From: Ramazzottius varieornatus
Taxonomy: Eukaryota; Animalia; Tardigrada
Assembly: GCA_001949185.1 (NCBI GenBank)
Contig: BDGG01000011.1
Coordinates: 202,123 to 266,122, forward strand
Length of the DNA: 64,000 nucleotides
Reading direction: 5' to 3'
Below, one piece after another: positions 1-64,000 of this stretch (positions are counted from its first letter, which is position 1; every line of letters begins with the position of its first letter). The position numbers were made by a program, and so were the translations under genes. The notes under the pieces are model-generated. The model made no database searches and was not told the DNA's origin. It saw only the letters and a list, made by a program, of their open reading frames with translations.

Positions 1-2143
1 TTTCCATGATCTTTGACACGAAAGCCCATTTTGAGAAGCTTATCTCGAAAATTGTCACAGTCTTTCAAAAGCTTTTTGCTTTCTTCTTGTAACGTTTGTA
101 ACGTCGGTTCTTTCTTCAGTCCTCCCAAGGCAGTTTGACGCACCACATTCCTGAACTGCACCACGGCGTCCATCACTTCCTCCAGCGACCGAACTTCTTC
201 CTCGTTCCATGCTCTCCGGTTTTCGGTCGCCAACGCTTTCTTTGTCGGTAACTTCAATCCGAACACGTCAAAAAATGACTGCACAAAATCCGCAGCCCCA
301 AACAAAGCAGAGTGTTCATAAGGACTCAACGTTGAAACTTTAGTGCGAGACTCCTCAATTTGCTTATGGCAAAAGGACACCAGTTCAGAAATATGATACA
401 AAGCTTGAGGAAAATTAAAATCGTCTGCTAAAGAATTATCCACACTTTCCTCAGTCTTTATAATTGCATCTCTGAGCCTTCCTTCATCAAACCAACGAAT
501 TTCCAAAGTTCCTCGTCGATATTCTTCCACTAGGTTCAAGAAGCCCGTTAACCTTGAGATCAATGCATGCGCCGCTCTCAGCTCTTCTTCCCCCAAGGCA
601 CAGTGCGATCTGTAATACTGCATCATACAGAACATTCTAAACTGCATAGCCGAGTGTTTCTTCAGAAAGTCCCTTATCGATATAGAGTTCTTCAGGCTCT
701 TCGACATCTTCGACTCGTCAGGTGCAAGCAAGTGTCCGGTGTGGAGCCACTGCTTGACCCATTGGTCCACCCCGTGCAACGCACAGCACTGCGACTCTTC
801 GTTCTCATGGTGGGGGAACATTAAGTCGATGCCACCGGAATGCAGATCGACTGAAGACCCGAAGAAGTGCGAAGCGACGGTGGAGCATTCAATGTGCCAA
901 CCGGGACGCCCGGGATGAGGACTGAAAGGAACGGACCAAGCTGGCTCGCGGGGCTTGGCGGATTTCCACAAAGCGAAATCAGCTGGATAGTTCTTCTCTT
1001 GCCGCAGCTCGGTCGAGTAGTCTCCCACAAATGCTAAAAACAAGCAAAATCTTAGTTCCAACTGTTGTGATAACGACAAAGCTCAGGATTGAATTCTTTC
1101 GAACGCAAACTTTCGTAGAAAACCACCCTCATGACCAGACGCAGCGTAACAACACAAAACCGATCTTCAGCAGAAGTATTCGTGGCGTTGGTGCGCCAGA
1201 TAGTCAAGATCCATGAAAATCTAATCCAGCTTTATTTTTGACTTCCGTAGTCAACTTACAAAAGTCTTCTTGCATCGGTTTGAATTTTCCGCTTCGTCCG
1301 TAAGCTCTGGTGTCAAAGTAGACGCTTCCGGAAGGTACGATGTACGCTAGATTCCGTTGTAGCAGTCCTTCTACGAAGTGAATGGCCTGTGGGATGAAGT
1401 CAGAGATACGGGCGACAATATTCGGAGGTTTCACGTTGAGCGACTCCATATCTTCGAGAAATTCTTTTTCGTAATGTTTGGCGATTTCCAACCACACAAC
1501 ACCTTTCTGCAACACGAAAAGCTTCAATCCTTCGTAGATAGGCACAGACATCATCAGGTGATTTGATAGATGATAACCAGCGCCGATGTTAGTTCGCGCA
1601 CAATGCAGCTACAGGGAGCTAGCGTTGTGCGTCACTCTAACGAGGCACGCTTGGCCATTTAGTCGACCGAATGGCGCACTGAGTTGTTATAATGACATGA
1701 TGCCATGCGCCTGCTTAGTAGTGGAGATTGGTCTACCTTACTTCGTTGGCTTTGGCAATGATTTTGTCATCGATATCCGTGACATTCACAGCATACCGGA
1801 CTCTCATTCTTCTTCTGTCCTCCAGAAAACGCCGAATAAGATCGAACTGGACGTAGGTATATGCGTGTCCCATATGCGCGCTGTCGTAGACAGTTGGACC
1901 GCAGCAGTACCATGTCAGTCCGGAGGGATCGGATGTTCGTAGCGTTTCTTTCTTGCGGCTCAAAGAGTTCGTCAACGTTATTGGAGGTAGCGTCTGGGTC
2001 GATAACAGACCCTTACCAGGTGAGTTGGACGCACAGCGTGACAGGACATGCAGTGACTTCCGGCGAGCGTACAATGGTCCCTGTCGAGGCAAGCGACCTG
2101 CAAGAAAACAATGTATGAACAACCCCTCCATAACCACCGCCAT
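1..2143 (-). CDS. CARS2: Cysteinyl-tRNA synthetase, mitochondrial-type; exons 2143-1742, 1506-1260, 1033-<1 (C-terminus runs off the window)
   Basis: WYCCGPTVYDSAHMGHA (HIGH motif), NVTDIDDKII, GSVYFD, DFALWK, GRPGWHIECS, GGIDLMFPHHENE and KMSKSLKN. GT-AG introns keep the frame. The basic N-terminal extension looks like a mitochondrial presequence (inference). Confidence 0.93.
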
Positions 2144-2309
2144 GTCTGTTACGGAGAACCGGTAACACTAAGGTTTTCTCGCATCATCTCCTCCGAAATT
2201 CATTGTTTAGATAAAGTTCCGGGACGAAAACGAGTGAGAACAATGAAGCAAGTCCAGCAACAATTCTAGCACAAGCTGGAAAATGAAAAGCGAAAACGAC
2301 AACAACGAA

Positions 2310-2588
2310 CAGCGATGGACGGGTGATTTGCTCAGCCTAATATCCAAAATCAGGGGACTGGCACTGACAACCCGCCAAGAATCAGTGCAACAGGAAAATT
2401 TCGTGATAAGTGCTGAATCCTACCTCTATTGAACAGGAGACCCAGTGTTCGAACGTCCACGAGAATGGTATTTCCGTAAAAGAAATATTGATCGAGTGAT
2501 CGCCGTTCTTAAGTTGGGCGGTATTTAAAGTTGCAAAGCCGTTCTGTGTTTTGATTAATTCACTAAGTAAATAACCCGTCCATCGCTG
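2310..2588. mobile_element. Non-autonomous hAT-like MITE (279 bp)
   Basis: Terminal inverted repeat CAGCGATGGACGGGT(G/T)ATTT. Flanking 8-mers ACAACGAA (2302-2309) and TCAACGAA (2589-2596) match 7/8, consistent with an 8-bp TSD. Confidence 0.7.
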
Positions 2589-2620
2589 TCAACGAAAATC
2601 GTTGAGAACGGGGCATGATG

Positions 2621-3311
2621 TAGTGATGTTCTAATATGGGTTAATGAGATCTAATATATAAAAACAAATATCCGCCGTCCATCAAAGTTCTAATAAGTGA
2701 CCACTACTATAGTAAAACGTCTACCTGAATTAGTAAAATATTACTATAGTAGAACTTTCGGGGGTTTGTTATTAAAATATGTTTTAATATCGGAGAGCTC
2801 GACGGAAGATCTAAAGATTCAGAATCACAACCATCAGATCAGCAAAAATACTGTAGTACAGCCTGCACCCTGCACCTGCACACTGTAACATGGCCGATTG
2901 AAGTGTCAGACTGTATGCAGGTGCACGATGTTCAAGGGTATTTATTCTGCAGTAGCCCTACTGTACTGCTGTAGAGGCATCATCATGGTGTGGCGCACTT
3001 TATAAGGCATGGTCGCACATCGAGAAGCCAACGCACGCGCATCAGAACTCAGCAAATCAACCAGTTTTTCGAATCAGCGGTAGCGTTAACCCGTATTGAA
3101 ATTTATTTTACTATGGATGATGGACAACTTAATAATAAAATATGGCACTTCCGGTTTCAAGCTAATAAAATATAAATATTGGAATGCGGTGCCCAATTCT
3201 GTTTACTAAATATTACTAAATATAGTAGATGCTTAAAACATCTACTATAGATGCTTAAAACATCTACTATCATCTACTTTAATATAATATTACTACATTA
3301 GAACATCACTA
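2621..3311. mobile_element. Non-autonomous hAT element (691 bp)
   Basis: Perfect 15-bp TIR TAGTGATGTTCTAAT / ATTAGAACATCACTA. Perfect 8-bp TSD GCATGATG (2613-2620, 3312-3319). AT-rich interior with a 22-bp tandem duplication at 3226-3269. Confidence 0.9.
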
Positions 3312-3586
3312 GCATGATGGTGGCGTTTGAAGCAGCTGATTCAGATCAATCAGGACAAAGCCAACACGAATTCAACGACGCGTTGGACGGGTGATTTAGT
3401 GTTCAACGAATCAAGAGATATACTGTAATCTGTTTTGCGATTTGCGATTTTTCTAGTTTTTCCGCTCGCTTGATCTCATCCTCCCCAGTTTACCATCTCC
3501 TCGAGATCTTCTTCGGGCTTCGTCTTGCCGACTGGGACGTGCGTTTGTGTGCAGCATTAGAAGCGTCCTTTGCGCTGGATATAACC

Positions 3587-4179
3587 ATGCTCGTGGAAGC
3601 CAGGATTTGTTCGGTCTGCAAAGGTAAGAACTCATCTTTTCGTCCTCTCTTCATTCAGTGAAGTTCTATCATCTAGTGAGCAAGACTCTGTGGACAAGAA
3701 GCTTTTCCACCTCCGGAGCTGCTTTGCGACGCCATGGATTATCGAACGGAAAGCCAATTAGTATTTACGGTTGGAGGAAGGAGTAGGTTGCATTGCTTGT
3801 TCAATCAACTTCCGGTTCAATCAACTCATTCTATTTTTCTAGGAGGGATATTCCACCTTGCGCAACCGAATACGGTCCCCTCTCCGATCTCCCGGACTTC
3901 AGGTTCGAAGATGGTAGACCGGCGCCCCTTAGTCGTGGTCAAAGAAATCGACTCAACCAGAACGAAGCTCAGGCACAACGTATCAGTTTTCTGCTGAACG
4001 AAGTCGACTCTGCCGTCAACACTCACAGAATGAACCAACAGACTCGACTACAAGAACGCCAGGCGATCATCGAAGAGAAACTCATGGAGAAGGGCAAACC
4101 ATTTCCTTTGAAACTCAGCGTTCCTTTGGACGAGAGAAGACCACTGAATCTGCCGAAAGAGAATTCAAGTTCGTCTTGA
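3587..4179 (+). CDS. MRPL52: Mitochondrial ribosomal protein L52 (mL52); exons 3587-3623, 3677-3782, 3843-4179
   Basis: Spliced product has an RSFSTS-type presequence, then GWRKERDIPPCATEYGPLSDLPDFRFEDGRPAPLSRGQ, matching the mL52 motif YGPLT.LPDW...DGRPAP..KGQ, then a coiled region ending LMEKG. AATAAA near 4311. Confidence 0.88.
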
Positions 4180-4435
4180 TGGAGTATTGAGTATTCGGTT
4201 CAGTTTTGTTCGCTGTTTTCTTTCTCGTCTACGAGCAAACTGTTTTCACAGCGGAATGTGGTGCGTGAAAGGACCTGAGAAATGTGAGAAGAGGTACAAA
4301 AAAGCAACAGAATAAAAACTCTCTCTGTCTCTCTGGATCAAACCGAACAGAATGAAAGACTAAGAAACGTTGGACAGTTTTTTGACCATTTTCCTCAAAC
4401 AATGAAAACCAAAAAAACTCCGAGTATCGATCTGT

Positions 4436-6083
4436 TCATGCAACCATGAAACTATCGCTCTTCTGAATGTCAGAAGACAGGTCGATCTCTTCCAGTCCAT
4501 CCCATTCATCCAGAGATCCCGGAGAGAGGAGTGCGACGGACGTTGTGTCTTTTCCAACGACGGGAGTCGACACGATGGCGGCTTCCAATGCGGCCAACTT
4601 CCGGTTCTGTTGGATCAGCTTCGATACAACATGGACTATCACACCGCTCATACATATGACCAAACCTACGAAGTTCAGCGGTGATATTCTGTCACCGTAA
4701 AATTCGTAGGCGAGGACAAACTGGCAAATTTCCTGAAAATCAAGATGGACTTTAATTAGAATTCAAAACCGCGCAACATTCAGACGAATTTTCTAACCTT
4801 CGAAATTCCCGCTACGCTCAAAGTGATGGAAGACGTGTGTGTCAGAAGAACGTATTCTGAAACTTCCATAAGAAAGCCAGCAATTCCTCCTCCGGCGATG
4901 AGCAAAACAGTGCGGACGGTTTCTTCTCTCGTAAGAAAAGCTTCTGACTGAAGAAATGACTTCCCTGAAGATCAACAGTACGTTCGAGTTCCGTAAAAAG
5001 AAACTACTAAAGTCTACAGACATCAAGGAGCTTTGGAAGAAGACATTTTACCTTCGAAGACGATAGCTAGAGGAAGCAGCGTGACGAACATCCACGGTTG
5101 GATATGAAAGATCATATCAACCGGGTTGCTCAAGCCGAAGTCTTCCTTCTGCATCAGGACCTGCGACAGGGTCCACCGAATGCCCGAAAGAACGGATGCC
5201 CCAAGGACCAAGGAAAACCCGAAAGCGTGGAACTGCGTGGACTCGAATGTGAAAAGGAAGAGCCCAACGGAAATCAACGTCACCACGGCCAGCAGTGACC
5301 ATCGCTAAAAGAAAAATGGGGTATCACAATTATGAAACGACTGACAAGTCCAGAGAAATCTCTTACGAATTTTTCCAGCTTGAGCAATAGGGCGAATATC
5401 AGTATGAAGACGATGGTAGAAGATTTGGTCATTGTGTACCTGTGAGAAAATACAGCAGGATATATTAGCAAGTCAGTTTCAGGTGAAAGTTATTTAAAGT
5501 TGTCTGAATGGTGCTTACAGGGAAATCGTGATGAAGGCCAAGCTCCAATTCGACATTCCAATGTCAAGTGCGGCCGCCATTCCAGCCGGAGCAATCCTGG
5601 TTATGGAAGTCATGCAGGAAATTGTTGAGCGATTCTGTCCGGAAGACCAGCACCACGCGTAACGGACAGCGGCAGCCAGGAGGAACTTGATTGCGAAGTG
5701 CCCGGTAACGATTGTCAACGGAAAATCGAAAAACTGCGGATCAACACGCAACGAATATTCTACACGGAATCTTTTTGAAACGGAAAAGTGACCGAATATT
5801 GACGTACCTGGATAAACTTTTTCTGGTAGAACGTGAGGCCGATAGAAAAGAGGTAGTAAAGGGCGACGAGGGAAACTGTCTTGACGACGTAGACCAGGAA
5901 CCACTGCGACAAGATGCTCTTCCTCGCGTTCTTCTGTTCCGAGGGACTCATAGAACGTCGTGGCATTTCGGGCATGTTAAGCCGGCCTTGCGCCATGGTG
6001 GAGGGAGGCTTGAGCTTTTTCAGAAGGGCCAGATACTTGTCATAGCGCTTGCGAATGTACAGCGCGAGCCGCGTGCGACTCAT
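4436..6083 (-). CDS. SLC35C2: Solute carrier family 35 member C2 (triose-phosphate/nucleotide-sugar transporter fold); exons 6083-5808, 5733-5519, 5439-5367, 5304-5052, 4964-4798, 4732-4436
   Basis: Motifs [64 protein letters not shown] and [15 protein letters not shown]. All junction phases are compatible. The start could instead be the ATG at 5996. Confidence 0.92.
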
Positions 6084-7217
6084 TCTGCAAGACACACGAA
6101 TTCATCCGACAGGATTCTAATAAGCCACCAATGACGTAACGAAACCACACAAGCGCTGCACGAGGGATTAAATGTAGCAGACGGCATCATCCATGACGTC
6201 ATGCACCAATTGGAAAGTAGTTCTCCGACGTGTCAGTCTTACCATTCAACGAATTCTTCCTCTCGTGAACCAGAACGCCGCTTGTGGATCTGTGCTAGGT
6301 CTTGGTCCGAAGAGCACGAATCTTGGCTCTGGCATGTGTGGTAAAATTTCTCAGGAGCTCTTAAAGCCAACAGATGGCTGTGGTCAGCTCTCTCCGGTTG
6401 ATGGACGCTTTTCCGTTGCCAATCATACCCTGGAAAATCCAGCCTGTTGCAACGACCTGTTGAGTAATTACGAAACAGAAAGCACTGACATACCTCGTGC
6501 AGTTCGCTCCGTCGTCTGAGAAACATTAGGTAATCCTGACCCAGCACGCCAAGTGGAAATGGCAGGTATCTATTCATTGGCTGGTCATCGCGGCTGATGT
6601 TGTCTTCTGTTGCCTGCTGGGCAATCAGCAAAAAAATACAACAAACGAGCCCCTGGCAACGTTCCACAGCCCTCAAGGGCGGTCAAAGGTAAAATCACCG
6701 GGTTCCAAATAACCGTACCCGATGGCCTGCCTCAGTAGCGTTGACACCTGGACGAACGTGATGAGACCAGAAGCCCTCAATGTTCAGCCGAAGGGGTGAG
6801 CCTTTTGGATCTCAGTTGTTGCACCCCGGTGTGGGTCAATCAATTGAGTCACATGGGCAAATGGAAGATGAATCACCGATTGACGTCACTTTAATTCGTG
6901 ATGAATTTTGATGGACGGATCTTGCGAATGCTAGAAATTCAGTCGTCTCCGTGGTTCATCAACGAAAAACACCTTCGAACCTCTTTTGAGTAAGCAAACT
7001 GTGACCACGGCTCCGCTGTTCTAGGACTGCGAGATCTTCACTGGACCAGAAGTTCTGCAGGACGTGTTGAACAGCTGAAAGGATTCAGGTGAGTAACATT
7101 GTTGGCTTTCCGTTTCTCTCGCAAAATCCTGGCTGCCCTGTTTCAGGTTGTAGCTGTCTCAGTTGTTTTTACAGAACTTCCGAGCTTTTAGGGGTAACTA
7201 TCAAATCCACAGACGGG

Positions 7218-8589
7218 ATGGCGTGGATATCGAAAGCTTTTGGTACCAAGAAGAAGGAAGAGATAGCCACCCCTCAAGATGCCATCCAACGACTTCGTGA
7301 GACCGAAGAAATGCTGACCAAAAAGTCGGACTTTCTGGAGAAGAAGATCGAACAAGAGATTGCTACAGCTAAAAGACATGGGACCAAGAACAAGCGTGGT
7401 GAGTTCAAAAGACAGAATACGGAAACTTCAAGGCGAACCACGCTAACAGAGAATTGTGGTACTCATGTGCATGGCGTGCGCTCGCTTGGTAGAGTTGTGC
7501 TGTAGCGGCACATACACTGAGTTTGAGGCATGCACTTGGGTACAACAATTGTCTTCATCTGTTGTCCCCGGAATGATTGATCAATTACCACGGTTCCTCC
7601 TGTGTTTCTCAGCGGCCATCGCCGCCCTTAAGCGGAAGAAGAGATGCGAGAAGCAGCTGCAACAAATCGACGGTACGTTATCCACCATTGAGTTCCAGCG
7701 TGAAGCCTTGGAGAATGCCAACACCAACACCGAAGTCCTCAAAATCATGGGCGTCGCGGCCAAGGCTCTCAAGACTGCCCATCAAAACATGTGAGTCTTT
7801 GGGCTCTTTCCTGTCGCTAGATTGATCCGAAGTGTACGAACTCTGTTAATCGCAGGGATGTAGATCAAGTTCATGATTTGATGGACGAAGTCGCTGAACA
7901 GCAGGAAATCGCCAACGAGATATCCGAAGCCATCTCAAATCCCGTTGGGTTTGGCCATGACGTTGATGAGGTTAGTTGGTTTTGTGATTCGCAGCCTCGT
8001 TGAACGGTTGCTTGAAACCTCTTGCGTGCTCTAGGCGGAACTGGAGGCCGAGTTGGAGGAGCTCGAACAGGAAGAGCTGGAGAAGCAGCTGTTGGACGTC
8101 ACACCAGCAACCAAGGATCAGCTGCCGTCCGTTCCTGCTACGGAACCTGCGTCCAGCAGTAAACATCTGTCTTTCTCGAAAACCAACCTGTTCTATGGCT
8201 TTTTCTCAAGCTCCTAATTTTCGCCGCTTAATATGTTTTACGCGAAACGGGAGCTCGAAGCTCTACAAACCAACTCGACAAGTTGGATTTCTCAACTGGC
8301 GCACGTTTGCTGTATTTTTGGCTGGGAGCTTGCGTCGCTTGAAAAGCGCTCTTGTCGAGTTCGTTTGCCAAGCTCAAAATACTCGTCATTTGAATTTGTT
8401 TCAGATTTTTTATGGAACTATTATAACTAACGTTTAATTCAGCTTTTCTTACCCAGTATTCGGTCCGGTCAGGATTCTCTCTTTGTCTTTGTAGGCAGAG
8501 CACCCCGTGTTCCAGCTCGAGGTGCTGCAGCCAAGGCCGCCGATCACGAGGATGACGATATGAAGGAATTGGCGCAGTGGGCGAGCTAG
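7218..8589 (+). CDS. CHMP4B: ESCRT-III subunit CHMP4/Snf7/Shrub; exons 7218-7398, 7613-7790, 7856-7970, 8035-8158, 8495-8589
   Basis: AIQRLRETEEMLTKKSDFLEKKIEQE, LQQIDGTLSTIEFQREALENANTNTEVL, MDVDQVHDLMDEVAEQQEIANEISEAISNPVGFG, and the C-terminal ALIX-binding-type DDDMKELAQWAS. Divergent from SLC35C2, with a 5'UTR splice donor at 7089. Confidence 0.96.
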
Positions 8590-11500
8590 ATGCTCCGGAG
8601 GCTGTACTGGACAACAACCAGCCTTTTTTCCGGTCCTTGCTTTCAGTTTAACCAGTTTCATTTTCGAACTTCATGATGTTTACTGTTTATTCTTGTGATC
8701 ATGGGGTTTCAAACACGTACTTGACCATGTTTTGCTCTTGGAAAGGTTCACACGGCTAATATTTATAGGTAATTCGAATCAGTCACCTGCCACGTAGTAA
8801 TTTCTTAGTCTGGCTTTTGCATCTTGAATTAAACTTTCTTTCTGGACGAAGAAAAGGTGGAAACGCGTTTTTCCTTTGTGTTGGGATTTTTCTGGAAGCT
8901 TAAGAGTGTTCATTCGCTGTTTTCCGTACTTCTTTTTCCTGCATCTTTCAGTGATTCTTATTTATCGTCTAGTGCCAAAATAAAAGGTCAGTTAGACTAA
9001 TAAGAAACTCCGACAAGGTTATGCGGGGCTGTCAAAGACCAGATAAGAGGGTGCTTGCATCCGCTGAACGGTTTTTCTAGTGGAGCCGAACTTTATCGTC
9101 TGTCATTCGGACTTTCATTAATCGGCCCACAGATATCATTTTGCTGATGTGTTGACTAGAGGAACCTCATAGCGTCGACGGGTGTTCGAAAACGGCGGTG
9201 GATTTTTCCTTGGTCTCCCTCACTCGATGAAAGGCCGTAACAACCCCTCCTTCCATCCAGACTTCACGGCGCCATTGTTAACCAGCACTTCAGTGCCGCA
9301 CTTTTCTCCTAATCGTGAGGCTGATTGCCTCCAGCTTTCCAAGCCTGGATCGGACATATTGCCATTCCCGCCGTTGCGCTTCGTCACGCAGCAGAAACCT
9401 GTCAAAAGCTGCCTCCAATGTTCCAGAAATTGACAAGCAAAAGGTTAATGGTGCGACGAACCGCGTAAAACACAACCTGGGTCGCGTGAAAATATCAGAC
9501 ATAGAAATGATTTGCTTCATAAATTCTTGATAGAAAAATGTTTCAAAAATGGGTCGATGGAGTAATACTTGAATGTCATGATCAGAAGTCGTTGATATTT
9601 CTCGACTATTTTTTTGTGAATATTCAATCACATGTTGTGTAGCTAAACGTGGAGGATGGCCTGGCTGGCTAGCAGTGATCAACATGTAAGCGTGGAAATT
9701 TGTTGGAGCAGTTTGCAAATTGAAGGATGTAGATTGAGTTAGATGCAAATTACCAGAAACCGCTTAAGTGGACACCATCCTATCACTCAAGGTTCAACCA
9801 AGTTCTCCGCATGCGGAAAATACTGGAGACCTTGAACACCTCCGCCAATATCCATGAAAAGTTGCCATAAGGAATTGTACGACTATTGGCGTCTGAACTT
9901 GATAAATGGGGTTGCTCCACTCTTCTGACAGGCTCGTGACCGAAGCTCATGCCACTCTTGAGTTCCAGCTCTTTCATGTGGGTTGGAACATTCGTGGATG
10001 TTACGTCTGCGTGTTGTGGTTGAACAGCTTTCGAATATATAAATTTTCCTTCAAACATTTTGGCTTCGACAGCTTTTGTTAGTCGTTCCGGGAAACTATT
10101 GGATAAACTGTCCGACAGATATTTTGATATTCTGGTTTTCATTCTCTGTTTAGTTCTCCGGTTGGTCGAGGCTAATGGAACCCGTGGACGGATAGAGGAT
10201 CCAAGGTCAGAAAAAAGTGGCGCTGGATTTAGAGGGCATCCGAGCATCGAATCAGAATCCGGTGGGAGTCTAACCCGGTTAGGTTTGATTGATGGCGGAA
10301 GCCAGGCCAATTGAATCGAAGAACCCTAATGTGGATTTCTGTGGGTGCAGTCACCGAACATGATCCATGTAAACAAAGTCCGCCGCGAGCCAGGCTTCGG
10401 ATATCTGACAGCCAACATTATCCGAGGACTAGTTGAGGATGTCGACGGAGAGTGAACTAACGCCTGCCGCTAAACCAACTTGACTTTAGTTCGTGATCGC
10501 TGCGGCATCGTATACTCACTGTTGGCACATACAGTACATCCTGTTAACCGCAGACTTGCTTTGCCTATTGATTCTGTCGACAGCTCGCGGATGGATATCC
10601 TCCAATCGACTCCTGCCCACCGGGAGATGAACGCGAGAAGCCGGAAAGCGAACGAGCTGCTTCAGGCTAGAAAAGCTACTAACTGTACGAGCGCCGGATC
10701 CACTTGAACAACTTTGATTAGCTAGCGTCTTTCCGTACCGACCGGACGAAACTTCCAGTCCGTGGAGATCTCTTGTTTTTCGTGTCACGACGTCCCTTGC
10801 TATTCCTGATCTGATCAACACCCGCGAAAATGATGTAGTCACCAGTGAGCCACAATTGGGTGGTATCGGATATCCAACGTGCGGTTTCGTTGCATTACAG
10901 GTTCCTTCTTTGCCAGCATTTTTCATTATTCAAGGGTATCACGCTTGTGGTTTGATAATCATTCGGCAAAAGTTGAGATTGGTATATGAGCGCTCTTCTT
11001 CTGTTGAGATAGTGGACGAATATAATCGGTAAGAGCTTCGAACTTTATACTATAATGTCTGGGGAGGCTGGGGTACACGTGCTGGGTCACAAAGAGAGCA
11101 GGGAAGGTTTTCCGGCTAACAACCCTTCTCAAAACTTGCCAAAAGTCTTGTCATCGACTGCACTTTCTCATCTAAATTTGTGGTTCGAAGAACCACGCAG
11201 TGATAGTCTGTCTTGAATTTAATTACGACTTTGCTTATTTAAGCGACAAGCCCTTCGAGATATTTCATCAATGCCGGCATGTTTGCATGACGTCTCGTTT
11301 AACACTGGTGAAACCGGAAAGCTAAAGCATGGAATCCGTGGGGCACAGCGTGCAGAGGAAGCCGGCTCATCTTCGAGGGCTCCTCTAAGCGGCGCCTTGA
11401 ATGCCACGTGCTGCGTTGATGGTGGCACTTAGGATTGAACTTTATAGGATATTGAAAAAGGCTTTAGTCGGGCATAAAACGCTTCTGTTCATCAGAATTC

Positions 11501-12041
11501 GTGTGCTGTTGTTTCTTCTCCCTATGGTACGATCCAGCTTAGTACCTTCCCTCATTTACTAATTTGTTGGGAAGGTCCAGATGACGCAACTCCCATGCTG
11601 GCTCTTCAGCTATGACAGATGCCAAGCGCGGAGTTTTCCCGTTTGACATCCAATTTACTCGGCTGCGTTGTACACAGTTTATCTCGCCGAAATCAGGCTC
11701 AATTATCGATTAGGCTTCTTTTTGATGCAAAGTATTATTGATCAACGACTGCATTTTCATGCTTCGGCACAGCCCAGTTCCGTGTTGTGTGAAACTGGAA
11801 AAACCTAACATCCATGACACGTAATTCTTTAAAAAATCGATAAACACTTAATGATATTCCTGCTATCTCTGGACGTTATTTACGCAAAAACTCTGTGTTT
11901 ACATAAAGGTAGCAGATAGACGTGACGCGAAATTGAAAGTCCTTCGTCAGAGGTCTTTCACCGCTTCGGAGAGTTATCCAAGTGTTACATATGTAGTTTC
12001 ATATTATTCATTTTCTGTCATTTTTTTAGACCTGTTCGAAC

Positions 12042-15000
12042 ATGGCGAACATCGGGGAGGCTGACCGTCGACATTTACACGCCTTGTACAATGGCCATCT
12101 ACGAAAAAGCAGCAACACATCCTCCACAGCGTCTTCCATTGAGTCGCCTGACGAGGAAGCCGAACGCCGGTTTCGTGCTCATAAGATCCGGAAGCAGTCT
12201 TCCCCAGCATATCTTCCCTCCATTAGTGTTACCCGTCACGAAAGTCTAGCCCCGTCCTCGGCTACACGCCCGGCAGCCGAGTCCTTTAACCATAACCGCT
12301 CTAGCTCCGTACGAAATAACAATAAGTCTAGTGCATCGGTCGTCCGACGTCCATCTAACCTTGAAGTCAGAAGCAGCTCGCGAAATCAGCGCTCCATCAA
12401 CGGAAGGTGCGTTAACATTCAAATACTCGTGTTTATGAATGTGAGCTGAAACGGTTGTTACCTGGTTGATCATACCAGTAGTCACCTTGATGCCTTAAGT
12501 CATGCATGTATCAGTACCTGCTTTCACAAGGCAAAATCGTAAACGAAATTGCTGTGTGAATTTCAGCCGGGCGAATTCTCCGCGACCTTCGCTAACAGAA
12601 CTTCCAGTCGAATTTCGGTCGCGAGCCAACACCCTTCCCGGAAAGGATAAAGAAAGGGAGGAAGTTGACGAAAACCATTACCGCTGTCGCCGTTTCGATG
12701 TCTCGCCAAAAGGCCAGGTTCAGAACCGCGGCGACTCAATCAAGCCCAGAGCCAGCAATACTTCACTGAATAAGATTGGCGCCGAGGAGCCGCCCCCAAC
12801 GCCGAGTTACAAAGGTGAGCGGTTACTGTCGGTCAGTAGTGCGCTCTCTTCGACGAGAGGTTCGCCTGATTCCCGTGAAGGCCGCTCCCCGAGCATTGAC
12901 TCACCTGCGGATAACATCAATACCTACCGTGTACATGTTTGCGGAGAAGAGGGCGTGGGAAAGACTTCGCTGGTTAATCAGTTCTTATCTTCGGATCAAA
13001 TCAACGTTTTCGAAGGATCCCCCGGAGGTACGAGAGTAGCCTACGAAGTGCTCCTTGATATTACCCTTCACCGTCGTGTTTTTCCAAAACTTAAAAGACC
13101 AAGGGGGTACCTCGGTTGCTTGGCGCACCCCAAAAGCCTTGCGGAATGGCTTCTGTCGAACCTTTTCGTCTTAAATTTTCGCGTTTGCTTTCACAAACGT
13201 TGTCGCTTCCAGTTAAAAAAGACGTGAACTGGCTAGCAGCTTCCTGAAAATTTCAAGAGAATATTTCGTTTTTGACCAGCTTTTGTCTTGAGTTGACAAA
13301 CCAAATTTTTACTTAAGAGCTGGCTGACGAAAAGCCTCCTTAAACATTGGACAGAGAGCTAGCACATTGGTACCGTCTTAGAAGCTTCAGTATGTTCCAT
13401 GCTGCGTGACCAGTGGTTACAGCAAAAATGAGAAAATCTGGCTTTTGGTTCACTTAGTGGCGCATTCTACTCGAAAAATGCGAAGCGTACATGTGATGAT
13501 TCGCCCGATCTGATCCCACCCCATGATTTCAGCCAGTTAAAAATTGGGGAAGGTGATCTACCCCCCTTGTACTCCCAGAGCTCGGAATTGTGGTCTTTTA
13601 AGTGTTAAGTAAATGTTTGAAATGGTCAGCGGGACGGTGAAGTTTTTGAGATTTCTACACGTAGCTGAGCAGTGCTAAAAAATGATGCGGGCAATTTTTA
13701 CAACTTTGAGCAGAGCTTAATTCGAGTTAGAGATGTTCATTTATGGAAATTTCGAACGAAGTCTGCTTGCAGCTTCCTCATCAAGGTCGTTTACGACGTG
13801 TTGATTGTTATTAATGGATATTTTCCGAACGGCGCAGGGAGAATCACATGGTAATTAGCGCTGAAATAATCAACTATGTGTGATGTTGAGGCAACCACAT
13901 CATCGAAAAATAATTCATGATCAGGTCTGGCTAGCCGAGGAGTATATTCATAGCTTCGTTACGAGATCGTTGGGCTAAAACGGTACGAGTGCAGGGAACC
14001 ATCATCATTAGCATGGGAAGTGTTGATGGAGGTCGCCTAGCCGTATCCGCACATTATGCTCAAATTGGTCTTTGTGGGGGCGACGGTTTTGGCGTGAAGA
14101 CTGCTGTATTTACAGTCATTCCTTCAGAACGAACAGACGATATCATTCTTCATGCAGAGTTTTGAAGGGTGCTCTGACCATTGGAATTTACCGTTCAATG
14201 AAAACAGATCTCGCTAAGCATTCGCATACTTGTGTAAAGTGCCAAGTAATGAGTACCAGCGACGGCTAAATATGACCACAAGTCCGATAGCCGTCAGGGA
14301 AAACTGAAAAGGATGTACAAAAATCGCGTATATCCTCCCAAGAACGTTAACGCCAAGCGGTGCATTGAGTCGGTAGTCCGTGATGCTGTTCCCGCTCTAG
14401 TCGCGAACCTTAATGTTTGCGTTCACATGGTTGTGGAAGCAGTGACACATATCCTCCGTGCCGAAGCCGCAACGTTGCCCCAGCTGATAAGCAGCTGTTC
14501 CTGCCGAAAGTGGTTCACGGCCAACGGGCCTGACGTTTTTATCGCCTGTTTCGCAGACACGAAATGTCGTTCATCAAATCCTTATGTCCCACACGACTAA
14601 TACGCTAGTTGACCGTGCGGGGAGAGTTTTTTTGGCAGAACACGGTCACTGATGACGTCAGAAGACTCATTGAGCTTCCTTCTCCGACACCGACCCAGTT
14701 CGAAAATAACCTAAAATTGCTCTGAAAAAAGTATTAGTGTTTTATATATACTCATTATCTAACAGTTAGATATTTCCGTAATTTGAAATGTTAGCAAGAC
14801 AGAACAGGGGCGGTATCTGGTGAAAACCATCTTGAAATCCGAATATTCAGCTGAATGTTAGGGGAAAGAAATGGTGTTACCTTCTGGTCCGTAACTTTTT
14901 GTTGTTTTTCCAGAGGAGGAACAGACAGTTTCTGTCCTGCTGGATGGACAGGAATCCTGCCTATGCTTCATCGACGAACCCTCGTCGATTCAAGTAAGTG

Positions 15001-15874
15001 AAGAAGGTTGCTGGCGGGAGACAGAAGCGATGATACGTGTCGATGTAACAGGGAGCCAGATTACTTTTATGACTTCTGATTGCGGCCTACAGCACATGCC
15101 GGCTTGGCATTCCGCCCTAATGTGCTTCGTCGAAGCCATCGCAGTCAGAGCACTTAAGCTTCTTCCAAACAACCACAGCAAGCTTCTCTGAAGGTCCGGC
15201 TTGTTTACATCAAAAAATTCCAGAACCTAAACTTTGAAGATGTCGGTCTTTATTTGCTCGCGCGTTCTTTGATTTTCTAAGAATGTAGCCATTTTTAGAA
15301 AGATTAATGAAAAGTGACGTCAAGTTTATTGTACTTGGCAGGGACGTGGTCAACCTACAGCGCACGCCTATATCCTGATGTACAATGTGGCGGATCGAAC
15401 AACCTTCGAGAACATTATTGACACATTATACGAACTGAAGCAGGCGGATGAAACTCGAGACCGCGCTATCATTCTTGTTGGCAACAAAACTGATCTGGTT
15501 CGCTCTCGAATGGTCGAGTTTGACGGTACGAAGAAGCTCAATCATAACCATAGCCAGAATGCAATTACATAATTTATTCTCTCTTGTTTACAGAGGGTAC
15601 TTCGATTGCTGCATCCTACGATTGCAAGTTCATCGAAACTTCGGCAGCAATGAGTCAGAATGTGGATGAACTTTTAGTTGGAACTCTAAAACAAATCCGA
15701 CTGAAGGAACAGCAAGGACCCCAGCAAAAGCGGAAGGTCGTCAAGTACAAACGCCATGCGCGTGGCAAGAAGAATACACTAGTCCAGGGATACGACAAAG
15801 CTTGTGATCTATTATCAAAGCTGATATCGAAAGGTGGTTCGTCAAAGTCCTGCGGGAACTTACACGTCCTATGA
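12042..15874 (+). CDS. RGK-family (Rad/Rem/Gem) small GTPase; exons 12042-12406, 12567-13027, 14914-14993, 15342-15525, 15594-15874
   Basis: Long Ser/Arg-rich N-terminus, P-loop GEEGVGKTSL, ILVGNKTDLVRSR, CKFIETSAA, basic C-terminal tail and the RGK-diagnostic terminus SKSCGNLHVL*. Confidence 0.9.
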
Positions 15875-15974
15875 GAAACCATTTTTCCATATTACTTTTA
15901 TTTGTCATTCATTATTATGAACAAGTTATAATTTTGCAACTTACACAGTAAGATTAACTATATCGAGAATGTTG

Positions 15975-17265
15975 TATGTATAAATTCAAGAACGCCTTTA
16001 ACACCATTCGTCGGGATGTGCTTATCCAAATCGTCCATGACACCATGCCAATGTATCTACCCTTCGTTTGGCAGTCTTACAGGCGACCGTCAAAGTTGGT
16101 GTATGGCGAGCATGTCTTAGAATCAGCAAGCAGTGTCCAGCAGGGGGATCTCCTAGGTCCCTTGTTGTTTTGTCTGGTGATCGAGTCGGTTTAGGTGGAC
16201 TGGGCATCCGTCGTACGGAAGAGGTCGCACTCCCAGCCTTTTTGGCTTCGATCCACTCCGTTCAACAACTGGTGCTCAGCATCCTCCCTGGTGCCGCTTT
16301 GGACAGCGAAACTGATCTCGCTTTGACCTAGTGGACCTTCCTGACGACAGCTAATCCTCCCCTTCCTGAGTTGCGTCATCAGCAGCGAGCCTGGGACCTT
16401 CCTCTTCTAAAGAACAGCCATGACGCAATGGTAAGTGCTGCTTCACTCAACACTAAAGCCCGTCTTTTAGCTGTTTGAGACAAAAACTCGGGATCATGGC
16501 TTCACGCACTCCCGGCTTCCTCACTCGGAAACCTTCTGGACGACAACACGCTACGAGTAAGCATTGGTTTGCGTCTAGGCGCAAAACTATGCAGACCTCA
16601 CGTGTGTCGGTGCGGAAAGGATGTGGACGAGCTCGGACAGCACGGCTTGAGCTACAAGTACAGCGCCGGACGCCACAGTCGTCACAATGCACCGAACGAG
16701 TCCTTTTGCCGAGCGTTAGCCACCGCTCAGGTGTCTTCGATCGTGCAACCACCGGGAACTTTCCGTGCGGACAAGCGACGGCCTGACGGAATGTCACAAG
16801 TCCCATGGAAGAATGGGAAGGAGCTAGTGTGGGACGTGACAGTTGTCGACACGTTGGCTCAGATGAACATTGTCGATTCGTCGAGGAGAGCAGGATCGGC
16901 TGCGGAAGAAGCTGAAAAGAGGAAGAAGGCAAAGTATGTCGACATCGGCCAGCAGTTCTCCTTCTGTCCAGTCGGACTGGAGACCTTTGGACCGTGGGGA
17001 CCTTCAGCAACGGAACTTTTTGAGACAGTTGGTAAAAAGATGCTTGAGATAACTGGAGAGGCTCGTTCTTTACAGTTTTTAAGCAGCGCGTGTCTATTGA
17101 CATTCAGCGTGGTAATTGTTTTTCTGTTATTTCAACTGTTAAAGATCAGAAAGGTCTTGATGCGGTGTTTTTTGTTTTGGATTTTAGGAAGGGAAAATCT
17201 ATACCGTAAGCTTTTGACGTATTTTTCCTTGTTTAGATTTGTCTTTCTTCGTTTTGGAAACTGAA
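15975..17265 (+). mobile_element. Decayed CRE-clade non-LTR retrotransposon (RT remnant + Zn knuckle + restriction-like endonuclease), 5'-truncated and internally deleted
   Basis: FKNAFNTIRRD and VQQGDLLGPLLF (RT), GGLGIR, SWLHALP...LRLG, CRCG....GQHGL, RHNA, RPDG...WDVTV..., GLETFGPWG, and in a shifted frame QRVSIDIQRGN. In-frame stops near 16329 and 16475, a frameshift near 17080, and the YLDD region is missing. Confidence 0.85.
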
Positions 17266-17644
17266 TATTATCTTGAATGAAGTGTGGAATTGTATAAATG
17301 CCCAATTACATTGCACCATATTTGTCGAGTGAAAGGTGGTGGGTTCTGTCTTCGTGGCAATCGGTACACATTACAAAGTGGCGCGGACGGTGTCAAGGAA
17401 CGTTGCTACGGGTAACCAAATCAACGAGGCCATCATCACAAGTAATACTTGGCACTACTGATGTAGTTTGATTTTTCATGGCGATTCCGTCGTAGGCTCT
17501 GTATAGAGTTACTTTCCAACTTTCGAGCGTCCAGCAGAAATGTTCTGTGCGCACGAACTTCGGCTTCCATTTTGAGCAGAATCAGTGACTATCATATTTC
17601 AACTGGCTTCCTACACCCCGTATGTTTCACTTATTAGGGAATTT

Positions 17645-17778
17645 GCACTTTCAACAGAGGAATTCGATAAACGAACGAAACGACTGCATTCACAAGTGTT
17701 TTAAGTATGTTAAAACATTTCTAAATGCAGTCCCTTTCGTTTAGACGTTCATTTATCGACTTCCTCTTCTGAAAGTGC
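17645..17778. repeat. Imperfect palindrome / foldback hairpin (~135 bp)
   Basis: Left arm GCACTTTCAACAGAGGAATTCGATAAACGAAC...GACTGCATT...GTTTTAA pairs with right arm TTAAAAC...AATGCAGTC...GTTCATTTATCGACTTCCTCTTCTGAAAGTGC. Confidence 0.75.
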
Positions 17779-18925
17779 TTCTTCCTTATTAGCAGATTAT
17801 TTGGGGTTCTCACTTTCTGGTGTAAGCTCGACGTACCAATGCTCGGCTGCAACAGAAACGCATTAACCTGACACCATCAGCGAACTGATGTAATATTTTG
17901 AGAAGGGTTGCCTCAGCTAATTAGTAGATTTCCGTTCAGGATCAAGTCCTACAGCGATCAGCTCATTCAGTAATTTGGAGCTTGAGTAAGTACTGTCGTT
18001 ATCGAAGTTCGTGATCCATATAATTGCTTGGAACTCTTTTCCGTGTATTGGGATTACTCGAATGGTAATCTCGGCTGAATTTTAGTCATAATTCGTAAGT
18101 AAAATTTTTTTAGTGACATGGCGGTTGGTTTCCGGGAAACAGCATCGAGGGTGACGGATCAGTTGCTCGATTCGACAATGATCGATGTAATACTCACGTT
18201 CATCATCGATGGGTTTCGCATTTGTTAGTTTCATACAGCTTTGCGGAAAAATTCGAACGTTGTGAACATTGCTTCGGGGTGAAAAAAGTGGGAGTTGCGA
18301 GGCAATCGCTGGTTTACTTAACACCTTGAGCATGACGCGATTTCGTGCTTCCAGAAGTACGAGGTCGGAAACTCACTTTCGCCGCATTTTAACTGGTTGA
18401 GGTCGGTACGCGGCACCAAACTTGACCAATCACCCTTTCTTCGGTTGACCAAAATTTGGGAATATGTTGTACAGTGCGCCACCTGCCAACTCAAAACGGT
18501 CGACCTTAATAATTTCTTGTTGACCGTTGGGCAGATCTTTTTTCACATGTAAAGTTGTACGACTATACAAAAATGTTTGAACTAGGGTTGCAATGTTTTT
18601 GGAGACCCTGGGCCAACCGAGAGCCTCCCTACGACGAAATTTAATCGAAAACGGCAAAAATTCCAGCCAGTTTTCATAGTTGATGTCCAACGGCAGTTAT
18701 TTGCCATTAAAAGGCGGTTCTTCAGGCAAACAGGGAAAAAAGGGGTAGCAGAAGTTAAGCTAGAATCTCGCTACGTAGAAATTAACGTGCGCCAGGAATG
18801 TGTGTCTCCTGGTATTAATCCACGGTTAAAAGTTCTGCAGATCGATTGCCTCTGGTCCGTTCAGCACTTCTAAGGGTATCCAGTAGACCGCTTCAGCGTA
18901 ACGAGACGTTGCTTAAGTACCTTAA

Positions 18926-19829
18926 GGGGAGGTTATCGTGTATTCTGGCCCTTCTGGGAAAAAATTAGATACAGGAGATAGGAAAACGTTTTCTGTGTAA
19001 AGACCGTTCCGTATGTTAGAGTAATGGTCATACTACAATTTACTGGTGCGCGCAACGAACAAAGTCGCTGACGTGCGCTGCTGTGGACCCACAAACACGA
19101 TATTGGTTTTGCAGCGTTCTACCTTGACTCGTACGTTAGGTCAAGAGCCAACCAATACTAAAGTTGTAGACAACAACCTCGCCTACAAAGTGATAGTTTT
19201 TTCAAACTGCGACCTGCAACGCCGATCGAAAAATTTTGAAAAATGGCACAGCAACCCACTTTGGAGGCCGATTTCTCAAGAACCACAGACGGTCACGGTC
19301 TCCAAAACCAACACTTTGTGGACACAACTGTGTTCGCTCGATAAAGTGTTTTTGATAATTTTTCTGATCATTCGTCTATTTTTGGTCAGATTTTAATTGT
19401 GGTCGGGTCGACTGTTCAGCGTGACGCTTCAAAGTTTGTTTATTCTACGAGGCAGTGGGACAGAGGCTTGACCAGTCAACTTCCACCCTCTACCTGCAGA
19501 GGATATTGCGCTGGTCAGTAGAGCCCTTGTCCGTTGGATATTGCACTGTCTATCTCTTCATTGCGCTCTCTGCAGTGAAAATTGGCCCATAAACGGCACC
19601 AAAAGCCAACGGCTAGTAAATCAGCATGCACAGGCCCAGTGCACCCGGTCGCTCCGTCCGGAAGATAACAGAAAGGCTGCTTCCGGATTTACTCAACTAG
19701 CTTCATAATTTTATATCCCGAAAACTATAAAAGTTGTTTGCTGGTTGGCATGTAGGGATACATTGAACTATATCACTAGACGGTTTTGAATTTGCTGTTG
19801 TCGACCCGTTCTGGAAGAATAACCTCCCC
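18926..19829. mobile_element. Kolobok-like non-autonomous DNA transposon (904 bp) inserted in the centre of a short palindromic element (18886-19872)
   Basis: 11-bp TIR GGGGAGGTTAT / ATAACCTCCCC with TTAA on both sides (18922-25, 19830-33). Purine-starting termini plus a TTAA TSD is the Kolobok pattern. Outer arms GACCGCTTCAGCGT..ACGAGACGTT / AACGTCTCGT..ACGCTGAAGCGGTC. Confidence 0.6.
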
Positions 19830-20310
19830 TTAAGTAACGTCTCGTCACGATGAAGTAGACGCTGAAGCGGTCCCATGGATTACCATGGGTAAGAAGAACC
19901 TAATAGCTTATACAGTACAGAAACTCGCGCCGCAGTTCGAAAATCAGTGGTCAATTACCCATGATTGCTGTGTACTCCCTGCTATAGAACGTTCCCGTCA
20001 CAAAAAAATTTTCACGCAAGACCAACGGTTACCTCTGTAGCGGAAAGGCATGGTCCATAACTTACTTTTTTTCCCGACCGATAATTTGGCTAAGTGCATG
20101 TACAGACTAGGCACACCAAGGACCTCGTCCTGACTTTTCTCTTGCTCACATACGTGATGGGGCAATCCCAAACACTTCAGGCTTGTTAAGCACTATAATG
20201 ACGTATGCAGGCAAAGTTGAAGTAGGACCAAAGTTAGGACCAGCTCCTCGTACAAAAGAAAATGCGGGTGAGACATGGACGACAGGCTATTATATTGTGC
20301 ATTCATGACG

Positions 20311-21014
20311 TTATCGCGCAGTGTTTGAGTTTGGTGATGAGATCTCTGCATAAGATGGAGGTTGGTCCAAATGGTACGGTAAATGGTGACCAACAGGAAT
20401 TGTCGGAGGAAACTGTGCCAGCGTAACTGAATCCTGTGTGACACCTGATGAACCTTGACCGGGCTGGCAGGCGCTTGACAGGACCGGGGTACTTCCGCGT
20501 ACTGTGTATACAACCTGTTGCGGATTAATGGTGGTACACGTCACTGAGACTGCACAGTTCGTACTTTTCCGAAGCCACAAAGTACTGATGAGACTGAGCA
20601 CCGTGTACATGATACCGATCAAGATGGTCCATCCGACGGAATAATATTCGCAACTGTTGCCCGGAGCACAAATAGACTGTGGTGTGCCTACTGGCCCGAA
20701 TACCACAGTGAGAAAAGTACGCCTGTAATGAATAGTAGGTTGGAGTAGCCGCGGATCCATGGGTCGCTGGCTGCGGAGGGGTCTAGACGGTATGCCAGGT
20801 ATTTGTTCCAGTACAGTAACAACCCGTAGATGCTGACCATCAAGGACCAACAAGATAGGACGAATGCAAAAGGATATGCCATGTTTGTAAGGTTGTATGC
20901 TAAAGCAATACATATGAAGGAAAGAAACAGTAGAGCCTCGGAGGAGAACAGCAGGACTTTGAGAGCTGGAGACATGTGTGGTGACCAGCCTCTGCGGCCA
21001 TTGTAGTAGTGCAT
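20311..21014 (-). CDS. Intronless four-TM membrane protein with C-terminal PPxY (PPSY) motif, interrupted by a 1-nt frameshift (pseudogene or assembly indel)
   Basis: ORF 21014-20688 has three hydrophobic segments. The overlapping frame 20913-20311 supplies a Cys loop (ICAPGNSC), TM4 and QPPSYAE. Adding one base in the A4 run at 20713-20716 joins the two frames. Confidence 0.6.
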
Positions 21015-21439
21015 TCTGGTAAAAAAAACAGTTGGAAAAGCAATGTTTGATACGGAAAACTTATAGGATCTGTTCGGCTAGCCTGCCAAATTCACTGACT
21101 GAAGCTATTGGGTATGGACAGTTATAGCTTTGTCTCAAACATAGTTTCATATCTTGCATTTGTTATCATGCATGAGTTGCATTGTAATTAGTGTCCAGAT
21201 TAAGGTGGACTCAGACTTTGTCATCGGTCTGGGTGCACAGTGTGCCTATTTTTGATTCAGGCGTGGTGTACTGTAGATACAAATTTTGAAAGCTAGCAGT
21301 ATGGCTTCATTCAAAAACTCTTTCCCAGAAAGTGTTAATCAACAGTGTGCGAAAACCTGTGGCGCCCTCACTCGCAGTGCGGTACTCGTGATTAATGAGC
21401 ACTAGCCGCAGGATTGACTGTACTTCCTGGTTCTAAACC

Positions 21440-21945
21440 GCCCCATGGAAAAGTTTTCCTGTGGTCTGTGAGGGATGATCCTGAGAACGACTGTTCTTGG
21501 GGGACTCTCCTCTGCAAAAGAATGAACAAAAATTATCCACGATGGATGGCAATCATGCATGGATTCATGGTTCTTGCTTGAACCTGAACTTTACGCCTTC
21601 TCTGTACAACTTCAAAGTGATCGTTGACCGGCAGCAGCGCTTTCAACTAGCTGCTACGAGTGGTACTCGGGAGAGAATTCCAAATTTCATACTTACTAAA
21701 GGCCTGCGCTCCAGGCATCACTTATTCCGACCTTGAAGTGTGGCCTTCTCACCGTTGATCTCCACCTTCTTTGTCTTCGACGGCGGAAAAAATTCTAGGT
21801 ACAACACAAAAAGGGTGGCAGACAGGAACACTACTTATATCGATGTCTTCCATCTGTCTTAACCTCGATATCAGTTCATCGCAGCCATACTATTCAGTCG
21901 CTACAGTTGTTTTCCAGACGACCGATTGCTTACGGACCCTCGATA
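21440..21945 (-). pseudogene. Possible heavily decayed Rab-family GTPase pseudogene
   Basis: Collinear minus-strand remnants SVVWKTT (cf. SGVGKT), KTKKVEINGEKATLQ (cf. KTVEINGEKVKLQ), AAGQRSL (cf. TAGQERF) and RG..VVL..LTDHRKTF, separated by intron-like segments, with stops and frameshifts. Confidence 0.4.
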
Positions 21946-21971
21946 TCTCGCCCAGTGGTTACGGAAAGTAG

Positions 21972-22009
21972 TATATAATAAAGGCCTGTTCCAGCTGAGC
22001 TCTTCAGTC
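21972..22009 (+). promoter_or_regulatory. TATA box + initiator of the Pro/Tyr-rich gene
   Basis: TATATAA at 21972 and arthropod-type Inr TCAGTC at 22004-22009, about 30-34 nt downstream. A pyrimidine-rich 5'UTR follows, then AAAATG at 22117-22122. Confidence 0.6.
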
Positions 22010-22119
22010 GACGTACGTTTGCTTTTCCTTCTTGGATCTTTCATTTCCCACGGTTCGCTGTTGTCTTCCTTGTTAGGTAGGTTTTCCTCCTAGCCCACTT
22101 TCCCTCCCTCCGATCGAAA

Positions 22120-23614
22120 ATGTGCACTGAAGCCAAGCCTATCTACCTCGGAGCCGAGCCATTCCTTCCCCACCAGTGGAACACCATCCCCAAGTACGGT
22201 CCATCGTACCCAGGTATGAAGACCTTCGAAGGACCCATGGCCGGACCCTACAACTACCCCACGGTCGGAAGCATCCCCGAATGGAAGCAAATGTACCCCG
22301 AGATCCCGTCTCCCGGTGCGTACTGGCAACCACCCACCACCAAGGTCCCAGGATACCCGTATCCTTACACTTGCAAGCCCGGTGAGTAACACCTACTCAA
22401 ACTTTCAAAAGCAATTTTGTTCCGTCAGGGTGGCGCAATTCGCGTATTTCACTGAAAGTGAAACTAACCGTTTTAGCTTCTCCTACGGTTTTCCAACCGG
22501 AACGTTGACGTTGTACAGAGACGCTTTTGTTACAGAGGGCGAATATTTCCCAGCCAAGCCATGGGAAACCAAGACCTGGGAGATGAAGAAGCCCTACGGA
22601 ACCATGCCTTGGGAGACCAAGCCCATGAACATGAGCTACTACAAGGACGCCATGTGCACCAAGGAGCCATGCTATCCTTATTACCAGCCCGGTAAGCGTT
22701 GTGTCTGTATCCTAAATCATGTCAGCTCTGCTCCTCACTGGCAAACCTCAAAGCACTGAAATTTGAAGCCAGCCATCAGGATCTTTGTCTGTGTTTCAGA
22801 GGCCGAGTACTACCCAACCAAGCCATTCGGACCCATGCCATGGGAGGTTAAGCCCAGCATGCCCATGACTTACTACAAGGACACCAAGGAAGGAAGCTTC
22901 CCATACAGCTTCCGTCCCGGTAAAAAGAGCTTGCTAACAAACTGGATGACTTGAACGAGACCTGTGCTAATCCGGTGTTGTTACTTTTGCAGAGTGGTTC
23001 CCCACCACCTATGGACCCAAGCCATGGGAAAACAAGACTGTCTTCCCCGGTATGCCTTTCTACAAGGAGTACATCAAGGATACATGCTACCCATACACCT
23101 ACAAACCAGGTATTCGCTGTTTAAATGCTGATAAAAATATTTCAAAGTGTCTTTTCAGCTTTCGAGTGAATTTCTAGCAGTGTTCTTACCAATACTGGTT
23201 TCTTGTGTTGCAGAGGGTGAATACTACCCATCCAAGCCCTGGGAGACCAAGCCATACGGGCCTTTCCCCATGTCGACTCCCGTCAGCCTGCCATACCCGC
23301 CCAAGTCGTACCCATACGAGAAGACGTATCCAGGCCAGCCATACTACGGACCCATGAACAAGCCATTCCCACCCACCATGTATCCATTCGACAAGGACTT
23401 CTACCCCACCATGCCCTACGGACCCAACATGTACCCGCTCGACCAAGAGACCGTGTACCCACGCAAGCCTTTCTACGGACCGGTCAACAAGCCATACGGA
23501 CCTTTCCCCGAGTACAAGACCGAGCCCAACTGGCACGGAGAGCTCCCTAACCAGTACACCTACGGATACGGAAACTTCCCCAACGGCCAGCAATCGTCCG
23601 TTCTCGGTGGATAG
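22120..23614 (+). CDS. Novel 351-aa Pro/Tyr/Lys/Met-rich repetitive protein; exons 22120-22381, 22536-22691, 22800-22919, 22993-23109, 23214-23614
   Basis: All four introns are GT-AG and phase 1; total 1056 nt open to TAG. Internal exons (156, 120, 117 nt) repeat the module E(G/A)EY(Y/F)PxKPWETK...YYKD...(C)YPYxx(K/R/Q)P. Strong TAC/AAG/CCC/ACC codon bias. Confidence 0.85.
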
Positions 23615-23858
23615 AATGCCATGTTTCGTGTCAATAGAGCATGAGTAGGTTTTTCCTTTGAGTTTCTCTCATCCCGGATGTTTTGATTCATCGCTTCGAA
23701 TTATGTCGCCATAGAGTTTAGTTGAAGATTTATCCACAGTTCATTTTCCGAAAAGCCGAAACGTAGAAAACAAAAGCCAGATCGCACGCATGCAGTAACA
23801 GCCACGGTGTAGTCCAACCATTTTATCTAACAATTGCTCACGATAATGAGTGTATCGT

Positions 23859-25443
23859 TCAAAGTTTAGTGACGCGTCCCATGAAAATAACCAGTCCGCT
23901 TCGCTCATCTCGAATTACAAAAATGAAAGGATGGTCTGCGACGAAGTTAACAGGGTCGGGGTTGAAGGATGTCGCTGAGCCCAAAACGGAGGTGGCAGCC
24001 GCTGCTTCGGTACCCCGCTCGTTTACTTCTGCAAAAACATATCGTATGGTTTTATATGGTTTTCCGAAGTATGCTCGTTGATTTTTCTGAAATGCTTCCA
24101 GCAACCACATGCCAAAGCAGAAGGGCAGTTTAACTACGCGCGAAATGGAAGCCGATAATGCTAGCAAACCGTATGGTTCTTGCATCGGCGCTGACCTACT
24201 GTACAGTATGAGGCCATCTCGGCTGGACACAAGAACGAATGGGTTAGCCTGCACTACAAACAATAAACGTACCGATAAATGCCTGGTGGATGATATCCGA
24301 AACGAACAACGGTTTGACCGCCGAGATGCCCGTGAGATCCGCCGTATCTGGGTTGAACAGTTGAAAGATCCCTGAGAAGATGTTTCGCTGTAAAGCATCT
24401 TTGGGTTGCAGGGTCGTTGTAATGGTAAATTTTGGCAATATTAAACTATCGATAGTGCGATTTCTTGCTTCGCTCAAAAATCTGTCGGGAAAGCCAGAGA
24501 AAATAGACTGTTGAAAGTTTCTCAGCCCGTCAGCGCTTGCATCACGCGGAAGGAAAATCAGCAAGGATAGTTCGTTGGACTTGTAAGGAATGGAAACCAT
24601 CTGGAACGCGGGAACTCCAAGGGCGCATCCCATTTCTCCCGCCCTATCCAGGTAGAGCATTGTTGCTTTGAACTTCGACATCATATCCACCTGATTAGTC
24701 GATCCATCCAGGTTGGTAAACGGTCTTTTGCTTGTCAAACGTTCGTCGAACTCATCCGCCCAAGCGGCCTTGAAATATATGGCGTTCACAAGGACCAGCC
24801 TTGTAAATTCGTTAACCGAACCTTGAGGCAGTAGCTCAGTGATCTTGCTGTTGGTCTGCTGGGATACCCACTGGTTGATTTCACTTCTCGCGCCTTCTGC
24901 CTTGTTGATAAAGTCAGCCAAGCCAAGTGTACTGTTGAGACTGGTCTTGATTGTTCTGATGTACGAAGCCAACACGTCGAAAGTTTGTTCGATGTAAGCT
25001 CGATTCGCCAAAGATAAATCATAAGCGGCTGAACCGTTGATAACTGGACCTGGGCGAAAGACGTTGAGGATAGACTGAAAGCTAGCCAATACATCCACTC
25101 CTTGGCTGACCTGGTCCTGCAGACCTAACGCGGTGGTCATCTCATTTTTAGTATCGCCCTTCGCACCAGCGTAGACCAGCATCAACGCGGACACGATACT
25201 TGTTGGAGAGTAAAAGAAGTTTTGCGCGGCAATAGAGGGATCTTCGAGGATGAGCTTGTACAATCGGAGAGCAAAGTCATTCAGGGGTGCTTGAAGAGTG
25301 ACGGAAGTGTTTTGGTAGGGCGTGACGGTTGATGGGGTGGTCGTAGTCGTGGTGGAATTGTAGTTCCCATACGATCCATAAGCAGCTTGAGCATGTTTCG
25401 TAACAAAAAGCAGGAAAGCTATTGTCCCGACTAAACGATTCAT
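23859..25443 (-). CDS. Secreted serpin 1; exons 25443-24273, 24028-23859
   Basis: Signal peptide, [45 protein letters not shown], hinge [13 protein letters not shown] and signature [12 protein letters not shown]...FMGRV. Confidence 0.95.
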
Positions 25444-25984
25444 TCTGTCGCTGGGTGGAGGAAAAGAGCAAATGTAGAGAGCTTTTCATTCGGATTACTA
25501 AATGCAAGATGATAAAGACAAAGTTTTACTCGGCATTCTAAGGAGAGTAGGTAGCAGACTGTTCTTCAGCGACTCTCTTCTTGTCAAGACTTGCGGGCAT
25601 TTCGGAAACTGAAAGAATGCCCGCTAGGTAGCCTGTTCTCCGCATCTGTAGCACCACATCCGGAAGTATTGACCCCAAATGGACTTACGTTGACACTTAC
25701 GGCAGAAGATGAATCAATTTTTTCTGCACCGACGGAAGTGGTCGTTAAATCGAGGCAGCACTGCAAGGAGATGGTGATGTACCCTACGACTGTGGTACAT
25801 GGGCCGCCAACCGACAACAGAAACACTGTATTATTCGTACAGACGGCTGACCTAATCATTGGTACACGGACAAAATTCTATGAGCGGCCGAAAGCGATCT
25901 GGGCCAGCTAAACCTGCCCAACACTGCCGCTTTCGGCCCATTCTAGAAATTTTTTTCATGCCAATAATTAGGCCAGCCAAAAGG

Positions 25985-26360
25985 TTTGTCCGTCAGATAC
26001 AGTATGCTGCTTTGACTGGTTATTCTTGATGGACAGGTTGTTGAGACTACTTCCGGGTTCGATAGGCGTATACAGCTGTATTCGAACCTACGTAAAAGTT
26101 TGATATCAACTGTAATACTTCTTGAACTATGCGAACTGCGTCACAGTACGCGTAGAGTTCACTGGTATGGTGACGCACACAGCACACTCTTATTATAACG
26201 TAATTTGCGAAGTTCGAGAAGCATTACAGTATATATCACCTTCCAGGTTCGAGCACAGGTTTACCCGCCTATCGAGTCCCGGAAGTAGTCTCAGCAACTT
26301 GTCCATCAATCAAAACAAGTCCGTCCAGTCGAAGCAACATACTGTGTTGGACAGACAGAA
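25985..26360. repeat. Long foldback (palindromic MITE-like) element, ~375 bp
   Basis: TTGATGGACAGGTTGTTGAGACTACTTCCGGG..CGATAGGCG pairs with CGCCTATCG..CCCGGAAGTAGTCTCAGCAACTTGTCCATCAA. ACTGTAATACTTCTTGAACT pairs with AGTTCGAGAAGCATTACAGT. Arms are about 150 bp each. Confidence 0.85.
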
Positions 26361-27271
26361 TTTTGATGAAGCAATAGAATTGTCAAACTTTGGTGTGTTC
26401 GGAATGCATGCAGGAATCCTTTCTTTCATACGCTTCAGAGTTTTATGCCCTCTTGCGGACAAGTTTGTGAGTTTCGCCGCAGTGTTTTGAAAGATCTCAC
26501 GGTTCAGCGGTGTTTTTGCTGGCTACTTTCGCACCTTTATGTTGGTGCCGGAGGTGTTTCTTGGTTCTTCATTTTTAAGTTAGCTGTTTCAGGCTAGTTT
26601 TGTTGGCCGGTGATTCGATGCCTTCATCAGTGAGCCCCGCAACCTACGCTGCATATCAGAGTTCACACTGACACACACACGTAAAAAAATCTTCTGTCTC
26701 GAAGGGAGTAAGAATGGGCGTTACCGTTTCGCCGAAGTGTTGCGTGTCACGTATTGTCCCGATCAGACTGAGATGACTCGGCAAAAGGTGCACTGCTTCA
26801 AAGCCAGTACACCCGATACGAGGCCATCCCGCATTTCGTTCACGCTTCTTCGTACTCCATTGCCGTAACCAAGAAGTGATGTTACCGGTATTCCATAGAG
26901 AGCATCTTCCACAATTGGGTTTCTCCGAGTTCATCAATTTAACAGACAGGTAGAAACTATCAATACATGTAAGGACTCTTGCCTACGTACGTTTCCGGAA
27001 AACCAGTCTATCTGTAATTAAGCTCACTGCGTGGAGAGCACACTTTGAATGGAGCCGTACTGCGCAGTAATCAGTATCAGAAAATAATCACCGGTGTGAA
27101 AAGTTCGATCACCTGTGAAGCCATTTATTCGCATGCGGCCTGGTTTGACAAAGTTCTAAGCTGTATGACCGAGTGCTCGCGTGAACTAGTTGTTAGTTTT
27201 GCTCAGGAGACATTGTTGATGCGTCAACGTGTCCCCAGTTTTCGACTCTGATAAAATCCAGTGGGAAAAAG

Positions 27272-28351
27272 ATGGTCTTTTTCCGGTCGTTGCTCAACTC
27301 TACGGAAGCCGATGTTCAGGACCCAGACCACGTTCTGAATACCAGTCTTCCTCATAACATTTCTGAAACCGCTACAGTTGTACCGGCGGCATGGTGGACG
27401 GTACTCTTTTACGCCTTGATGATCACGATAGCGATTGTTGGGAACCTACTGGTTATCCTTCTTGTTGCACTCTACCGAAAACTACGTACCCCCTTCAACT
27501 ACATTCTGTTGAACATCGCAGTGGCCGACGCGTTGGTTGGTCTCTTTTCGATGCCTCAGTATGCCGCAAGTTATCTTTACTTAGGATTGTGGTCTTTCTC
27601 TGATGCACAGTGCTCGTTCTGGATGTTCTTCGACTACTTCATGCCGGCAATTTCGTTATCCAGTATCGCAGCTCTGTCATGCGACCGCTGTTGGGCAGTG
27701 ACTTATCCAACAGCCTACCGAAACTACCACACCCATCGCAAAGCGTTCACCATCATTGGCATAACTTGGCTTTTTTCAGTCATTGGTGTTCTTCCCGGAT
27801 ATTCCTACACACGTTCGTACTTTGCAGACCAAAGCGTAAACCAGAGCTGTTCATGGAACGTCGATGGGTTGCCCGACTGGGCGACGGATTTTACCCCGCT
27901 GGCGGTGAACATCTGGATACCCTTCGCGATTACGCTTGCCTGTTATGTCGCTACTGTACTGAAGATATTGAACCTTCGTCTGAAACGGCAAGCCATCTTC
28001 CCGCATGCACTACCCGCAGCACAAAACTCAGCAGGCAGTCAAGGGAAATTCTTCAGAGCACGTCAGGACCGACAAGCGTTCAGAGTAGTGACATTATTGG
28101 TATGCGGGTTCTTCATCGCTTACATGCCCTGGACGATTTACTCAGTGCGCGCAGCGCTGCTGAAGTACGACGATCCAGCGATTTTTGGCGACCTGGCTTC
28201 GTGGATGAGCTACTCTTTATCGATGTTCAGTCCTTTCATATGCGGCGCTGGTAGTCGAGACCTACAGGAAGGGGTAAAGAAGCTTTTTGGAAGGGAAGAT
28301 CGTGGAAAGTTGAAGCGCTCGTCCATGAGAGTCAACACGATTGCAAACTGA
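27272..28351 (+). CDS. Intronless class A (rhodopsin-family) GPCR, biogenic-amine-receptor-like, 359 aa
   Basis: N-glycosylation sequons in the N-terminus, GNLLVI (TM1), IAVADALVG (TM2), C3.25..D3.32 (CSFWMFFD), DRC, W4.50, TM5 WIPF, TM6 FFIAYMP and TM7 WMSY..SPFIC. Confidence 0.92.
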   Translation: MVFFRSLLNSTEADVQDPDHVLNTSLPHNISETATVVPAAWWTVLFYALMITIAIVGNLLVILLVALYRKLRTPFNYILLNIAVADALVGLFSMPQYAASYLYLGLWSFSDAQCSFWMFFDYFMPAISLSSIAALSCDRCWAVTYPTAYRNYHTHRKAFTIIGITWLFSVIGVLPGYSYTRSYFADQSVNQSCSWNVDGLPDWATDFTPLAVNIWIPFAITLACYVATVLKILNLRLKRQAIFPHALPAAQNSAGSQGKFFRARQDRQAFRVVTLLVCGFFIAYMPWTIYSVRAALLKYDDPAIFGDLASWMSYSLSMFSPFICGAGSRDLQEGVKKLFGREDRGKLKRSSMRVNTIAN

Positions 28352-28622
28352 GTGTCCGAGAATACTGCCGTTCTTGAGCACTCGTGCACTTGGTCCCTCA
28401 AGCCAACATGTACAGGCACGGGAAAGAATGTCACTGAGAGTGCGTGACCGCATGAACTTTGTTAAGTGGCCCGATAACAAAACACCCTTACAACACGTTG
28501 CAGCCTTGCATAAACTTGAAACACGTTCCGTGGAAGAGTCATCTCAACGCAGGGCTTCCTCGGCGAACTAAACATCTTGATATACAGCTGACTCGATTTC
28601 AAGCAATTTGTCGCATGACTAT

Positions 28623-29203
28623 GGGCGGCTATCGCCGCCATATGTCGTTTTCCAGTTTAACAGGTATTTCTGTCAAGTTCCAACGTTTGCTTGATATAAT
28701 GTCACGCATTNNNNNNNNNNNNNNNNNNNNNNNNNNNNNNNNNNNNNNNNNNNNNNNNNNNNNNNNNNNNNNNNNNNNNNNNNNNNNNNNNNNNNNNNNN
28801 NNNNNNNNNNNNNNNNNNNNNNNNNNNNNNNNNNNNNNNNNNNNNNNNNNNNNNNNNNNNNNNNNNNNNNNNNNNNNNNNNNNNNNNNNNNNNNNNNNNN
28901 NNNNNNNNNNNNNNNNNNNNNNNNNNNNNNNNNNNNNNNNNNNNNNNNNNNNNNNNNNNNNNNNNNNNNNNNNNNNNNNNNNNNNNNNNNNNNNNNNNNN
29001 NNNNNNNNNNNNNNNNNNNNNNNNNNNNNNNNNNNNNNNNNNNNNNNNNNNNNNNNNNNNNNNNNNNNNNNNNNNNNNNNNNNNNNNNNNNNNNNNNNNN
29101 NNNNNNNNNNNNNNNNNNNNNNNNNNNNNNNNNNNNNNNNNNNNNNNNNNNNNNNNNNNNNNNNNNNNNNNNNNNNNNNNNNNTATGGCGGCGATGGCCG
29201 CCC
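28623..29203. mobile_element. MITE spanning the assembly gap (GGG..CCC termini flanked by AT; ISL2EU/Harbinger-like)
   Basis: TATGGGCGGCTATCGCCGCCATA (28620-28642) is the near-perfect reverse complement of TATGGCGGCGATGGCCGCCCATA (29184-29206). Confidence 0.65.
28711..29183. other. Assembly gap (473 N)
   Basis: Run of n characters. Confidence 1.
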
Positions 29204-29454
29204 ATACATGACCACCAGCACCTGCTTCTGATAAAGTTCTGTCATTAATGGAAATTCCGGCAGGAATAAACATCGGTATTTGATGTTGATTAATGTACGA
29301 ATATCACGATTATGGAAGCGGGAATCTGATGAGTTGGGCATAAATTGGGATCGTTTGACTGCATCGATGGGCGACATCGGTGGAACTGGAGGTGGTAGAT
29401 GTACCGAGGAGGAAGTGACGGCTGGACGCATCAGCCTTCCACCTGTTCTTCTGA

Positions 29455-30300
29455 GGTGCACAGGTCCTGTTAGCGAGATTAGAGACAGATCCGCTTGATT
29501 TGAGTCGAATAGTTACCTGATGCCGAGACTTTGTAAGGCTTCTGCGGGCATCTTGAACGACGAGATGGTAAACTGCGCCGAAGACGGACGAGCGATTATA
29601 CGCTTCGTCGTCTTGCTAAAGATGACGTCCAGTGGTATTATCGACATGAACGCGCCCTCGAGCGGGCTTAGATCAGCAACATCTTTCGGCACGAAAAGCA
29701 ACAACGAGAACTGCGCTCCTTCGAATGGGAGCACTGGCATCTGAAACGGCAGAAGAACCCAGTGCTCTGCGGCGAAGTTTTCAAAGTAAAACAGGTTCTT
29801 TATTAATCTTGTGCATCATAATATCCATTTTGCTTCTCGGGGCCGGCAAGGTGTTGAACTGCGCTTTGGAACTCGACGGCCCATGCAGTTAAAACAGATT
29901 GCATTGACCAAGACTAGAGCCGTGAAAGAGTTAACCGTTTCAGCCGGAATCTTTTGGTTCATGTGTTTTACCACCCACTGATTGATCTCATGTCTCGTTG
30001 CCTCAAAATAATCCGAAAATTAACCAGTCCAACTGTGCTGTTGAGGATGGTCGTAATCCAGGCCGTAAACGAAGCCAAGACGTCTAGAGTTTGCTCGATG
30101 TAACCACGATTCGCCAAAGACATATTAAAAGCAACTATGCCGTTGATAGTTGAGCCAGGACGACAGATAATAGTTACAGACTGGAAACGGGCCAGTGTGT
30201 CCCCTCCTTGCTTGACTTGGTTCTGCAGGTTGAACGCAATAGTCATTTCAATTTTAGTGTCGCCCTGCGCACCAGCGTCAAGGTGGGCATAATACTTGTT
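29455..30300 (-). pseudogene. Serpin pseudogene, paralogous to serpin 1
   Basis: GAQGDTKIEMTIAFNLQNQVKQGGDTLARFQS...SLANRGYIEQTLDVLASF...LNSTVGL aligns with serpin 1 [32 protein letters not shown]...[18 protein letters not shown]...LNSTLGL. Later remnants LVLVNAICF, SLLLFVP and LFDSNQADL. Multiple frameshifts and stops; no RCL exon seen. Confidence 0.88.
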
Positions 30301-30969
30301 GGGAACTAGACAGGTTATTCGTCGAGGAAATAAGGTTGGAGGCGAAGAAGCTAGAATATAGCTGCAAGCCAAAATTGTTTAGTCACTTTGGCGGCTCCCA
30401 AAGACTCGATTCGGTGAGGCGGCTGTCCATGTTCAGGGAGGGTAAGTGTAGGTGAGAATGCTGTTGAGTCGCCTGCATGTCCCATAAGATTCCTAAGCGG
30501 CTTTGTCGAGCTGAAGCCCGAAAACAGAAGATACATAGCAAAGAACGAAAATCCCACACCTTTTCCCTTTAGTAACTCCGTACATAAGGCGAGACCACAG
30601 CCTTCTCCTCGGCTAGGAAAAACCACTTGCCGAGGTTTCGCCATGCTTGTGACGCTTCAAGGAATAAAGAAAACCTTAGACGCCGAGTCGTATACATCCC
30701 CATATTACGAACGTCAGGGATTGTTTGGTGTTTATAGAGATCGCAGGGATACTGAAGGGCTCTTCCCAATACTGCGGTAGCTCTTTCTGTGAACTTTGTT
30801 CGTGGCATTTAGCGTGAGCCGGTGTTTGACTTTTTGTGTGATTTCCCCAATCAACAAAGCCGATTTTGTTCCTCATCGAAGTAAGAGCAAGGTTGGCAAA
30901 CTAGCCCGATGAATCTTACTAAGCTGAGCAGAAGAACAATATTCCGTATAGCATTACATGAGAGTAAAA

Positions 30970-32342
30970 CTAAAACGAAGCAATTCTGCCCATAAACGTG
31001 ATTAGACCAGTCTTTTCGTGGCGAATGACAAACAGGAACGGATGATCGGCGCGGAATTCCACCGGAGGCAGGATGTCACGTTCGATGAACATGGCGGTGC
31101 GAGTCATCACTGCGGCGGTAGCGGCAGCCGCCTCTGTCCCTTTCTCGTTTACCTCTGGAGAAAAAGGAATGAAAACTATAGACCTCAACCTAACTACATT
31201 CTCACTCGAGCACCAGAGTTCATGATCTTACCGATGAAGGCTTTGTGGACAACTGCGGAAACTCGCATGGGCGAATCCGAAATACCACTAAAGTCCGCGT
31301 CGTTAAACATCTTTTCGACGCCCAGACTTTGCAACGTACTTCCCAAGTTGAAGGATTTCTCCACCTTGAACTTCGGCAGATACACATTAGCTTTTCTCTC
31401 CGTCATCCCTTTGTACACCACATCCAAGTTGGCCGCCGTCAGCGCCTTCTCCAAAGCCGGCAAGCCCTTCTTCTCTTTCGGCAAAAAGACCAAGAGAGAC
31501 AAGTCACCGGTCTTGTACGGAATAGCCAAGGTGTGGAATGCCGGCATGCCGTTCTTTGAACTCTCCAAATTATCGAAATACTGATACATCTTCCCGTTGA
31601 TATTCATCAGATCGACCTTCGAGTTCACCCCTTTCAGGTTGAAGAAATCTTCCTTCGTGGTAAACCCCTCGACGAACTGATTGACCCATGCCGCTTTGAA
31701 GTAGATGGCGTTGATGAGAACCATCAATGTCGAACTATCGATCGTACCTGGCTGTAGCAAGTTCTTGATCTTCCCATTAGTCTGGCTTTCCACCCACTTG
31801 TTGATCTCCTGTCGGACCGCGTTGGCTTTCGTGTGGAAATCCACAACGCCAACGGTACTGTTGAGTTTGTTGGATATGGTGTTGATGTAGTCTTTCTTGA
31901 CGTTTAGGGTCTTCTCGATGTAGGCACGGTTGGCTAACGACAGGTTGTAGGGAAGTTCGCCATCGAAGGAGGGTTGAGGTGGAGAGAAGACGGAAAAGGC
32001 CGTGCTGAAATGGTCTATGATTGTATCCGGGGACGAGCCTTGCAGGCGAAGAGCTTTGGCGATCTGGTCCTGGGTTGTTCCTTTAGCACCGGCATAAGCG
32101 AGAAGCAAGCACGACGAGATACTCAGAGGAGAGAAGAACAAGTTGGTCGAAGCGGCGTCGGATGATCCACTCAGGGCTTTGTACAAATCAAGGGAGAATC
32201 CATCGAGCGATGATCGGACATTGTCCTGGCTGGATACGGAGATGTCCGAGGACTTGCTCTTTGATTTCCCGGTGCTGGCTGCTTCGAACAAGCTGGCCGC
32301 CGCAATCAAGCACAGCGTCAGAGACAGCTTCAAGGAAGCCAT
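30970..32342 (-). CDS. Secreted serpin 2; exons 32342-31232, 31154-30970
   Basis: Signal peptide, [58 protein letters not shown] and [17 protein letters not shown]. The intron is at the same phase-1 position as in serpin 1. Confidence 0.95.
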
Positions 32343-33155
32343 ATTGGGATGTAGGAGAGCAACAATACAAAGACGACCGAAGCTGCGACTGTCAAGGTGA
32401 AAACTATGCGGTTTGGAAGGAAGGGCTTCTTTGGTGGAAAATCAAGATTTCTGATGCCGATGGCGATGAAACAGTCTAAAGTCTGGCGCTTTATCTTACT
32501 TGACTGGTTGAACATCTGTGCAGACGAGGTGACTGAAGTCTGAAATAACAAACATTTGTCTCGATAGACACCTGTGGAAGACGTAACGTTTTGGTCGAAA
32601 CTTTTATCCATTGAATAGTCAGTATTTCTGATACGTTTGGCACTGGCAGGGTGTTTATTGTTTTTATGTAATCTTCAACTTGAATGTCAGTATCAACAAT
32701 CGATATGAGTTGCGGGCAGTCAGCACAATTCAAGCTTCGGAAGCCGGAAATGACGTTTCTTCAACCGCAACGGCTATGCAACGGAAGCTTGACTCAAAAC
32801 TGGGGCAGAAGTTCGCCGGGACCTGAGGACCTCAAACTCCGTCTTGGCTGAAGTCAAATACTGCTCGCTGATACTGCACTTTGGTGAACACCCTAAAAAG
32901 ATTTTCATAATAAAGACATCACGCTTGTTACTTGTAGCTTACACATAACACTGTCTGACACGGACCCCGTACACGTAATCGCGACGAGCGCGGCGGGCTT
33001 TTAAATATTAAAAGTGGCTATACAGAAAAGCCACAAGCTGAACACAGCTGATCAGCTGTTCAGGCTCAACTTCGTCAGTTCTCAAGATAGTTCAATTCCC
33101 GCTGGATCTTTCTCTTCCATGTTTCAAGTGGTAGCTGAGAGCGTTTTGAGAAACA

Positions 33156-33285
33156 ATGGAACGCTGCAAAGGACGAGTGGTTCTTGTTACTGGTGCTTCT
33201 GCGGGGATCGGATATTCAACTTGGAACGTTAGCTGGCCATGGAATGCGAGTTATCGGTTGTGTACGGAACATTGCTTCGCTCGAG
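33156..33285 (+). pseudogene. Orphan first exon of a DHRS11-like short-chain dehydrogenase, frameshifted
   Basis: ATG GAA CGC... reads MERCKGRVVLVTGASAGIGYST (SDR TGxxxGIG motif), then in a shifted frame TLAGHGMRVIGCVRNIASLE, followed by GCAAGT (degenerate or GC donor). No downstream SDR exons recognised. Confidence 0.75.
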
Positions 33286-34662
33286 GCAAGTACTCCACCA
33301 GTTTGTTTCTTCGTAGGATGTGTCTGTGAACCATTAAACGGTGCGTGTGCTTAATTAAAAAATTGAATCGAGTTCAGTTTTGGTTAACGTGTGCTGACCA
33401 CCGATTTCTCACGGTGCCACAGCTCAATTCTCTCCTTCCTTTTCATCCAAGCCTTACACTGTCCAGGCTGCTTTCATATCGTTATGCATCATTGATTTTT
33501 CGCACTCGATAACAGGTTTCTTGCCAGTACTTTCCTCTCTGTACAACACAGCACAAGTTCTCCTACGCCGAAGGGCAAATTTCATTTTTATTCGTTTTGC
33601 TTCTCGCGTAGCGAGAAGAATTTCTTCCACCCGCCCACCCTGCTTTTCTATACTGGTTCCCCGCTCAGTAAAGGGGGCATTCGGCATTCGGATTCGCGCC
33701 GCATCCGAATTACGGGTGCCTCCATTCCGGCAAAGTCACCTCCGCAAAATGCAATGCCGCCAATGTGGAACTTTTCTAGCGTCGATGGGCATTCTCTGAA
33801 CGTTCCACATGAAAAGCGTTTCTACGCTGAAACTAAGCACATGGTGACCGCGTTGACCAAAGCCCTGAACGCCGAAATGCGTCAGAAAAGAACCACAATT
33901 CGCGTCACGGTACGTACCCCTCATTGAAATGCGAAAACAGAGAACTTTCACATCACCAAAAACACAGCTTGCGATCCGCAGTGCGCCGTCTACTGGACAC
34001 CGTGCATCTTCGAGACACGGTCTTTTGGCCAGTCAAGTCGATCAAGCCATCGTGCTGATCGTGCTTGTAATGTCACGCTGCAGCGTGCAGCGGCAGCCTG
34101 GCCGAACTTTGAAATTTCGTTTTCGCATTTCAACTTCAACGGCTGAGCTTCTGATTTACACTCATCTGGTTTTTCTTTCTCTTTCTTCCTTTTCCGTTCT
34201 CGAGCTACCGTCGGAAGCTGACAACCTCGGAATGGGGACTGAGGATGGAAAGGAGTCGGAAGAGTCGCTTGTGTGAGCGAAGGGGATCGCCCCAGATGGA
34301 AAAGCTGTCGCCTGAATATCGGTAACAATAAGACTATGGATACTAGCTCTTCCTGTCAGCTTCACCTTGATCTTGTTCATCTTCCTTATTGTAGTACGTC
34401 TCCCCTGGCTGGCCGAGCTCCATGCAGAGAAGAAAGCATCCACATAGGCGATCGAGCCAGCCACAGAAAACAGCGCTGTCAGAGGCGGAGCGGTAAGAAC
34501 GTCCCTGCTGCTCAGGGACGAACGGCCCTGTATCGTCGTGGAAACGTAGAGTGTAAAAAAAAACTAGGTTCTAGCTTAAAATTCACTGTTTTTTTCGGGT
34601 GTGCCCATACTGCAAACCAAAGATATTGCGGATGCGGTTGTGTATGCTATCGCAGCGCCACC

Positions 34663-34868
34663 CAGGGACGTGTTGAGGTCCGGAGGACGGTGGGGTTAGA
34701 TGGCCCAGGGGCCAGAGCTTTCGGGTGATTTACTCTGGCCCAAAACGTTCTGGCCCCATTGGGGCCGGTAGGGCTAATGTATCAAAGTAATATCGCGGCC
34801 CCAGGGGCCAGGATTGCAGATTGTGACTGGGGCCGGACCCCACCGGCCCACTGCTCAACGCGTCCCTG
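34663..34868. mobile_element. hAT MITE (206 bp)
   Basis: TIR CAGGGACGTGTTGAG / CTCAACGCGTCCCTG (14/15). Perfect 8-bp TSD GCGCCACC (34655-62, 34869-76). Internal GGCCCC/GGGGCC subterminal repeats. Confidence 0.92.
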
Positions 34869-36510
34869 GCGCCACCTCATGTCAGTATCAGAGAACTGAT
34901 CATTGCGCCCGTTGGAGTAATCGGCTACTAAACGCCAGCTCACATGTTATTATGATTTCAATTGGACTAGTCTTCATCGAGTCTGTTTTCCAAATTAGGT
35001 CCACCCAGCTAGACCTATGGACGGCTTTAAGAACGGCAGCTTTCGCATTCTGATATGCCATATAACGAACCCGTACAACGCCAACTGAAAAATCCGCACA
35101 AGTCCGCGGCAGCCTCCGCAACCGTGTTTTACTGTACTGTATTACCTCCCAAAATTTCCGCACGTCACAGCCATCAATTTCTTTACGGAGTTTGCGTATC
35201 AAATTCAAGCTTTACTGGCTACGTCAGTATGTGACGAAATTTGAAATTTTAAAACTTCCAACCTGGCCTGCTTTGCGCTGTCTGCACTAATTCTTCGGAC
35301 AATTTCTTGGCTTTCTTGTATTTCAAAACACCAATTGAGAATGTTAGAGATAGCAGAACATGGCACAGCTGTTCGTAAAGGCGGCATCTGGTTTTCGGGG
35401 GTGCCTTCGACCGAACAGCTGATTTACCGGCTCACTCAAGTGACGTCAGTGAATCTGGATCCAGCGGACTATCGCAAACTCAGTATATACATTTGAACAG
35501 AAACAACATCTGTGACGTACGGAGATATTGGGAGGTAATTAAGGTTGTGCATTCAAAGTTCAATTCCTTTCCATATTCCGTTCCAAGGGGTGAGGATTTG
35601 AAACGGTGGAATTCCTATTTTGGAAACAGGCGAAATCTGGAGAACTAGTAGGAATTCTGCTGTTTTTCAGATTTTGCAGATGATTAACGGATCACTTAAT
35701 CGAACGTCCCTCTGACCCACAAAAACGGGGGGTTTTAGGGGATGCACGGTCAGATTTTTCGACGTGGCTGTGAATTCTGAGGGTCAGCAGGGATACTTTG
35801 GGCTGAAAAGGCATGGTAAAAGCCTTATTCGAGTAAAAAGTGCAGATCTTGATCGATATTTTCCACGAAGACATGCGTTTTCACAGTGTTTAGAATTCCG
35901 ATTTTCCATCAAAGAATTTTGGAAAAGGAAAATAGGAATATAGGAATACTAGGGATTCCTTTCCTGGTTTCTATTTCAATAGGTAATAAAGTATCGTTCA
36001 GCCTGGACCCCGGTTTCTGCTCGACTTGACCTCGGAGATGTTGTTTGATGAGGTCGAGTTCCACGTGCTATGCTTCGTACAACAAGCAAGATAGAAACCT
36101 TGAAATTTCACCCGGATGTAATTACGCAAGAGTAGAAGTTCCTGCTTCTAGACAAAGAATTTACGTTGCGGCTGCATGCTCACGGGGGATATACCATAGT
36201 GCAACAACAATAGATGTCGACAGGCTTGATTGATTGTTGGTGGTTTCTGTGATTTTACAGATCGGAGGTTTTAATTTAAACTCCGGAAAGAGCTGCCCTC
36301 GAGCAGCTTTTATTGAGATTTTAAATCCGTTTATCTCTTGCACACTTGCTTTACATACTCTTTCTACTCTCTATTACACCAATTACACTTACAGCTTTCG
36401 TCGTTTTTACGTCTGGTTCTCTTCTGCTGTTCTCCAACTGATCTGTAGTCTCTGTTCCTCTGGAATCTGTACAGATTTAGTACTCAGGATATCATGTAAA
36501 CGTGCTGACT

Positions 36511-37115
36511 ATGGGGCGACGCAATAAAATCCCTACCGCGGCTGAGACGAGCCAGCCACTACCTAAGAAGTCCCGCCAACAGCTTACTGCCGACTTACCA
36601 TCGCAAACCTCAGCTCACGAGCCTCGCACTCATGGACTATGGTCGACTGAGCAGGAAGGACAGCTTATTGAATGGCTTGAAGATCCTGCTGAATACGCGC
36701 TGTACAAAGGCGCCGGGAAGAAGAATAACCTGACGGGAAAGCTCAAGACTACAGGAACAACAAAGGCCGCGGTCTACCGTAAGATTTCAGTTTACTACTC
36801 CAAAGTCAGCTGTGCGTTCTATCGAGCGGAAGACGGCAGGAAATCCCGACACGAAGCATCAGAAACCGGTTAGTATTGCCGAAGCTTTACAGATTGGGGC
36901 AAAGGCTCTTTCGGAGAAGACTGATGCTGGAAAAGAAAAAACTAGAGCAAGCGCAACAGAACGTTGAAGCCGACCGAGAGGAACGTCGACTACAAAGACA
37001 ATTTGAGACGGAAGAAAAAGAAAAAGAACGAGAAGAAAGAAAAGAAATCCGCGAAAATGGGTTGAAAATATTAGCACTGCAAAATGAACTAGCGAAAATT
37101 ATTTTGACCAAATGA
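36511..37115 (+). pseudogene. Accessory (Myb/SANT-like + coiled-coil) ORF of the Harbinger element, broken near 36870
   Basis: WSTEQEGQLIEWLEDP..Y helical motif, then a frame break, then a charged coiled coil EERRLQRQFETEEKEKEREERK. Lies inside the TIRs, tail-to-tail with the transposase. Confidence 0.65.
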
Positions 37116-37119
37116 AAAC

Positions 37120-38402
37120 CTATCTCTGCCTTCTGATGTTCAAGACTCTTTCCTTCACGCTGTCTCGGAAACTTTTCCCATCGGTTGTTGCACACTGTTG
37201 CGGCGAGTCTGATGTGATATGCTCTCGATACTTTGTCCAGCTGCTGTCAAAATAGCTGTCTTTGAGTAACATATTATGCAGCAGAAGGCAAGCTTTGATC
37301 CACCTGACAGCTCTTTCATGGGTTTTTTTGTCGAAAATCTTGATTCTGAGAGACTGTAGAGGAGGGAAGCGACCTTTCAAAATTCCTATGGTATGCTCAA
37401 CTCGAATTCGTATGGACGCAAGGTGAAAATTGAACTGCTCGTTATCTGCCACCAGTGAGGAAGGTCTCTTGTATGATGATACGGCAACGGCCGACGTGGT
37501 GTAGGCGCTATCAGCCAGCAGGTACTCGCCAGGTGTGAAGAGCTTCGAAGTCAAACTTGCCAGACGAGAGTTACTGTAGACCCTCATGTCATGAACCGAG
37601 CCGCAGAAACCAACGAAAACGTAACGGATCTTACGTTTATCGTCAGAAACAATCACAGCCGATATTCCGTAACGGCTCTTATGGCTCCAGTAGTCTTCTC
37701 CGTCTTTCTTCGGCTTGTACTCCAGTGGGATCAGCGTGCCGTCCAGCATTCCGACACAGTCAGGAAATCCCGAATCAGCCAGAATACGTGCCTGTTGCAG
37801 AAAAAAATCATGAGTAGAAACAAAAACTTTCAGAATTATGAAACGATAAATGTACGTACTTTGATGGAGGTCCTTTCGTTTTTGTTCGGTCAGGTCACCT
37901 CGCTTGTCTCTAACGATAGTAAAGCTTTAATGCACCTGGAAGTACATAGATCAACGAATCCCTCTGAAACACCGAAGCGCCTAGCTATCTTTCCCAGCGA
38001 CGCAGAGCTCCCCGAGCTTCCGAAACAATAAGCGGTGATCATAAGTTGCAGTCGTGGGTCAGCTTGAGGTGTTTTTCTATGCTGATGAAACACGTTGCGG
38101 TCGCTGATTCTTCCCAGAGTCCTCTCGAACGCGTCTCGGGACATCCTGACTTCTTGTTTGAAGCGTTCGTCATCAAGTAATGGAAGTACATACTGGACAG
38201 AGTGGGTGCTCTTGAGGACTTCGGGTCGGTGAAGATATCGAGTGGCGCAAATAAGTTGTAGCAGCACGGTCGCGATGTCTGCTCCATCCTCCTCCTCATC
38301 CGCTTCGGCAAGATCTAGGTTCAGCTTCATGAGTTTCCGTCCGACCACCCATTCTTCTAGATCACTGATGAGACGCTTTCTTTCAGAAGGGATTGGCATC
38401 AT
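37120..38402 (-). pseudogene. HARBI1-like DDE transposase; exons 38402-37860, 37791-37120; premature TGA at 37892-37890
   Basis: FKQEVRMSR..F, HTH region IARRFGVSEGFV, FPDCVGMLDGTLIP, GSVHDMRVY, YLLADSAY, RIRVEHTIGILKGRF and LLHN. 68-nt GT-AG intron. TGA sits at the Trp of the conserved WP motif. Confidence 0.9.
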
Positions 38403-38922
38403 GTACCGTAGAACAGTATAAGTCGAACGGAATAAAGAGCAGCGACAAATAGAAACAGAAAGATTGCCAATTTACTCGACAAAGAAGACAGCCCGATAAT
38501 CAAGGTTTTGCGTAAATTGGAACTTTGGTACACTCACGCTTGAATTCCGAATATTACGTGATTTTACTCACTAAATCATCCAATCACGGAATGAACCGAT
38601 TTAAGAAGCCAAGCCTGTCGACACCTAATACACGGAAGTCATCTGCTTCCAATTTTACGTGCGTTTTCGGAAGACACAGCCACAAGTCCACCTTACTACT
38701 TAAGCGGTGAGGAAACGATGCTGGAAACTTTGTGTAGTTTCGACTCCCATACTTCCCTCAATACAGCAGGTCCTGTCAAGTGTCATCCGGGTTGAAGTTA
38801 TCACCTTAGCCTTATATTATGTGGCAGCAGGAGTCGGCGCTTCCGGAAGTTGAGGGAGGAGGGAGCTTGATTTGAGTGGAGCGACCCTCTTCAAGCGCTT
38901 TGGCGGACATCAAGAAATTCTA

Positions 38923-40212
38923 CAGCCACTGGCAGCCAAGTGTTCACTTTTCAAAACGCGACTCAAAACAAAAATCCCTGTACCTATTGCGCAACCATCT
39001 CAGCTAATCAATCAAAAAACGATCCTTCCATTATCGTTTGAACAACTTTTCCAAGAACAATCTTTCAACATGCCTGGAAAAACTTCTTTTGAAACATCTT
39101 CCTTGGTGATCGCTTTACGCGATCAAGGTTTCACCTACCCTAAAATTTCTGAGAGTCTTGCCAGCCAAGGGGTTTCACTGAGTCGTCGCACAGTGCTCAA
39201 GATTTGCCGGGAGAAAGAAAAGGAGAGAAATGGATGGACCAAACCGGCGAAACGTCTTCCTCCGCAAAACCTTCCCTCTGCATGCACCCAGGACAATGTC
39301 AACAAAGTCAAGAAAGCTGTCGTCAAGAAGAATCCTGACTCGCTACAGAAGATTGCTAAGAAGCTCCAAGTATCCATCCGCAGTGTAGGCCGGATGATCC
39401 ACCAGAATCTTGGATTGGAAGTGCGCAAGAAGAGGAAACTGCATCACCTCACGGAAGCCCAGAAGAAACAGAGGTATGAGCGGGGGAAGCTTTTTATCTC
39501 GTATCTAGGTCCATTCAAAGTCCGTCATATCTTCACTATGGACGAGACTTGGATAAGTCTTGATGACTGCAATGTGGATACAGATCACTTTTGGACTGAT
39601 GGATCGGCAGAAATTCCTGAAGAGTGGAAGAAAAAGACGACCAAGCAGTGGCCCAAGAAAGTCATGATCGCCATTAGAATCTGCTGGTTCGGAATGTCGC
39701 GCGCCTACGTCGTAAACGGCTCTGCCAAGGTGACAGCCCAGTACTTCATTGATGAAATCCTGTCGAAGATGATCCATGAAGACATTCCCAGGCTCTACGG
39801 GAATTCGGCGAAAGATGTCATCTTCCACATGGACAGTGCTCCATCTCACACGGCCAAGCTGACCATCCAGTACCTCAATGATCATCGTGTCAAGTATATT
39901 CCGAAGGAGATTTGGATGGCGAACAGCCCTGACTTAGCCCCTTTGGACTACGGGATCAACGGGAATCTCAAGAGAATTTTGTCTGAGCGGAAGGCGACCA
40001 CCATAAAAGGCCTCATTAGCGTTATCAAAAAAGTCGGTGAAAGTTATGATATCGCTGAAATTCGGAGTACGCTTTCCTCTTGGCAAGGTCGTGTCCAAAC
40101 GATGCTGGATAGACACGGTGGTCATGTAGAAGTTAAATGAAGAGGTTATCTGCTGTCTGAAAGAAGTAAGAATTTTTTTCATGAGAAGTGAACACTTGGC
40201 TGCCAGTGGCTG
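38923..40212 (+). mobile_element. Intact Tc1/mariner-superfamily transposon, DD37D (maT-type), 1290 bp
   Basis: 27-bp perfect TIR CAGCCACTGGCAGCCAAGTGTTCACTT and TA TSD (38921-22, 40213-14). Confidence 0.95.
39070..40140 (+). CDS. DD37D transposase, 356 aa
   Basis: N-terminal HTH regions; catalytic MDETW, FHMDSAPSH and SPDLAPLDY, with 37 residues counted between the 2nd and 3rd Asp. The true start is the ATG at 39070 inside the TIR, not the TTG at 38872. Confidence 0.93.
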   Translation: MPGKTSFETSSLVIALRDQGFTYPKISESLASQGVSLSRRTVLKICREKEKERNGWTKPAKRLPPQNLPSACTQDNVNKVKKAVVKKNPDSLQKIAKKLQVSIRSVGRMIHQNLGLEVRKKRKLHHLTEAQKKQRYERGKLFISYLGPFKVRHIFTMDETWISLDDCNVDTDHFWTDGSAEIPEEWKKKTTKQWPKKVMIAIRICWFGMSRAYVVNGSAKVTAQYFIDEILSKMIHEDIPRLYGNSAKDVIFHMDSAPSHTAKLTIQYLNDHRVKYIPKEIWMANSPDLAPLDYGINGNLKRILSERKATTIKGLISVIKKVGESYDIAEIRSTLSSWQGRVQTMLDRHGGHVEVK

Positions 40213-41265
40213 TACCTAAGACTTCTGATGACAGAAAATATCATCACTGATCCTTCATACCACAACTGCGTCGACTGGATGGATGTCAGTGATGATGTCT
40301 TGGCAGGTTATTACTTTTGTCAGGCGGCTACCAACGTTACCGTTTCCTTGAGCAACTTTGCGTGTGAGTATGTGGGCCTTTGTCCCCGGGGCCGGAGCTT
40401 TTCCGAAGTGGCGCAGGCTCTGAGCCAGTAACAAAGTAACGTCTGCCACCTGAAATAATGATCTCCGTGTGCTTAGCTGTCCACGGTCCCATCGGCGTAG
40501 TTTCCGACCTATTATTCAGTACTGATGCAGCTTGGTTTCTCGGGTGTGTTCGTAGACTGACGAACACGGTGCCGCAGAACTGGCAACGCAGCTTCGCAAG
40601 TTAGTTATGATAGAGATGGGACAAGTGTGGTCAAGTTAGGTTTGGTATATTTCGATTTGATAAATCCTCAAACCGAATCGAAAATTTCGGTGCGAAGTCC
40701 ATACCGATATTTTCAGTTTGGTAAGTTGCTGCACCGAAATTTCGATTCATTGGACCAATTGACACTGAAAAATCGGTAAACTGAAAAATGTAAAGTTTCT
40801 ATTAATAAAGGAAGGTGGTGTCTATGCGCCGTTATTCTTAGTCTTCTTGTATGTATTAGGGTAAAATTTCGTACGTATTTTATACGTATTTGGTTTGTAT
40901 ATTTTATGTTTTATAGGTACTGTTGTACGAGTATTGTGTACGCCGAGTTCTCTTGTGACCTTGTGAAGGTAGTATACTTTGGAGGGCAGATGAATGACCT
41001 TGATCTGTGGGGTGTTAGCGTTCGAGTGGTGTACGCTTAGATTATTGTTTCGGGAGAGCTTCCGTGTCTTGGAAAAGCAGTTCGGGTGAACTCGTTCGCT
41101 GAGTGTTGCACGGTTTCATTGCAGTTGGCGGAGAACGTGTGCTATTGTTGGAATCGATATAGGTGAAGTGATTGCTGATGTATCAAGTACAGAGTTTAAG
41201 AAGGCCGGCATACGTTCCATAACTTCCATTCACGTAAAACTCTTTGCAGTATGGAGAGTCTTAAT

Positions 41266-41588
41266 AGGCACCTTGTGTGCCAGCCAGAATTTCACTACGA
41301 ACGTTCAAATTTCACGTCGCGCAGTGAGTCATCTGCGAGCGCGACATAAATTACGTTGGGCGCGCTTCGTGACGGTGACAAAATCACGACGAAGACCCTG
41401 CTCCACCGTCACGTTGAGATTTCACAACGACGACTGTTTTGCCAATAGTCACATGTCGTAAGTTTTACCGTTCGTCGTGTACTACTCCCAAGACGAAATC
41501 TCTCCTCACGTCGACGAAGAAAACTTAAATTCCCCACCGTGAGATGACGACTTTCGTAGTAATTTTCTCGGTGGCGCGCAAGGTACCT
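41266..41588. mobile_element. MITE with AG..CT termini and AAT TSD (Pangu/PHIS-like), 323 bp
   Basis: AGGCACCTTGTGTGCCAGCCAGAATTTCACTACGAA versus the reverse complement of the right end, AGGTACCTTGCGCGCCACCGAGAAAATTACTACGAA. AAT at 41263-65 and 41589-91. Confidence 0.75.
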
Positions 41589-44090
41589 AATAAGCGGAAG
41601 GTATCGCGAACTGCTATCGGCAGATGAAACCGTGCTCTCTTGTTGGAAGATAACTCAGCGTTACCCTGTTCTTGTAGTGCAACTTCCTGGCTCAGATGCT
41701 GGTCTGTTGGAATACGTTGAAATAGAACAATTTATATTAGATCTTTTAATATGAAATAGCCGTTTCTTGGGATCGCACTTCAAAACTTCGTTTCTGCGTT
41801 GTAATACGACTTTCGAAATTCGGCTTTATGTCCAACTTCAACAGCAAAGTCCCCTTGTTTTTTCACCACCAAAGTGTTCTCACAGCACTGAGAGGCGATC
41901 TCAGAACAACAATGACACAGTTTAAACCAGTGCCTTTTCACGAATTCTTTCTTGCGCCGACAGCTACGCTACCGCAGTAGCAGCAGGCGAGACTCTGAGC
42001 TATCAATAACAGAAAATAAAGCTAGGAGAAAGGCCTTTGGGATATCGGAAAACAAGAAATTGTGAAAAACGGGGTGGTTTTTTGTCGACAACAACGTGCG
42101 CCACTTTAGCGAGGTAGAAAGGTTTTCATTCTCGCGGATATTGGGTTATGTTTTGATATGGGTTGGTTCGGCATTCAATAATGACGAGGTTACTCATAAA
42201 CTGGAGATGTGAAGAGATGGGTAGTTTCATAGTATCGTGGTGAAGAGATTAAGATTCAAAGATTTTCGGAAGAGAGTTCGAGAAGATTTTAGAGGAGAGT
42301 AACTGGAGTTCTTGCAACTACTGTATTCCCCCGATATCTTCGCGGAACTGATACCCATGGCGCCACCTACGAAACGTACATGACGTACGGCGAATAGGCG
42401 CGTATGTATGAATGGCTTACGTCCTGCAGGTGGCGCCACGAGTAACGGGGTTCGTGAAGATATCGGGGGAATACAGTAATCGGCGACCCATTCCTTCGGT
42501 TCGGTGGTTGGAGTGTCGTGATTGTAGCACCACATGAGTTTAGATGGGATGCCCTCGAGGTTGTATAAAGGTTCCTGAATTCGTAGTCCGGTGATAACCA
42601 GGACCTGATGTTCAAATTTGTCTTTGGTGAAGACAATAGCCTATAACGAGGGAGTCATTAGATGTATTGTGGGACCTGGAACTAAAGTGTAACGTACTGA
42701 TGACCATGGAGGGTTAATGTACGTCTTTCATCCAAGGCTTCTTCGCGCACAGATATTTGACGGTATTCCTGTCCTCTAATTTGGCGGTTCAAATTTTCGA
42801 CGTTAGCAAAGACGATAGAGACGTTTTTAATGAAAAGAATCTGTACCTGTATACGGTCATGTCGGTGCTCGAATTGGGAATGTGATTTGGTCTGGCGCCG
42901 GGGTTGCAATGTTGGGTTACAGTTTATAAGATGGTCCTAACTTTACAACCTCGACCTACGCCGGCTAACTTTACAATATCGGCCTTGTACTAACCTCTCC
43001 TGCGGCGTAGCTATGAAGCGGCCATGTGTTAATGAGATTGTCCCAGACCATCATGTTCATGGAATCCGTTTCATCTGTAAAAAGGAAACGGAAGGCTTGT
43101 TTGCCGCCGGCATTGGGTCGGTTGAACGGACCGCTCATTTGAATTTGGAGGTCGATATCACTAGAATGACCAGGATCTACTGTATATGATTAGGGATTTG
43201 CATTGTGGGGGTTTAAATTTTTTGAATGCCTTACCCAGGCTTATTGCTTATGGACGCCATGCTCACCAAAATCGCACTATCGCGCTATGCTCACCAAAAC
43301 TGCGCTCATCTTTGTCGTGCTAACGTTAAGAACTTTTCCGACGAACAAACATAGATAGAATAGTCTTTTATAAACATGATGAACCGTTTTAAAGAATTTT
43401 CTGACGGTCACCGAATTTATTTCAAGGTTTGGAGATGCGGCCTACTGTAGTTCGGTCTGTGTGGGGGCTGTGGATACCAGGCACAGTTGGCCCACATCAT
43501 TCCGCGTGCTCTGTCGTCTCTTGCGCTGTTTATCAAGAGACGAAATTCAAAATGGATTTTACTGGTTCGACCAGTTCTGAACTCTGACTAAACAAAATAT
43601 GGTGGTCTCATTGCTTTCAGAGTAGGATCATATACATGAAAACGTTGATGTCTCAACGGATTTCCAACAGCGTTGTATTAAACTCCACCATAATCTCTCT
43701 GCTTTGAAATCAGGTGTGGTAAGGAACTCACGATCTTGAAATCCATTTCAAAAGTCTCATGCAGAGTTCTTCGAAATGATTATCGAGAGTACTCCAAAAC
43801 CAAGGCTGGGTTTCTGACTGAAAATTCGATTTACTGTGACTCGTTTGGCACGACGCGAAAATCAAACCCTAAATCTTTGCTCAAAATTGATAGGACCGAT
43901 AGAGGCCAATCACCCCCCCCTCCCCCCAATAACGACGATTTTTCACTTTATTGCGAGATTATAGTTTACGAAACAGCGTAGAACTGGACACGTGTTGGAT
44001 GAACCTCTAAGCAATAGTTAAGCAATATACCGTATTTAAATAAATAGAGGATATTTGTTGGAAAATAAACATCACTGAACCTTGCGCAGA

Positions 44091-44777
44091 CTAGGGCGGA
44101 AATTTTCGACATGTTAGACCACAAGTTAATGGAGAAATCATTCCGTTGTAGTTGAACGAACATCCAGACGGTGGAGCTCCCCTAGCGCAAAGGCATCTTT
44201 GAATAATTGTGCCACTGTTGGGCTCGCAGTTTATGATCCCCAGGCAGTCAATTGGACATGTCAACGGAGATGCTTCTCCGGCGCCGTTGAACGAGCAGTT
44301 TTTCTGCAGATCTGCAATTCTGTTGGTCACACAAGCTTCAATCTGGGCGTTCAACGCATCCGTAGGTGAAACGGTTATCGGCATCGGGATGGGGGCAGCA
44401 GTGGTAGTAGAGGTGGGAGTCTGCGTGACCGGCTGGTCGCACACCAGCAAACAGTAAAGAAGTCCTCCCGTGAGTGGGTCAATCAATGGCTGCAACCGAC
44501 AACCAATAGGCGCTAGTCCGCAAGTGGTGTTGGGGGCCGATGTAGGTGATGCAGTCGGATTGCCGGTAGTGGAACCGGTGGGGGCGGCAGTGTAGTAACC
44601 GCCTCCATTACCGCTATTTCCATACGAACCCGAGTTTGAGCCATACGAGCCCGAACTCGAACCGTACGAGCTGGAGCCAGAATTCGAGCTGTACGAGCCA
44701 TATCCAGAGTTCGGGCCATACTGGGCAAACACGGGTAAGAAAACGGTAAAGTAGACTAATACTAAAGTCCAAAGCAT
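44091..44777 (-). CDS. Novel secreted protein, 228 aa: signal peptide, Gly/Ser/Tyr low-complexity region, Thr/Pro linkers and Cys-rich modules (14 Cys)
   Basis: Single-exon ORF. MLWTLVLVYFTVFLPVFA-Q signal, GSYG/SSYG repeats, and the internal repeat CSFNGAGEASPLTCPIDC / CSFNYNGMISPLTCGLTC. Confidence 0.85.
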   Translation of the reverse strand: MLWTLVLVYFTVFLPVFAQYGPNSGYGSYSSNSGSSSYGSSSGSYGSNSGSYGNSGNGGGYYTAAPTGSTTGNPTASPTSAPNTTCGLAPIGCRLQPLIDPLTGGLLYCLLVCDQPVTQTPTSTTTAAPIPMPITVSPTDALNAQIEACVTNRIADLQKNCSFNGAGEASPLTCPIDCLGIINCEPNSGTIIQRCLCARGAPPSGCSFNYNGMISPLTCGLTCRKFPP

Positions 44778-45878
44778 GTTAGTAGCTACAGTATCCTAAC
44801 AGTTGACGTGCTGCAGCATTGGCAGTAAACCTTGTCAAAATGATCGGTAATTTCGTTGTCGCCTTTTATGCACAATTACTTGCGTACTATCGCGTTACAA
44901 ATTCAAGCTGTGTTAAAACATCTTTTAAGGTAAAAGAACTTTAACGGACTTCGAAACAATAAAACTATGACTTATTTTGTGTGTTATTATGTCAGAAAAA
45001 ACACCACAGTTTGTTCAACCTTAACTGTTTGCCTAACACCTGGGATAGTCATTATCTCACGACCCAGGTCGCATACAGTATTGTTCTATCTTGATCGTGG
45101 CGCAATGACGAACGAAGTTATCCATAAGACGAAGAAGAAGTAGCAACGATAAACTTGAAACAAAACGTTACATTGTCTCGCATTTCCAAAAGTATACTCA
45201 TGATATAAGTACGGTAAGATTCATGGTCTGAAATTTCACGTGAGATCGCGCTCGATCGTTGTCCGCTGCGGACCGTTCACCTGTGGACATGGTTATGATC
45301 AGTTTCATACGCAGTGTGCGAGATGTTGAGTACTCGTATCGCTGTATTTGCAACTGTGTCGAGCCGGATATAAATTTTTGTACGAGGAGCAAGGTCTTAC
45401 TTTGCTCAGTGTAAAGCTTTGCTCACTTTACGTCACGAGCTATGTGTAGGCGTCTTAGGCTTCGTGACGCAGGCATGACGTACTTGACCAAAGTAATGCA
45501 GCGATTTCACTCCTCGTAACTGACGCGTTTTTGCTCATTACAAACATCTTCCATTACCACAACTGTGAAAAACCATCACGGAAAAAGTTATTTTGGGAGA
45601 AGCAGCAATCTCCTGATCCATTAAGTATTATTCGTTCAGTATTATTATTCAACGCAGGACGGCCGTAGCCCTCTACGGGAATATTACAGAGATTACTGTA
45701 CATATATAATTTTCGGAGTTTTTGTGCTTCTTCCTGGTTACCCCACGCACCGCATTTCCGGGTCTTCCGTTCAAACCAACTTACGTTTCAATCAACTGAA
45801 AGTTCTGTCGCGTTATCGCTCATGTCGGACGCGGTGTATTCCGCACTTTCTTTAATTTACGTAAAGCCATATAGAAGT

Positions 45879-46024
45879 CATTAAGGAAAGCTACTACGGA
45901 CTTCCGACAAGAGCTCCTAAATGAGTAATTCCACTTTTCATATCATAACAGACCCGAAATGACCAAAAGTAGAATCACTCATTACGGAGCTCTTGTCAGA
46001 AGTCCGTAATGGCTCTCTGTAATG
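45879..46024. repeat. Foldback hairpin (~145 bp)
   Basis: TACGGACTTCCGACAAGAGCTCC..AATGAGTAATTCCACTTTT pairs with AAAAGTAGAATCACTCATT..GGAGCTCTTGTCAGAAGTCCGTA. Confidence 0.8.
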
Positions 46025-46968
46025 AAGTGGAATCGATGCACAAGACCTTGCTCCTCGTACTGCGTACTGCATGTTTCGATATATCATATCCGATGCTTGG
46101 TGGGATACAGCCGCTGAAATCTCTTGCTTCTAGAACGTAACGAGAAGCTCTATACAACAAAAATAACCATAACGAAACGTACTCAGTTGTATACCACTTT
46201 GTTGTCGAGACGATGGACGACAGATCCCTAAGGAAGCCGAAAGCCGTGGGGAAGAAAGTGGTGTGGGTCGTTGAACGAAAGAACCCCGTCGAAAGTTGAG
46301 AGGAGGAAGAGAAAGCGTAAACTTAATAATGATCACGGCAGAGTGCAGTATCATTCGGTTACGATGGCGCCCAAACGCGTCAATCATAGCACGCATTGAA
46401 CGGAGAAGAAGGAAGAAGGACGAAGGGGCCGTCTGGATCTGGATGGACCGAAGGGGATGCCTTATAAGTTAGGTCAATTGCCTGGTGGAAAAAAAGCGGA
46501 TTTGTGGGTAGATCGGCTCTCTTTACCAGAGCCGCCGCTCGAAAGAGCAGTGGCGGAGTTTTTATTGATTTCGATCATCGTAAGAGGCAATTTTCGGGCA
46601 TTCAGGGTTAGTGTACGCGGGTCAAAAAGCCGCTCGACTGATCGTCGAGTAAAACGCACCCAGTGGCACTATCTAGACCCACAGTATTGGCCTGTCGGAT
46701 CATGAGCGAACACTACTGTTCATGGCAGTGACTGCTATGTGCTACATATACTTTAGCGTTTACATCAGCGCGTTCTTCTGCTGTACTGTGCAACGATACG
46801 AAAAATTGAATCTTTTCTCTCTTAACTTTTTGTTATTGTTGTGAAGGCATATAGTTTTACCGGAAGTGGACAAATATGTCATATGGCATCACCATAAGAT
46901 TTCACGCATTTACCATTCGTTTCTTCGGAATTACAGTATTGGCCTGTCGGAATTTTGATGAATAATAT

Positions 46969-47467
46969 GGGTTTCGGCGGCCGAATTCCGTAACGATCTT
47001 TTTTGCTTCCGAACTACCCTTTTCTGACATCAAGTTGTTGCGAATATCCAAGGCCATTGCGCGGTCAGTTTGCCGTACCTCGCCGTGGCTCGAAGTCTCA
47101 AAAAACTGTTCGCCCTTTTGGCAACATGCTCCAGAAGATTTCAGGGGTGACTAATAGCGCGAACCCCCAGGCCTGGGGGTTCGATGTCGAAACGATTGTA
47201 TGACTGCAGTTTTATACTATGTTGCATCATTATGACGTCAAAACTTTTTCGGTCAGAGATTCGAAACCCCTCTGGATTTTCCTTACGTAGACGTTTGACC
47301 AGTGGTCAGATGGACCAACGGACTTCAGCATCGTGTTCCCCGATGTGTGTTACACAAGATAGCATCATCAGTTCAAGTTTGCCCTTGGGGTTCCAAAACT
47401 TTGAACTCGTTTCGTTTGAACAATTTGCCCACTGATCGATCGTTACGGAATTCGGGTGCCGAAACCC
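46969..47467. mobile_element. MITE with GGG..CCC termini flanked by AT (ISL2EU/Harbinger-like), 499 bp
   Basis: 30-bp TIR GGGTTTCGGCGGCCGAATTCCGTAACGATC versus GGGTTTCGGCACCCGAATTCCGTAACGATC (28/30). ATAT on both flanks. Confidence 0.8.
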
Positions 47468-47603
47468 ATATTTCATTTGGATATCTGATCGGAATACAAA
47501 GTGCATCTGTACCGTAAATAGATGAGTTATCCCCATGTACCGCAGAAGAATTTGTAGAGAAGGAGTATCGGTTTTGCTGATGCATGCATCGATTGTATGA
47601 GGA

Positions 47604-50600
47604 ATGCCAGCCAGTAGCAGGAACGGCGATAACATGCTGTTGGAACAGAACACTTTTGCCAACAATGACGTGCCAAATCCAAAACCTATTTTGGATGATT
47701 TTAGTAAGTGGTTCCCTTACAGTTCACCGACGTAGAGCTATGAAGTCTGTCGTGGTCGATTCGACCGGTTACCGTACGCTGGTTGCACGGGAGTGTGGCG
47801 CACTGAACGGCACAAGATGTTGAGTACAACCTTCCGTATGATATCTGAGCGGCGCAGCGGTAATTCGATCACGTGGTTGTTGATCGGCATTGGTCGATGA
47901 GAATACGCGTGATGATGATGTCATGGTTTGTTTGATCGGAATATCTTTGCATCTTCTTTTAGATGCTCAAGATCTCAACGCGATCCGTTTTTCCGCATAC
48001 CGAACAGCATGCAAGCTCCTGTACATCCAGAAGAAGACCTGCTGTGAGTATACTATATCCATCTTCAAGTGTTTGAAGACTAAACAGTTTAGAGGGGACT
48101 AAACGTGGTTATTAGCACGGCTGGTGTTGAAGTGGTGTCTTGAAGTGGGTACTTGTCCCTCTTGTAGTGCATCTTCTGGACCTTGTCAATATGATTGAGA
48201 TCATCTCGCGCCAGTCCAACCTGGAGTCTCACGATCTCACCGCCGAGATTACCGCTGGTCAACTGCGCGGGATCCTGCATAAAATGTTTACGCAGCTGAA
48301 TCAGCGTGTGCCCGTCAACAGTGGAGTTCGTATCGACCAGTGGACAGAATGGCTCCTGTATTGGCTTCTTGCCGCCTACGATGCGTCCGGCTCGGGTTCT
48401 GTCCGACTCTTTGCCCTCAAAATTGCTTTGGCCCTTCTTTGTTACGGCAAGCTCAAGGATAAACTAACGTGTAAGTAGACGCCGCAATCGATACACTCCT
48501 TAATCGAATTTTGCTCACTATAGAGTGCTATGACGTCACAGGTTTTTCGTGTTCGGCTTTGCTGTGATGTGGTTAAACCGTGGTCCCGCCCACTAACCAA
48601 AATGGCTGGCACGGCCTTGACATTGGGTTTCTTGGTATCCCGTCAGATGGCGCCACCAATTTCATTTAGTGGGGTCTCCGTTTGATTGTTTTATCTTAAA
48701 AATGGACCTGCAAATTTCATATGATCGAGCAATCAGTGATTTAGCAAAACCTATCCCCATGTGGTTTTTTGGAGATGCAGGATCATGTTCAGTTTAGAAG
48801 TGCGATGTGGACTTCAGTGATACGTTCACCGTTGCTGACATTTCGGCAAATGCTTCGGCTGCGCAAGAATTAATCTGTTTGCGTCTTGCAGATATTTTCG
48901 GACTTCTGTGCGGTGAAGAGGGCATTGCCATCCCCCAACTTCTGGACAATTTCCTCCACGTTGTCTTGCAGCTCCCTCGCGCTTGTGGAGAAGGCCCTTC
49001 TTTCGCCTACTCTGCCTCGACTTACGCGGACTGTTTCCCTACACAGCGACCCATCCACTCGGAAGACTTTGTAGATCTCCTTACCGGCGTTGAACCCGGT
49101 CCGCCACCTGTGGTTTGGTTGAACTTAATGCACAGCATTAGTCAAGCTCAATCAGGTAGGTACAAAAGATGAACTTTTGAATCAAAATTCGATTGTTGAC
49201 ATTAACGAAGAGATGGGCGTCCAAAACGTACAAGATCGTCCTTTCAAGTGGCACAGGTTTTCATTGTTACTGGCTGGTAGTGTGCGCCACTTGATATTGT
49301 TCTCTTTTTGTCCAGTGCAACACAACGTCCATTGCAACTCATGCCATAGGAACGGCTTTCAAGGTTTCCGGTACAGGTGTCAGCAATGTCCTAACTACCA
49401 GTCCTGCCAAGACTGCTTCTGGAAGGGTCGGGTCAATGGCCGTCATACCTTGGAGCATGAAATGAAGGAAACTTCCAGCACGCATGTAAGTGAAGCCAAG
49501 ACGGCAGTTGTTTGCTTATTCGGCACATCCTCCTCTTTCACTCCTAGCCTCCAGGAGCTCGCTGTCAGTATCGACATGCTTTTTTGGAGGTCTGTTTAAT
49601 AGTTTGCATCGGGTCGATAAACGACAGATTGCGCTTGACATGCGATGCTAATGTGAATGCGCACAGCTGCTTGTGGTGATTGATGAACAGCCAGTACTTC
49701 CTTTCGTGGAATCGTGCAAGGAATGCACTCGATACGGACTGTTGTGGGTTCGCAGCACAAGGGTTACTTTCGCTGTGGCCCACGAAGAAAAGATCGTATT
49801 GTAATCGTAGCATGGCCGACTAAATTTTTCATGGGTTTTAGCCGAGTTTGTGGAGTTCGATCCAATCGCTTGTACTGTACATCGTACTAAATAGGCGTGC
49901 TATGGAGCTTCAGTCTGTGCATGAGAATGTTTCCGAGGGAGAGTGTTAAAGAGCATCGTTTATCGATTTGCAGAAGTCACCTGCTAGACAGCTGAGCCAT
50001 TCGTTGCGACGCTCCTTCCGCCGCAGTAAGAGTCCTCGTTCGCGTCTGATAGCGGCCAGTGGACAACCTTATTCCCTGAGTGCCACCGCTTCGCCGGAAC
50101 CGACTAAAAAAGCTTTACAATCGTATGTTCATTCTTGCTAGATTATTCGCTGAACCCGCTGTTGTGATAACAAAGTGCGTGAACTGCTGTATGACATTGT
50201 GTTCTGCTTGAAAGGATTTCCGGAATGTTGCCCCTGTACAACGGAACTTATTCCAATCGCAGCCCTTCCGATTACAACCATGGAACTTATGGAACACTTG
50301 GCCGACAACAACGGTACCGTTTACTATCTCATCTTCTTCATAAGAACTTTGAACATCAAACGAAAGCATGCTTTCAACGCCGTTTTAGGAAACGGCAGTC
50401 TCATTCATAAAAACAATTTCACCGCAAAACAAAACGTATCTTGGAACCGTGTTTTAGAGCTAGTTTTTTGCGTAATCCAGACAGTCCACTCGTAGGTTTA
50501 ATTTCCGTGCAAACCGTCGTTGATGTGTTCTACAGTTGTTTTTGTTGTAAATATTTTTTCTCTGTGGGTGTAGGCGTCCATCGATGATGGACACGCCGGG

Positions 50601-52144
50601 ATCACAAGACGATGAGCATGTCTTGATAGCTCGCTACGCGGCCATGTTACAGAACCAACAAGCCGGTCACACGGGCCATAATGGCCTTCCACCAGCATCT
50701 CATCAGAACGGCACATCATCTCGACGTCTGCCCCAAATACCCCCACAGCACAACACACAAGTCAACATGGACCACATTCCCACGAGCTTTCCCAATCCCC
50801 TGCCTCCGCCACCATACTCGCAGCCGCCACAAGCCCTCAGCTCCAGCACACAGAATGTCATGATGCAGCAGTCACAGGACGGCGGCAGTAAAGAACAGAT
50901 TATCGCCGAACTGGAAGCCCGTAATAGGTTCGTCTTCCATCCTCCGAATTAAAGCAGTGAATCTTAGATTAGTGTCTAATTTGATTCCAAGCTGAGATAA
51001 TCAGTGCTGACTGGTTTCTAACCAATAACTTGGCTTCATCGTACTTCGAAAGAGTAAAATTTTGGAGTTTCAACCCAAAAAATATTTCTCTCTTCTTAGT
51101 TTTGAAACGTATCGAGCTTTTTATGATTGCAGCATATTTAATTTTTTTTTGATTTTTTTCAGGGAGATATTGCGGGAGATAGCGCGAATGCGCCGGGAGC
51201 AAATGACCAACTCGCAAATTCTGCACAGTAGTAGCCGTCCGATGTCTTCCTCCGTCAACCTTCTCAACGAACTGAAGGCCCTCCGACTACGTAAAGACGA
51301 GCTGGAATCGCACATGATCCATCTACGTGACAATCGTAAACATTTGATGGACGTGAGTAACCGACTTTGCTCCTTTTCGCGTAAAGAACGTGCTTCTGCC
51401 CACATCCACTCGATATCGAACTAACAAAAGTTTACATGGGTAACTGTGGTTACTCCAGAGCTCAGTCAATAAATTCCTGTACATTTTTAGCAACTGGAGA
51501 TATGGATGAAGCGTCTGAAAGTATCGCATTCCTCGCGTTCCCCACCGACGAGTTTAGCTAGCCCGCGCTCGCAGTCGGCCAGCGGTCGTAAATACTCGAC
51601 ACTCCCGCGGATGGGCCATCGGAGTCCCACGCCACAGCTGACGCTGGCGGAGAGGAGTCAGCACGGCGGAAGCCAGAACTGGCAAGCTGATTTGCTGTCG
51701 GCAGCCGATTCGGTGACCAATGCCATGAAATCCCTCGTTCGAGAACTTAACTCTGGTACGTGCTATCATCTTTTCCATGGATAAGAAATATCGTAGGAAA
51801 TTGTCGTCGGGTGGAACCATTCGTCGTTGAATGACGGCCAGAACAGTTGAGCCATCGGGAAGCTGGAAAAGGAATGTTAGCTGCGGGCCATTGTAACTCA
51901 AATGCTTTTCGAACTGATGGGTTCCTTCCTTGTAGAAGACGACAGCGAGTTCGCCACGGCCATGACGATGCACGGTAACGGCGCTGCGCTAGGTGGCGGT
52001 ACTGGTGGCCGGAAGAGTGTCAAACTGTACACAGTACCTACAGTCTATCCCAGCGACGACGAAGTTTACAACAACTCCCCTTCAGCTTCTCATTATTACA
52101 ATTCTGATACTTCAAATACTCAGTTCAATAGTTTACCCAGGTAA
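47604..52144 (+). CDS. Dyb: Dystrobrevin; exons 47604-47703, 47963-48043, 48168-48470, 48892-49155, 49316-49485, 49974-50122, (50215-50313), 50574-50927, 51163-51352, 51491-51755, 51936-52144
   Basis: AQDLNAIRFSAYRTACKL, EF-hand-like region WLLAAYD, GEGPSF, ZZ finger CNSC..GFRYRCQQCPNYQSCQDCFWKG..H..H, DDEHVLIARYA, coiled coils IAELEARNREILREIARMR and ELKALRLRKDELE, and DLLSAADSVTNAMKSLVRELNS. All phases are compatible. Confidence 0.95.
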
Positions 52145-52486
52145 CTTGCGATTGCACTTCCTGTAAACTATCTATTTCTGTTCTGTTTTTCATCTTAGTT
52201 TGGTTGCTTGATTTTCGGGTTTAAGTCGTGGACGTAATTTATGCCAAAGTGTCGGGATTCGTCCGGGTGTACTGTATTTTATATTTTGAGTCAGCCAAGA
52301 ATACTTTGGCAGAATAAAGTATTCGTGATCGATCTGTGTGTGCGGTCTATCTGACAAATAAATTATTTTCTTCGGAGAAGAAAGAGCGGGTCTAACGAAA
52401 GGCATCGTGCAGATTGCAGAACAATACCTGTCCTCACAAACTGGGGAAAGCAATAGATTAATCACAAGGTTCGAGATAATATCGTA

Positions 52487-54448
52487 TCAACCGCAAGATT
52501 TCGGGATGGTCAACAGTCGCTGCACGTCTTCCCTGTCCACCGGTCCACGCAGCGGGGCATGGCTCAGGTCCGCTGTCATGATAATCTTTCTGTTTATCTC
52601 GTTGATGCCAGAGAACTGTGAGACGAGCTGCAATACAGATTTGCTTTTCAGTCCGAAGTTCTTTTGGAAGCTTGTAGCCTGCTTCGCAAGACTTTGAAGA
52701 ACGCGACAGAATATTCTCTATCGAAAACATTTCGGGAAAATTCCGTGTTTTCCCGTCAACTTGATACGGATGGCCGGAAAACCAGTCGTTCTCGCACGTC
52801 TTGTTGGATAATCAAATTGCAAACTCACCTGACGCAATTTTTCAGCCACGTTAGGTCGGTGAGCGCTGGCACTTTCAAGCGACCTCAGCAGAGTTTCCAG
52901 ATAATGGGCGAGAAGGAAATCGATATAAGGACGGTTTGCCAGTAAATCTGACTGGTCTGCTGGAAAACAGTGCGATAACAAAGGAAATCAATGCCGGATT
53001 GATGGAATACTTGGTGTCGACGTGAAGGTACATCGACCGCGGTTTTTACCTGTCTTTAGCAAGCCCACAGCCAGCAAGGCAAAGCGCTCCGTTAACGTCA
53101 GCTGCAGACTGTTGATTTCCGATGTGAAATGAAAGAGGAATTCCAGGAACTTGTCGGATACATTCGTAGCCGTGATATCCATCCAGTAACGGCAGTAGTG
53201 GAGGTCGTGCGGACCGATCGGATGGTAGATTTCCTTGTCGCGATAACACTTTGAGTTCATTATCTGCAAATCTTAGTTATTTTCGGCTTTCAAAACACAT
53301 CAATGAAACATACAGGAGAAAAGTCTGACGTACCCAAAATGAGATTAGCCATCGGTCCTTGATGAGATACGACTGGTCTCCTACGTTCATCTCTGCGAAG
53401 CCCGCAAGGCCCAACGCAAAGCGCGCCACCTTATCTCCGAAGTAAGAGACCATTTCTTGGATGTAGACCAGCATTTGCTCCAGTGATGTCTGCGGTTGAT
53501 ACTGTAAACGAACCAGAGAGATCCCATCTGGTTACGAAAAAGCGAGTTGCGTGGTTTCTTCAGGCTTACCGGGACGTTTCCCAGTTCATAGGTTTCCTTA
53601 ACGAAGTTTTCGTACCGGATGTAATGCTCCAAAAAGACATCGACGCCGATTTGATGGACGGAATTTAAACTATCCTCCAACACGGTATTCTTCGCCTTGA
53701 GCAGGCCCCAATAACGGTGCACGGCCGAAGGTCGACGGGTTACCACGCTCGAAGGATGAGGGCTGTTCTCCGACATGCCCGTCCCAGCCGATGGCGACAC
53801 AGGGTTCTCCAAGTACTGCGCTGCCAGATCTTGCAAAAACCCTGCCCAGCTCTCGTGAATGACAACGGGCAGTGCCGCATCTTCCTGGATTTCCTGCGGC
53901 AAGGAACGTGGGGGCGAGACAGGCAAGACGGCCACCTCGGAGCATGGGGCAATGTACGAGAGATCGCTGCTGCTTGTGCGACTGTGTCCAGAGTCCGCTG
54001 TGGGAAATTCAACACCCGGAAAGAAGTTACCACTCGTCTGGGAGGCTTCAGAAGGGGTGGAAGGTTGGTCGACGAATAACGGGTGGTGAAAATTCCCTGA
54101 GTTTCCTGATCCTAAAAACGGCAGCAGCGACCAAACCTTTATCCATCAATTAATACTTTTTTCGTGCTACGAGGGCGAAGTTGTAAAGTTAGCCGGCCGG
54201 CGGTGCCCCGATTGATCAACAGCGTACAAAAAAGCGACAAAATGGCCTGAAAAGTGACTGGTTTCAGGCCAGATATTCACCACCACCGCAGAATGCAGCT
54301 AGATGGTTCCAGGCCTGACGCAGGCCTGATCATGAAACATTTTTCAGCTATTTTCTGGTTGGAAAAACCTGAAGACTTTCACAGATCTGTTGAAAGTCAG
54401 TGGGCACTCATGTACACGCAGCTGAGACAAGGAGAGGCTTAAGACGGA

Positions 54449-54482
<34 letters not shown>

Positions 54483-57400
54483 ACGAGAGTACTCGGGAAG
54501 AATGGTCTGCACAAAGAACAAAGTGATAACTCTCAACTAGCTAGTGGTTCTGACCACTGGGAAGGCCGAGCAGAAGCAAAGAAGCACAAGTCTTGCGAGC
54601 AAAAACTTTTGCTACTCGTATCAAGTTGCGCACTTGTTTTCAGTACAGAGGTTGCGATATCTGAAAGCCCGAAGAATCTGATCGTCCATTAAAATCTCGA
54701 CAGACTTAAAAGGGCCTCGCTTTGCTCTGCCTGATAATTGACCAAACGCAACACGGGCATTCACCACCCACCGTGATCGACAGTGGCCAAGTCATTCGTC
54801 CAAATATCCTCTCGCGGTCTCGGGGTTCCGGCTTGCAGCATAAATTTTCTACTTAAGTTAGAGCAAACCAAAAATTCCGAAAGATGAGTTCGACCAGCGA
54901 ATGAGACTAACTGAGGCAGGAGTCTCGAATTTTGAGGATTCAAGCCATTATTATAGCGGTGCCGAACACAACGAAATTCGAAAGGCAGAAAAACGAAAAA
55001 ACTCATCGAAGTTGGCCTATGCGACCAACGTGCACTATGCAGCGTAATCCGTAGGCCTCGTGCCTATGCCGTATCGACAGCATAGACTCGTGATAGGGGC
55101 TGTTGTGTATTTGCTCTTTGGCCAGACGCGCACAACGATCGAGCTCGCTTGCGCAAATGCATCGGTACACTCGGAGGTTGATCAGCTTACCACCAGAAAT
55201 TCCACTTCTGGACGATTTCTTACTAGAAACTAGCCGAAGAAATTTTAATTGTCTAGGAGGATAGCGTTTATGCCACTTCTCACTTTATTCCGGCCTGCGT
55301 CACAACTTCCAAGCAGCTTCAGGACCTGGATTATCAATGGGGGCCGGAGTACTGTAATGCTTTATGAACTTCGCGAAGGATGTTATAGTGCGCTGTAGGG
55401 TTTACGGGTATGATGACGCATACAGCACACGCTTGCAATGACGTCATTCGCGACGTTCATGAAGTATTACAGTACGTGAAGTTAGCCACCGAATAATAGG
55501 AGTAGGCCATAAAAAGCCCTACGGTACATAAGATGCGACTAAGTTTACAACCTCAGCCTACGCCGGCCAACTATACAACTTTTCCCTCGTAGTGCTTTTT
55601 TTCATCGGAGAGTATTTTTTGCGAGCGTGGCAAACCGACTTGACACGGGGACTTGATCAAAGTGGCGCACTCTTCCGGCCGATACTACTGGGGAGGTGCG
55701 CCACTACATGCTGCACTCTTGTCGGGTCTATTCGCCGAGCTTCCGTTTTCACAAATTTACTACCTCGAGCGGTCGATTTGTGCGGTGCCGGAGAACCACC
55801 TTTGGCTTGGGAATGGGGCGAACTTCGTCTTTCGGCCTCGTTTATCGTAGGAGTATGGTGTCGCGTGCATTCTACGCTCGAGGCCGTTATGCTAGGGGTA
55901 TCAGGTAACGATGGTCGCGGGGGAGATGTGGACTCTGTGGATTCACTCGAAAACAGCGTTGTCAACTTCGGAGTGCGGCCAAGACGGATAGCTATGATAA
56001 CAATTATTGATTTAGTCTTGATGCAAGCATAGGAAATACTAAAGACTTCCACTTCAAGGTACTGGTACCTTCTAAACTCATCCCTTCATGCAGACATTTC
56101 TGAAACCGGCAGGCCTTGCACCGGTGTCGCGTCTGTACATTCATGATGCAGTTTCCTCCAAAGTAACATTTGTACTGAGTATGTTTACCCAGGTAGCGTT
56201 TGAAGAAGACCTGTAGTACAAGGTGTTATTGTGAAGAACTGACAGCGTAATCGCTCAAAGCTTTCTCACGTAACAGCATGACGCAAGTCTGTTACTGCTT
56301 GTTTTTATTAATGATCTCTTTAATTGGAAACAGGACAGTGCGCGCTGTACTCTTTCCCTGCTCCATCACATAATTTCAAAACATGTCAATAAGCAGGCCT
56401 CAAACAGAACACTGACACCTTTTTCTTTCTAACAATGCATACAGAAAAACTGAACGAAGTATTTCGTCTTTTCCTTATCGAAATGTTGGTTTTGACTTCA
56501 TGATAAACGTACCTTGCAGCCTTCGCATGTGGTAACGCCGTAGTGCAATCCGGTCGCCTTCGCTTCACAAATACGACAAGCTTTGGGGTTCGACATCGAG
56601 ATATGGATAAGAGTGACTTTTCCACTGAAGAACCCACACTCTTGATAAAAAAAAAAGCTGAAAGAATCGGATTTCAATCATTTCCCGGTGGGTTTTTTCT
56701 GTGGTTCATAGTACACGGAGTCGAATCGGCAGTCTGATAGAAGGGTGGGAAAAACTATCATATGTCCTTCCTCCGGTTGAGGAAGTTAAGAAAGTCTTGA
56801 ACGGCTTTTCTCAATTGTAAACAAAGCGGCCTCAGTGAGGAAATCGCAGTGAAAGGCCGAGGTACGTTTAAGCATCACGCCACTCAAATCTACACACCAA
56901 CCTTGAGCCGTGCAGCGTATGTGAAAATCGAACATAGTACGATGCTGACGTTGCCGTTCTTTCCGTTACGCTGCCGCTGCGGCACAAAGATAGCAAGACT
57001 CAGCAGCCGAGCACTCAGCACTGTTCAAAGGTTAAAACATTTCCGTGTACTTCAATAACATCGCTTCCGATCAAGTTCCATTTCAAACACCGCAGTCTAG
57101 ACTTAAATTCAAGTTTAGATAGAGCTGTAACGGAAAACTGCAAGCCTGTCCGCCATCGTTTTAGTATAGTTTATTGATTATCGTTATTTGCAACCAAGAA
57201 TTCCTTCTCAGGCAATGACACTTGAATAAAGAACCAGACAAAGCAGAATAACGAGCAACAACAGCACAAAAAAGAAGGTGGCGAATGTCAAAATCTTTGC
57301 AGCACAGATATACTGATCGCGACAAAAAAGAACGGGAAAAAACCCGAAAACCTATATTTGAGCTTGGTTATTTCGGGTCCTTCCTATGCCGAGGTTCGCC

Positions 57401-60400
57401 ACCTACAAACTAATAGGTATTGAGTTCGTCGCGTTTAGCTTATGGTCTACGGCATCATTGCTGGTTGTGATGGCCTTTGTGACATGTGTGCATGCAATGT
57501 CCTCGGTACCGAAAAAAGCTTCGCCGGAGGCACGTAAGCAAAACTGTAGCTTCCATTCGGGTCGTTTATTCTAACTCATCTTTAAAATATCAGGCGGAAG
57601 ATTATGTTTCTATTGTTGCCAGAAAACTAACAATAAGTGATAAACGTCGATATCGCTGTTGGTAAAATCAATTGAGCCAATCGTTTGGGCGCACTGTGCG
57701 AGGTACTGACATAAATAGTGCGTCACTTGGAAAGACGATCTGATTCTCTCGATCTGCTCGCGTCTGGAGTTACCAGAAACCCGATCACTAGTTCGCCATT
57801 CCTAAAGAAGAGTGAAACTGGAGCGCAGTCCTACGTAAGCAAAAGCTGCAGGCTCGGAGAGAAACACCACGTTCTTAAATATTCACCGGGTCGGTACATC
57901 GTTCTCAACGTAGAGACCCGGTGGCTATCTCCATGGCCGAAGGCTGTTTCCGACCCCGGCCACCTTGTACACTGCGCCTTGTATTCATCTGTTGACATCC
58001 ACCTATACTGGAAAAACAATAACTATTTCGTACTGAGCCGACTCTGATGCTTCGAACGTCTTTGTGAAGGCTGATGTTTGGTCATTATTACGACGTGACT
58101 CCTGTGCGCTCCAATCAACAAACCAACTGACTACAACGGCCTGACAAACCTTGGTCGCGTCCTAGTGCTGCGGAAGCCAGCCATATGTTGAGAGGACGTG
58201 CTTGTCAACGAACTTTAGAGTCAACATCGGGCATTTCAACTACAGCCTGAGGGGGCCAAGTGACTACCATCTATATAGTTAGGACGATCTTGGCCGAGTT
58301 GTTGCTCGACTTCGAAACTATTTTTTCTTGGTTCACAATCCTCTTTACACCCCTTGAAAAATTATATGCCAGGAATACGTTCAGAGGAAGCCAGAATCGA
58401 CAGAAAACTAGTGAACATCCAAAGAGAAAGATCAACCAACTTTTGCAGTTTCTAGGGCCGTGTTCCAAAATTTGTTTTTTGCGTTGAGGTCCCGCGGTAA
58501 GTTTGTTCAGCGTAATTAGAGCAGCAATTGGGCTATAGGGAAAGTGGTCGACAGAAGGGAGTTGCCGCTCAAGACAAGGGCGATGATTTTTACCGCAGAA
58601 GCAGTTTCCCCGGCAAGATGGTTAAATTTGACAGTATTATTTCACTTTCCAATTCAGCCTGCCATTTCTGCAATACTTTCAAGTTTCTGATGACATTGTG
58701 GAAAGCATACGGTGAGATCAAATGGAAGCTTGGTACTGGGACCCAGAATTTTAGAAATAACGTTTCGGTCAGGAAGAGAGGTCTTGTCCATCGGAAGTCG
58801 TACTGGCCACGTTTTCCGAACTATCTCTCAACCGACGTGAATGCGCTACATCCCAATGAAAACTCCTTGAAAAGCTATATGAAAAGTGTGAAGGACTGGG
58901 CGAAAAAGGCATAAAATGATTTTTTTAAAGCGCTTTGCACAAGTGGTAGTCACTTGGCCCTTTGAGGCTGTAACTCATGTAAAACTTTCATGAATTTTCG
59001 CGTATGGGCCGACGTGGGCGTTTCGCCGCGCAACATACACTGCATCTTGCCAAACTAATGACATCTTACGTTTCGGCTGACCGAACGATTCAGAACACAA
59101 AGCACGGTTGATTTTGTTGAAAGGGCCGCCATTTGAACATAACTTGACAGCAAGGATGTCAAAGACAAGGTGAGAATATTCAGCATCGAAAATAACTGGG
59201 AATATTTCCTGGTTGACATGATAGCGAAACGTTTTCTACAGAGCTCTAAAACCGTCTCCTGTGGGTCTGTTGGAAAGTCAGAAGTTGACTCTACGGTACG
59301 TAGGTAACATTGTCTTGCTTGCGGATGGTTGCAACTGGCGTCCAAGGAGCCGAAAACAAGTTTATTTTGGGAGTTCCTCGGGCCGGAGTTGCTAATTGAT
59401 TTGTTGATTGAAACGCATGAAATTCAAGTGGTCGCAAATACAGAACATTAGCTTCCACAAAGACGTTTGAAGTATCAAAATCGGATCCGTAGGAAGGAAG
59501 TTATGACTGTTTTAGTGAAGGTAGGGGTGGAGAGATAAACACCGTATGAGGCGCAGCTGTACTGTATGTATTAGGCTTGTATGGTTCTTTCAACCGGAAG
59601 GGTTTCCCGCCACTGTAGTCCTCCTTTTCTCATTCAAATTGGATTCTCCCGGTTGAAACTTCCAAATGGCAACGCACTGTTCAAAAGCATTTGTCGCCTC
59701 GCTGCCGAGGATACTTTATTAATTCCTACTGTAGCGTCTCCTATCTAGCTCAAGCAGTGACTGCTTCTAGCCTTCGTGCAAAGGTTGGCCATGCGGCTGT
59801 AATCGTCGGTGTCCCGACCTGTTATCCTTTGCAGCGCGAAACTATTGAAGCGTTTACCGTTATATGATCATGCACCCGTGCGGTGAGGGGGGTTCTTTCA
59901 CCTAGGCTATTAGCGCTACCGCATTACCGGCACCTAATTGTCACTCGCATTCGAATATACCGTGCACTCATTACCTTTAGGCTAGACGATATATCGATAC
60001 AGCATACCTTATCCAACACGCTTACAGTACTAGACTTCAGACCAACAGACCTAGTAGAGCTTACGTGCAGTAGCCTGACAAAGAAACGCTCGTTGTCTGA
60101 TCCTGTAAACCAGTTTTGTTTCACGACAATTAATTCCTGCAAATACACGGAATTTTGTGAGCAGAAGTGCTTGGCCGGTATGAATCTTGTACACGGTGTC
60201 GTATTCTCGCGCTAATCATGTTGAGAAATAGTTTCTCCTGGTATCCAACATCACAATTGGGCCAATAGTTCTGGGAGGGCTTGTTACAATTGCAACGGTT
60301 ATTTTTGTGGCCTCCGAATGAAGAGCTGTGGTCCCTTGGGGAATTTCGAATCGCACATGTACCCTGAGGCCCTCACAATTATTTCCCTTCTTCTTTTATC

Positions 60401-62752
60401 ATGCAACGTGTTAGTCGTATTTGGCGATACCCAGTCTGCTGCGAGTTGTCGGCAAGCTCAAGATGACTGTCAGATTTCGCACACGTGCGGTAAGCAATGG
60501 CGAAATTACCTGCATAACTCTACTTGGTGTCAAAACAGGCCGTACTTTGATCCTCGCAAGTCGATATTTTGTGTATTAATTCTGCTCTTTCAATAGGTCT
60601 GCATTACCATAGCGTTTTAATAAGGTGTCGAGACACATCATCCAACGACACCGCTTGCACAGAAGAATGCCAGATAGCGCAGCATACTCTGGCTTCCGGC
60701 ACCCGAGAAGGGACTCGCTTCACGCAGTGCGCCTGTACAGGAGTTTCCGCAGAGGACATTCAGTATTGCCGAAATCTGCATAAAGTATTCAGTTGTGTCC
60801 GCAGCACCAAAGCTGATCAGTCGCTGAAACCCTCCAATACAACGGTTTCGTGCAACGACGCCAGGAGGTACTGCGAAGAGGACTGGGTTTGTCGCGATGC
60901 TCTGCATTACTACGAAGTGGCTTGTGAGCAAAGCACTCGGAGGAACCGCGGACGGGATAATACATGTCCAACAGTACGCTGCCAGGACAGCTTCGAGATT
61001 TTGATTCGGCAGACGCAGGCGGAGAACCTTCGAGGATGTACTTGTGACGACGTCACTGCGGCACCACGATGGGTGTATTGTTTCGATTTCTTAAAATTTG
61101 CAGACTGTGAAGCCGCCACCATCATGCAAACCTTCGTTAGCGCGTCCTCAAAAACTTGTCACAAACTGTCAATATTATTGGTGTTCGTCTTCAGTTGCCT
61201 TGCGGCGCTAACTTTGTTTTCTTTCAGCTGAATCTTGCTCAAATGCCCTGAAACTTTAGTTTACTCTGTAATTTCGCGCTTTGCTTAAAGCTTTTGTCGT
61301 TTCGGTGGCCCACACAAGCAGTTGATTATTGAACTCGCTGTTTTTCGCTCTGTATGAATTACTACACCGTAGCAGCGCTACGCGCGTTCTAAGATAAACT
61401 ATGCAAAGTCCACGAGAAAACCATCACGACGAGAAGCTTATTAAAAGATTTTCTGCCAGTCAACATTGTACACCTCATACTGTAATTATCCGCTTAACTG
61501 TTGTAGCTTCGTGCATCGAAAAAGCAATTCGTCCTAGTTAATTAACTCTGAAATATTGAAAGAGATTGTGTAAAAGTTGAATAAATAAATCTATCTACAG
61601 GTTAAGCTGTCTGCTAATAGGTCGTGTGCTGTAGGCGCGTCAGTGCAGTCCACTGGTCAGATGGATTTTGGTACAGCACCTCGGTATACCTCGTTGTAGT
61701 TAATCGTTTGTAGTTCCAGCGAGAGTTTCAGCGGTAGAAACTCTTTCATCCAAATAGCCTTCGGCTTTTGACTACCTGCTGCCCGGTAAGCTGTTCTGAT
61801 TCCCGCGTTTTTCGTTGGCTGACTTTCGTCGGTGGGCGTATCTCGGTCGAATGTGCACCGCTCACCGCTAATTAGAAAGTTCGTGACGTTGACAGGAGGA
61901 CCCACTCGAGGTTGATAGTGGATGACGGAAGGGCGGAAAGGAAGTACTGTAGATAGCGGAGGATACGATCATGATCATTATATCGCGCAACATCTACATT
62001 GACATTGCAGTGGTTTCAAAACAGTTACCCATGGTTGAAGGTGGGGAGATCTTGGGCGTGGTAGGCTGAGATCGATAGATACGTTTCTGTGATTTCGGAA
62101 TGCGGCCTAGTCTGACCGCTGAAAGTAAATTTATGTCAGGTAGTCTACGAGCGCATTGAAAACAAAAGGACCACGTGACTGACCGTCCAAGCTCATTCCT
62201 TGATTCACGCACTTCTCGAACCTGCAACGTTTGCAGCGAACCCGGCTGTCAAAGCTGATGTGGCATCTTCCACCCATGTAACACTTGTATTCGTGGAACC
62301 GGGCGAGTCCTCGCTTGAAGAACGCCTGGAACAAGTACAAATAGTGGGTTTGACGGGCAATTACTTGTGCAAATTAGGTAAATAATAAACTCAAAAATCA
62401 TTCCGAGACTCGAATTTCGAAGAAGCTTTCCTTCAGCTACGTAGAGTTGTCCCGTTTTCGGTTTCTGGAAGGGTTTTCATCATCTGTGTCCTGGTCATGT
62501 GACAGTTCGAAAACCGGTTTTTTCGCTTTCGGTAGGTATTGCTTTGATGTGAGAAACATCAGCCGATATACATGTGATGAGAAGGTGGATGGAGAAAGCT
62601 TCAATGTGAAGCTGACGATCAATATGTTTCGACCGCGGTGGAAAACATGCAGTTCCTACCTTGCATCCTTCACAGCTTTGCACTCCATAATGGACACCAG
62701 TGGCTTGCCCTTCGCAGATCCGGCATACAGGGATTTCCGCGTAGTAATCCAT
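52487..62752 (-). CDS. Nuclear receptor, divergent NR1-like; exons 62752-62660, 62325-62184, 62118-62029, 54111-53570, 53501-53334, 53263-53050, 52956-52829, 52615-52487
   Basis: C4 zinc fingers [27 protein letters not shown]...CKRCRFEKC and T-box AVRLGRIPK. LBD signature FALGLAGFAEMNVGDQSYLIK and INSLQLTLTERFALLAV. The phase-1 junction 62029->54111 is in frame. Confidence 0.82.
54449..54482 (+). repeat. Compound microsatellite (GT)7(GA)10
   Basis: Seen directly in the sequence. Confidence 0.9.
57970..59559. mobile_element. Old TA-flanked DNA element with ~120-bp degenerate TIRs, host of a nested MITE
   Basis: Termini TA-CACTGCGCCT / AGGCGCAGCTG-TA. Internal match CCGACTCTGATGCTTCGAACGTCTTTGTGAAGGCTGATGTT versus the reverse complement of AACATTAGCTTCCACAAAGACGTTTGAAGTATCAAAATCGG. 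Confidence 0.65.
58243..58970. mobile_element. Tc1/mariner-type non-autonomous element (728 bp)
   Basis: 27-bp TIR CAGCCTGAGGGGGCCAAGTGACTACCA versus CAGCCTCAAAGGGCCAAGTGACTACCA (24/27). TA TSD (58241-42, 58971-72). Confidence 0.85.
60357..61231 (+). CDS. Gas1: Growth-arrest-specific 1 (Gas1)/GFRalpha-like GPI-anchored protein nested antisense in the nuclear-receptor intron; exons 60357-60541, 60625-61231
   Basis: Signal peptide; two GDNF-receptor-type Cys domains (SCRQAQDDCQISHTC...CTEEC...CACTG and SCNDARRYCEEDWVCRDALHYYEVAC...CQDSFEILIRQ..A..L..CTCD); hydrophobic C-terminus; AATAAA near 61580. Exact donor (60542 GT or 60539 GC) is uncertain. Confidence 0.82.
61657..61946 (-). CDS. Candidate alternative terminal exon giving a DBD-only nuclear-receptor isoform
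   Basis: CTATCTACAG acceptor closes an 82-nt intron from the 62028 donor. It is phase-compatible and open for ~96 codons (VLPFRPSVIHYQPRVGPPVNV...PKSI*). Confidence 0.5.
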
Positions 62753-63199
62753 CAAATTATTTTGAGTTCCACTATTAAAGTCAAACAAACCCAAACGGGG
62801 AAAAACCCACAGCTCACTACAAGGCCTGTCTACAGCTGTCACGTTATGGTTTGAGCCAAACAAATGTTTCAGAGTGGTGGAAGAAGCGAACTTTGAGCTC
62901 TTTTCCAAGGTATTCGAGAAATGTCTCCACAGCAGATATTTCTCGATACAGTGCAGAAATTATCGATCGCGGTTTCAGTGGGCGGATGCTAAAGGTTGAT
63001 ATGGCCACTCACAGTCGTCTTAATGCCAACAAGTCACTCACCTATGTTTTATCAAACTTCTGCCTTGCGTTTTATCGTCCGGATTCTACCTGTGATGTAT
63101 GCCGATGGGGGGCGTAACCAGCTACAAACTGACGTCAGCGCTGCGCATTTTGGTTTCTGACGATGCCGAATGCCAATTGTCGGGCATATTTGCAACTCC

Positions 63200-63410
63200 T
63201 ACTGTAAAGTGCCGATCAGGTGGGTCACCTTACGGACCCGGTTCGTGAAAAAAGACTGTTCGGATAGTGGGTGAAATATTTGGTCGATTTGTGTACTGAA
63301 CAGCTGATCCATATGGCATCACACACAAAACCCAGAACTGTCCGCGCAGGGCGTATTTTACGCACGGACCTGGTCCGTAACGTAACGCAGCTGATCAGCA
63401 CTTTACAGTG
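63200..63410. mobile_element. MITE with ~48-bp TIR (CACTG-like terminus), 211 bp
   Basis: ACTGTAAAGTGCCGATCAGGTGGGTCACCTTACGGACCCGGTTCGTG versus the reverse complement of the right end, ACTGTAAAGTGCTGATCAGCTGCGTTACGTTACGGACCAGGTCCGTG. No clear TSD. Confidence 0.75.
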
Positions 63411-64000
63411 CATTTCAGTCAAAACCAGCCCTAGAAGTGCCAGATATTGCTTTTTCCAGCCCAGTCTTCTCTGTAAACTACGGTTCTGTCGCTTTCGAAT
63501 ACTGGATGCATGGTACAAGATTCAGAGAGCATACGGAAGTATCCGGCGGTCGCAAACGCAACAAGGACACAGGCACTGTAGCACGCTTTCAACCCACGTC
63601 TCGTAAAGAGCCAAGGCATGCGTGTACATCTGACAGGTATCAGACCATCGCAATTTTTTTTTTAAAGGGTTGTACAAGATCACGGGTTTTGCGCTATCTG
63701 TACGCTTGCTTGGCGGACGACAAGGGCCCTGATTCGGTCTCTAACCACATCCCGTGCTGTTCACCTGTATTCCTCTATCCATCCAGATCTGCTGGCGCCG
63801 AGGGCCATTACAGTACATCTTCGTAATCATCACCGCGGAGTGCGGGAGATGCGCCCACATGGAGGGGAACCCAGAGAAACACATGTTGCACAGCGCGCCG
63901 ATGATTCAGCCTCCACTTCATTCATGATCAGGCTATAATCATGATCAGGCATGATCGCTATAAGGGCATTCTCAAGCTAAGATGGGCGATTTTGTGTTTA

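What the first reader, a model, noticed from the sequence alone, without database searches (positions are those of the whole stretch)
22120..23614. Unrecognised Pro/Tyr-rich protein assembled from duplicated, symmetric phase-1 exon modules
Seen: five exons, every intron phase 1, and internal exons of 156/120/117 nt (all multiples of 3), so any of them can be skipped without a frameshift. Each module starts E(G/A)EY(Y/F)PxKP, carries KPWE(T/N)K or MPWE(T/V)K, and ends YYK(D/E)...(C)YPYxx(K/R/Q)P. The last exon switches to PYYGPMNKPF / PFYGPVNKPY repeats. There is no signal peptide (in-frame TAG at 22078), a clean TATA+Inr promoter and extreme codon bias. Inference: a highly expressed, lineage-specific, intrinsically disordered structural or stress protein that grew by exon duplication. 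The regularly spaced Tyr/Trp in a Pro-rich spacer suggests phase separation/gelation or di-Tyr/DOPA cross-linking, by compositional analogy (not homology) to extensins and mussel foot proteins. I recognise no known family. The ORF track shows it only as unrelated fragments.
Basis: partly seen in the sequence, partly recalled or inferred. Interest (0 to 1): 0.85.

Follow-up and report, generated by a model that had tools for sequence, protein, structure and literature searches.

The report
Abundant orphan Pro/Tyr-rich tardigrade protein
This is a real, correctly spliced and very abundantly transcribed gene of the tardigrade Ramazzottius varieornatus (already in GenBank as hypothetical protein RvY_14811); it encodes a non-secreted, probably disordered protein, one fifth proline and one fifth aromatic residues, that grew by duplicating one exon, has no known family and has never been studied.

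Summary
The five exons (22120-22381, 22536-22691, 22800-22919, 22993-23109, 23214-23614, + strand) are joined through four GT..AG phase-1 introns. Spliced contigs from four sequencing runs in four studies show exactly these junctions. The product is identical to GenBank GAV04543.1, "hypothetical protein RvY_14811" of Ramazzottius varieornatus, so the gene model itself is not new.

Exons 2, 3, 4 and the start of exon 5 are true duplicates (z 6.5-12 against composition-preserving shuffles). The gene is single-copy. It has no signal peptide, no upstream ATG, strong codon bias (Nc 33) and about 110,000 reads per library in a published cDNA-library screen.

No Pfam, PDB or ESM Atlas relative exists. 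An exhaustive phmmer search of 1.84 billion proteins found only the protein itself and one 129-aa fragment, 56% identical by phmmer (61% in the MAFFT alignment), from an unknown organism. Structure predictors give disorder (pLDDT about 40).

Function is inferred only. I favour a bulk cytoplasmic, self-associating "aromatic sticker / proline spacer" protein. Extracellular DOPA or di-tyrosine cross-linking, as in extensins or mussel foot proteins, is unlikely without a signal peptide. Exon skipping was not seen, but contigs cannot exclude it.

The parts
21972..21978 (+). TATA box (TATATAA), about 28-34 nt upstream of the apparent transcript start
   Evidence: position relative to contig starts
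22004..22008 (+). Initiator-like TCAGT; contigs of three runs begin at 22005/22006 (one begins at 21986)
   Evidence: contig ends suggest but do not prove a transcription start
22006..22119 (+). 5' UTR: no ATG, in-frame TAG at 22078-22080
22120..22381 (+). Exon 1 (coding part, 262 nt): Met1 to the first base of codon 88. No signal peptide. Its 3' end (TKVPGYPYPYTCKP) is a partial module end.
   Evidence: families D4/D6
22382..22535 (+). Intron 1, 154 nt, GT..AG, phase 1
22536..22691 (+). Exon 2, 156 nt, module M2 (EGEYFPAKPWETK...MPWETKP...YYKD...CYPYYQP), with an internal extra KPWETKTWEMK segment
22692..22799 (+). Intron 2, 108 nt, GT..AG, phase 1
22800..22919 (+). Exon 3, 120 nt, module M3
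22920..22992 (+). Intron 3, 73 nt, GT..AG, phase 1
22993..23109 (+). Exon 4, 117 nt, module M4 (the most diverged start, EWFPTT)
23110..23213 (+). Intron 4, 104 nt, GT..AG, phase 1
23214..23614 (+). Exon 5 coding part (401 nt including the TAG stop): a module-like start (EGEYYPSKPWETKPYGP), then P[YF]YGP[MV]NKP[FY] x2 and MYP[FL]D x2 sub-repeats, then the tail EPNWHGE...YGYGN. This is the part conserved in the only relative found, P0002.
23615..23835 (+). 3' UTR. Contigs end at 23786, about 23833-23835 and about 23935. No canonical AATAAA. The end is not defined and it converges on the 3' end of a serpin gene on the minus strand.

Best explanation
RvY_14811 is a single-copy, taxonomically restricted gene of Ramazzottius varieornatus. 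It is driven by a TATA/Inr promoter and is among the most abundant mRNAs of the animal. It encodes a 41-kDa, near-neutral (pI 7.45), non-secreted protein with 20.5% Pro, 21.4% aromatic residues (Tyr 13.7%), 8.8% Lys, 7.4% Glu and only 7.4% Ala+Ile+Leu+Val. It therefore cannot build a hydrophobic core and is predicted to be disordered. The gene grew by repeated duplication of one symmetric (phase 1-1) exon of about 40-50 codons, each copy bounded by ...[YF]PYxx[KRQ]P | E.... Shown: the gene structure, splicing, duplication, abundance, lack of a signal peptide, lack of any family, and conservation of motifs in one relative. Inferred: the protein acts as bulk cytoplasmic material. Closely spaced aromatic 'stickers' (largest gap 11 residues) and alternating Lys/Glu, held in stiff proline-rich spacers, would give multivalent pi-pi and cation-pi self-association. 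At high concentration, for example on water loss, this would produce condensates or a gel. The five-fold repeated [KM]PWE[TVN]K motif could also be a multivalent docking site for a partner.
For: Structure and splicing. Identity with GAV04543.1 / RvY_14811. Duplication. Similarity reaches the acceptor (TGTTnCAG|AG) and donor (CCCG|GTRAG) sites, and the partial module at the end of exon 1. Single copy, with the module found nowhere else in the genome. High expression: codon bias. In PMC11654893 supplement 2, baseMean is 112,989, above all 33 R. varieornatus rows shown in part 1, whose maximum is 47,847. Spliced contigs are present in 19 runs from 8 studies. No signal peptide or transmembrane segment: maximum Kyte-Doolittle 15-residue hydropathy is 0.3; there is no upstream ATG and an in-frame stop lies upstream. 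Disorder: AF2 pLDDT 40.6 with no secondary structure; ESM Atlas pLDDT 0.38 and pTM 0.09; the charge-hydropathy plot puts it on the disordered side. Selection on sequence, not only composition: P0002 matches exon 5 at E 2.2e-14. P0002 is 56% identical to exon 5 by phmmer and 61% in the MAFFT alignment. Pro is conserved at 18/25 aligned positions, aromatic class at 17/24, and EPNWHGE is invariant. Slight enrichment in desiccated E. coli libraries: log2FC +0.31, padj 6e-10.
Against: There is no experimental evidence of condensation, gelation or any stress role. The E. coli enrichment is small (1.24-fold, one of 385 over-represented cDNAs) and the clones may be partial or out of frame. The id was not found in the supplements held for the TFE-condensing proteome paper (PMC9592077) or in desiccation, UV or embryo transcriptome papers, although ids may differ or tables may be cut. 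Single-sequence structure prediction is weak evidence of disorder. High proline content usually disfavours amyloid-like or beta assemblies and can keep aromatic-rich chains soluble. The tissue of expression is unknown.
Confidence: 0.4

Rival explanations
1. It is a structural precursor that is covalently cross-linked through Tyr (di-tyrosine, DOPA/quinone) or Lys/Gln (transglutaminase) into a hardened material. That material could be extracellular (cuticle, claws, buccal apparatus, eggshell) after unconventional export. Or it could be intracellular, like the cornified-envelope small proline-rich proteins.
For: The Lys/Pro/Tyr/Thr-rich composition resembles mussel foot protein 1 and proline-rich cuticle and eggshell proteins (established knowledge; composition). 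There are nine YxY sites, 31 Lys and a C-terminal QQ. Very high expression is typical of structural proteins. Cornified-envelope precursors also lack signal peptides (established knowledge).
Against: There is no signal peptide or hydrophobic segment, and the 5' end is well supported. There is no chitin-binding or other cuticle domain. Gln is only 2.6%. Peroxidase and tyrosinase cross-linking normally occurs outside the cell. There is no short-period tandem repeat as in mfp-1 or extensin.
Confidence: 0.2
2. It is a multivalent adaptor or scaffold. The repeated short linear motifs ([KM]PWE[TVN]K x5, EY[YF]PxKP x3, PxxP x19) recruit several copies of a folded partner, so function lies in specific binding rather than bulk material properties.
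For: The exact motif is kept across four old duplicates whose DNA is only 44-76% identical. It is also kept in the relative P0002 (EGEFYPTKQWECKPYGP). That pattern is typical of functional linear motifs.
Against: Expression is far above what is usual for adaptors. The motif matches no known ligand class that I could test: there is no PPxY, NPF or DP[FW]. No partner is known.
Confidence: 0.15
3. It is an amino-acid reservoir or sacrificial shield. As a reservoir it would be a soluble store of poorly soluble tyrosine (and proline) for cuticle synthesis at moults or for eggs, functionally like insect arylphorins. As a shield it would be a UV-absorbing, radical-scavenging sink rich in oxidisable residues: Tyr, Trp, Phe, Met, Cys and His together make up 100 of its 351 residues.
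For: Aromatic residues are 21.4% and Met 5.1%. Abundance is very high. R. varieornatus is markedly UV- and radiation-tolerant (PMC5034306, PMC9145152).
Against: Arylphorins are secreted, folded hexamerins, and no hemocyanin domains are present here. Motif-level conservation is more than a reservoir would need. The id was not among genes found in the UV-response supplement held.
Confidence: 0.1

Closest known systems
Tardigrade-specific abundant disordered proteins (CAHS, SAHS, MAHS, LEAM, Dsup)
   Same: Lineage-restricted, very highly and apparently constitutively expressed in R. varieornatus, predicted disordered, no homologues outside tardigrades. CAHS proteins are also cytoplasmic and form gels (PMC9592077).
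   Different: No sequence similarity: the exhaustive phmmer search returned only the protein itself and one fragment. The composition is opposite. It is Pro/aromatic-rich with no predicted helix, whereas CAHS, MAHS and LEAM are helix-prone and charged, SAHS is a folded FABP-like secreted protein, and Dsup is a basic nuclear protein. It is single-copy rather than a multigene family.
Mussel foot protein 1 / plant extensins
   Same: Lys/Pro/Tyr/Thr-rich extended chains with closely spaced Tyr.
   Different: Those are secreted, built of short tandem peptides (AKPSYPPTYK; Ser-Pro3-5), and post-translationally hydroxylated in the secretory pathway. Here there is no signal peptide, no SPPP and no short-period tandem array. 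The repeat unit is a 39-52-residue exon.
Cornified-envelope small proline-rich proteins (SPRR) and related epidermal precursors
   Same: No signal peptide, proline-rich, repeat-built, very highly expressed cytoplasmic precursors (established knowledge).
   Different: SPRRs are small, built of octa- or nonapeptide repeats in a single coding exon, with Gln/Lys-rich ends for transglutaminase. Here Gln is 2.6% and the repeats are whole exons. No homology was found.
Aromatic 'sticker-spacer' low-complexity domains (FUS/hnRNPA1-type)
   Same: Evenly distributed aromatic residues in a disordered chain of low net charge. This is the feature known to drive phase separation.
   Different: Those spacers are Gly/Ser/Gln/Asn-rich. 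Here the spacer is Pro/Lys/Thr/Glu, only one [GS]Y[GS] site exists, and there is no RNA-binding domain.

Membership tests
Any Pfam family, including cuticle chitin-binding (R&R), hexamerin/arylphorin and LEA | Match to the family profile above threshold | tested here: not met
   No hit at E<=10 for any exon piece or for the full-length public protein.
Proteins with a solved structure | Sequence match to a PDB chain | tested here: not met
   phmmer against PDB sequences gave no hit at E<=10.
CAHS/SAHS/MAHS/Dsup tardigrade families | Detectable sequence homology to family members, which are all present in public protein sets | tested here: not met
   The exhaustive phmmer search with exon 5 gave 2 hits only. 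Word-seeded searches with the full length and with residues 88-232 returned the query only. The N-terminal 219 residues were not searched exhaustively.
CAHS/LEA-like | Amphipathic helix propensity | tested here: not met
   AF2 predicts no helix or strand. Pro is 20.5%.
Extensin / HRGP | Signal peptide and Ser-Pro(3-5) repeats | tested here: not met
   No SPPP. No hydrophobic N-terminus.
Mussel foot protein 1-like adhesives | Signal peptide and tandem decapeptide repeats | tested here: not met
   TRF finds no short-period array in the gene. No signal peptide. DOPA content is not testable here.
Secreted proteins in general | N-terminal signal peptide on the true first Met | tested here: not met
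   Transcript contigs start at 21986-22006. There is no ATG before 22120 and an in-frame TAG at 22078. The N-terminus MCTEAKPIYLGAEPF is not hydrophobic. No dedicated signal-peptide predictor was available.
Phase-separating aromatic-sticker IDPs (functional class, not a homology family) | Disorder, evenly spaced aromatic residues and low net charge; condensation shown in vitro or in vivo | tested here: inconclusive
   The sequence features are met. Condensation itself is not testable with these tools.

The most novel reading that the evidence does not exclude
RvY_14811 founds a new class of tardigrade tolerance protein. It would be a Ramazzottius-lineage-specific, constitutively super-abundant, proline/aromatic 'sticker-spacer' protein that reversibly gels or vitrifies the cytoplasm on water loss, or shields it from UV and radicals. 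It would act by a chemistry quite unlike the helical CAHS/LEA proteins, and would help explain why R. varieornatus is tougher than Hypsibius, where no counterpart was detected in protein databases.
Probability: 0.15. Interest if true: 0.8.

Novelty: new variant of a known kind. Interest (0 to 1): 0.55.

Why it matters
R. varieornatus is the reference extremotolerant animal. Its known protective proteins were nearly all found because they are lineage-specific, abundant and disordered. This gene has all three properties, with a read count above every row visible in the part of the cDNA-screen table that I could read. Yet its id and accessions were absent from every paper text I searched, and it appears only as one row in a supplementary table. 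Its chemistry is unlike the known families: a rigid Pro spacer, 21% aromatic residues and near-neutral charge. It is therefore a cheap, well-defined candidate for knockout (DIPA-CRISPR exists for this species) and for in-vitro condensate and cross-linking tests. It is also a clean textbook case of protein growth by duplication of a symmetric phase-1 exon, with the splice sites duplicated along with the exon.

Tried and rejected
- **Family and structure searches, all blank.** Pfam on each exon and on the full-length protein, PDB sequences, and the ESM Atlas by features and by structure (TM at most 0.28 on a pLDDT-0.38 model, which is meaningless).
- **Homologue searches.** Exhaustive phmmer with exon 5 gave the protein itself plus P0002 only. 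Word-seeded searches with the full length, the exon5+P0002 profile and residues 88-232 added nothing. Two scans of JGI metagenome contigs gave no relative.
- **Paralogues in the same genome.** None was found with exon 1, exon 5 or the module profile, nor in the window by tblastn.
- **Origin of P0002.** Its DNA, organism and intron could therefore not be examined.
- **Literature.** The strings RvY_14811, GAV04543 and A0A1D1VWA5 occur in no main text. Supplements of PMC9145152, PMC10939073, PMC9592077, PMC6925440 and PMC5531438 hold no occurrence. None were held for PMC5034306 and PMC9791283. These blanks may reflect other id schemes or truncated files.
- **Exon 1 and exon-5 tail.** Exon 1 as a whole and the exon-5 tail are not significantly alike beyond composition (z 0.6-1.6). 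Only the last ~8 codons of exon 1 (22338-22362, TKVPGYPY) match the module end (families D4/D6).
- **Fold search.** Not run, because a pLDDT-40 model gives meaningless matches.
- **Complex prediction.** Not run, because a disordered homomer would give no usable verdict.
- **Joined model.** Exons were searched by reference. The full-length sequence used (P0001) is the public protein that the exon-5 search returned.

Full report
**1. What is in the sequence**

Reading 21700-24000 and a script confirm five coding exons on the + strand:
- exon 1: 22120-22381 (262 nt)
- exon 2: 22536-22691 (156 nt)
- exon 3: 22800-22919 (120 nt)
- exon 4: 22993-23109 (117 nt)
- exon 5: 23214-23614 (401 nt including the TAG stop)

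The four introns are 154, 108, 73 and 104 nt. All are GT..AG and all interrupt a codon after its first base (G|AG = Glu). The three internal exons are multiples of three and symmetric (phase 1-1). Skipping any of them would therefore keep the frame, which is true by arithmetic.

The introns are less G+C-rich (0.35-0.45) than the locus as a whole (0.50 for 22001-24000, which includes the introns and flanks).

**2. The gene is real and spliced as predicted**

Nineteen public runs from eight studies hold about 65% of the sampled words of 21900-23800. That is the share expected if the introns and promoter are missing.

Contigs of four runs from four studies (1344-1494 nt) lie on the stretch with no differing letters. 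They show exactly four joints, which skip 154, 108, 73 and 104 nt with GT..AG ends.

- Three contigs start at 22005/22006 and one at 21986.
- They end at 23786, at about 23833-23835, and at about 23935.
- No exon-skipped form appeared. Contigs drop rare variants, so this does not exclude skipping.
- The runs are only guessed to be RNA. However, an intron-less form with canonical splice ends in four studies is hard to explain otherwise.

**3. Identity**

The window's genome has 55.8 Mb in 200 contigs.

The exhaustive phmmer search of 1.84 billion representative proteins with exon 5 returned two proteins.

- **P0001** is 351 aa and 100% identical over residues 220-351. It is GAV04543.1 / UniRef A0A1D1VWA5, "hypothetical protein RvY_14811 [Ramazzottius varieornatus]". 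Its exon pieces equal my translations.
- **P0002** is a 129-aa unnamed ENA protein from an 1863-nt contig. It is 56% identical to exon 5 by phmmer (61% in the MAFFT alignment), with E 2.2e-14.

P0002 begins with MLMTRFRFVV, which is not Pro/Tyr-rich, followed directly by EGEFYPTKQWECKPYGP. This looks like a prokaryote-style ORF call reading out of an intron into the orthologous last exon. If so, the phase-1 intron before "EGE" would be conserved (inference).

**4. No family**

- Pfam found nothing at E<=10 for the pieces or the whole protein.
- PDB sequences gave nothing.
- The ESM Atlas gave no usable feature hit.
- Word-seeded searches of 5.8 billion proteins returned only the queries. These used the full length, residues 88-232, and the exon5+P0002 profile.
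- Two scans of JGI metagenome contigs gave nothing.
- Within the genome, exon 1, exon 5 and a profile of the four modules hit only this gene.

It is a single-copy orphan. No Hypsibius counterpart surfaced in the protein databases. That is suggestive only, because no tardigrade genome other than this one could be searched.

**5. Architecture and origin**

Modules M2 (exon 2), M3 (exon 3), M4 (exon 4) and M5 (the first 45 residues of exon 5) align. Smith-Waterman scores lie far above 500 composition-preserving shuffles:

| Pair | z |
|---|---|
| M2-M3 | 12.1 |
| M2-M5 | 9.7 |
| M3-M4 | 8.8 |
| M2-M4 | 6.5 |
| M3-M5 | 4.2 |
| M4-M5 | 2.1 |

The repeats are therefore homologous and not merely alike in composition. 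Further points:

- **Age.** DNA identity over aligned codons is 44-76%, so the duplications are old.
- **Splice sites.** Similarity runs into the splice sites. The acceptors read TGTTACAG|AG, TGTTTCAG|AG and TGTTGCAG|AG, and the donors CCCG|GTGAG and CCCG|GTAAG (families D2 and D7).
- **Exon 1.** The 3' end of exon 1 (TKVPGYPYPYTCKP) matches the module ends TKEPCYPY, TKEGSFPY and IKDTCYPY (families D4 and D6). Every intron thus sits in the same ...[YF]PYx(1-2)[KRQ]P | E... context.
- **Exon 2.** It carries an extra internal KPWETKTWEMK segment.
- **Exon 5.** After the module-like start it has P[YF]YGP[MV]NKP[FY] twice and MYP[FL]D twice (D5).
- **Tandem arrays.** There is no short-period tandem array.

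**6. The protein**

- Size and charge: 41.2 kDa, pI 7.45.
- Composition: Pro 20.5%, Tyr 13.7%, Lys 8.8%, Thr 8.0%, Gly 7.7%, Glu 7.4%, Met 5.1%, Phe 4.6%, Trp 3.1%.
- Aromatic residues total 21.4%, with gaps between them of 1-11 residues (mode 5).
- Ala+Ile+Leu+Val total only 7.4%.
- K+R 33 against D+E 32.
- No window of 15 residues exceeds Kyte-Doolittle 0.3, so there is no signal peptide or membrane segment.
- The first ATG of the transcript is 22120. It is preceded by an in-frame TAG at 22078 and by no other ATG back to 21986.
- AF2 (single sequence) gives mean pLDDT 40.6 and no secondary structure.
- The ESM Atlas's own model has pLDDT 0.38 and pTM 0.09.
- The charge-hydropathy plot places it on the unfolded side.
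- Against P0002, Pro (18/25), aromatic class (17/24), charged residues and the block EPNWHGE are kept. Selection therefore acts on sequence and not only on composition.

**7. Expression**

Codon usage is strongly biased. Nc is 33.2 and GC3 0.74, against Nc 40-61 and GC3 0.52 for 27 long open frames of the window. That background is crude, since some of those frames are not genes. Examples are AAG 30:1, TTC 16:0, AAC 11:0, ATC 5:0 and TAC 41:7.

A TATATAA lies at 21972 and TCAGT at 22004, with contig starts at 22005/22006.

Independent evidence comes from the expression-cloning screen of Hibshman et al. (Cell Rep 2024, PMC11654893). Supplement 2 lists RvY_14811 at BDGG01000011:224242-225736, which equals window 22120-23614.

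- Control libraries: 108,154, 92,122, 96,459 and 133,392 reads.
- Desiccated libraries: 110,544, 123,963, 122,879 and 126,216 reads.
- baseMean 112,989, log2FC +0.31, padj 6.4e-10.
- Its baseMean is more than twice that of any of the 33 R. varieornatus rows visible in part 1 of the table (maximum 47,847).

So the cDNA is among the most abundant in the library. The 1.24-fold enrichment after drying E. coli is significant but small. The top hit in that part of the table has log2FC 3.8, and this gene is one of 385 over-represented cDNAs. I treat it as weak evidence.

**8. Surroundings**

Downstream and convergent lies a serpin gene (23859-25443, minus strand, two open pieces), whose 3' end the longest contig may overlap. 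A rhodopsin-type GPCR is at 27272-28351 (+) and a second serpin at 31194-32342 (-). Nothing suggests a functional cluster. Notes of this scan near the window concern other genes and did not bear on this one.

**9. How it most likely works**

Shown:
- an abundant, non-secreted, probably disordered Pro/aromatic protein built from duplicated exons
- motifs conserved in one relative

Inferred:
- High proline keeps the chain extended and prevents collapse.
- About 75 aromatic side chains plus alternating Lys/Glu offer many weak pi-pi, cation-pi and electrostatic contacts.
- At the concentrations implied by its mRNA level, and more so when water is lost, such a chain should self-associate into condensates or a gel.

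This is my preferred reading (0.4). Rivals are:
- a covalently cross-linked structural precursor (0.2), weakened by the lack of a signal peptide
- a multivalent adaptor using [KM]PWE[TVN]K (0.15)
- a tyrosine store or UV/radical sink (0.1)

The remainder is unknown.

**10. Comparison and novelty**

It works most like aromatic sticker-spacer disordered proteins. In biological setting it resembles the tardigrade-specific abundant disordered proteins. It is not a member of any of these families (see the membership table). The extensin and mussel-foot analogy is compositional only and fails on secretion and repeat type.

I rate it a new variant of a known kind, namely a lineage-specific abundant disordered protein. 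Its chemistry is unusual and its exon-duplication history is clean. Interest is moderate (0.55): the gene model is public, but the protein is unstudied and directly testable.

Noticed in passing
window 23859-25443 (-): Serpin gene in two open pieces (Pfam Serpin positions 3-315 and 312-369), convergent with RvY_14811. The longest RvY_14811 contig (run X5) appears to run to about 23935, so the two 3' ends may overlap.
   Followed up: partly
window 31194-32342 (-): A second serpin open frame (Pfam Serpin E 4e-86). With the first, this makes two serpin genes within 9 kb.
   Followed up: no
window 27272-28351 (+): Rhodopsin-family 7TM receptor in one long open frame (Pfam 7tm_1, E 1.6e-40).
   Followed up: no
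window 28711-29183: A run of 473 N (assembly gap or withheld stretch). It explains the low G+C of the 28001-30000 bin. ORFs listed across it are artefacts.
   Followed up: yes
window 21986-22006: One run's contig (X1) starts 20 nt upstream of the other three, inside the TATA-to-Inr spacer. This could be a minor upstream start or an assembly effect; it cannot be decided from contigs.
   Followed up: no
window 23615-23950: No canonical AATAAA or ATTAAA in the 3' UTR, although contigs end at three different places (23786, about 23834, about 23935). The polyadenylation signal and site are undefined.
   Followed up: partly
runs X11-X14: Four runs of one 2022 study carry four different organism labels, yet hold this transcript near-identically. 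X12, the one laid, has no differing letter over 1344 nt. The labels probably do not denote different species.
   Followed up: no
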